Assembly: GCA_044373865.1 (NCBI GenBank) | Contig: JBILPN010000001.1 | Coordinates: 1-33,939 of the forward strand | Source: Luteolibacter sp. | GTDB taxonomy: Bacteria; Verrucomicrobiota; Verrucomicrobiia; Verrucomicrobiales; Akkermansiaceae | Direction: 5' to 3' | DNA length: 33,939 bases | In this document: positions 1-33,939 of the stretch, one piece after another | How the letters are laid out: each line of letters begins with the position of its first letter | How positions within the stretch are numbered: position 1 is the stretch's first letter | The notes under the pieces: model-generated | Databases searched by the model: none | The model's input: only the letters and a program-made list of their open reading frames with translations | What the model was told of the DNA's origin: nothing | Made by a program: the position numbers and the translations under genes

Positions 1-501
1 ATCTTCGTTGCGGTCGATGTCGTTGGTGATTCTGCCATCGCCATTCACGTCGTAGCCGACCTGGTCATCGTATCCCACGCAGGTGATGCCGTGGCCGTAA
101 CCGCTGGGACCCCAGCGGATCCAGAGGTCATCGCCCGCCAGATGTTCTCCCTCGGGAATCGTCATCGTGACCGTTTTCATCTCACCCATCCGCCCGTCCA
201 GCGCCAGCAATCCGCCGGCGGATTCGTGGTCTCGTCCGGGTTGATTGCGATCGAAGAGCCAGCCGCGGGCCTCATTGATTTGTGAGACGGTGACCGCCGG
301 GGTGTAACGGTAGCCGGCGACCCGATACTCCATCGCCTCGCGCCAGGTATTGTAGTCTTTTCCCATCGAAGGAGGTCGGGAAAATGGCCTGGGATAGGCG
401 GCCTGTGCGGGGCGGTCGACATCGTCCGCCATGAGCGTGGCCATCGGACTGGACAAGAGGATGCAGACAGCGAGGGAAACCTGGAGGGCAAGCGAAGTCA
501 T
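1..501 (-). CDS. Host secreted protein with C-terminal half of a papain-like (C1) peptidase fold; runs off the left edge
   Basis: Manually translated (absent from ORF track): MTSLALQVSLAVCILLSSPMATLMA... signal-like N-terminus, then GHGITCVGYDD (catalytic-His region of C1 proteases) and DVNGDGRITNDID Ca-loop-like motif; in-frame upstream stop at 568-570. Confidence 0.6.
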   Translation of the reverse strand, partial: MTSLALQVSLAVCILLSSPMATLMADDVDRPAQAAYPRPFSRPPSMGKDYNTWREAMEYRVAGYRYTPAVTVSQINEARGWLFDRNQPGRDHESAGGLLALDGRMGEMKTVTMTIPEGEHLAGDDLWIRWGPSGYGHGITCVGYDDQVGYDVNGDGRITNDIDRNED

Positions 502-590
502 GAGTGAGGTTTGCGGGTGCGGTGGTCGGGCGATTCCATCGGACCGGTTTCTATCGGAAGGGCGAAGTCAAGAAGTCGGTAACCCGTCGC

Positions 591-627
591 CAGACTTTAG
601 AAAACTCCTCCGACAGATTGGAAAAGT
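591..627 (+). repeat. Left-end transposase-binding-like sites (2 copies, 21 bp period)
   Basis: TTAGAAAACT (597-606) and GACAGATTGGAAAAGT (612-627); the latter matches the reverse complement of 31823-31838 at 14/16. Confidence 0.75.
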
Positions 628-691
628 CGCCATTTGATCGCCAATCCGCAGATCCCTTGCACATCCCATGCAGAACACCTGCAGCTTGCCC

Positions 692-2071
692 TCAACCCCA
701 CACCAGCGTCCCGCTGAAAACCTGCTCGATGCCACCGGCCCCGTCCGAGATTGCCAGGGGAAACCGGAAGACGCCGCTGCCGCTGGCAGGCATTGTCGTC
801 GCGAGAAACGGACCCGCCACGCTGGTGAGCAGCCCGGCCGTCTCCGTCAGTTCGATGTAAACCACCCCTTCGCGTGGCGGCCTCGCGATGCGCCGCACCT
901 CGGCATACCAGACGGCGGTGGGTGTCTGGATGGCCCCGGCGGCCGTCACCCGGATCGCCCGGACGAACGTCGTGGCCGGCGTCGCGGTGGAGCCCGGGTG
1001 GATCGTCAGGGAGAGCGTCCCGCCGAGGCTGTAGGAGATGTCCAGCGTCGCCGGGCCGCTGCCGCCGCGTGGAGGAAACCAGTCCGCAAAGCAAACGATG
1101 TCCGCCTCGGTTTCGATCTCCCCATCCGCCCAGGCCTGCGCCAGATCCACTGTCACCACCTCGCTCCCGGCCGGGTCGGTGTCATCGCCGCTGTGGGTCA
1201 AATAGGTCCCCGCAAATCCCGTGCCGTAGCCTACCGACTCGCCCAGGAAGCGTGTCGTGTTGTCGAGATCCGGCGTCGCCGGCCACGAGTAGGTGAGCGT
1301 CAGGATCCCGAATGGATTCGCCTCCGGCAGATCCGCCAAGTCCTCCTGCTCCGGCTCCTGCGGATTGTAGAAATACGCGCTCGCCTCGGCGACGTAGGTG
1401 CCGTCCGGGTCGTATTGCGATCCGGCCACCCGCGTCGCCACCCGCGTCGCCTGGTAAAACATCCGTGCCTCGCCGGTTGCGAGCACCAGGATCGTCCAAT
1501 CCGCATTCGCCACCGACACGTAATTGACCGTGTCCACCGCCTCGAAAACCCCGCCCATCGCCGTGCCTTCGGAGATGGAAACCTCCGCATCCGGCGGCAG
1601 CGGTCCAGGGGCTCCTTGCTCCTCCGCGAGCGCCACCGTGAAGGCCGCGGTCGCGTTGTAGGTGGCCGCGCCGTAAGTCGTGGAAGGGTAGTTCCCCACC
1701 GGGGCGGTGCCGCCGGTGGAGAGGATCGCCACCACGTTGGTGGCGTCCGAAATCGTCGCCGCGCTCGGCCCGGTAACGACCAGCCGCAAGCCGCCCAGCC
1801 GCCACTCGCCCGGCCGCTCCGCGCGCCAGAATCCCGCCGCTGTCGCCAGCCCGGAGCCCAGCAGATTGCGCGTGCTGCCGCCGACGAAATCCGCGTCCGC
1901 CGAGCTCGCCGCCGGGGCTGCCGCCAGATACTCCCGAGCCGCCGCGCCATGCCCGAACGCCACGCCCTGGCCGGTCCGGAAAATCGCCCCCGTCAGCCGG
2001 TCGATCACGATGCCGTCCATCACGTTGAGGTTGCCCTCGATGTCGGCGTAAACTTGGTAGGGTTGGCTCAT
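692..2071 (-). CDS. Distal tail/virion protein (459 aa)
   Basis: Last gene of late operon, A/T/G-rich beta-type composition, 2 bp from upstream gene; function by position only. Confidence 0.6.
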   Translation of the reverse strand: MSQPYQVYADIEGNLNVMDGIVIDRLTGAIFRTGQGVAFGHGAAAREYLAAAPAASSADADFVGGSTRNLLGSGLATAAGFWRAERPGEWRLGGLRLVVTGPSAATISDATNVVAILSTGGTAPVGNYPSTTYGAATYNATAAFTVALAEEQGAPGPLPPDAEVSISEGTAMGGVFEAVDTVNYVSVANADWTILVLATGEARMFYQATRVATRVAGSQYDPDGTYVAEASAYFYNPQEPEQEDLADLPEANPFGILTLTYSWPATPDLDNTTRFLGESVGYGTGFAGTYLTHSGDDTDPAGSEVVTVDLAQAWADGEIETEADIVCFADWFPPRGGSGPATLDISYSLGGTLSLTIHPGSTATPATTFVRAIRVTAAGAIQTPTAVWYAEVRRIARPPREGVVYIELTETAGLLTSVAGPFLATTMPASGSGVFRFPLAISDGAGGIEQVFSGTLVWG

Positions 2072-2073
2072 AA

Positions 2074-3834
2074 TTAAATCTCCACGATCACGTCTTGCGG
2101 CGAGCTCGGCACCCGCCCCATGGCGGTCCCGAGATCGATCCGCGCCGGCGCTCCCAGCGCATGCACCGCGCGCTGGCGCAGCAGGTCATAGGTCAGCGAT
2201 TTTTGCAGCGCGCGCATGCTCGCGCACTCGCTCACCGTGCCCACCACATTGATCGCCCGGCCGAGCAGATTCGAGCCGTTGACCGCGTCCTTGGCCACCG
2301 GCACCTGGCCTTCCCACGGCAGCCAATCCTGGGCCACCCGCAGCCCCGCCGCCATGCCCGCCGGCGGTTGGATGAAATCGTAATCCCAGGCCTTGTAGAC
2401 CTTGGTGGCGGCGGTCCACGGCGGGTTCTGCGGCAGCCCGGAAACCGACTTGATCAGCACCCCCGGCACCGTGAATTGCCGCGCCGCCCAGTCCACCCGA
2501 TAGTCCGCAAATCCCCACCCGCCCGGCGGCATCGCGCCGCCGTAGGGCTGCTCGTTTTCCCACGAGTTCGAGGCCACTGCGAAGGCCCCGGTGCGCAGCT
2601 CCTTGAACGCGCTCGACCAGGGCGTGCCCGGCCCTTGTTGCGAGTCCCGCCAGGTCGCCAGCCAGGTGCCGGAAACCGTCACTTTGATCCCGCCCCATTG
2701 CGCGATCGCCCAGGCCGGAAGGTCCTTCGACAGCACCAGGTAATACCCCGAGAAACTACTGATCACGCCGCCGTTGTCGCGCAGCACGCTCAGCCCCGGA
2801 AAGCGCTTGGTGTTCTTGGTTTTCTTGGTGCTCGATCCGGTATAATACGTGATCGAATCCGCCACCGATCCCGGCACATTGGCCTTGCCGTATTTCTTGC
2901 GCAGCCCGGCGATCACCGAATCATTGAGCAGGATGTGCGAGGTCGGGATCACCCCGGACTCGCCGGTCTGGATCGTCGCCGATTGCAGGTCATCGAGGGG
3001 TAAAAAGTCCACCACTTCCGGCCCGGCCAGCGTCACGATTTGCAACCTGCCCGTCGCCGCGGTGCCGCTGCCCTGCACCTGGAAGCGTGGCTTGCCGCTC
3101 GCCGGATTGCGGTCCATGAAATTGAGCTCCACCCGCTTGACGAGCAGGTCCTCGCGGGGTGCCAGCCGCAGCGATTTTTCCACCACGTCCGTGCCGAGGG
3201 TGTAGGTGAGATCCGGCATCGCATCCGCGCCGTTGCGCCGGGCGATTTTGAGCGTCGGCAGCTCGCCGGTGACGCCGTAGTCGAAGTAGCAGACCGCGTC
3301 CGGCACCCGTGCCAGCATCTGCGCCAGCGCGCGGGCGAGGGTCATGTTCGAGAGGGTGATTTGCGGCGTGTCCCACATCTCCGCGATCGGGCCGCGCCGC
3401 AGCGGCGCGCCGTTGGTGATCGCCCGGTCGATGAGGGCCGCGATCCGGGTTTTCAGGTCGCCGGTCGCCAGCACGTATTTCACCCGCTCCGCGACGTTGC
3501 CGGATGGATCGGTCTGGTTGGAGGTGAGGTAGATCTGGTTGAGCCACCACCACGGGCCGACGACTTTGACCGTCACCGCGCCGGGCGTGATACTCGGCCG
3601 CATGCAGTGGCCGCGGAACTTGCGGTCGCCGTCGAGGAACAGCTCCACCACCTGGCCGACCGCCGGGATGATGGTGCCGGCGCCGGCGGCGTTGTCCGTC
3701 GCCGCTGTCCAGGTAAACGTGTCCTCCGCCAGCGCTTGGAATTGCAGCTGCGCCGCCGAGATCCGCAGCGCGGCGAAGGGGCGCAGGGTGGCATTGAGCA
3801 CTTTGCCGGACTCTCCTTTGATTTCCCAGGGCAT
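2074..3834 (-). CDS. Tail tip/hub-like protein (586 aa)
   Basis: Immediately downstream of tape measure; N-terminal GQVVELFLDGDRKFRG pattern typical of hub/Tal-like proteins. Confidence 0.6.
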   Translation of the reverse strand: MPWEIKGESGKVLNATLRPFAALRISAAQLQFQALAEDTFTWTAATDNAAGAGTIIPAVGQVVELFLDGDRKFRGHCMRPSITPGAVTVKVVGPWWWLNQIYLTSNQTDPSGNVAERVKYVLATGDLKTRIAALIDRAITNGAPLRRGPIAEMWDTPQITLSNMTLARALAQMLARVPDAVCYFDYGVTGELPTLKIARRNGADAMPDLTYTLGTDVVEKSLRLAPREDLLVKRVELNFMDRNPASGKPRFQVQGSGTAATGRLQIVTLAGPEVVDFLPLDDLQSATIQTGESGVIPTSHILLNDSVIAGLRKKYGKANVPGSVADSITYYTGSSTKKTKNTKRFPGLSVLRDNGGVISSFSGYYLVLSKDLPAWAIAQWGGIKVTVSGTWLATWRDSQQGPGTPWSSAFKELRTGAFAVASNSWENEQPYGGAMPPGGWGFADYRVDWAARQFTVPGVLIKSVSGLPQNPPWTAATKVYKAWDYDFIQPPAGMAAGLRVAQDWLPWEGQVPVAKDAVNGSNLLGRAINVVGTVSECASMRALQKSLTYDLLRQRAVHALGAPARIDLGTAMGRVPSSPQDVIVEI

Positions 3835-3839
3835 GGCGG

Positions 3840-5315
3840 TTAGAAGTTGGTCGAGGTTGCCCAGGCGCGGGAGGCCTCTTCGATGGCTTGGATCCGTTGC
3901 AGCAGGCCCGGCAGGGTTTGTTGCAGCGCGGCCGTGGTGGTGGCGAGCGAGGTGAGCCCGGCGAGCACCTGCGTGTCGGCACTTTCCCGCGAGGCGCGGA
4001 GTTGGTTGATCGCATCGATCACCAGCGCCATTTCGTTGGGAGTGATCACCCCGTCGAGCAGCGCTTTTTGCAGGTCCGCCATCGCCTGGCGGGCGTTGCT
4101 GGAAATCTCTCCGCCCACCTCGGCGGCTTTCGCTTCGATGGCGGCGAGCGCCGTCTTCGCGGCGGCCGTTTGCGCCGCTGTTGCGGCCGTGGTCAGATCG
4201 CTGAGGTTGGCGTCGGTGGACGCCTCAATCGCGGTGAGCGCGAGCGTGTATTTCTGGCGCTGGGTTTCGAGGTCGAGGGCGGCGTTTTCCGCTTGGGTTA
4301 CGGCGGCCTTCTGATCGTTCGTCGCCTTGATGAACTCATCGCTATACTCGTCCCCCCGCGAGCGAAACTCGCCCAACAGGCTATCCGCTACTTGCAATGC
4401 CAGCTGCGCTTCCGCCGCCGTCACCTGGGCTTTCTGCAGCTCGCCCTGCAGTTGATCAATTTTGTTTTCCACGCCGGTGGCGAAGGCATTCGCCTCGGCC
4501 GCCGCCACGTTGCCGCCGGTGTTTTTGGCCAGGGTCACCGCCGCGTCCGCTTGGGCTTGCGAGGTGTCCCCCTGCGCCGCACGCAGTTCGTTGATCCGGT
4601 CCAACGCCCGGATCTGCCGTTCCAACTCTTCCGCCTGCTTTTGATAGACCGAGAGGATGAACTCCTCGCGCAGCTGGTTCTGCAGTTTGATCTGCTGGGC
4701 CGCCATGTAGAGCTTGGCCTCGGCGTTGCGCTTCACCGCATCCGCCAGGGACTGCTCCGCCGCCTCCATCTCGTCGTAGGCTTTGACCGCCATCGAGACG
4801 CCGATGCCAATGGCCACCGCGCCGACGCTGACCGCCGAGCCGATGCCGATGGGCAGGTTTGCCAGGCCGCCGGAGATTTTACCCAGCTGCAGGCCGCTTT
4901 GTTGGACGCTGCCGATCAATTGGGGAAACTGCTGGGAGAAGGCGGTGATTGCCGATTGGCCGCCCTGGACCTGCACCGCGAAGTCGGTGATCTGGAAGCC
5001 CGCTTGATTGACGAAGCCTCCGAGGTTTTTCACCTGCATGCCGGCGGGCTTGGCGGCATTCTCCACCCGTTTCACCTGGGCGACGAGCGGCTCGAGTTGC
5101 GCGCCGGAGTTGCCGGTCTTGGCCACCGCCTCGTCGAGATCGTAGAACGCGAACTCCGCCACCCGCGCCTTGTCCGCCGTGCCGAGCAGGAACTGGTCGG
5201 CCGTGGCCACCGAGACCGTGCCGTTGAGTTTTTTGACGGCGCTGTCCGCCTGGTCCACGGCGCGGGTGTCGGCGGTGGTCTTGATGTCGATGTTGATTTT
5301 TTGCGGATCGGCCAT
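3840..5315 (-). CDS. Tail tape measure protein (491 aa)
   Basis: Start reassigned to MADPQKINIDIK; lambda-type TMP motif QITDFAVQVQGGQSAITAFSQQFPQL; Ala/Gln-rich helical body. Confidence 0.88.
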   Translation of the reverse strand: MADPQKINIDIKTTADTRAVDQADSAVKKLNGTVSVATADQFLLGTADKARVAEFAFYDLDEAVAKTGNSGAQLEPLVAQVKRVENAAKPAGMQVKNLGGFVNQAGFQITDFAVQVQGGQSAITAFSQQFPQLIGSVQQSGLQLGKISGGLANLPIGIGSAVSVGAVAIGIGVSMAVKAYDEMEAAEQSLADAVKRNAEAKLYMAAQQIKLQNQLREEFILSVYQKQAEELERQIRALDRINELRAAQGDTSQAQADAAVTLAKNTGGNVAAAEANAFATGVENKIDQLQGELQKAQVTAAEAQLALQVADSLLGEFRSRGDEYSDEFIKATNDQKAAVTQAENAALDLETQRQKYTLALTAIEASTDANLSDLTTAATAAQTAAAKTALAAIEAKAAEVGGEISSNARQAMADLQKALLDGVITPNEMALVIDAINQLRASRESADTQVLAGLTSLATTTAALQQTLPGLLQRIQAIEEASRAWATSTNF

Positions 5316-5328
5316 GGCGGGGGAAGGG

Positions 5329-5769
5329 TTAGACGTAGGACAGGCCGGTGGCCACGATGTCCCATTGGCGGGACCAGCGCGCCTTGTTGGATTCGAGCAC
5401 CCGCAGCGGCGCATGGGCTTTGATGAAGCTGCTGCTCCACTGCCAGTATTTCCCCGGCGTGTGGCCTTGGATTTCGAGGCGCAGCGGCTTGCGGGTGAGC
5501 GCGCTCACGGCGATGAGCGATTGCATCGCATTCACCCGCGCGGTGAGGTCGAGGGATTCGGTGGTGTAGGTTTTCACCGCCAGGGCATAGCGCCGGATCC
5601 TGCCATCGCGCAGAAACAAATCCTCCGAGTCCACCGGCTCCACCTCCTCGCAGGTCGCTTGCAAGGTCCATGCCAGCTCCGCGTCGATCATCTGCCCATA
5701 GGCCAGAATTACCAACGGCGTGCCCGATGGATCAAAGGTGAGTTTCCAGTTGGAGGAGAGATAGTCCAC
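5329..5769 (-). CDS. Hypothetical tail protein (146 aa)
   Basis: Probable GTG start (VDYLSSNWKL), fills gap between depolymerase and TMP, phage-like codon use. Confidence 0.6.
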   Translation of the reverse strand: MDYLSSNWKLTFDPSGTPLVILAYGQMIDAELAWTLQATCEEVEPVDSEDLFLRDGRIRRYALAVKTYTTESLDLTARVNAMQSLIAVSALTRKPLRLEIQGHTPGKYWQWSSSFIKAHAPLRVLESNKARWSRQWDIVATGLSYV

Positions 5770-5794
5770 GGGGTTTGTTAGCGGGGCAGGGGCG

Positions 5795-8263
5795 TCATGG
5801 GAAAACCAGAATCGGAGCGGAGCGGAGAGCGAAAACAATATCGTTGGCCGCCGGGGTCGTGGTGCCATCTGTCACCGCAGCGATGTTGCAAAACGAATTG
5901 CCTGCGCTGCCTGATCCGGTGGGGCCATCAGTGACGGTGATGCGTGCGGCAGCGGGTGCCGGATTGGCGGCGGTGTTGCCGTTGACCGAGGTTGCGTAGA
6001 GTTCGATTTTTTGGAGTCCGTCGAATGCAATCGCGATGTCGTAAAACCGTGAGCGTGCTGGAGCATGGCCGAATTTGTGCCACGCCGACGCCTGCGGAGA
6101 TCCATTATGATAGACAAGCCGGATCGCCTGCTCGCCGCCATCCAATCCCAGCTCCCAGCCGATGCCGGGCGCGGTAAATGTGTTTGCATTGGCGAGAGTG
6201 GCAGCGGTGGGGCCGGCCATATACCAACGGATCGCACCGCTGACTGCCTGCCCCTGACCGCGCATACGAACCACCCATGCTTTTCCGAAATTGATACCGC
6301 CGGTGCCGTCAAAAGAATGGTCGTTAGACCAACCGCGCAGCAGCCGCACGTATGCCGAGCCGGTGGCGGTGGTCCCGGCGTTGACGTTGATTCCGTTGTC
6401 GTTAAAGTCCGCAACTGCGGCAGTCCCGCTGGCCGCCTTGGTGGTTTTCGCGTCGAGCGCATAGGTGAGCATGGACGCTTGCTGAGTGTTGAGCCATTGG
6501 CCGTAAAGTGCATCATACGGACCAAGCAAGGTTTGGATGGTAGAGTTAAAACTTTTCGGGCGGATTCTAACGCCGATTGTCCACGGCACATCTGACCGGG
6601 CGATGGCGATGATGCCTGTGGAGCTTGCTTGACTCAGGTAGCCAAGCGCAGAATCAAAGCGCGATCCAATGTCTGAGATGTCGAGCGTGAGCAGTTGCCG
6701 CTGGGCGTTCACATCGCGGTTTCCGGTGCCAGCAAATCGGCAGTTGGACATGACCACACGGGTGGTGTGCGCGGCGCGTGGGTCGGTCGAGGATGTAAAA
6801 CCAATCGCGGGGACCAGGTTGATGACAGCCCCGGTGTTCGCATCGTGAAAATTATGGATCGCAATGTCGGTAACGTTGGCATGGCCGTAGATCAGTGTTT
6901 GAGCAAGTGATGGGCTTTGCTGCCGCCCCCCGTCGATGATGATGCCGGAGATTTCCGGCAGGTTGACGTTGCCGGGAGAGGTTGAACGGTCGAATGATCC
7001 GCTATTGCCCTCCCACACGCACCCCAACACGGCGGGGCGACTGCCGAGGTATTGATTGTTGCGAAATGTCAGGCGGCGCACATGACTCTCGGTGTCGGTG
7101 CCTGCCCGGTAGTATTGCCAGGCGATGCCATCGGCTCCCGTGACGCTGCCGCTTGTATGCGTCGGTGCGACGGACGAGACAATAAGCGCGGCAGGTTGCG
7201 CGGCGTTACCCCATCCTCCATTCGTCATCCGGTAGATTTTCCCGGCAGAGACTACCGTGTCACCGAGGCCATAGCTGAATCCGCTCGCCCATGCCGCCCA
7301 CGCGCCGGAGGTGATGCGGCAGAAAAACCCGGTTTGACTGGCACGGTAAGCGTCAATGCAGTTACTGACGACCACGTCGGTCAGGTCTCCAATGCTGGTT
7401 CCGATGGTCACCCATTCCCGCGTGAGTAGCGCAATAGCATCGTCATGGCACTCGAAATAACAGCGTTCAATCGTCGCCCTTGTTCCAGAACCCATTTGAA
7501 TACCAACCTTTGCCCCCACGAAACGGCAGCGGGTAAAACTAACATCGGACCAGTCATGGATGTGGACACCAAAAAGGTTGGTTCCCATATCTGGGATTTG
7601 GAAATCCTCAACCGTCAAGCGATCCACCTTCACGAATGTTAGATTACCGCGCATTCCTGCGACGTTTGCGCCGGAAGTATCGGTCTGACCGTTCACCTTG
7701 AGCGTTAGACCTACGATGGAAATATCCGTGTCGCGTGTAAGCGTCCCGGCGTTTCTGTTAATCAACACCTCTCCATAGGTGGCGGTTTTTTTGAGGGCCG
7801 CACCATAGGCGTAGAGTCGGGTTTTACTGCCGATGGTGAGGGTAGCGTTGACGGAGTAATCACCTGCCCCGTCCAGCACGACCGTTCCACCGCCTGCGGC
7901 GTTGGCTGCATCGAGCGCAGCTTGGATCGCGATGACGTTTGCGGCTGCGGTGGCGGCGGGAGATGCGCCGTAGGTTGACGCATAGATGATTTTACCGAGT
8001 GCGGCTTGCAGCCCCGAGGTCTTCGCGATGGAAAACGTGCTGTCCGCGACACCCGAAAACAAGCCGGGGACGTTGACCAGCTCGTCGAGTTCCAGCGAGC
8101 GCAGCGCGCCGGCACCGGCGGCGACGCTGGCGTCGCGGATGAGGATCTTGTCGTTGGCCTTGTCCACGGCGGAGCCGAGGATGGCGGGAAGCGTGTCGAT
8201 GTTTTGCCCGAGCGCGGCGCAGGCCAGCAGCAGCGGGATGAGGGTATGGCGGAGGTGTTTCAT
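5795..8263 (-). CDS. Right-handed beta-helix (pectate-lyase/GH28-like) tailspike/depolymerase with signal-peptide-like N-terminus (822 aa)
   Basis: Start MKHLRHTLIPLLLACAALG-Q; YGA...AIQAALDAANAAGGGTVVL pectate_lyase_3-type opening; HDDAIAL motif; embedded CBM5/12-like AW...YGLGDTVVSAGKIY segment; lower GC from ~8000 leftwards. Confidence 0.82.
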   Translation of the reverse strand: MKHLRHTLIPLLLACAALGQNIDTLPAILGSAVDKANDKILIRDASVAAGAGALRSLELDELVNVPGLFSGVADSTFSIAKTSGLQAALGKIIYASTYGASPAATAAANVIAIQAALDAANAAGGGTVVLDGAGDYSVNATLTIGSKTRLYAYGAALKKTATYGEVLINRNAGTLTRDTDISIVGLTLKVNGQTDTSGANVAGMRGNLTFVKVDRLTVEDFQIPDMGTNLFGVHIHDWSDVSFTRCRFVGAKVGIQMGSGTRATIERCYFECHDDAIALLTREWVTIGTSIGDLTDVVVSNCIDAYRASQTGFFCRITSGAWAAWASGFSYGLGDTVVSAGKIYRMTNGGWGNAAQPAALIVSSVAPTHTSGSVTGADGIAWQYYRAGTDTESHVRRLTFRNNQYLGSRPAVLGCVWEGNSGSFDRSTSPGNVNLPEISGIIIDGGRQQSPSLAQTLIYGHANVTDIAIHNFHDANTGAVINLVPAIGFTSSTDPRAAHTTRVVMSNCRFAGTGNRDVNAQRQLLTLDISDIGSRFDSALGYLSQASSTGIIAIARSDVPWTIGVRIRPKSFNSTIQTLLGPYDALYGQWLNTQQASMLTYALDAKTTKAASGTAAVADFNDNGINVNAGTTATGSAYVRLLRGWSNDHSFDGTGGINFGKAWVVRMRGQGQAVSGAIRWYMAGPTAATLANANTFTAPGIGWELGLDGGEQAIRLVYHNGSPQASAWHKFGHAPARSRFYDIAIAFDGLQKIELYATSVNGNTAANPAPAAARITVTDGPTGSGSAGNSFCNIAAVTDGTTTPAANDIVFALRSAPILVFP

Positions 8264-8270
8264 GATTTCG

Positions 8271-9059
8271 TCAGGCGTCGGTGTTGGTGAGGATGGCGTC
8301 GTTGGTGTTGAGCAGCGGTGCGTAGTTGGAGTTATAGATCGCGTTGAGAGGCATGCCGAAGATCGGCGGCGGGGCGGATGGAGTGCCGCCGTCGATGGGC
8401 GGTGTGAAGATGGCACCGGGCGCAGCGGCCGGGGTCTCGCTGTCCGGTGGGGCGAAGATGGCTCCCGCAGCGTCCGGTGGCGTGCCTGCATCCGGCGGGG
8501 TGAAGATGCCACCCGCCGCGGCCGGCGCGGATCCGGATGAAGGCGGGCTGAAGATGGCCGGCGGATCGACCAGGGACGGCGTGCTGGTGAGCGCGGTGTA
8601 GGCCATCGCCCCGAGGATGCCGCTGCCGTTGGAACCGGCGGCCAGATCGATGACCAGATCGACGCCGAAGGGCAGCGAGGAAATCACCGCATCCGCCAGC
8701 TGGCTGGCGGTGGTCGCCGGCACGGCGGCACCGGGCGAGCCGGCCAGGGCGAGGTTGACCGTCAGCAGGCCGAGGGTGTAGCTGGTCGAGAAGGGCGCGG
8801 GGTTGTTGCCGTTGGACGGCACCACGTAGCGCACCGCCAGCGGCCCGTCCTCTTCGGGCAGGCGGAACCGCAGGTCGCGGTTGCCGCCGAAACTGGTCGT
8901 CAGATAGAGAAACCCGTCAGCCACCGCCGGCGGGGTGAACACCGCGCCGGGCGCGGCCGGGGTGCCGCCGCCCGCCGCCGGCAAGAAGATCGCCCCGGCA
9001 GCCGCAGGCGGGGATCCGGCGGAGGGCGGCGCGAAGATGGCGGGCGGGGCGGCGGGCAT
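8271..9059 (-). CDS. Pro/Ala-repeat virion-associated protein (262 aa)
   Basis: Eight 16-aa-period xxx(I/V)FxxP (mostly FxPP) repeats (3+5) around a ~110-aa globular domain; between tail tube and depolymerase. Confidence 0.7.
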   Translation of the reverse strand: MPAAPPAIFAPPSAGSPPAAAGAIFLPAAGGGTPAAPGAVFTPPAVADGFLYLTTSFGGNRDLRFRLPEEDGPLAVRYVVPSNGNNPAPFSTSYTLGLLTVNLALAGSPGAAVPATTASQLADAVISSLPFGVDLVIDLAAGSNGSGILGAMAYTALTSTPSLVDPPAIFSPPSSGSAPAAAGGIFTPPDAGTPPDAAGAIFAPPDSETPAAAPGAIFTPPIDGGTPSAPPPIFGMPLNAIYNSNYAPLLNTNDAILTNTDA

Positions 9060-9094
9060 GGCGGTGGTGGGTTAGGGGCTGGCGGCGGCGGCGA

Positions 9095-9646
9095 TCAGGC
9101 GACGAGTTCGTAGGTGTTGTTGCCGGAGTCGCGTTGTTCGAGTTCGAACTCGATCTTGCTGGTGGTCGGGCCGACGTCGCCGGCGGTGACCAGGCGCAGG
9201 TAGGCCCACACCTGGGTGCGCTCGATGATCGCGCCGTTCTTGTTCTGGATTTCCAGCAGCATCACCACTTCGATGAAGTTGTCATTCTTGACGCCGGGGG
9301 CCTGCGCCACGCCCGCCACCGGCACCGTGGCCAGCGCGTGTTCGAGCTGTTTGATCAGGCTGTTGGTGGTGGCGGTGGCGCTGGTCCACTTGCGCTTCTT
9401 GAGGGTCTGCTCCTCATCGTCCACATAGCCGCCGGAGGCCCTGGGGATCTTGAAGATTTCGGTGTCGAATTCTTTGACCTCCTTGACGGTTTCGATGTTG
9501 GCAAATTCCCAGTTCGTCCAGTTGGTGGTCGGCGCATTGTCCGGCCAGGTGGTCTTGGAAACGGTGACCGCATCGACAGTGGTGCCGACCGGGATGATGT
9601 AGAGGCGGGCGTTTTTCAGCTCGCGGCGTTTGGTGGTGAGTGACAT
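9095..9646 (-). CDS. Major tail (tube) protein, putative (183 aa)
   Basis: Start reassigned to MSLTTKRRELK; size, Thr/Val-rich beta pattern and position after the tail terminator. Confidence 0.7.
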   Translation of the reverse strand: MSLTTKRRELKNARLYIIPVGTTVDAVTVSKTTWPDNAPTTNWTNWEFANIETVKEVKEFDTEIFKIPRASGGYVDDEEQTLKKRKWTSATATTNSLIKQLEHALATVPVAGVAQAPGVKNDNFIEVVMLLEIQNKNGAIIERTQVWAYLRLVTAGDVGPTTSKIEFELEQRDSGNNTYELVA

Positions 9647-9657
9647 GGTGGTGTTTA

Positions 9658-9754
9658 GTTGATGGTTGAGAGTGGATAGTTGATAGTTAAGAGTCAGAGC
9701 AGAGGTCGCAGCGGCTTTTTCTTCGCTATCAACCATCAACTCTCAACCATCAAC
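9658..9754. repeat. 29-bp inverted repeat built from GTTGA(T/G)(A/G) heptamers
   Basis: 9658-9686 vs reverse complement of 9726-9754: 27/29 identical, 39-nt loop. Confidence 0.9.
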
Positions 9755-9758
9755 CTCT

Positions 9759-9959
9759 TCAAAAAATGCCGGTGATGCGGACGAGGCCGAGACCGGCGAG
9801 CGCCTCGGCTTCGGTCTGGGTGAGTGGGAAATCGCAGGGACCGGCGGCGACGATGGCAGCGCCGATCTTGGTGCGGTTCTGGAGGACGATGACGGCCACG
9901 TGGCGCGGCTCGTCGTTGGCGGTGGTGGCGGGCGCGGCGGCCGGTGCGGTGGTTTTCAT
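9759..9959 (-). CDS. Small hypothetical virion protein (66 aa)
   Basis: ATG at 9959 (MKTTAPAAAP...), 5 bp after the upstream stop; typical small gene preceding tail tube. Confidence 0.65.
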   Translation of the reverse strand: MKTTAPAAAPATTANDEPRHVAVIVLQNRTKIGAAIVAAGPCDFPLTQTEAEALAGLGLVRITGIF

Positions 9960-9964
9960 GGTCG

Positions 9965-10405
9965 TTAGAGTGAGAGTTTGCGGCTGAAGATCGTCTGGCG
10001 GCCGAGGTAGGCGGTGCCGCCATCGGCCTCGATGTCGAGGTCGCTGAAGGATTTCAGGCGGAAGCGGTAGGCATGATGGTCGCTGCCGAGGCGCAGATCG
10101 TGGACGTGGCTGACGAGGTCCTCCCACAAGTCCTCTTCCGGCGTCGCAGCGTCCGAGACTTGCGGCAGGCAGATAAGGGTGAGCGGCACGGTGATTTCCA
10201 TTTCCAGGCCGTCCTCCTCCGAGCTGCTGCCCTCGGCGATGCCGATATGCAACACGGCCCCGAGCGAGCTGGCGGCGATCATGCTGGCCACGTCATTCCA
10301 GACGCTGCCCTGGCGTTTGAAGATCACGCTGTCCGCCGTCCAGCCGATATTGGCGGCGATGATGCTGGCGGCCAGATCGGCGCGCAGGTCGTAGAGTTTA
10401 CTCAT
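9965..10405 (-). CDS. Tail terminator-like protein (Mu gp37 position), 146 aa
   Basis: Acidic 146 aa, ATGA-coupled to gpG-like gene, synteny. Confidence 0.6.
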   Translation of the reverse strand: MSKLYDLRADLAASIIAANIGWTADSVIFKRQGSVWNDVASMIAASSLGAVLHIGIAEGSSSEEDGLEMEITVPLTLICLPQVSDAATPEEDLWEDLVSHVHDLRLGSDHHAYRFRLKSFSDLDIEADGGTAYLGRQTIFSRKLSL

Positions 10406-11016
10406 GCGGATTTGCCTCCTGGGTTAGCGGCTTGCGAGCTGAGTTCGGCGATGTAGTCGCCGGCGGTTTGCACGGCGGCATCGCGCATCTCGTCGAAGGG
10501 CAGAAGGCTGCGGTCCTGTTTGATCTGCGCCTGCTTGACGAGCACGTAGAGCACGGTGAGCGAGTCCTGGCCTTTCACGCCCACTTTGGGCCGGGCGAGG
10601 ATCAGGGTGTTTTTCGGGCCGACGCGCAGCGCGACCAGATCGGTGAAAGTCCTGGCGCGGCGGCCGTAACTTTCCGCCGCCACCGGGATGGTCAGGAAGC
10701 CGTTGGGCTTTTTCGGTTTGACCAGATAGTCGCCGAAGGCGGCGCGCAGCCGCGAGGCGCGCGGGATCTTGATCGTCGTTGAAGTCTCACTGCTGGCCGC
10801 TTCGATCTGGTTGGCGACCTTTTCCAGATGGTTGGTCGGCGTCGCACCGAGGCGGTTGGCGGTCTTGTGATCCGGGATGCCGGCGACGTAGGTCTGCGTC
10901 AGTTCGAGCACGTCCACGGCGATGCGGGCATGCAACTGCTTGCGCCTTGCAATGGATCTGCGGAGGCGTTGCAGCCCGGCCGCTTCGCCGGTGGCGGTGA
11001 TGGTGATGGCGATCAT
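10402..11016 (-). CDS. Mu gpG-like tail completion/virion morphogenesis protein
   Basis: Basic 204 aa, VKPKKPNGFLTIP and C-terminal IKQDRSLLP (IPARPFL-like) motifs; ATGA coupling. Confidence 0.65.
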   Translation of the reverse strand: MIAITITATGEAAGLQRLRRSIARRKQLHARIAVDVLELTQTYVAGIPDHKTANRLGATPTNHLEKVANQIEAASSETSTTIKIPRASRLRAAFGDYLVKPKKPNGFLTIPVAAESYGRRARTFTDLVALRVGPKNTLILARPKVGVKGQDSLTVLYVLVKQAQIKQDRSLLPFDEMRDAAVQTAGDYIAELSSQAANPGGKSA

Positions 11017-12005
11017 CGGGAACCTCCTGCTTTTTCCGCTTCACGGATTGCCAGGGCACGCCGGGCGCGTTCGGCAGGGGTCATTCTCGGCAGGGTGACC
11101 AGGCCGGGTTTGCCAGGGATTTCGACGGCTCCGGTTTCGAGTTTGAAGGCCTCCCCCATTTCCGGATCCACCTCGGTGAGGGACAGGCGCGGGGACGGGA
11201 TCGGCAGCTTGCCAGCGATCACGTTGGGGCGGCTGGCGAACCATTCGTCGATGCTCTCGCCATTCGGGCCGGTGACGCCGAGCGCCTCGCAGCGGTCGCG
11301 TTTCACTTCGCGCAGGCCGACGCCGCCGTTGAACACGAACGGGCCGTGGTCGATGTCCAGGGCATCCGGGAAATTCGCCGAGGCTCCCAGCTCGCCCAGG
11401 ACGGGATCGCCCTTGAGACAAATCATGCCGGTCTCGCTGCGGACCACGCGCACGCTGCCCTTGTGCGGATAGATCCGGCCGCCGGAAATCTGCCAGCGCG
11501 ATTCCCAGTCCCGCTGCTCGATGTGGGTGAGCACGCGGACGAGTTCCACGCCCGGCGCCGCTTCGAGGCGGTCCGGAGTATTAAAGCGGTATTGCTGCCC
11601 GGCACCGACGTTGATTTGCGTCTGGGTGCGCACGATCAGGTTGAGCCGGCGCAGGGTGGATAGATCCTGAATCGTTCCGGCGACGGCCGGCGGCACCGGC
11701 TCGGCGGCGTCGCCTGGCATCGTCGGAAATCCGCCCTCCGGTGTGTAGCCGGTGGCCTGGATCGTTTCGAACAACGTGCCCACGGCCGAGGCCTCATCGA
11801 TCTCGCCGGAGACGATGGCATCGATCACGCGCTTGATCATCGTCGCGAAGATCCGCGAGGTGCCGCGCGCGGTGAACGCCGAGGCGAGCCGCGCCTGGGC
11901 GGTGAGTTCGCGCAGGCCCGCGGTGTCCAGCGAGGTGGGCAAAATCCCCCGCGCCTGCGCTTTCACGAAGGCGTCGAACAAGGGATCTGGTAGAGTTTCG
12001 GGCAT
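11013..12005 (-). CDS. Mu gpF/SPP1 gp7-like minor head protein
   Basis: SAFTARG, RRLNLIVRTQTQ...AG and GPFVFNGG motifs resembling F-family proteins. Confidence 0.7.
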   Translation of the reverse strand: MPETLPDPLFDAFVKAQARGILPTSLDTAGLRELTAQARLASAFTARGTSRIFATMIKRVIDAIVSGEIDEASAVGTLFETIQATGYTPEGGFPTMPGDAAEPVPPAVAGTIQDLSTLRRLNLIVRTQTQINVGAGQQYRFNTPDRLEAAPGVELVRVLTHIEQRDWESRWQISGGRIYPHKGSVRVVRSETGMICLKGDPVLGELGASANFPDALDIDHGPFVFNGGVGLREVKRDRCEALGVTGPNGESIDEWFASRPNVIAGKLPIPSPRLSLTEVDPEMGEAFKLETGAVEIPGKPGLVTLPRMTPAERARRALAIREAEKAGGSR

Positions 12006-12010
12006 GAGAG

Positions 12011-12472
12011 TTAGATTCCGTCCATGCGGGTGCGGCCGGTGCGGCTGCCGGGGCCGGAGACGATTTCCACGCCGTTGGGTTTTTCGCCTGGCACTTCGGT
12101 GGCGATGGCATCGTCGGCGGGCTCGGGCCGGATCTGGCCCTTGGCCACGCTGAGGAAAAACGCGTCGGCCTTTTCGTATTCGAGCTTGCGGGCCTCGCCG
12201 GGTTGATAGCCGGGGATGGTGACCAGCAGCCGCCAGCGCGCGATCGCCATCGCCTTGGCCTTGAAGCTCGGCGGGATCTTTTCCAGATCCTCGGAAATCG
12301 TGTTGGGGGCCCAGGTGGCGATGTAGCCGCGGATCTCCGCCGTCAGGTCCGCGAGGATGGGCAGCAGCCGGTCGCTCACGGAGACGCCCGCCGAGGTCTT
12401 GGCGAAATCATCGCGCTCGCGCAGCGTCATCGAGCTGAGCAGGTCGTGTTCGGTGAGAGTGGTCCAGGTCAT
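12011..12472 (-). CDS. Mu gp36-like (DUF1320) head-tail connector (153 aa)
   Basis: Start MTWTTLTEHDL; AEIRGYI, AMAIARWRL, YEKADAFFLSVAKG pattern; directly after capsid gene. Confidence 0.8.
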   Translation of the reverse strand: MTWTTLTEHDLLSSMTLRERDDFAKTSAGVSVSDRLLPILADLTAEIRGYIATWAPNTISEDLEKIPPSFKAKAMAIARWRLLVTIPGYQPGEARKLEYEKADAFFLSVAKGQIRPEPADDAIATEVPGEKPNGVEIVSGPGSRTGRTRMDGI

Positions 12473-12487
12473 ACTTTTCACCCCGAA

Positions 12488-12515
12488 ACCCGAGGCCCCT
12501 TGCGGAGCCTCGGGT
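12488..12515 (-). terminator. Putative intrinsic terminator/hairpin after major capsid gene
   Basis: Minus strand ACCCGAGGCTCC-GCAA-GGGGCCTCGGGT followed by TT; GNRA loop, short U tract. Confidence 0.6.
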
Positions 12516-12548
12516 GATTCATTGGAGGGAATCTTTGATCTAACTTGC

Positions 12549-13553
12549 TCAGGCAAGCGTCACAGTGGTCTTGCGCACGCCGGTGGTCTGCGGCGCGAAG
12601 ATCAGCGACTCATGCCAGACGGTGATGTCGGTATACACCGCGCTCTCCTGGATCGCCACGGCCCACTCGCCGCCGCCGGTGACGGGGGAATAGGCGCGCT
12701 TGATGTTGGAGGGGTCGTCCAGGATCGCGCTGTCGGTGACCGCATAGGAGTAGGCAGCGAGGCCGAGCACGTTGGTCTTGGCGCCGGCCTTGACCTCTTG
12801 CTTGATGCCGTCGTGGATCACCACCCGCTTGATGCCGAGGTAGCGCGCCAGCATTTCCTCATCATAGTCGCTGTGGTTGGCCACGCCGGTATTGGCGCGG
12901 GTGGCGGCCTCGTAGGCATCCTGGCGGCCCTGCCAGGCGGCATTGCCGATGACGAGTTGCACGTTGGCCAGATCGCCGATGGCGAGGCGGCTGAGCTGCG
13001 CCTGGGCGCGGAGCAGGCCGTCCGGATTGGTCGCCGCGCTGAAGGTGATGGCGGCGTTGGTCGAGGCCGCATCCACCACCCCCATGCCGCGGACGATGTC
13101 GGCGCGGATCAGGCGGTTTTTCAGGCTGGCCGCGTAGCGGTTTTCCCAACCGGCGACCACCACGCCGCCGATCTTCGGCAGCGTCTTGTGATCCACCCGC
13201 ATGGTGAGGCCCTTCTGTTGGGTCGCCAGGGTGACCGTGCTGCCGCGGTATTGCACGCGCTTGAACGAGGCCCCGATGCCGCGGATGTCGCTGTCGTCGG
13301 CTTCGGTCAGGAACGCTTCGTCGTCCGCCTTGGCGAATTGGAAGAAGTCATTGGTCTGCATGCCGGGGAACAACAGTTCGAGGCGGCTGCTTTCGTCCGA
13401 GGACGGCAGCCCGGCGAGGTAACCCTGCACGTCCTGCGCGAGCGAGCCCGCGTAGTTTTGCGCCGAGTTGGCCACGGTGATCTGGCCGAGCACCGGAGTG
13501 TCGGAGAGGAGCGAGGCCCCGGTGAGGGCGAGGTAGGAATTGAGATGTTTCAT
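12549..13553 (-). CDS. Major capsid protein (334 aa)
   Basis: Size, position after protease and decoration gene and before gp36; followed by hairpin. Confidence 0.8.
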   Translation of the reverse strand: MKHLNSYLALTGASLLSDTPVLGQITVANSAQNYAGSLAQDVQGYLAGLPSSDESSRLELLFPGMQTNDFFQFAKADDEAFLTEADDSDIRGIGASFKRVQYRGSTVTLATQQKGLTMRVDHKTLPKIGGVVVAGWENRYAASLKNRLIRADIVRGMGVVDAASTNAAITFSAATNPDGLLRAQAQLSRLAIGDLANVQLVIGNAAWQGRQDAYEAATRANTGVANHSDYDEEMLARYLGIKRVVIHDGIKQEVKAGAKTNVLGLAAYSYAVTDSAILDDPSNIKRAYSPVTGGGEWAVAIQESAVYTDITVWHESLIFAPQTTGVRKTTVTLA

Positions 13554-13565
13554 GTGGATTCTAGA

Positions 13566-13600
13566 TTTCAGATTTTCAGCGTTTCAGCGTTTCAGCGTTT
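13566..13600 (+). repeat. Tandem 8-mer (TTTCAGCG) repeats upstream of capsid gene
   Basis: tttcaga-ttttcagcg-tttcagcg-tttcagcg-ttt. Confidence 0.8.
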
Positions 13601-13605
13601 ACCGG

Positions 13606-14082
13606 TTAGGGGTTGACCACCGGGCTGAGGGGCAGCACGAGGAACTCGGAACCGTCACCGGCCGCGGCGTTGAGCGCCTCGCCGACGAGGTAGGCCCCGG
13701 CGACCACGGCATCCGTGACTTTGCCGCCGGCCGTGCCATAGACGCGGACGCCGGCGGCGATGGCCTTGGAGGCAATCAGGATCTTCGGCCCGCTGAGGAT
13801 CGGAATGACCCCGATGGGCGTATTGATGGCGGCTCGATCCGCCGCGGAACCGATCGGGCGGGTGGCCGCCGTGTTCAGTTTCACCTGGGTGGCGGGCGCG
13901 GTGCCGAAGGCCACCAGCAGGTGCTCGTCGATGGCCACCTCGGCGGACCGGGTGAACGGGCCGTCGTAGAAGCCCTGGACATTGAGCGCGTCCGTTCCTT
14001 GGGGAGCGAATGCGCGGGCGGCCACCGCGAACGGTGCGATCAGGAGCGCGGTGAGGAGCGCCAGTCCGTGTTTGGTTTTCAT
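13606..14082 (-). CDS. Capsid decoration/cement protein (DUF2190-like), 158 aa with hydrophobic leader
   Basis: ASKAIAAGVRVYGTAGGKV...VGEALNAAAGDG pattern; N-terminal MKTKHGLALLTALLIAPFAVAARA. Confidence 0.8.
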   Translation of the reverse strand: MKTKHGLALLTALLIAPFAVAARAFAPQGTDALNVQGFYDGPFTRSAEVAIDEHLLVAFGTAPATQVKLNTAATRPIGSAADRAAINTPIGVIPILSGPKILIASKAIAAGVRVYGTAGGKVTDAVVAGAYLVGEALNAAAGDGSEFLVLPLSPVVNP

Positions 14083-14113
14083 ATATCTATCGAGTGAGAG
14101 GTGAAGGTGTGAG

Positions 14114-14656
14114 TTATGCCTTGGTGAACAATTCCGGCTTGGCCACGCGGCAGGCGTCATAGGCCTTGGTCCAGCCGGGGGCGGTGGTGATGTCGATGGC
14201 CTTCTCGGCGGCGAAGGCGATCACGCCTTGCGTGATGCGCTCGGCGGCGTTGGCGGCATCGCTGTGGTTGGCATCGCGGCGGGTGCCGAGATGGGCGACG
14301 CGGTTGCTGGTGTTGAGCACCGGCATCAGGGTCTGGAGCTTGGCGCTCTCGGTCGCGAACGAGGTGTTGAGCGCGGCGGTCCAGGCGGGCTTGTCGGCAG
14401 CGGTGATGCGGCCGGTGTTGAGCGCTTCGGCGAGCACCGTTTCCACGGCGGTGCCACGCACCAGGTGCAGCTCGGTCTCCACCAGCGAGAGGCGGGAGTT
14501 GGCGGCGGTGACGGTTTCCATCGCGGCGGCCTTGTCGGCTTCGGCGCTGGCCATGTCGCCGAGCATCTTGACGATGGCGGCGGAGATTTCTTCGGCGGTG
14601 GGCGCAGCATCGGGCGCGAACCCGAGTGCTTGGAGCGCTTCTGGTGTTAGTGGCAT
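14114..14656 (-). CDS. Nested in-frame scaffolding protein (Mu gpZ-like, 180 aa)
   Basis: In-frame ATG (MPLTPEALQALG) after acidic linker, preceded by ACCACCACCGAC leader like other starts here; Mu I/Z precedent. Confidence 0.65.
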   Translation of the reverse strand: MPLTPEALQALGFAPDAAPTAEEISAAIVKMLGDMASAEADKAAAMETVTAANSRLSLVETELHLVRGTAVETVLAEALNTGRITAADKPAWTAALNTSFATESAKLQTLMPVLNTSNRVAHLGTRRDANHSDAANAAERITQGVIAFAAEKAIDITTAPGWTKAYDACRVAKPELFTKA

Positions 14657-15316
14657 GTCGGTGGTGGTTTCTTGGTTCTCGGATTCGCCGCTTGCGGCAT
14701 CGGGAGAGGGGAGATCATCAGGCATGCCTTCGAGCCCGTTCAGGGCGATGGTGTTGTGCATGATGTTGGGGGTGTTGGTGAGCGCGTCGCTCCACAGCAG
14801 GATGGGGCGGAAATAGCCGGCGCGGCCGGGGATCTCCGAGAGCCGCCAATAGGGCGAGTGGCCGGTGTATTTCGGCGCGTCGCCGTCGAGCAGCGCGGTG
14901 CCGTCGCTATTAAGTACACTGGTCACCCAGATTCCGTCGTCCTCCACCTCGATGGACTTGATCCGGCCGACGGCGCTGGCGCGGTGGCCGGGGTTTTTCT
15001 CGCGCCAGGCGGCATCATCGGCGTGGCCCTCGTAAATCGGCACGCCCCGGAAAAACGTCGCGAGCTTGCCCACCAGGCTGCCGTAGTTGGCGGCGAGGGT
15101 GGCGCCGGCCTGGCGGTCCACCACCTGGATGATGGCGTTGCCGTGGATGTCATCCACCGGAAACTCGCCGTAGGGGCTGAGGCGGTAGCGGAAACTCGTC
15201 TCGCCGCTGGCATTGGCCGGCAGCGCGAGTTCCTGGAACACGCCCGAGGCGGCGTTGATCGCGCCGGTGGCGGCGTTGAGCGCGGCGGTGAAGATGGGGA
15301 AGGATTTGGTTTTCAT
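14114..15316 (-). CDS. Mu gpI-like prohead protease with C-terminal scaffold
   Basis: LSPYGEF, YEGH, AVGRI, HSP and ALTNTPNI motifs; Ala-rich helical C-terminal half. Confidence 0.9.
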   Translation of the reverse strand: MKTKSFPIFTAALNAATGAINAASGVFQELALPANASGETSFRYRLSPYGEFPVDDIHGNAIIQVVDRQAGATLAANYGSLVGKLATFFRGVPIYEGHADDAAWREKNPGHRASAVGRIKSIEVEDDGIWVTSVLNSDGTALLDGDAPKYTGHSPYWRLSEIPGRAGYFRPILLWSDALTNTPNIMHNTIALNGLEGMPDDLPSPDAASGESENQETTTDMPLTPEALQALGFAPDAAPTAEEISAAIVKMLGDMASAEADKAAAMETVTAANSRLSLVETELHLVRGTAVETVLAEALNTGRITAADKPAWTAALNTSFATESAKLQTLMPVLNTSNRVAHLGTRRDANHSDAANAAERITQGVIAFAAEKAIDITTAPGWTKAYDACRVAKPELFTKA

Positions 15317-16833
15317 GCGTTAGAATCGGATAGCCAGGCGGCGGCGGTCTGGGCGGCGAGCTCGCGGCCGAGGTTCACGGCATCCCCGGCGAGCGCGGGC
15401 ATGTCCTTGGAAATCTTCTTGAGCGCGGCCTGGGTGGCGGCGTGGTCGCCTGCCTGATAGGCCGCGAACAACGCCTCGCCGAGCGGCTGCAGGTCCGCCG
15501 CAAGCGCGCTGCGCAGCGCTTGCAGGCTGGCGGAAACTTCCGGCCCGCCGGCTTCGTTGAGCGCGGCGGCTTGGAGCGGGGCGGCGGTGACGGATTCTCC
15601 CAGGGCCGCTTCTTCGGCGTCGGCTTCGACGAGGCCGAATTTCCCGAGGAACCAGCTTTTGGAAACCCGCACGCCCATGCTGCGGGCCTTCTCGACGATG
15701 CCGATCTCGGCGGTGAGATTGTTGCGGGTCTTGGTGCGCAGCTTCAGCTCGCAGAGCACCGGCGCATTCCGCCCGAATTTCCAGGCGATCACCTTGGGGG
15801 TGAGATTGCGGTTGAGGGTCTCGCTCACCCAGGCGGCGTTGTCGCTGTCGAGCTCGTCGGAGTCTTCCTGTTGGGGATTGGAGCCGGTGCCGTTTTCGCG
15901 GGACATGGTGGATAGATCGCCACCGCGCCACAGCATCACCTGGGCGCGGTCCATGCGGTCGATGAGTTTGACGTAAGGCACCTCGCCCTGGCCGGTGAGG
16001 TTGAGCACGTCGATCACGTCGCCGGTGTTGACCACCGCGCCGAATTCCGAGCCGATCCCGGCGACGGCGGCCGCCATGTCATTCCAGCCGGGGCTGCCCT
16101 TTTGGGCGGAGGTCCGGCCGAGGAAGGCGGGCATGCCGTGGCGGTCGCAATAGGTCAGCCAGTCCTGGAGCGGCAGTTGCTTGAACATCCGCGCCAGCAC
16201 CCCGGCGAGCATCACGCCGCGGCCTTTGGAGAGCATCCAGGCATTGCGGCCGCCGAGGGTGTCCAGCTCCACGCCGCGCTGGGCGGCATAGGCGGGGAGA
16301 AATTTCATCCGCCCGGTGGTCACTTCGAAGAACCACGTCGGCACCTTCACCAGCTCGGCATTGAGCGCGGCCCGCGATGGCCGCCAGATGATGTGGTGGG
16401 CGGCGTAGCCTTTGCCATAGGCATCCATGATCTGTTGGACGAGCAGGCGCATGCCGCCGGCTTCTTCCAGCTCCACGGCATCGGAGGTGCGGAGGTTCTG
16501 GTAGAATTCCTGCAGCACGCCCTGTTGGTCCTGCGCCGCCTGTTTCCATTCCGCCGGGATTTCCTCCTTCGGTAAAATGTCATAGCCGTGGCGGCTCACC
16601 GCGGCCTTCGCCTTGGGTGCCACGGTGGCGATGATGTCGTCGTGCTTTTCCAGCCACTCCATCACCCACGCCAGCCCGGCGATCTCGCCGCGCGAATAGG
16701 CCTCCAACTGCCGGACCAGCACGTCAGGCGTCCAGCCGCGCAGCGGATTGAAGCGGGTCTGCTTCTCCAGCCGAATCCGCTCCGCGGAAACCGGGCGGCC
16801 ATCAGGGCCGAGGATGCCGGATTCCGGCTTCAC
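15313..16833 (-). CDS. Portal protein (Mu gp29/DUF935)
   Basis: IMDAYGKGYA, DWLTYCDRHGMP, VSETLNRNL motifs; 506 aa. Confidence 0.92.
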   Translation of the reverse strand: MKPESGILGPDGRPVSAERIRLEKQTRFNPLRGWTPDVLVRQLEAYSRGEIAGLAWVMEWLEKHDDIIATVAPKAKAAVSRHGYDILPKEEIPAEWKQAAQDQQGVLQEFYQNLRTSDAVELEEAGGMRLLVQQIMDAYGKGYAAHHIIWRPSRAALNAELVKVPTWFFEVTTGRMKFLPAYAAQRGVELDTLGGRNAWMLSKGRGVMLAGVLARMFKQLPLQDWLTYCDRHGMPAFLGRTSAQKGSPGWNDMAAAVAGIGSEFGAVVNTGDVIDVLNLTGQGEVPYVKLIDRMDRAQVMLWRGGDLSTMSRENGTGSNPQQEDSDELDSDNAAWVSETLNRNLTPKVIAWKFGRNAPVLCELKLRTKTRNNLTAEIGIVEKARSMGVRVSKSWFLGKFGLVEADAEEAALGESVTAAPLQAAALNEAGGPEVSASLQALRSALAADLQPLGEALFAAYQAGDHAATQAALKKISKDMPALAGDAVNLGRELAAQTAAAWLSDSNA

Positions 16834-17006
16834 GCCGCACCTCCCGGGTAAAGGTTCGCAACGGGGCTGCCAGCCTCAGCCCGCTGGGCCGATGCACACC
16901 AATGCAGATACCGGCAGCGCGCCGAAGCTTCAGAGATGCGCAATGTCCGCTTTCCGAAAGCACCCCCCCTAGAATCGCCTCCTACGGCCTTGTTTTGAAA
17001 TGTCAT
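16830..17006 (-). CDS. 58-aa bridging ORF between TerL and portal
   Basis: Manual translation MTFQNKAVGG...VANLYPGGAA; ATGA overlap with TerL stop and GTGA overlap with portal start. Confidence 0.55.
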   Translation of the reverse strand: MTFQNKAVGGDSRGGAFGKRTLRISEASARCRYLHWCASAQRAEAGSPVANLYPGGAA

Positions 17007-18403
17007 AAATCCGCTCCTTTCCGCCGGAACTCCGGCCGCATGCCTGCCACGGCTTCATAGCCGCCGGTGCCACCAGCGCCGCTCTTGCCCGCGTGCAGTG
17101 CCAGGGCGAGGCCCCAGAATCTATCGGCGTGGCCGTTCATGCCGCGGTCCGCGGCGAAGCGCACGTTGCCGGCCGCCGTCACCTCCTTGCGGATCGCGCG
17201 GATGTCGGCCTTGAGTTTGTCATCCTCGAAGGGGATCCGGATCATCCGGTCCTCGAAGGCGGCGCGCACCGGATAGGCGAGGGCTTCCTTCATCGGCCCG
17301 GTGAAGGTCACGCCTTCGCACTTGTATTTGCCGAAGCGCTCGGCGCTGCGCTCCGCGAACTGCATGCCCAGCCCGGTGGCGTCGATGCACACCCGTTTGC
17401 AAATCTCGAACCACGGGTAGAGGATCGCCTCTTGCTCGGAAAACTTCAGGCCCTTCAGATCGATGCGCTTGCGCACCTGGTGCAGCCCGCCGGTTTTCTC
17501 CACCAGGGTGAAGCTGGTGAGATCGTGGTGGCGGCCGATATCGAGCCCGCCGTAAAGATCCGCGCCGAGCACTTGCGCCGGCGCGGGAAACTCCCAGGCG
17601 TCGCCCGCCGGATAGGTGCAGCCGTCCAGCAGGCTCCACTCGATGAACGCGCTCGCGTCGTCCGACGGCACGCACATATACTCCTGTTGGAAACTCTCCT
17701 CATCCGGCGCACCCTTGCGGATGAAGTCGAAGTAGGCCGCCTCGTCCATGTCCTGGCGTTCGTCGTCGGCGGGCAGCTTGCTTTGCAGCTTGTAGAGGAA
17801 CCCTTGGTCGAGCGCGTCTTGCAGGGTGACGCGGTGCAGGCTCCAGCCCTTCGGATTGCCCTTCTCGCGGATCTCGCGGATGAGCTGGTTGAAATAGTTC
17901 GCGCTGCCGCGGTGGGTGCTGAAAATCTCCAGGCAGCCGCCCCAGGTGATGCCGGGGTAGGCGATGGCATAGAGCTTGCGCGGATCCGGATGGAGCGCGA
18001 ACTCATCGAGCACGCGGTCGCCGCGCTTGCCGGCCTGCGCGTCCGGGTTGGAGCTCATCGAGTGGATCCGCAGGCTGTTCGCCATCATCATGATGAAGGC
18101 GGTGTTGCCCTTTTCATCCACCGCCCGCTCTCCCAGATCCGTGGCACCCAGTTGCAGGATCTTGGCAAAGGCCTTGCAGTCTTCCAAAAACAAGCGCGCC
18201 TGAATGTCATCCCGCGAGGAAATCCACGCATCCAGCCGGGCGCTCTTGAGCGCCTTGCGCCGCGTCAGGCCGTAGCCCGTCGCCCAGGTCCAGCCGATCT
18301 GCCGGGACTTCTCCGCGATCTTCAGCCGTGAGCTATCATTAACCCACGCCGCCTGATAGGGCAGCAGGATCGCACGCTCCGGAATGACCTTTGCCGCACC
18401 CAT
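17003..18403 (-). CDS. terL: Terminase large subunit (Mu gp28-like, 466 aa)
   Basis: LLPYQ, KSRQIGWT, VLDEFA, FQQEYMC, GLDIGR, HADRFWG motifs; start reassigned to TGATG overlap at 18403. Confidence 0.95.
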   Translation of the reverse strand: MGAAKVIPERAILLPYQAAWVNDSSRLKIAEKSRQIGWTWATGYGLTRRKALKSARLDAWISSRDDIQARLFLEDCKAFAKILQLGATDLGERAVDEKGNTAFIMMMANSLRIHSMSSNPDAQAGKRGDRVLDEFALHPDPRKLYAIAYPGITWGGCLEIFSTHRGSANYFNQLIREIREKGNPKGWSLHRVTLQDALDQGFLYKLQSKLPADDERQDMDEAAYFDFIRKGAPDEESFQQEYMCVPSDDASAFIEWSLLDGCTYPAGDAWEFPAPAQVLGADLYGGLDIGRHHDLTSFTLVEKTGGLHQVRKRIDLKGLKFSEQEAILYPWFEICKRVCIDATGLGMQFAERSAERFGKYKCEGVTFTGPMKEALAYPVRAAFEDRMIRIPFEDDKLKADIRAIRKEVTAAGNVRFAADRGMNGHADRFWGLALALHAGKSGAGGTGGYEAVAGMRPEFRRKGADL

Positions 18404-18948
18404 CAGAGCAGTCCCGCAGCCTCCTCGATCTGCTTGAGGGTTTCCGCCGTGAGTCCGCCGTTGGACTTCGCCGCGCTCGCCAGGGCCGTGAGTTTCGCTT
18501 TGGCCTCTCTGGCAGCTTCTTCCAACAGCCGCAGCTTGCGATCGTCGCGTGTCCCGGCCTGCGCCTTGATCAAGGTCTCCATCCACTTCCGCGCCTCTTC
18601 CGGGTTGCTGTTGGGATCGCGGATCAGCCGGTAGGCATACTCCTTGAGTTCGCCAATCGCCGCCGCGTCGAACGCTGCCGACTCGCCCGCCAGCTTCGCC
18701 AGCGTCTTGGCCGATAGCGCCGCGAACTGCTTGCGCTCCACCAGGATGGGCTCCACATGGCGCGAGTAAAACGGTGTGAGCGAGGAGAGCGAAACCGCGA
18801 CCCCGCACTCCACCGCCAGCCAGTCCAGCGCGGCGGTATAGGTCCAGCCGCACAGCAGCCCCTGCACCAGCTCGGCGAGTTGCGCCGGCGGCAGTGCATC
18901 GAGCTTCGAGTCGCCCCGTGGCTTGCGTGGTTTCGGTGGGGTGGCCAT
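18403..18948 (-). CDS. Terminase small subunit (Mu gp27/DUF3486-like)
   Basis: SKLDALP N-terminus, HTH (VSLSSLTPF), C-terminal GLTAETLKQI; upstream of TerL. Confidence 0.82.
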   Translation of the reverse strand: MATPPKPRKPRGDSKLDALPPAQLAELVQGLLCGWTYTAALDWLAVECGVAVSLSSLTPFYSRHVEPILVERKQFAALSAKTLAKLAGESAAFDAAAIGELKEYAYRLIRDPNSNPEEARKWMETLIKAQAGTRDDRKLRLLEEAAREAKAKLTALASAAKSNGGLTAETLKQIEEAAGLL

Positions 18949-18951
18949 GGT

Positions 18952-19179
18952 TCATTGCTCCATCAGACGGGCACGGCCCGCGTCGGTGATTTTTGCCTTG
19001 TTGCGGTCCTCGCCGGTGACGACGACCACCTGCCCTTTGAGTTCCAGCTCGCTGAGCGCGCGCTTGAATTCGGAGTAAGAGGTCCCCGGCTCGTCGAGCG
19101 AGGTGTCCGCCCACAGCGTGCCGGTCGGGCACATGCCGTTGGGCCGTTGTTCGAGGTTGCGTAAAATGGTGCGTTGCAT
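18952..19179 (-). CDS. Mu gp26-like winged-helix protein
   Basis: 75 aa, LSELELKGQV...AKITDAGR pattern, position before gp27. Confidence 0.7.
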   Translation of the reverse strand: MQRTILRNLEQRPNGMCPTGTLWADTSLDEPGTSYSEFKRALSELELKGQVVVVTGEDRNKAKITDAGRARLMEQ

Positions 19180-19183
19180 GGGG

Positions 19184-19597
19184 TCAGGGAGCGCGGCGGG
19201 TGCGGGGTTGCATCAGCTCGTCGATGCGCGAGTGGATGCTGCGGGCGATGCCGTCGAGCTTGTCGGAGAGATGGACCTCGCGCTCGCCGCCGGCCTTGAG
19301 CAGCTCGTGATACTGGTTGATCGACTCGCGGCGCAGATCGGCCAGCCCGACCTCCAGCACCGTCACCCGGTCGCGCAGCGCCTGGTGCGCGTCCCAGCTC
19401 GGCGGGGTGAGCACCTTGCGGGTGGACACTTCCGGCAGCGGGCTTTGCAGCGTGACGTTATTAGTCGCCTCCTTGAGTCCCTGGCGCTTGCCATAGAACA
19501 GCGCGAACGCCGAGGCCAGCGCGCCGATCACCGCGATGATCCAGTCGCCCGAGATCATCGGGTCCGGCGGAGGCGTGTTTGCCAGATATCCCATCAT
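19184..19597 (-). CDS. Mu gp25-like single-TM coiled-coil protein (137 aa)
   Basis: One TM (WIIAVIGALASAFALFY) plus coiled coil; ATGA-coupled start at 19597. Confidence 0.6.
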   Translation of the reverse strand: MMGYLANTPPPDPMISGDWIIAVIGALASAFALFYGKRQGLKEATNNVTLQSPLPEVSTRKVLTPPSWDAHQALRDRVTVLEVGLADLRRESINQYHELLKAGGEREVHLSDKLDGIARSIHSRIDELMQPRTRRAP

Positions 19598-19851
19598 GAA
19601 AATCCCTCCCCCTCTTGATTCGTTGGATTCGTCAGATTCGGGGGGCCTTCCTTCTGCACCCACAGCTCGAACCGCTCCGCCTGTTCCACCAGGCAGATGC
19701 CGAGCAGCAGCCCGCTCAGCCCATGCTCGTCAAAGTCCCGGACGAGAAATCCCCGCACCGCCACCAGCTCCGCGTCGGTCAGCGCCAGCACCGCCAGCGC
19801 CGTCTGCTTGGCCTCGTAAAGCTCAGCCACGATTTGCCAGGCAGCTCTCAC
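19594..19851 (-). CDS. Hypothetical protein (85 aa)
   Basis: Overlaps endolysin stop (GTGA) and next start (ATGA). Confidence 0.6.
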   Translation of the reverse strand: MRAAWQIVAELYEAKQTALAVLALTDAELVAVRGFLVRDFDEHGLSGLLLGICLVEQAERFELWVQKEGPPNLTNPTNQEGEGFS

Positions 19852-20468
19852 AGCACGCTCCCCCTGATTTTGAAAACATTGCGCTTCTGCAGCATCGTCA
19901 GCCCGGTCTCGATCTCATAGTGCGGCAGATCCGTGAACGCCTGCCACGAGCCGCCCCACGCCAGCCCGCAGGCCGCCGCATGCAGCGAGCAGGCGCGATG
20001 CACCCGCGCCGCAAGCTCCGGCTTGCTGGTGTCCAGGTAGGTTTTGCCCTGGAACACCCCGAAGTCGCCGGCAATGCCGAAATTGTGATTGCTCTGCCCG
20101 CCCTTGGCGTTGGTCACCCGCGCCCCGCCGGTCACCCGGCCGATCTCATAGAGCGCGTCCTGTTCCTCCCAGCTGCGGTTCCCGGCGATCATCACATAGT
20201 CGCAGCCCAGCGTCGCCGCCGTCGCCTTCGCCAGCCGGCCGAACTGCATGAAGCGCTCGCGCGCCTTTTCGTCGAGCGTGGCAATCTGGCCCATCGTCCG
20301 CGCGTCCAGGTCCTTGCCCAGGCTCTCCGCCGCTTCCAGCGCGCCGTAGGGCTCGCCGCGGGAGGCGATTTCCGCCAGCACCCGCGAGGCCGTCGCCGGC
20401 CCGAAGATCCCGTCCGGGAATGCGCCCACCGCGCGTTGGATGGCTTTGATAGAGTCTGGGAGATTCAT
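19848..20468 (-). CDS. Endolysin, M15 family Zn peptidase with N-terminal peptidoglycan-binding motif
   Basis: IQRAVGAFPDGIFGPAT (PG-binding); RSWEEQDALY, SNHNFGIAGD, WGGSW..FTDLPHYE. Confidence 0.92.
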   Translation of the reverse strand: MNLPDSIKAIQRAVGAFPDGIFGPATASRVLAEIASRGEPYGALEAAESLGKDLDARTMGQIATLDEKARERFMQFGRLAKATAATLGCDYVMIAGNRSWEEQDALYEIGRVTGGARVTNAKGGQSNHNFGIAGDFGVFQGKTYLDTSKPELAARVHRACSLHAAACGLAWGGSWQAFTDLPHYEIETGLTMLQKRNVFKIRGSVL

Positions 20469-20566
20469 GGAATGTTAGTTGGAGTCGGGAGTGGAGAGGC
20501 CATCCAAGGCCACTTGCGGAATTATCATCGCCCACTCCCTCAAATGGTTTTCTCTGCGGTGAAATC

Positions 20567-20986
20567 TTATTTCCCCGAGCGGTAATCCACGCTCAGCCCG
20601 GCCTTGCTCGAATACCCCACATCCCCCTCGGGAGTGATCAGGGTGAAGCGGACTGGCACGCCCTCGAGGGCAGAGCATGACGGCAGGCAACCCATGATCC
20701 CCGCCGCCATGCCCAATCCTACAACCCAGAGCGGCAGCCGCCCCCCGGCGGCGCCGCCGGTTCCATCCGCCTGGTCTTCAGGCGGCAGAATCGAAATTTT
20801 GCCCGAGGTGATGAAACGCAGCAGCACGTTGGCCGCGCCGATCACCGCCACCGCCTCCACCGGATTCGCCTTCAGCCAGGCCAGCGCCGGCGGGAAAAAC
20901 GCCAGCGCGAACAGCAGGACCTGCAACCAGATCGTCCGGGATAACAGAAAACTTTTGCTCGGCGCGGGCGGCGTTGTTTCAGGCAT
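20567..20986 (-). CDS. Holin-like membrane protein with internal lipobox (139 aa)
   Basis: KSFLLSRTIW-TM-TM-LLRFIT holin-like unit, Gly linker, third hydrophobic segment ending LPSC; upstream of endolysin. Confidence 0.7.
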   Translation of the reverse strand: MPETTPPAPSKSFLLSRTIWLQVLLFALAFFPPALAWLKANPVEAVAVIGAANVLLRFITSGKISILPPEDQADGTGGAAGGRLPLWVVGLGMAAGIMGCLPSCSALEGVPVRFTLITPEGDVGYSSKAGLSVDYRSGK

Positions 20987-21063
20987 GCAGCCACCCTGCA
21001 CGGTCGCTGCAGATCCCCGTCAGCACCGCCTGCTAGCACCGGGCACCGCCGCTACTGACGGCC

Positions 21064-21330
21064 TCACGCGCTCATCTGCCGCTGCTTGTGCTCCCACACG
21101 CTCAGCAGATCCACCTTGAAGTGGGAGTTGCTCGCATGCGGCCGCAGCTTGTAGCCGCGCACCGCCTTCACCGCGATCAGATCGTAGATCACCTCCCGGT
21201 CGCAGCCGTCGAGCACCTGGCACGCCTGTTGCACGCTGCCCCAGCGCCGCAGCTTGCGGTCATCCGCCGTCCGCAGATACATGTCTTCCGTCCAGGATAC
21301 GCCGGGCAGGGTGGGGGTGGGCTGGCTCAT
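21064..21330 (-). CDS. Xis/MerR-like (HTH_17-type) DNA-binding protein, candidate late activator (88 aa)
   Basis: SVQQACQVLDGCDREVIYDLIAVKAVRG...FKVD pattern; located at head of late operon. Confidence 0.7.
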   Translation of the reverse strand: MSQPTPTLPGVSWTEDMYLRTADDRKLRRWGSVQQACQVLDGCDREVIYDLIAVKAVRGYKLRPHASNSHFKVDLLSVWEHKQRQMSA

Positions 21331-21335
21331 GCCGC

Positions 21336-21357
21336 AGCATAGCACAGCCCCCGTCAA
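21336..21357 (-). promoter_or_regulatory. Extended -10 promoter, probably leaderless
   Basis: Minus strand TTGACG-N7-TGcTATGCT-gcggc-ATG(21330). Confidence 0.5.
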
Positions 21358-21454
21358 CATCCGCCCAAAGCCCAAAGCCCAATGCCCTGTGGCTGCCGCG
21401 TCTCGCGGCTGGCATTCATTCATTCATCCTTCTCGAATCCATCCACGAGGGAGA

Positions 21455-21787
21455 TCAATCCAAGCGATACGTCGGAATCGTCGCGTCCGCATCCACAGCC
21501 GCTTTTGCCTTCGCCACCGGCTTCGGCCCGGCCTTCAGCGCCGCGAGCTGCGCCTCCATCGCCGCGATCTTGCGTTGGGTCTGCACGTCCGGCCCCGGAG
21601 CCGCCGTGGCCGCCGCTTTGCCCGCCGCCGGCGGCAGCAACACCGCGATCACGCAACCCAGCGGCCCCAGCAGCGCCCCGCACAGGAACCCAGCCGGGCC
21701 TTGTGCCTTGCCGCCCAGGTCGCCCAGGGCCATTCCGATGAATCCGAAGACCACTGCGCAGATGATGAGGATGATGAGCATTTCCAT
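21455..21787 (-). CDS. Small 2-TM membrane protein (moron, possible superinfection exclusion)
   Basis: Two hydrophobic segments with GFLCGALLGPLG; co-oriented downstream of repressor. Confidence 0.7.
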   Translation of the reverse strand: MEMLIILIICAVVFGFIGMALGDLGGKAQGPAGFLCGALLGPLGCVIAVLLPPAAGKAAATAAPGPDVQTQRKIAAMEAQLAALKAGPKPVAKAKAAVDADATIPTYRLD

Positions 21788-21869
21788 AGTTTTGGGGGGT
21801 TGGGAATCAGCAGAATTGATAGATCCAAATCGCCCCCGTGTAAATCCCCGAAATCACCCCACCTCCGGC

Positions 21870-22385
21870 TTACCGCTGAGGGTCGTTTCCAGCTGCGAGT
21901 CCGGATTTTTTCTCCGGCGCCTCGTTCCCGGTTCCCGCCGGTGCCAGCGCCAGCGCATTCCCCAACGCCAACGCCATCTGCGCCAGCACCTCCTCCATCC
22001 GCGCCATCCGCACCTGCAACTCCTCTTGCTTGTCCACCCGCGCCGCCAGGGTTTCTAGAAATTGCCGCATGCCGACCTCGTCATTAGCCGCCCTAATCAT
22101 TCCACCTAGGCTCTGCTGCGGGGATTCACTGATCCCCGATTGATTCGGCTTTACTGACGATTGTGCATTCCCAGACGCCATCCAGATCCCCGCCAGCCGC
22201 TCCGCCTGTTCTAATTTCCCCCAGCCCTTCGTGCTAATTTTGATACTGCCGTTGCGGTAGCCAAACAGCGACGCCACCGACAAACCCATCCTCGGGGCCA
22301 GTCCACGCAACGAAATCCCCAAGCGCGCCGCCAAAATGTCGGTGCGTTCTAAAAATCGGGCTTGTGTTCTAATTTCTTCTTGCAG
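21870..22385 (-). CDS. Prophage repressor (XRE/CI-like HTH); probable CTG start
   Basis: LGISLRGLAPRMGLSVASLFGYRNG HTH; frame open to TAG at 22401-22403 and includes helix 1 (FLERTDIL) upstream of the track's TTG; divergent from Cro-like gene. Confidence 0.8.
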   Translation of the reverse strand: MQEEIRTQARFLERTDILAARLGISLRGLAPRMGLSVASLFGYRNGSIKISTKGWGKLEQAERLAGIWMASGNAQSSVKPNQSGISESPQQSLGGMIRAANDEVGMRQFLETLAARVDKQEELQVRMARMEEVLAQMALALGNALALAPAGTGNEAPEKKSGLAAGNDPQR

Positions 22386-22403
22386 TGTTCTATTTTTGTT
22401 CTA
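22346..22403. promoter_or_regulatory. Operator array / divergent promoter region
   Basis: Four GTTCTA direct repeats at 22346, 22366, 22387, 22398 in an AT-rich island between divergent HTH genes. Confidence 0.75.
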
Positions 22404-22483
22404 TTCCTTTTGCGTCGCCCGCATCAGTAACCGCGACACACACAAACGCAACGCCAGCCCCGCCAAAAAGCAATCTCCGAAAA

Positions 22484-22684
22484 ATGACCACCACCCCGCA
22501 TCAATCCCAAGGCCGCCTGGTCCGCTACCCCGGAGCCACTCTCGCCGCCCAGGAACTCGGCGTCTCCCGCGGTCACCTTCACCGCGTCCTCATCGGCGAG
22601 CGCAAGAGCCACGTCCTCGTCAGCCGCTGGCACGCCTGGCTCGCCGCGCACCCCGAATTCGCCCGCCTCCAACAAACCCGCTGA
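22484..22684 (+). CDS. Cro/Ner-like HTH protein (66 aa)
   Basis: AAQELGVSRGHLHRVLIGERKS; first gene of early operon. Confidence 0.8.
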   Translation: MTTTPHQSQGRLVRYPGATLAAQELGVSRGHLHRVLIGERKSHVLVSRWHAWLAAHPEFARLQQTR

Positions 22685-22688
22685 CCCC

Positions 22689-22910
22689 ATGACCGAACTC
22701 ACCGCCATCAAAGTCCGCCTCGTCATGCTCGCCATCGCCGAGCGGCGGCTGCGCGGCGAGATCCCGGAGAGCCACACCGTCTCCACCGCCCAGTGCGAAA
22801 CCATCAGCCGCGAGCTCGGCCTGCCCGTCTCCGAGGCCACCTTCCGCCGCGACGAGCGCCTCATCGCCGCCAAAGCCCGCCTCGCCCTCACCGCCCTCCG
22901 CCCCCAATGA
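22689..22910 (+). CDS. Small HTH-like protein (73 aa)
   Basis: ISRELGLPVSEATFRR; strong C3 codon bias. Confidence 0.65.
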   Translation: MTELTAIKVRLVMLAIAERRLRGEIPESHTVSTAQCETISRELGLPVSEATFRRDERLIAAKARLALTALRPQ

Positions 22911-23158
22911 ACCACCCCTCCATCACCGCCGGCGCCAGCCAGTGCGATCTCATCCTCGAACTGCTCGCCGCCGCCAACGGCCGCTGGGTCTCCATGATCG
23001 ATCTCCACCGCGTCTCCGGCTCCATGGCCGTCCACTCCCGCATCGCCGATCTCCGCGAGCGCGGCCTCCAGGTCGAGCAACACAGCGTCCGCAAAGGCCG
23101 CAGCGTCCATTCCAGCTACCGCCTCATCCCCGCCACCGGCCAGCTCCCTCTCCTCTAA
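22907..23158 (+). CDS. Winged-helix protein (83 aa)
   Basis: ATGA-coupled; SQCDLILELL...HSRIADLRERG...YRL typical of phage wHTH. Confidence 0.75.
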   Translation: MNHPSITAGASQCDLILELLAAANGRWVSMIDLHRVSGSMAVHSRIADLRERGLQVEQHSVRKGRSVHSSYRLIPATGQLPLL

Positions 23159-23184
23159 CCCATAACTCCTAACTCCCTACCCCC

Positions 23185-23496
23185 ATGCCCCACCTCCAAC
23201 TCAGCCCCACCACCGCCGCCAAGGCCCACGCCGCCGCCCTCGACCGCGCCACCCGCGGCGTCCCCACCGCCGCGCAATACGCCAGCCAGCTCCAGGCCGC
23301 CCATGCCGCCGCCGTCGCCCGCGCCAACACCATCTGCGCCCGCGAGTCCGGCGTCATCTCCATCTACGCCCTCGGCGAGGTCATCGCCCAGATCGAGGCC
23401 GACCAACTCGACCACGCCCACCACCTCGAACTCACCGAATCCATCACCCTCCACCGCGTCCTCCGCCGCCTCAAGGATCTCCTCCCCCAACACTAA
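23185..23496 (+). CDS. Hypothetical protein (103 aa)
   Basis: C3-biased ORF with C-rich leader. Confidence 0.7.
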   Translation: MPHLQLSPTTAAKAHAAALDRATRGVPTAAQYASQLQAAHAAAVARANTICARESGVISIYALGEVIAQIEADQLDHAHHLELTESITLHRVLRRLKDLLPQH

Positions 23497-23515
23497 CTCC
23501 CCACCCCCAGCCACC

Positions 23516-23704
23516 ATGACCCCAGACCCCATGCTCTACATCATCGCCGCCGCCGTCCTCGGCGCCGCCATCGGCTTCTTCGCCTGCGCCCTCGTCGCCT
23601 CCCGCCGCATCCGCGACGCCGAGCGCGAAGGCTGGAAAGCCGGCGTCCGCTGCCGCCACCGCGAAGAAGCCCCCACCGCCGATCCCTGCCACCTCATCCG
23701 CTAA
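23516..23704 (+). CDS. Small single-TM protein (62 aa)
   Basis: MLYIIAAAVLGAAIGFFACALVA followed by basic tail. Confidence 0.7.
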   Translation: MTPDPMLYIIAAAVLGAAIGFFACALVASRRIRDAEREGWKAGVRCRHREEAPTADPCHLIR

Positions 23705-23725
23705 CTCCCACTAACTCCCGCTCCC

Positions 23726-23974
23726 ATGTCCGATCCCACCCTGCAAAACCTCCAGTCCCTCATCGCCGACCTCATCTGCGCCGACGCCCACGACATCCAC
23801 CTCCACGCCACCTTCGCCGAGCTCGGCATCGACAGCCTCGATCACGCCCAGCTCATCAACGAATGCGAGGACCACTTCGACCTCGAAATCGCCGACGCCG
23901 ACGCCGTCGCGGCCAGCACCGTCTCCGCCCTCTACGACCTCATCACCTCCGCCCAGGCAATCGCCCACGCCTGA
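23726..23974 (+). CDS. acpP: Acyl carrier protein homologue (82 aa)
   Basis: ATFAELGIDSLD phosphopantetheine motif (Ser37), EDHFDLEIADADA...TV; acidic, canonical ACP length; symbol denotes family, not proven orthology. Confidence 0.9.
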   Translation: MSDPTLQNLQSLIADLICADAHDIHLHATFAELGIDSLDHAQLINECEDHFDLEIADADAVAASTVSALYDLITSAQAIAHA

Positions 23975-24009
23975 CCGAAACGGACCGCCGGATTCATCCG
24001 GCCCGCATT
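23968..24009 (+). repeat. ~42-bp direct repeat copy 1 with REP-like palindrome
   Basis: CGCCTGACCGA-a-ACGGACCGCCGGATTCATCCGGCCCG-c-ATT; stem GCCGGAT/ATCCGGC. Confidence 0.9.
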
Positions 24010-24037
24010 CATTCATTCATCCTCGCCTCTGCCCATC

Positions 24038-24466
24038 ATGACCACCCCGATCCCCAAAAACCGCCACGGCAAAACCGACTGGACCGCCGTCTTCGCCGCC
24101 GCCTCCCCTGGCCAGCGCCTGCGCATCCCCAAAACCCTCGCCGGCGCCGCCTACACCGCCGCCAAAACCGGACCCTTCCAAATCGCCAGCAAAGGCCACC
24201 CCGACGGCACCGTCGATCTCATCATCGGCCCGCCCCATCCCCCCAAAGCCACGCCCGCCCCCGAACCCAGCGGCCCATTCGGCGGACTATCCGCCGCCGA
24301 TGTCGTCCACAAGATCACCGCCGCCCACGAGCAAATCGAATACTGGACCCGCTACCGGGCCGCCCAGACCGACAAGCGCGACCGCATCGCCGCCGGTGCC
24401 CGCGTCCAACTGTGGACCATGCAGCTCGCCGCCCTCCGCCGCTACCTCAACCTGCTCTGCGCCTGA
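24038..24466 (+). CDS. Hypothetical protein (142 aa) between direct repeats
   Basis: C3-biased ORF, two parts joined by Pro-rich linker. Confidence 0.7.
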   Translation: MTTPIPKNRHGKTDWTAVFAAASPGQRLRIPKTLAGAAYTAAKTGPFQIASKGHPDGTVDLIIGPPHPPKATPAPEPSGPFGGLSAADVVHKITAAHEQIEYWTRYRAAQTDKRDRIAAGARVQLWTMQLAALRRYLNLLCA

Positions 24467-24502
24467 CCGACCACGGACCGCCGGATTCATCCGGCCCGTA
24501 TT
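24460..24502 (+). repeat. ~42-bp direct repeat copy 2 with REP-like palindrome
   Basis: 26-bp core 24473-24498 identical to 23980-24005; 11-bp upstream part also identical. Confidence 0.9.
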
Positions 24503-24522
24503 AAATCTTACCCATCACCACC

Positions 24523-25599
24523 ATGTCCGACCCATCACTCATCGCCGCCTTCGCCTCGCCTCGCACCCTGGAAGAGCAACTCGATTCCATCCATCAAGCC
24601 CCGCCGCTCTCCGCGCTGGCACGCATCAAAGTCATCGAGCGCAACCAGGACGGATACTCTCCGGCACAAGTCCTGTTGATTTTCGAAGACGCCCTTACCC
24701 GCGAAGTGCGCACCAATCCCCAGCGCCGTGGCGTGATCCAAGCGCTGAAACAATCCATCAAGCGCGTCACTCCGCAAACCGCCGCCGCCACCGCCGCCAC
24801 CGCCGCCACCGGCACCCGCTACAACCCCGAGACCGGCCTCGTCGAGCTCACCCACGACCAACCCCGCCGCGCCGAGTGGGACGCCGTCCGCGAAACCGTC
24901 CAACAAATCAGCTTCGCCGGCCGCATGTTCGTCCGTGGCCAGGTCAAACTCGGCATGCTGCTCGCCGGCCTCAAAAAGGCCCACGGCGTCCACCGCGGCC
25001 GCCCCGAAAAGAATTCGGCAGAATCTGCCCATTTAATTCCCTGGGCGCAAATCGTCCAAGACGAAACCGGCTTCTCGCGCAAATCCGGCGACGAATTCAT
25101 CCGCCTGTTCGAAGCCACCAAGGTCAAACTCAAGAAGGCCACCACCCTCGATCTGCCCGAAGACCTCGCCAAGGACGCCCTGGTCCTCTTCCAGACCGAG
25201 AACGCCCTCGCCCTCAGCGCCGAGCAGTGGACCCAGGTCGATGACCTCATCGGCACCCTCACCAGCGGCGAGACCCAAGCCAGCCTCATGCAGCAGCTCG
25301 GCGTCCTCGCCAAGCCCGCCAAGATGCCCACCAAAACCGGCACCAAGGACCAGCCCGCCGAGCCGAGCGCCGGCCAGCTCGCCTTCCATTTCTTCGACGG
25401 CGTCGCCGCCCCGCTCATCAACGCCCGCACCAATCCGGACTACAAACTCTACCTGCTCGCCCTCCCCCTCACCAGCGATGCCGAGCACCCGCTCAGCCTC
25501 GCCACCCTCAAAGCCGAAGCCCGCGCCCTCATCGCCGACATCGAAGAGGCCGAGCAAGCCAACGCCAAGCCCGCCAAGGGCAAAGTCATCACCGTCTGA
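24523..25599 (+). CDS. DUF3102-like early protein (358 aa)
   Basis: VKLGMLLAGLKKAHG...WAQIVQDETGFSRKSGDEFIRLF pattern; directly upstream of transposase as in other transposable phages. Confidence 0.6.
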   Translation: MSDPSLIAAFASPRTLEEQLDSIHQAPPLSALARIKVIERNQDGYSPAQVLLIFEDALTREVRTNPQRRGVIQALKQSIKRVTPQTAAATAATAATGTRYNPETGLVELTHDQPRRAEWDAVRETVQQISFAGRMFVRGQVKLGMLLAGLKKAHGVHRGRPEKNSAESAHLIPWAQIVQDETGFSRKSGDEFIRLFEATKVKLKKATTLDLPEDLAKDALVLFQTENALALSAEQWTQVDDLIGTLTSGETQASLMQQLGVLAKPAKMPTKTGTKDQPAEPSAGQLAFHFFDGVAAPLINARTNPDYKLYLLALPLTSDAEHPLSLATLKAEARALIADIEEAEQANAKPAKGKVITV

Positions 25600-25635
25600 T
25601 TTCAGCATTTCAGCCTCTCAGAATTTCAGCATTTA
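25600..25635 (+). repeat. Tandem 8-mer (TTTCAGCA) repeats upstream of transposase
   Basis: tttcagca-tttcagcc-tctcagaa-tttcagca-ttta. Confidence 0.8.
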
Positions 25636-25640
25636 CTCCC

Positions 25641-27824
25641 ATGACCACCCTCGCCTCCGCCCGCAAAAGCCAGCTCGACCTCATCATTGACGAGGGCGGC
25701 CTCGCCGAGCTGAGCCAACTCTCGCCCAACCAGAAGAGCGATCTCTTCGCCAAGCTCGGCGCGGTGCAGCTCGTCAGCGCCGCCGCCTACGGCACCAAGC
25801 AGGGCATCGTGGCCACCCAGGCGAGGGTGTTGCGGGTTTCCGAGCAAGCCATCAACGGTTGGCTCGCCCTCTACAAAAAACACGGCTTCCGCGCCCTCAT
25901 CGACGGCCGCAAAGCCGCCGCCGGCAGCCGCGCCGCCCTCCCCGAAGTCACCCGCCAATGGATCAAAGACCAGATCCTCAACTGCCAGCGCCGCGACGCC
26001 GTCGCCGAGGTCCACCGCATGACCCTCGCCCAGTGGCGCATGTGGCAGCGCACCGGCGATCCTCAATGGGCCATCCCCGGATTCTCCTCCCCTCCGGCCG
26101 ATGCCGGCAAAGGCTTCCCCGCCGGCTTCTCCGTCGAAAACTTCCGCCGCTGCGGCCCGGACAATTACCAGAAAACCCTCGCCGCCCAGGGCACCATCGC
26201 CGCCTATCGCACCCTCCCCTCCATCCTCTCCACCAGCGTCGGCACCCGCTACCTGGAATACGTCTTCTTCGACGATGAAAAGCCCGACGTCAACGTCCGC
26301 GTCCTCGGCTACGACCGCCCCATGGTCCCGCTCTGCTTCCACGCCCTCGACCGCCTCACCCGCTTTCCCTTCCGGCCGCACATCCGCCTCCGTTGGTATG
26401 ATACCGACAAGCAGACCCACAAGCACCTCACCCAAAAGGAATTCGTCTGGTATGTCATCTTCCTGCTAGTCACCGAGGGCTATCGCGCCGATGAAGTCGG
26501 CACCACCTACATCCAAGAACACGGCACCGCCAAAGTCTGGGCCAATCAATCCCTTGCCACCCCCGGCGGCTTCCACTCCTTCGAGGATGCGCTCCGCAGC
26601 ATCACCGCCCGCGATGGCATGCCCGGCGTCCGCATCGATTCCTCCGGCCTCTTCAATCGCCCCGCATTCTCCGAGCTGCTCTACGGCCCGCAGTCCTCCG
26701 GCAACCCGCGCTTCAAGGCCCCCATCGAATCCTCCTTCCACCTCTGGCGCATCTACTCCCAGCACCTGCTCGGACAAACCGGCCTCAACATCGGCAACGC
26801 CCCCGAGGAAAACCACGGCATCGCCAAATACGAGCGCAAGATCCTCAAGATCGCCAACGATCTCCCCGCCCACATCCGCGAAAGCCTGCTCTCCAATTTC
26901 CTCACCGGCGTCGAATTCGGCTCCGTCGCCGAGCTGATCCGCCTCGCCCTCGCCAACCGCGACGACCACAAATTCGAAGGCTGGTATGAGAATGGATTCG
27001 TCGAACCCGTCTGGCGCTGGGCCGAGGAACCGGTCGGCACCTGGCACTCCCGCAGCGAGCTCGCAAACCTCCCGCAGCACCTCCGCGAGCACGCCCTCCA
27101 CCAGCAGCGCCAGGACCCGCGCCTGTCCGATCTGCAAAGCTGGTCCCCGGCCATCGCCCGCGAAACCTGCCTCCGCGATCCCGCCCTCAACAAGCTCTCC
27201 ATCTTCGACGCCATCCACCTCGTCCCCACCGCCTGGCTCAAGCCCGCCAAGTTCAACAAGCGCAATTTCGTCGAGGTCACCGAGGAACTCCTCCCCGGCA
27301 TGGATCTCCAATACCTCCCCGAACTCACCACCCTGCGCGGCCGCACCGAAGTCCTCCGTCAGGGCGACAAGGTCATGCTCCTGCTCAACCCCCTCATGCC
27401 CGACACCGTCCTCTGTTATGATCAAAACCTGACGCCCATCGGCACCCTCACCCGCAACGTCCCCCTCGGCCGCGATTCCGACCAGATCGAGGAACTCTAC
27501 AAACAACGCTCCCGCATCAAGACCGCCATGGACGCCCCCGTCCGCCGCGCCATGCAAGGCCAGGCCGACCGCCGCGACGTCATCAAACGCTTCAACGACG
27601 ACCTCATCCAGAAAGCCCGCGACGAAGCCGCCGGCAAGCCCGCCACCGAGCACGAGCGCCACGTTGCCGCAGGCCAGCAAGCCGTCCGCACCGCCGCTGC
27701 AAACCGCCTGCAAACCCACGGCTCCGCCACCGACTGGGACAACCACCCCGCCGCCGCAGCCCCGCCCACCCGCAACGCCTGGGACGACCTCCCCGACGAA
27801 GTCGACCTCCACGACGCCCTCTAA
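25641..27824 (+). CDS. MuA-like DDE-fold transposase (727 aa)
   Basis: N-terminal HTH (VSEQAINGWLALYKKHGFRALIDGR), VFFDD, YIQEHG, GNPRFKAPIESSF; followed by AAA ATPase. Confidence 0.9.
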   Translation: MTTLASARKSQLDLIIDEGGLAELSQLSPNQKSDLFAKLGAVQLVSAAAYGTKQGIVATQARVLRVSEQAINGWLALYKKHGFRALIDGRKAAAGSRAALPEVTRQWIKDQILNCQRRDAVAEVHRMTLAQWRMWQRTGDPQWAIPGFSSPPADAGKGFPAGFSVENFRRCGPDNYQKTLAAQGTIAAYRTLPSILSTSVGTRYLEYVFFDDEKPDVNVRVLGYDRPMVPLCFHALDRLTRFPFRPHIRLRWYDTDKQTHKHLTQKEFVWYVIFLLVTEGYRADEVGTTYIQEHGTAKVWANQSLATPGGFHSFEDALRSITARDGMPGVRIDSSGLFNRPAFSELLYGPQSSGNPRFKAPIESSFHLWRIYSQHLLGQTGLNIGNAPEENHGIAKYERKILKIANDLPAHIRESLLSNFLTGVEFGSVAELIRLALANRDDHKFEGWYENGFVEPVWRWAEEPVGTWHSRSELANLPQHLREHALHQQRQDPRLSDLQSWSPAIARETCLRDPALNKLSIFDAIHLVPTAWLKPAKFNKRNFVEVTEELLPGMDLQYLPELTTLRGRTEVLRQGDKVMLLLNPLMPDTVLCYDQNLTPIGTLTRNVPLGRDSDQIEELYKQRSRIKTAMDAPVRRAMQGQADRRDVIKRFNDDLIQKARDEAAGKPATEHERHVAAGQQAVRTAAANRLQTHGSATDWDNHPAAAAPPTRNAWDDLPDEVDLHDAL

Positions 27825-27873
27825 CCCAACCCGACCCAACCCTCTCACCTACCAACCCTCTCACCCAACAACC

Positions 27874-28938
27874 ATGCAAAACCACATCACCACCCCCACA
27901 CCCGCCCCCGCCGGCACCAACCTCGCCGTCTCCGCCCACGACTTCGAGCACCTCATGACCGCGGCCACCCTCAAAGGCACCTACACCGAAGCCCAGGTCG
28001 AAACCCTCCGCTGGTGGTACTTCACCGCCAAGCAACACGGCTGGAACCTCCAACGCCTCGCCAAAAACACCGGCATCTCCACCACCGTCCTCTATCGCCT
28101 GCTGCGCGTCGAGTATCAGGCGGACCCCGCCAACAGCATCACCAAGCTCCAACGCGCCAAGGAAAATTTCGCCGAGTCCGCCGACAATCCCGACTTCATC
28201 GAAACCTCCCTCGCCGCCCGCCTCTTCACCATCTTCGACAAGACCCGCGCCCTCAAAAACGTCTCCATCCTCTGGGGCAAGATGGGCATCGGCAAAACCG
28301 AGTGCATCAACGAATACGTCCGCCAGAACAACCACGGCCGCACCATCTGCGTCCGCTTCCCCGCCGGCTCCTCCTTCGCCTACTTCGTCTCCCATGTCGC
28401 CCGCCACCTCGGCGTCGCCAAATCCCAGTCCGCCTTCCAACAGCGCGACCGCATCATCCAGGTCCTCGCCGCCGGCCAGCGCCTCCTCATCATCGACGAG
28501 CTCCACCAGGCATTCCTCACCACCCGCACCGACACCGCCGTCAAATGCTGCGAGTTCCTCCGTGAGATCGCCGATTGCTCCGCCTGCGGCATGGTCCTCG
28601 TCGGCACCGAGCTGCTCGAAGAGCACGTCTTCCGCGGCCCCCACAAAGACGCCCTCAAACAGCTCGTCGACCGCGGCACCGTCCAGGTCCCGCTCCCCGC
28701 CAAAGCCACCAAAAAAGACTACCAGAAATTCCTCGGCTCCTACGGCCTCGATTTCCCCGATCCCTCCACCCAGCCCGAAGCCGCCGAGATCCTCGCCGAC
28801 ATCATCAAATCCGCCGGCCTGCGCAAACTCACCCTCCACCTCCGCGACGGTGCCGCCTACGCCAACAAGTGCGACCAAGCCTACAACTGGTCCCACTTCA
28901 CCGCCGCCTTCGAAGCCATCCAATCCCTCAGCAAATGA
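27874..28938 (+). CDS. MuB-like AAA+ transposition ATPase (354 aa)
   Basis: N-terminal HTH, Walker A GKMGIGKT, Walker B LLIIDE, LREIAD, MVLVGT, GLRKL. Confidence 0.92.
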   Translation: MQNHITTPTPAPAGTNLAVSAHDFEHLMTAATLKGTYTEAQVETLRWWYFTAKQHGWNLQRLAKNTGISTTVLYRLLRVEYQADPANSITKLQRAKENFAESADNPDFIETSLAARLFTIFDKTRALKNVSILWGKMGIGKTECINEYVRQNNHGRTICVRFPAGSSFAYFVSHVARHLGVAKSQSAFQQRDRIIQVLAAGQRLLIIDELHQAFLTTRTDTAVKCCEFLREIADCSACGMVLVGTELLEEHVFRGPHKDALKQLVDRGTVQVPLPAKATKKDYQKFLGSYGLDFPDPSTQPEAAEILADIIKSAGLRKLTLHLRDGAAYANKCDQAYNWSHFTAAFEAIQSLSK

Positions 28939-29123
28939 CCCCCCCGGACCTCCACCTCACCCGCATCTGGGAGAGCGCCACCTGGGGCGCCGGCCACCTC
29001 GGCGACGCCATCCGCACCCGCCGCGAGACCCCCCACCAGGACGTCCGCAAAGACCTCGGCGAGGCCCTCATCCTCCTCACCAAAGCCACCGCCGAAATCC
29101 AACAAATCCTCGCCACCCGCTAA
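28935..29123 (+). CDS. Hypothetical protein (62 aa)
   Basis: ATGA-coupled to ATPase, C3 bias. Confidence 0.65.
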   Translation: MTPPDLHLTRIWESATWGAGHLGDAIRTRRETPHQDVRKDLGEALILLTKATAEIQQILATR

Positions 29124-29127
29124 CCCC

Positions 29128-29637
29128 ATGTCCGAATCCAAAAAAGCCCTCGCCACCAAGGCCAACAAACTCCGCCGCACCCTCGCCGAGCTGGACGCCA
29201 AGGCCGACGATTGCCGGATTCGCCTGGCCCAGATCGAGGCCCGCCTGGATAACCGCGAGGCCCCCCTCAGCGGCCTCGATCAACTCTGGAAACTCGCCCC
29301 CGACAAAGCCCGCGAACGCTCCTCCAAACACCTCTGCCGCCTCGCCTGGAACAAAGTCCCCGCCGCGGATCGCCCACCCGTCCAAACCCTCCTCGACGCC
29401 ATGGCCAAATGGCTGCGCTGCGACGAGTGGCGCAAAGACGGCGGCCAGTTCGTCCCCGCCGTGGACCGCTGGATCCGCGAGCAACGCTGGGAAGACGCCC
29501 CCGCCATCAAAGACGCCCCCTCCCGCTCCCGCCACCTCCCCAAACCCGTCCCCCAAAACGACCCCGCCCAAGCCGCCTCCCAAGAAGAAATCGCCGAAAT
29601 CCTCGGCGCCCTCAAACCCCGCCGCATGAACTCCTGA
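29128..29637 (+). CDS. Coiled coil plus phage replication-initiator-like C-terminal domain (169 aa)
   Basis: LWKLAP...AW...EWRKDGGQFVPAVDRWIREQRWED resembles C-terminal domain of phage replisome organisers. Confidence 0.65.
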   Translation: MSESKKALATKANKLRRTLAELDAKADDCRIRLAQIEARLDNREAPLSGLDQLWKLAPDKARERSSKHLCRLAWNKVPAADRPPVQTLLDAMAKWLRCDEWRKDGGQFVPAVDRWIREQRWEDAPAIKDAPSRSRHLPKPVPQNDPAQAASQEEIAEILGALKPRRMNS

Positions 29638-29658
29638 AACTCTCCAACAAACACACCA

Positions 29659-29910
29659 ATGCCTGCCACCAAGACCACCACCGCCACCGCCGAAAAGCGC
29701 GTCATCAAAGCCGAAATGAAGACCCTCGGCCGCAACTACCGCAAACTCCTTTCCGACGCCCTCAAAGCCCGCAAAGCCGCCATCAAAGAAATCACCGCCG
29801 CCGAGCGCCGCTACAAGATCGCCATCAGCCGCATCGACAAAGCCGTGCCCCTCGCCACCGCCATCATCGAGCGCCGCATCGCCATCCTCGAAGGCCGCCT
29901 CGCCTCCTAA
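29659..29910 (+). CDS. Basic coiled-coil protein (83 aa)
   Basis: K/R/A-rich helical ORF, C3 bias. Confidence 0.7.
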   Translation: MPATKTTTATAEKRVIKAEMKTLGRNYRKLLSDALKARKAAIKEITAAERRYKIAISRIDKAVPLATAIIERRIAILEGRLAS

Positions 29911-29932
29911 ATCCCACCCATCCCACCACCCC

Positions 29933-30430
29933 ATGACCCCACAACAAATCAGCTCCGACATCGAGCGCGGCCTCGAACTCCGCAACACCATCAAGACCGC
30001 CCAGGCCGAGCTCAAATCCATCGAAAAACGCCTCGAACAAGCGGGCCTCGAAGGCCAGCAAATCCCCCTCCAGGAAGCCGACCGCGAAGGCCGCCAATTC
30101 CTCGCCCGCAGCCCCAAGCTCGGGCTCATCGTCCCCGTCGTTTTCGAGTCCGATCAGATCATCGCCAGCATCCAGCCGGACACCGCCACCCACGAGGCTC
30201 TCAGCATCATCGCCGGCGTCCATTTCGGCAAATTCTGGCAGCCCGTCAGCAAGCTCGACCGCATCCAAAAAGACGGCCAAGCCTACCGCAAAACCGCCCG
30301 CGAAATCCTCGGCGAACTCGCCCCCGGATTCATCGCCGCCAGCCTCCAGCGCGACAAAGCCGGCATCCCCAAATCCCGCACCATCATCGCCTGGGAAAAC
30401 ACCAAACAACTCGACCAGATCACCGTCTAA
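29933..30430 (+). CDS. Hypothetical protein (165 aa), position and N-terminal coiled coil reminiscent of Gam-like proteins
   Basis: Clear ORF; function weakly inferred. Confidence 0.55.
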   Translation: MTPQQISSDIERGLELRNTIKTAQAELKSIEKRLEQAGLEGQQIPLQEADREGRQFLARSPKLGLIVPVVFESDQIIASIQPDTATHEALSIIAGVHFGKFWQPVSKLDRIQKDGQAYRKTAREILGELAPGFIAASLQRDKAGIPKSRTIIAWENTKQLDQITV

Positions 30431-30449
30431 AAACATTCCCACCAAGCAG

Positions 30450-30500
30450 GCCGGGGAGCGCAGAGCGGGAAGGTCCCGCCGCTCCCCGGCCATTTTTTTT
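30450..30500 (+). terminator. Intrinsic terminator within early operon
   Basis: GCCGGGGAGCG ... CGCTCCCCGGC stem with inner hairpin, followed by CA and T8. Confidence 0.8.
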
Positions 30501-30524
30501 AAGCTCCCGCAACCCCACCACCCC

Positions 30525-30761
30525 ATGCTCGCCATCCCCGACTCCTACATGCTCCTCACCTGCGCCAAATGCGCCCACACCGCCGACTTTTTCGAATTCT
30601 GCCGCACCCCCATCGCCGGCGCTCTGCCAAGCGGAACCCACCAGTGCCCCAACTGCAAAAAAGCCTGGCGCATGGAATCCCAGGGCAACGCCCAACACTA
30701 CCCCACCGGCCTCACCATCCCCGCCACCCGCATCGCCGTGACCATCCCGACCATCCTCTAA
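30525..30761 (+). CDS. Zn-ribbon protein (78 aa)
   Basis: CAKC ... CPNC. Confidence 0.75.
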   Translation: MLAIPDSYMLLTCAKCAHTADFFEFCRTPIAGALPSGTHQCPNCKKAWRMESQGNAQHYPTGLTIPATRIAVTIPTIL

Positions 30762-30785
30762 CGATTGAGCCCCCGGACCGCGAAA

Positions 30786-31115
30786 ATGAAACGCTTCAAA
30801 TACTGTGACATGTGCTCGATACCAAGCATCTGCTCCGAACGCAGACGGTGCCGATACGCAAAAACGCCAGCGAAAGAATCACCTTCGGCGCATGACAATG
30901 CATGGGAAAAGGGCTTTATCGTCCCCATCGCCAAAGAGATGAAAGCCCGTGGCGTGGCCTACCTGCTGATCACGATCCGTGACGATGGAAAGGCCGCCTA
31001 CGTGCTCGAACCCGTGGAAACGGAATGCCTTCACGACAAAGGCCACCAGATGAACGGCGGGGGGATGTGGATCTGCCTCGGATGCCGGGCTGACATTACT
31101 CCGGAGAACAGATAA
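30786..31115 (+). CDS. Cys-rich hypothetical protein (109 aa), atypical composition
   Basis: CDMC-x5-C-x5-C and CLH...CLGC; lacks the C3 bias of neighbours. Confidence 0.6.
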   Translation: MKRFKYCDMCSIPSICSERRRCRYAKTPAKESPSAHDNAWEKGFIVPIAKEMKARGVAYLLITIRDDGKAAYVLEPVETECLHDKGHQMNGGGMWICLGCRADITPENR

Positions 31116-31126
31116 CCACCGCCACC

Positions 31127-31816
31127 ATGAAAACCGCCAAAACCTCAGCCAAAAAAGCCGCTCGCAAACCCGCTGCAAAGCCCGTGCAACGCCGCGGCAG
31201 CCCCGGTGCAACCGGCAATCTATCCCGCGAGGAAACCACCAGCCTGCTGCTTCAAGCGCAGGATGCATTCCAGGTCCAATCCGCACTCCGCCGGGTGGAG
31301 CCAGGGCAATCGTTCGACGAGTGGCGCCGCGAGCAAGTCATGGATGCCGCCGGCGTCCCTGGCATCAGCAAACTCCAGCGCGCCCAATGGCGCACCGTCA
31401 AAGCCCACTTCCTGACCCTCAGCGGTCTCGATGCCGAGGCGTTCCAGCTCCTCAATCAAACCGGCCTCAAAACCTACCGCCCCGCGAGCCCGGCCGACAC
31501 CTGGGAAACCTCGGAAGCCTACGTCGCCCACATCCGCACCGCGCTCGATGAGCACGCCAAGGTCGCCCTCACGGATCCAAAAGGCCGCATTCACCCCGGC
31601 TGGTTCCTCGCCGCCGCCAGGCAGCGCACCGGCAAGCCCACCCTCATCCTCGACACCCTCGCCGAGCGGCTCGACCCCCAAACCCTCGCCGGCCTGCTCG
31701 CCCACCTCCGCAACCATATCGCCAAGCGCGAGGGCCGCGGCAACCTGGACCGCCGTGCCCCCCGTGCCTACCCCAAACCGGCCGATTTTGAGGACGGCCA
31801 TCCTGGTCCATTTTAG
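31127..31816 (+). CDS. Mu gp16/GemA-like protein (229 aa)
   Basis: FDEWRREQVMDAAGVPGISKLQRAQWRTVKAHFLTL resembles DUF1018 N-domain; last early gene. Confidence 0.6.
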   Translation: MKTAKTSAKKAARKPAAKPVQRRGSPGATGNLSREETTSLLLQAQDAFQVQSALRRVEPGQSFDEWRREQVMDAAGVPGISKLQRAQWRTVKAHFLTLSGLDAEAFQLLNQTGLKTYRPASPADTWETSEAYVAHIRTALDEHAKVALTDPKGRIHPGWFLAAARQRTGKPTLILDTLAERLDPQTLAGLLAHLRNHIAKREGRGNLDRRAPRAYPKPADFEDGHPGPF

Positions 31817-31822
31817 TCCTCC

Positions 31823-31838
31823 AGTTTTCTAATCTGTC
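31823..31838 (-). repeat. Right-end inner transposase-binding-like site
   Basis: Reverse complement GACAGATTAGAAAACT. Confidence 0.8.
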
Positions 31839-31853
31839 CGACGTTTCGGGCAT

Positions 31854-31894
31854 CTCCGGCGGCAGTTTTCCACAACTGCCGCCGGAGCTGTTTT
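31854..31894 (+). terminator. Intrinsic terminator of early operon
   Basis: CTCCGGCGGCAGTT-ttccac-AACTGCCGCCGGAG perfect 14-bp stem, then CTGTTTT. Confidence 0.85.
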
Positions 31895-31960
31895 AGCCCC
31901 CCCCGGTGCCCTGAAACCCCTCAAAAACAGGCTGTTTCGGGATAATCCGGGCAAATTTGG

Positions 31961-31976
31961 GCTTTTCTAATCTCCA
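31961..31976 (-). repeat. Right terminal site ending in CA (TG on minus strand)
   Basis: Reverse complement TGGAGATTAGAAAAGC; same core as other end sites. Confidence 0.8.
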
Positions 31977-32454
31977 TTGGCTGGATTCCGCGGAAATCGT
32001 GGAGGATGGAAAGCTTGCGGCCGGGGCCCTCGATGCGGACGGGGATGCCGAGCCGGCGGGCTTTGGCGAGCACGGCCTGTTTTTGGCGGAGTTCGAGCTG
32101 CTCGATTGCGGCGACGACGCGGGCGCGAGTCGCGGGGTCGGCCATGTCGGCACCGGCGAGGATTTCGGGGATGGCGCGGCCTCGGGCGGCTTGCTCGCGG
32201 GTGGATGGCCGGGTTTTCACCGCCGGGCGATTGGCGGCGGGGAGGGGCTGCGGTGCGCGTGCGGCGGTGGTGGCGGTGTTTGGCTCGCTGGAAAAGGTTT
32301 CCCGCGCGGGGGCATGAGATGCGGTTGCTGCAGCCGTTGGGGTGGCGGCGGGACGGCTGGACGTGAACCCGCGCGACTTCCACGCGACGAAGCCGCAAAG
32401 GATGAGGAGAGCGGCGATGGTAAGAACCACGCGGCGGCGATGCCGGGACTGCAT
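31977..32454 (-). pseudogene. 5' fragment of a host exported protein truncated by the prophage
   Basis: Signal/TM (RRRVVLTIAALLILCGFVAW), Ala/Pro linker, start of a globular domain that runs into the phage end at ...HDFRGIQP and stops 18 codons later; possibly a protease pro-region (unverified recollection). Confidence 0.7.
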
Positions 32455-32582
32455 GAAAATTGATTTCTGGAGTGAAAGGTATGCGGCAGCGCCCGCCGGG
32501 CAAGCGGGGAAACGCGGCCCCGCGGGTGGGCGAAGCAGACCACCGGTTGACAGGAACGGATTGGCGGGGTTTGCTCAGCGCG

Positions 32583-33581
32583 ATGTCGCCCGATTCCCAG
32601 CAGGACTTTGCGCTCGCGTTCCTGAGCATCCTTTTCGAAGGGGCTCCGTTTATTTTTCTGGGGACTTTGATCAGCGGCTTCATCGACGTTTACCTGCCGG
32701 CCGGGACGATGGATCGGTTCCTGCCGAAAAACCGCTATCGGGCGGTGATGATGGCGGGTTTGCTGGGCGCGGTGTTTCCGGTGTGCGAGTGCGCGGTGGT
32801 GCCGGTGATCCGGCGCTTGGTGAAAAAGGGGCTGCCGGTTTCCTGCGCGCTGACCTACATGCTGGCGGCGCCGATCGTGAACCCGATCACCGCGCTGAGC
32901 ACCTGGAAGGCGTTTCAGGGACAGGGCGCGGCGATGATGACGAGCTCGCGCATGATGCTCGGTTTCCTGATCGCGGTGGCGGTGGGATTCATCGTTCTGA
33001 AACTGCCTCTGGCCAAGGTGCTGAAGGCGAAGCTGGTGGACAGCATTGAAAAGGATGAGGCGGAAAAGGCCGATGCGCACTCACACGCGGCGCACGACCA
33101 TGAGCATGGCGACTGCTGCGGCCACGACGCTCATCACCCTCACGAACACACGCCGGATGGCGCGCAGAAGATGGTGGCGGCGTTCCGTTCCGCGATGAAG
33201 GACTTCGTCGAGGTGGGGGTTTATTTCTCGATCGGCGTGGCGATCACGGCGTTGTTCAACACCGGGATCGCACCGGGGGCGGCGTGGCTGGACACGCTCG
33301 CGACCAACCCGGTGGCCGCGCCCGCGGCGTTGATGGCGCTGGCGTTTGTGCTGAGTTTGTGCAGCACCTCGGACGCGTTCATCGCGGCGACTTTGGACAA
33401 ATTCTCATGGGGCGCGAAGCTGGCGTTCCTCACCTTCGGGCCGATGATGGATGTGAAGCTGCTGTTTCTCTATCAGACGGTGCTCAACAAGCGCTTCATC
33501 CTCTGGCTGGCGATCGGGCTGTTCCTGTCCATCGGCGGCATCTCGATTTTCTGGCAGCAACTCATTTTCCAATCGAAATGA
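32583..33581 (+). CDS. DUF318/ArsP_1 (YcgR-like) permease with His-rich loop
   Basis: EGAPF, PVCECAVVP, LAAPIVNP, LCSTSDAF, FGPMMDVK motifs; HSHAAHDHEHGDCCGHDAHH loop; start reassigned to MSPDSQQDF. Confidence 0.92.
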   Translation: MSPDSQQDFALAFLSILFEGAPFIFLGTLISGFIDVYLPAGTMDRFLPKNRYRAVMMAGLLGAVFPVCECAVVPVIRRLVKKGLPVSCALTYMLAAPIVNPITALSTWKAFQGQGAAMMTSSRMMLGFLIAVAVGFIVLKLPLAKVLKAKLVDSIEKDEAEKADAHSHAAHDHEHGDCCGHDAHHPHEHTPDGAQKMVAAFRSAMKDFVEVGVYFSIGVAITALFNTGIAPGAAWLDTLATNPVAAPAALMALAFVLSLCSTSDAFIAATLDKFSWGAKLAFLTFGPMMDVKLLFLYQTVLNKRFILWLAIGLFLSIGGISIFWQQLIFQSK

Positions 33582-33939
33582 AACCGCGGACCCGGCGCAT
33601 CATTTACTCCTTGGCGGTGCTCATTTGGAGCGCGGTGCTGCTGTATTTCTACAGCAGCGGGCGGATCAACAAGTATCTGGTGACCGACTTCCGGCCGATC
33701 GCCTTCGTCGGCGGACTGGGGCTGGCGGTGCTCGGGTTGTTCAACCTGCTGACCGCCGGGCAGCAGGCGGACTGCGGCCACGACCACGGCGGCGATGAGG
33801 CACATGACCATGAAAGCAGCGACATGCATCCGCTCACCGCGTTCCTGCTGATGATCGTGCCGGTGCTGCTGTCGGTGGCATGGACCAAGGACGAATACTC
33901 CGTCGCGGCGCTCTCACGGAAAGGTCTCTACGACACGCC
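33578..33939 (+). CDS. TIGR03943/DUF1980 (YcgQ-like) membrane partner, partial
   Basis: Manual translation MKPRTRRIIYSLAVLIWSAVLLYFYSSGRINKYL...CGHDH...; ATGA-coupled to permease; runs off edge. Confidence 0.85.
   Translation, partial: MKPRTRRIIYSLAVLIWSAVLLYFYSSGRINKYLVTDFRPIAFVGGLGLAVLGLFNLLTAGQQADCGHDHGGDEAHDHESSDMHPLTAFLLMIVPVLLSVAWTKDEYSVAALSRKGLYDT

Follow-up and report, generated by a model that had tools for sequence, protein, structure and literature searches.

An optional early gene of Mu-like phages of Luteolibacter encodes a divergent acyl carrier protein, a possible decoy for a host partner

The acyl carrier protein (ACP) fold is found beside DNA-transaction proteins in Tn7, where it meets TnsD together with uL29, and in MukBEF, and a role in nicking by the Tn3 transposase is attributed to host ACP. 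In Tn7, helix II of ACP bridges uL29 and TnsD, and the double mutation of Asp38 and Glu41 abolishes binding to the uL29/TnsD complex (PMC12372198); apo-ACP suffices there and is accepted by MukBEF as well (PMC12372198, PMC8602292). Fab enzymes, PlsX, SpoT and MukB are likewise bound through helix II (PMC3340395, PMC8602292), and Asp35 and Asp38 orient Ser36 on AcpS (PMC3447402). Escherichia coli ACP carrying Met44Ile loses binding to FabZ, FabA, PlsX and MukB but still supports growth (PMC3340395). ACP genes of phages are already known and unexplained: 90 phage ACP records were matched in this work, and the function of phage-encoded ACPs has been described as unclear (PMC5463345). In Mu-like phages of Pseudomonas, short, patchily distributed ORFs occupy fixed variable slots of plasticity regions, and these accessory slots hold host-directed genes such as anti-CRISPRs (PMC4378225).

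Here we analyze an ACP gene in the early operon of a Mu-like prophage of Luteolibacter, probably a lake-water bacterium. The window, that is, the whole stretch of 33,939 nucleotides under study, is one entire contig of a genome assembly that is 79% complete, and it encodes a Mu-like phage set consisting of transposase A, ATPase B, Mu portal, gp36-like adaptor, terminase, endolysin and tail genes. The relevant features are as follows.

15313..18406, minus strand: Mu-type portal and terminase large subunit (Portal_Mu, E 8e-46; Terminase_6C, E 1e-16)
21870..22334, minus strand: divergent repressor-like gene, so assigned by position, with no family match
22484..22684, plus strand: Ner-like first early gene (family F10), so assigned by position and HTH-like sequence
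23516..23704, plus strand: 62-aa gene with an N-terminal hydrophobic segment (family F11)
23726..23974, plus strand: ACP gene, 82 aa, divergent, Ser37 in DSLDH, member of a 52-sequence lineage
23982..24005, plus strand: hairpin-forming repeat, copy 1, 24 nt, immediately 3' of the ACP stop codon
24038..24466, plus strand: 142-aa accessory gene of no known family
24475..24498, plus strand: hairpin-forming repeat, copy 2, 24 nt, 3' of the 142-aa gene
24523..25599, plus strand: 358-aa early gene, frequent in this group of phages whether or not ACP is present
25641..27824, plus strand: Mu-type transposase A, 727 aa (PHROG 310, E 6.6e-09)
27874..28938, plus strand: transposition ATPase B, 354 aa (AAA_22, TniB; PHROG 296, E 3e-27)
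31825..31976, plus strand: candidate right end of the prophage, a repeated 11-nt motif ending in CA

An intact ACP three genes ahead of the transposase had been described in a first-pass annotation; both the protein and the gene order (ACP, 142-aa gene, 358-aa gene, transposase) hold. So does its statement that the prophage lacks fatty-acid, PKS and PPTase genes: no such family was detected among 42 ORFs compared with Pfam and 41 compared with PHROGs. The same scans detected no ligase, acyltransferase or Mom-like gene in the prophage and no TniQ/TnsD-type protein in the element, and with no partner enzyme found, the gene does not look metabolic, as had been proposed. The ACP gene has a small hydrophobic gene one or two positions 5' in all four loci that were read, and family F11 is present also in elements without ACP. 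Linkage of ACP to the 142-aa gene was ruled out by a partial homolog of the latter in L128, a phage contig without ACP. The 358-aa protein shows a weak DUF3102-like resemblance, which is a lead only.

Several other features of the prophage were recorded. The two hairpin copies are identical and lie on either side of the 142-aa gene, possibly marking a cassette boundary; the core of the repeat has one further copy in the genome and one in L092. The motif TAACTCC occurs five times in the spacers ahead of early genes (23163-23718) and is a possible translation or transcription signal. Sequences resembling the candidate right end (near 31976) occur in four related loci; a left end, sought alongside it on the pattern of TG...CA termini with a 5-bp target duplication, was not found. 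The right end near 31976 apparently cuts a host ORF (31921-32454, minus strand) whose N terminus looks signal-like, and the left flank of the prophage holds no continuation of this ORF. Compared with the terminase/portal region of the window (17003-18406), those of L067, L068, L084 and L093 are 24-79% identical, in a pattern that does not track the transposase; terminase/portal types are thus swapped among close relatives, which shows module exchange. Neither an Rfam match nor a sigma-70-like promoter was found, and the output of the repeat finder was mostly GC-rich noise.

The 82-aa product, with the motif LGIDSLDH, scores 53.6 bits against PF00550 (curated cut-off, 20.8) and matches PHROG 5934, 'acyl carrier protein', a profile with no curated cut-off, with E 9e-12 and 46 bits. 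The AlphaFold2 model (mean pLDDT 87.9) has the four-helix ACP fold (helices 4-17, 37-51, 57-62 and 66-81), with the serine at the start of helix II, and its top PDB match is Bacillus subtilis ACP (2x2b; TM 0.83). The protein thus resembles AcpP in fold, in acidity (pI ~4; zero Lys or Arg, six His) and in the D-S-L-D motif, and is 34-37% identical to the AcpPs of host relatives, but differs in falling under the cut-off of the AcpP equivalog TIGR00517 (42.5 bits compared with 70.45; host AcpP, 114.7 bits) and in being encoded in an early operon rather than at the host acpP locus. The neighborhood of host acpP runs past the end of contig C552 in this 79%-complete assembly; the possibility that the phage ACP substitutes for a missing host acpP was rejected, because the genomes G280 and G305 carry both genes. 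The gene is not an assembly artefact, because contigs from three independent lake metagenomes span it with unbroken coverage; lake contig X2 is identical to the window gene, and X4 and X6 have two substitutions each. The frequency of C at third codon positions is 0.84, above all 1353 long host ORFs (mean 0.41, maximum 0.70) and in line with the other early genes measured (0.58-0.85, one exception at 0.41). The codon bias reported previously as phage-like is therefore real, with the qualification that it owes something to the strong C skew of the strand that carries the early operon.

The comparison of residues uses AcpP numbers, which equal the window position minus one, so that Ser37 of the window is Ser36 of AcpP. 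In the window protein, the positions of Thr39, Glu41, Met44 and Glu47-49 of AcpP hold His, Gln, Asn and Glu-Asp-His, respectively. Across the 52 members of the lineage, the PPTase motif is retained (Asp35 in 52/52, Ser36 in 49/52, Asp38 in 46/52), as are Glu47 (49/52), Phe50 (50/52) and the hydrophobic core. The docking residues, by contrast, are mostly replaced: Glu41 is kept in 7/52 members (Gln in 31), Met44 in 3/52, Glu49 in 0/52 and Glu60 in 2/52, compared with 14, 14, 13 and 14 of 14 host AcpPs, respectively; in seven cultured-phage ACPs, Glu41 is kept in 7/7 and Met44 in 6/7. Thr39 is replaced by His (window His40) in 39/52 members, a T-L-x-N-L signature specific to the lineage marks the start of helix I (45-52 of 52), and the loop ahead of the LG-x-DS motif is one residue shorter than in AcpP in 49/52. 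The altered recognition helix noted at first pass is hence a lineage-wide feature. The six histidines noted there were counted correctly in the window protein, but only His40 (39/52) and His50 (21/52) recur, and a histidine-rich composition as a lineage trait was rejected given a median core count of merely two.

Because Asp35-Ser36-x-Asp38 are kept together, we infer that the serine-bearing majority would still be substrates of a PPTase. Conversely, helix II, which binds Fab enzymes, PlsX, SpoT and MukB, is altered, so that the lineage ACPs probably dock less well on canonical partners. The altered residues are no proof that the protein fails in fatty-acid synthesis, because Met44Ile ACP supports the growth of E. 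coli.

The 52 sequences were collected by protein searches, an exhaustive phmmer run and one genome locus, and thus chosen by similarity to the query. All of them fall on one side of a branch with an SH-aLRT value of 95. In a tree of 29 lineage members, seven host AcpPs, seven cultured-phage ACPs and 17 other ACPs, a branch supported at 99/96, resolved on 83 columns only, sets the 29 apart; an antisense ORF (L020_x) present in one early tree was excluded from the later ones. Nesting within host AcpP clades was not seen, in agreement with the earlier proposal that the gene is not a recent capture of host acpP, and the gene belongs to a lineage of its own rather than being a one-off capture. The median identity is 44% within the lineage and 29% between the lineage and host AcpP, compared with 82% among 14 host AcpPs; the lineage diverges far faster than host AcpP.

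The ACPs of cultured phages (PHROGs 5934 and 4154) are among the closest counterparts, being orphan ACPs without fab genes, like the present one, which also has a structural match in BFVD. Those compared, seven of the 90 records, come from Erythrobacter phage ZS04, Pseudomonas phage pf16, Prochlorococcus phage P-HM2, Achromobacter phage Motura, Ralstonia phage RSL1, Brevundimonas phage Bajun and Rhizobium phage RHph_X2_30. They differ in belonging to phages of 65-231 kb and in universally keeping Glu41, and none falls inside the lineage, which, as far as its context is legible, is found in transposable phages of 31-37 kb. Genomic context comes from four of the 52 members (the window, G280, G257 and G305): three lie in Mu-like early operons and the other on a 1.5-kb contig, amid the same set of small early genes. 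Among the 47 members with a stated contig size, seven exceed 30 kb, all at 31.2-36.9 kb, matching the sizes of related viral contigs (31.6-37.0 kb in 8/8). Scans of viral, metagenome and genome contig collections yielded no further members; L066, L069, L070, L130 and L104 (the last with a 16-residue match) were rejected as ordinary ACPs or unrelated sequences. A profile search of 400 genomes of the family and 400 of the phylum found members solely in the genus of the window, under stricter E cut-offs and with at most 13 candidates scored per genome, settings that could hide members. Among the matches listed in a search of the open-access literature, none dealt with an ACP lineage belonging to transposable phages and none with a phage ACP that had been tested as a decoy.

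Some members depart from the standard architecture. An intact Ser-to-Ala sub-lineage (DALAQ) comprises three clusters (P0194, P0195 and P0196), all of which also lack Asp38; it has a conserved C-terminal extension and retains Glu41 and the loop of AcpP length. One such form (L036:1092-1379, in G257:C398) occupies the identical early-operon slot of a Mu-like prophage, and phosphopantetheine modification may have become dispensable in this branch. Three further clusters (P0022, P0191 and P0193) are fusions of ACP with a zinc ribbon, one of which matches Lar weakly, below the cut-off (PF14354, E 9e-4), and in P0096 the ACP is fused to a hydrophobic N-terminal segment. A Lar-like ribbon is a separate gene beside the ACP gene in G280 and a separate gene 3' of the ATPase in elements without ACP, so that the fusion is possibly a read-through between neighbors. 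Lar-like ribbon loci were recorded at L064:7478-7993 and L076:13226-13423.

To place the gene among related elements, we used a transposase profile search, which gave 36 matches in 29 of 209 genomes of the genus; a single-protein transposase scan gave no match. The resulting 25 elements with a readable early region comprise genus loci and seven viral contigs, with L099 dropped as a duplicate of L098 and with G257 scored as an ACP carrier, its two contigs overlapping exactly by 141 bases. Another 15 loci, in which the early region is cut off or which are a different compact element type, were left out, and no ACP was found in the DNA of these that was examined. The ACP gene is present in three of the 25 elements and missing from 22, so that the predicted linkage to transposase and ATPase across related prophages is not borne out and the gene is largely absent from them. 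The early slot in related elements is also filled by many other interchangeable small genes, and the three ACP-bearing early regions share the core genes alone, with no companion gene exclusive to them. In two elements without ACP, an ASCH-domain gene lies between the homolog of the 358-aa gene and the transposase (L067:11074-11451 and L068:11103-11498). Five loci (L085, L087, L088, L089 and L090) are compact and hold both transposase A and ATPase B; in four of them a Mu portal gene lies just 3'. No terminase match was found in the DNA of these loci that was examined, and they are possible Mu-like satellites or decayed prophages. L098 and L099, both in the complete genome G263, appear to be identical Mu-like prophage copies at different sites, consistent with recent transposition.

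We give a probability of about one half to the following reading. Mu-like phages carry this early gene as an option, and its product, likely to bear phosphopantetheine but to be of little use to fatty-acid synthesis, is a putative decoy on a host partner. Judging from the position of the gene, the ACP would be expressed early during lytic growth. Host AcpS, which is present, would likely load phosphopantetheine onto it, given the retained motif; with Glu41, Met44, Glu49 and Glu60 replaced, the protein would likely dock poorly on fatty-acid enzymes and could instead occupy an ACP-binding site on a host protein. One candidate target is an envelope-lipid enzyme, AcpS itself or an acyl-ACP acyltransferase, with membrane synthesis damped or redirected; glycerol-3-phosphate acyltransferase is inhibited by apo-ACP (PMC3896788). 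The other candidate is an ACP-binding defence protein, and we divide our expectation about evenly between this and an envelope-lipid enzyme. The fold, the separate lineage, the lineage-wide residue changes, the patchy presence and the independence from transposase type are established. The decoy reading fits best because the gene is a patchy, fast-diverging early gene in a variable slot, has no phage partner, and combines a retained modification motif with a rebuilt docking surface. The plasticity regions of Pseudomonas Mu-like phages offer a parallel, although they belong to phages of a different host group and ACP goes unmentioned in that account, in which 'acyl' does not occur (PMC4378225). 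Against a decoy, the serine is present in 49/52 members, although it is needless for a pure surface mimic and needed by a real carrier, and the acidic docking face, lost here, is what a true decoy of Fab enzymes should have preserved.

A decoy had been among the first proposals, and it fits the data, except that two of the targets named then are nearly absent from the genus: MukB was found over the cut-off in none of 101 genomes, and a RelA/SpoT domain in 2/101, both in short frames. Near absence of RelA/SpoT has been reported for the phylum of the host (PMC8118318). A JetA-like Wadjet gene is present in 12/101 genomes of the genus, and an SMC review mentions ACP for MukBEF only (PMC10512200). 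Analogies with MukB and SpoT have little bearing on this genus; what remains as candidate targets are the lipid-side partners of ACP and defence proteins of an unrecognised type. We suggest only tentatively that the phages carry a counter-defence or takeover family, in which early ACP mimics would jam an ACP-dependent verrucomicrobial machine, going serine-less and fusing with Lar-like ribbons.

A doubtful but serious alternative is that the holo-ACP serves a single reaction of the host or the phage by carrying an acyl or aminoacyl group, the altered helix II routing it away from general fatty-acid synthesis; acylation of lipid A or lipoprotein, or modification of phage DNA or protein, might conceivably be such a reaction. 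Conservation of the serine with its flanking Asp residues, the hydrophobic core and Phe50, the presence of a second PPTase-family gene in the genus beside AcpS, and the signature His40 at the start of helix II are all in its favor, and atypical second ACPs do serve as dedicated carriers, AcpB of Enterococcus faecalis being a working carrier at 30% identity (PMC6509188). Against such a carrier stand the lack of a detected ligase, acyltransferase or Mom-like gene in the prophage, ACP-bearing early regions that share no companion gene, a persisting serine-less lineage and divergence far faster than that of host AcpP.

A dedicated transposition cofactor, which the first-pass annotation had offered beside the decoy, would bind transposase A, the 358-aa protein or ATPase B and stimulate transpososome assembly or target choice. 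The Tn7 precedent invoked for it is genuine, although it runs through host ACP, uL29 and TnsD, and in all three loci with a transposase, the ACP gene lies within ~2 kb upstream on the same strand; moreover, loss of the serine would be tolerable for a cofactor, because apo-ACP suffices in Tn7. The transposases nevertheless tell against it. On a tree of 20 transposases from these elements, the ACP label requires three changes (shuffled mean, 2.9), which is clustering at the chance level, and a single clade of ACP carriers is rejected (p-AU 6e-6). The gene is missing from elements with transposases 58-67% identical to that of the window, including the nearest ones (61-67%), and from L084, the nearest transposase relative of G257, whereas the transposases of ACP carriers are just 25-39% identical to that of the window and their ATPases ~30%. 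Whereas Tn7 and MukBEF use the host's own AcpP through its acidic helix II, the ACP here is phage-borne and optional, Glu41 is replaced while Asp38 is kept, no TnsD-type protein was found among the scanned ORFs of the element and MukB was found in none of 101 genomes of the host genus; the many interchangeable genes in the slot weigh in the same direction. Loss of Glu41 alone is not decisive against Tn7-type binding, as the published mutant was double, and the absence of the gene from 22 elements weakens the cofactor model without doing more, because elements without it could borrow host ACP. Taken together, we consider a dedicated cofactor improbable.

Comparably improbable is a near-neutral passenger, an ACP of ancient capture that now drifts without affecting phage fitness. 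The rarity of the gene (3/25 elements), at least five amino-acid variants in lake populations, an internal deletion in the lineage member P0214, and an apparent dN/dS of ~1 in six pairwise comparisons, an unreliable value given that synonymous change is compressed by codon bias, are compatible with drift. However, 52 intact members, which diverge to as little as 24% identity, have retained Leu9, Asp36 and the core together with new residues specific to the lineage, and the gene is intact in independent lake metagenomes. Least probable is an auxiliary metabolic gene that simply adds to the ACP available for making membranes, the role put forward for roseobacter prophage acpP (annotated in eight prophages, three of them with fabG and fabF; PMC8224337): AcpP-like genes do occur in many phages, but this protein falls well short of the AcpP equivalog cut-off and has lost the docking acids, and no fab genes were detected nearby in the Pfam scan.

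Orphan ACP genes, found in many phages, are usually filed as fatty-acid helpers, and the present lineage cautions that phage matches to PF00550 are not all lipid metabolism. It offers a natural contrast set: nearly identical Mu-like phages that have or lack the gene, forms with and without the serine in one slot, and a rebuilt docking helix. This set allows the role of phage ACPs to be tested directly. A defence protein as the target would expose an unrecognised link between ACP and antiphage immunity, and should the counter-defence reading be true, pull-downs would uncover a bacterial defence system that depends on ACP or is able to sense it.
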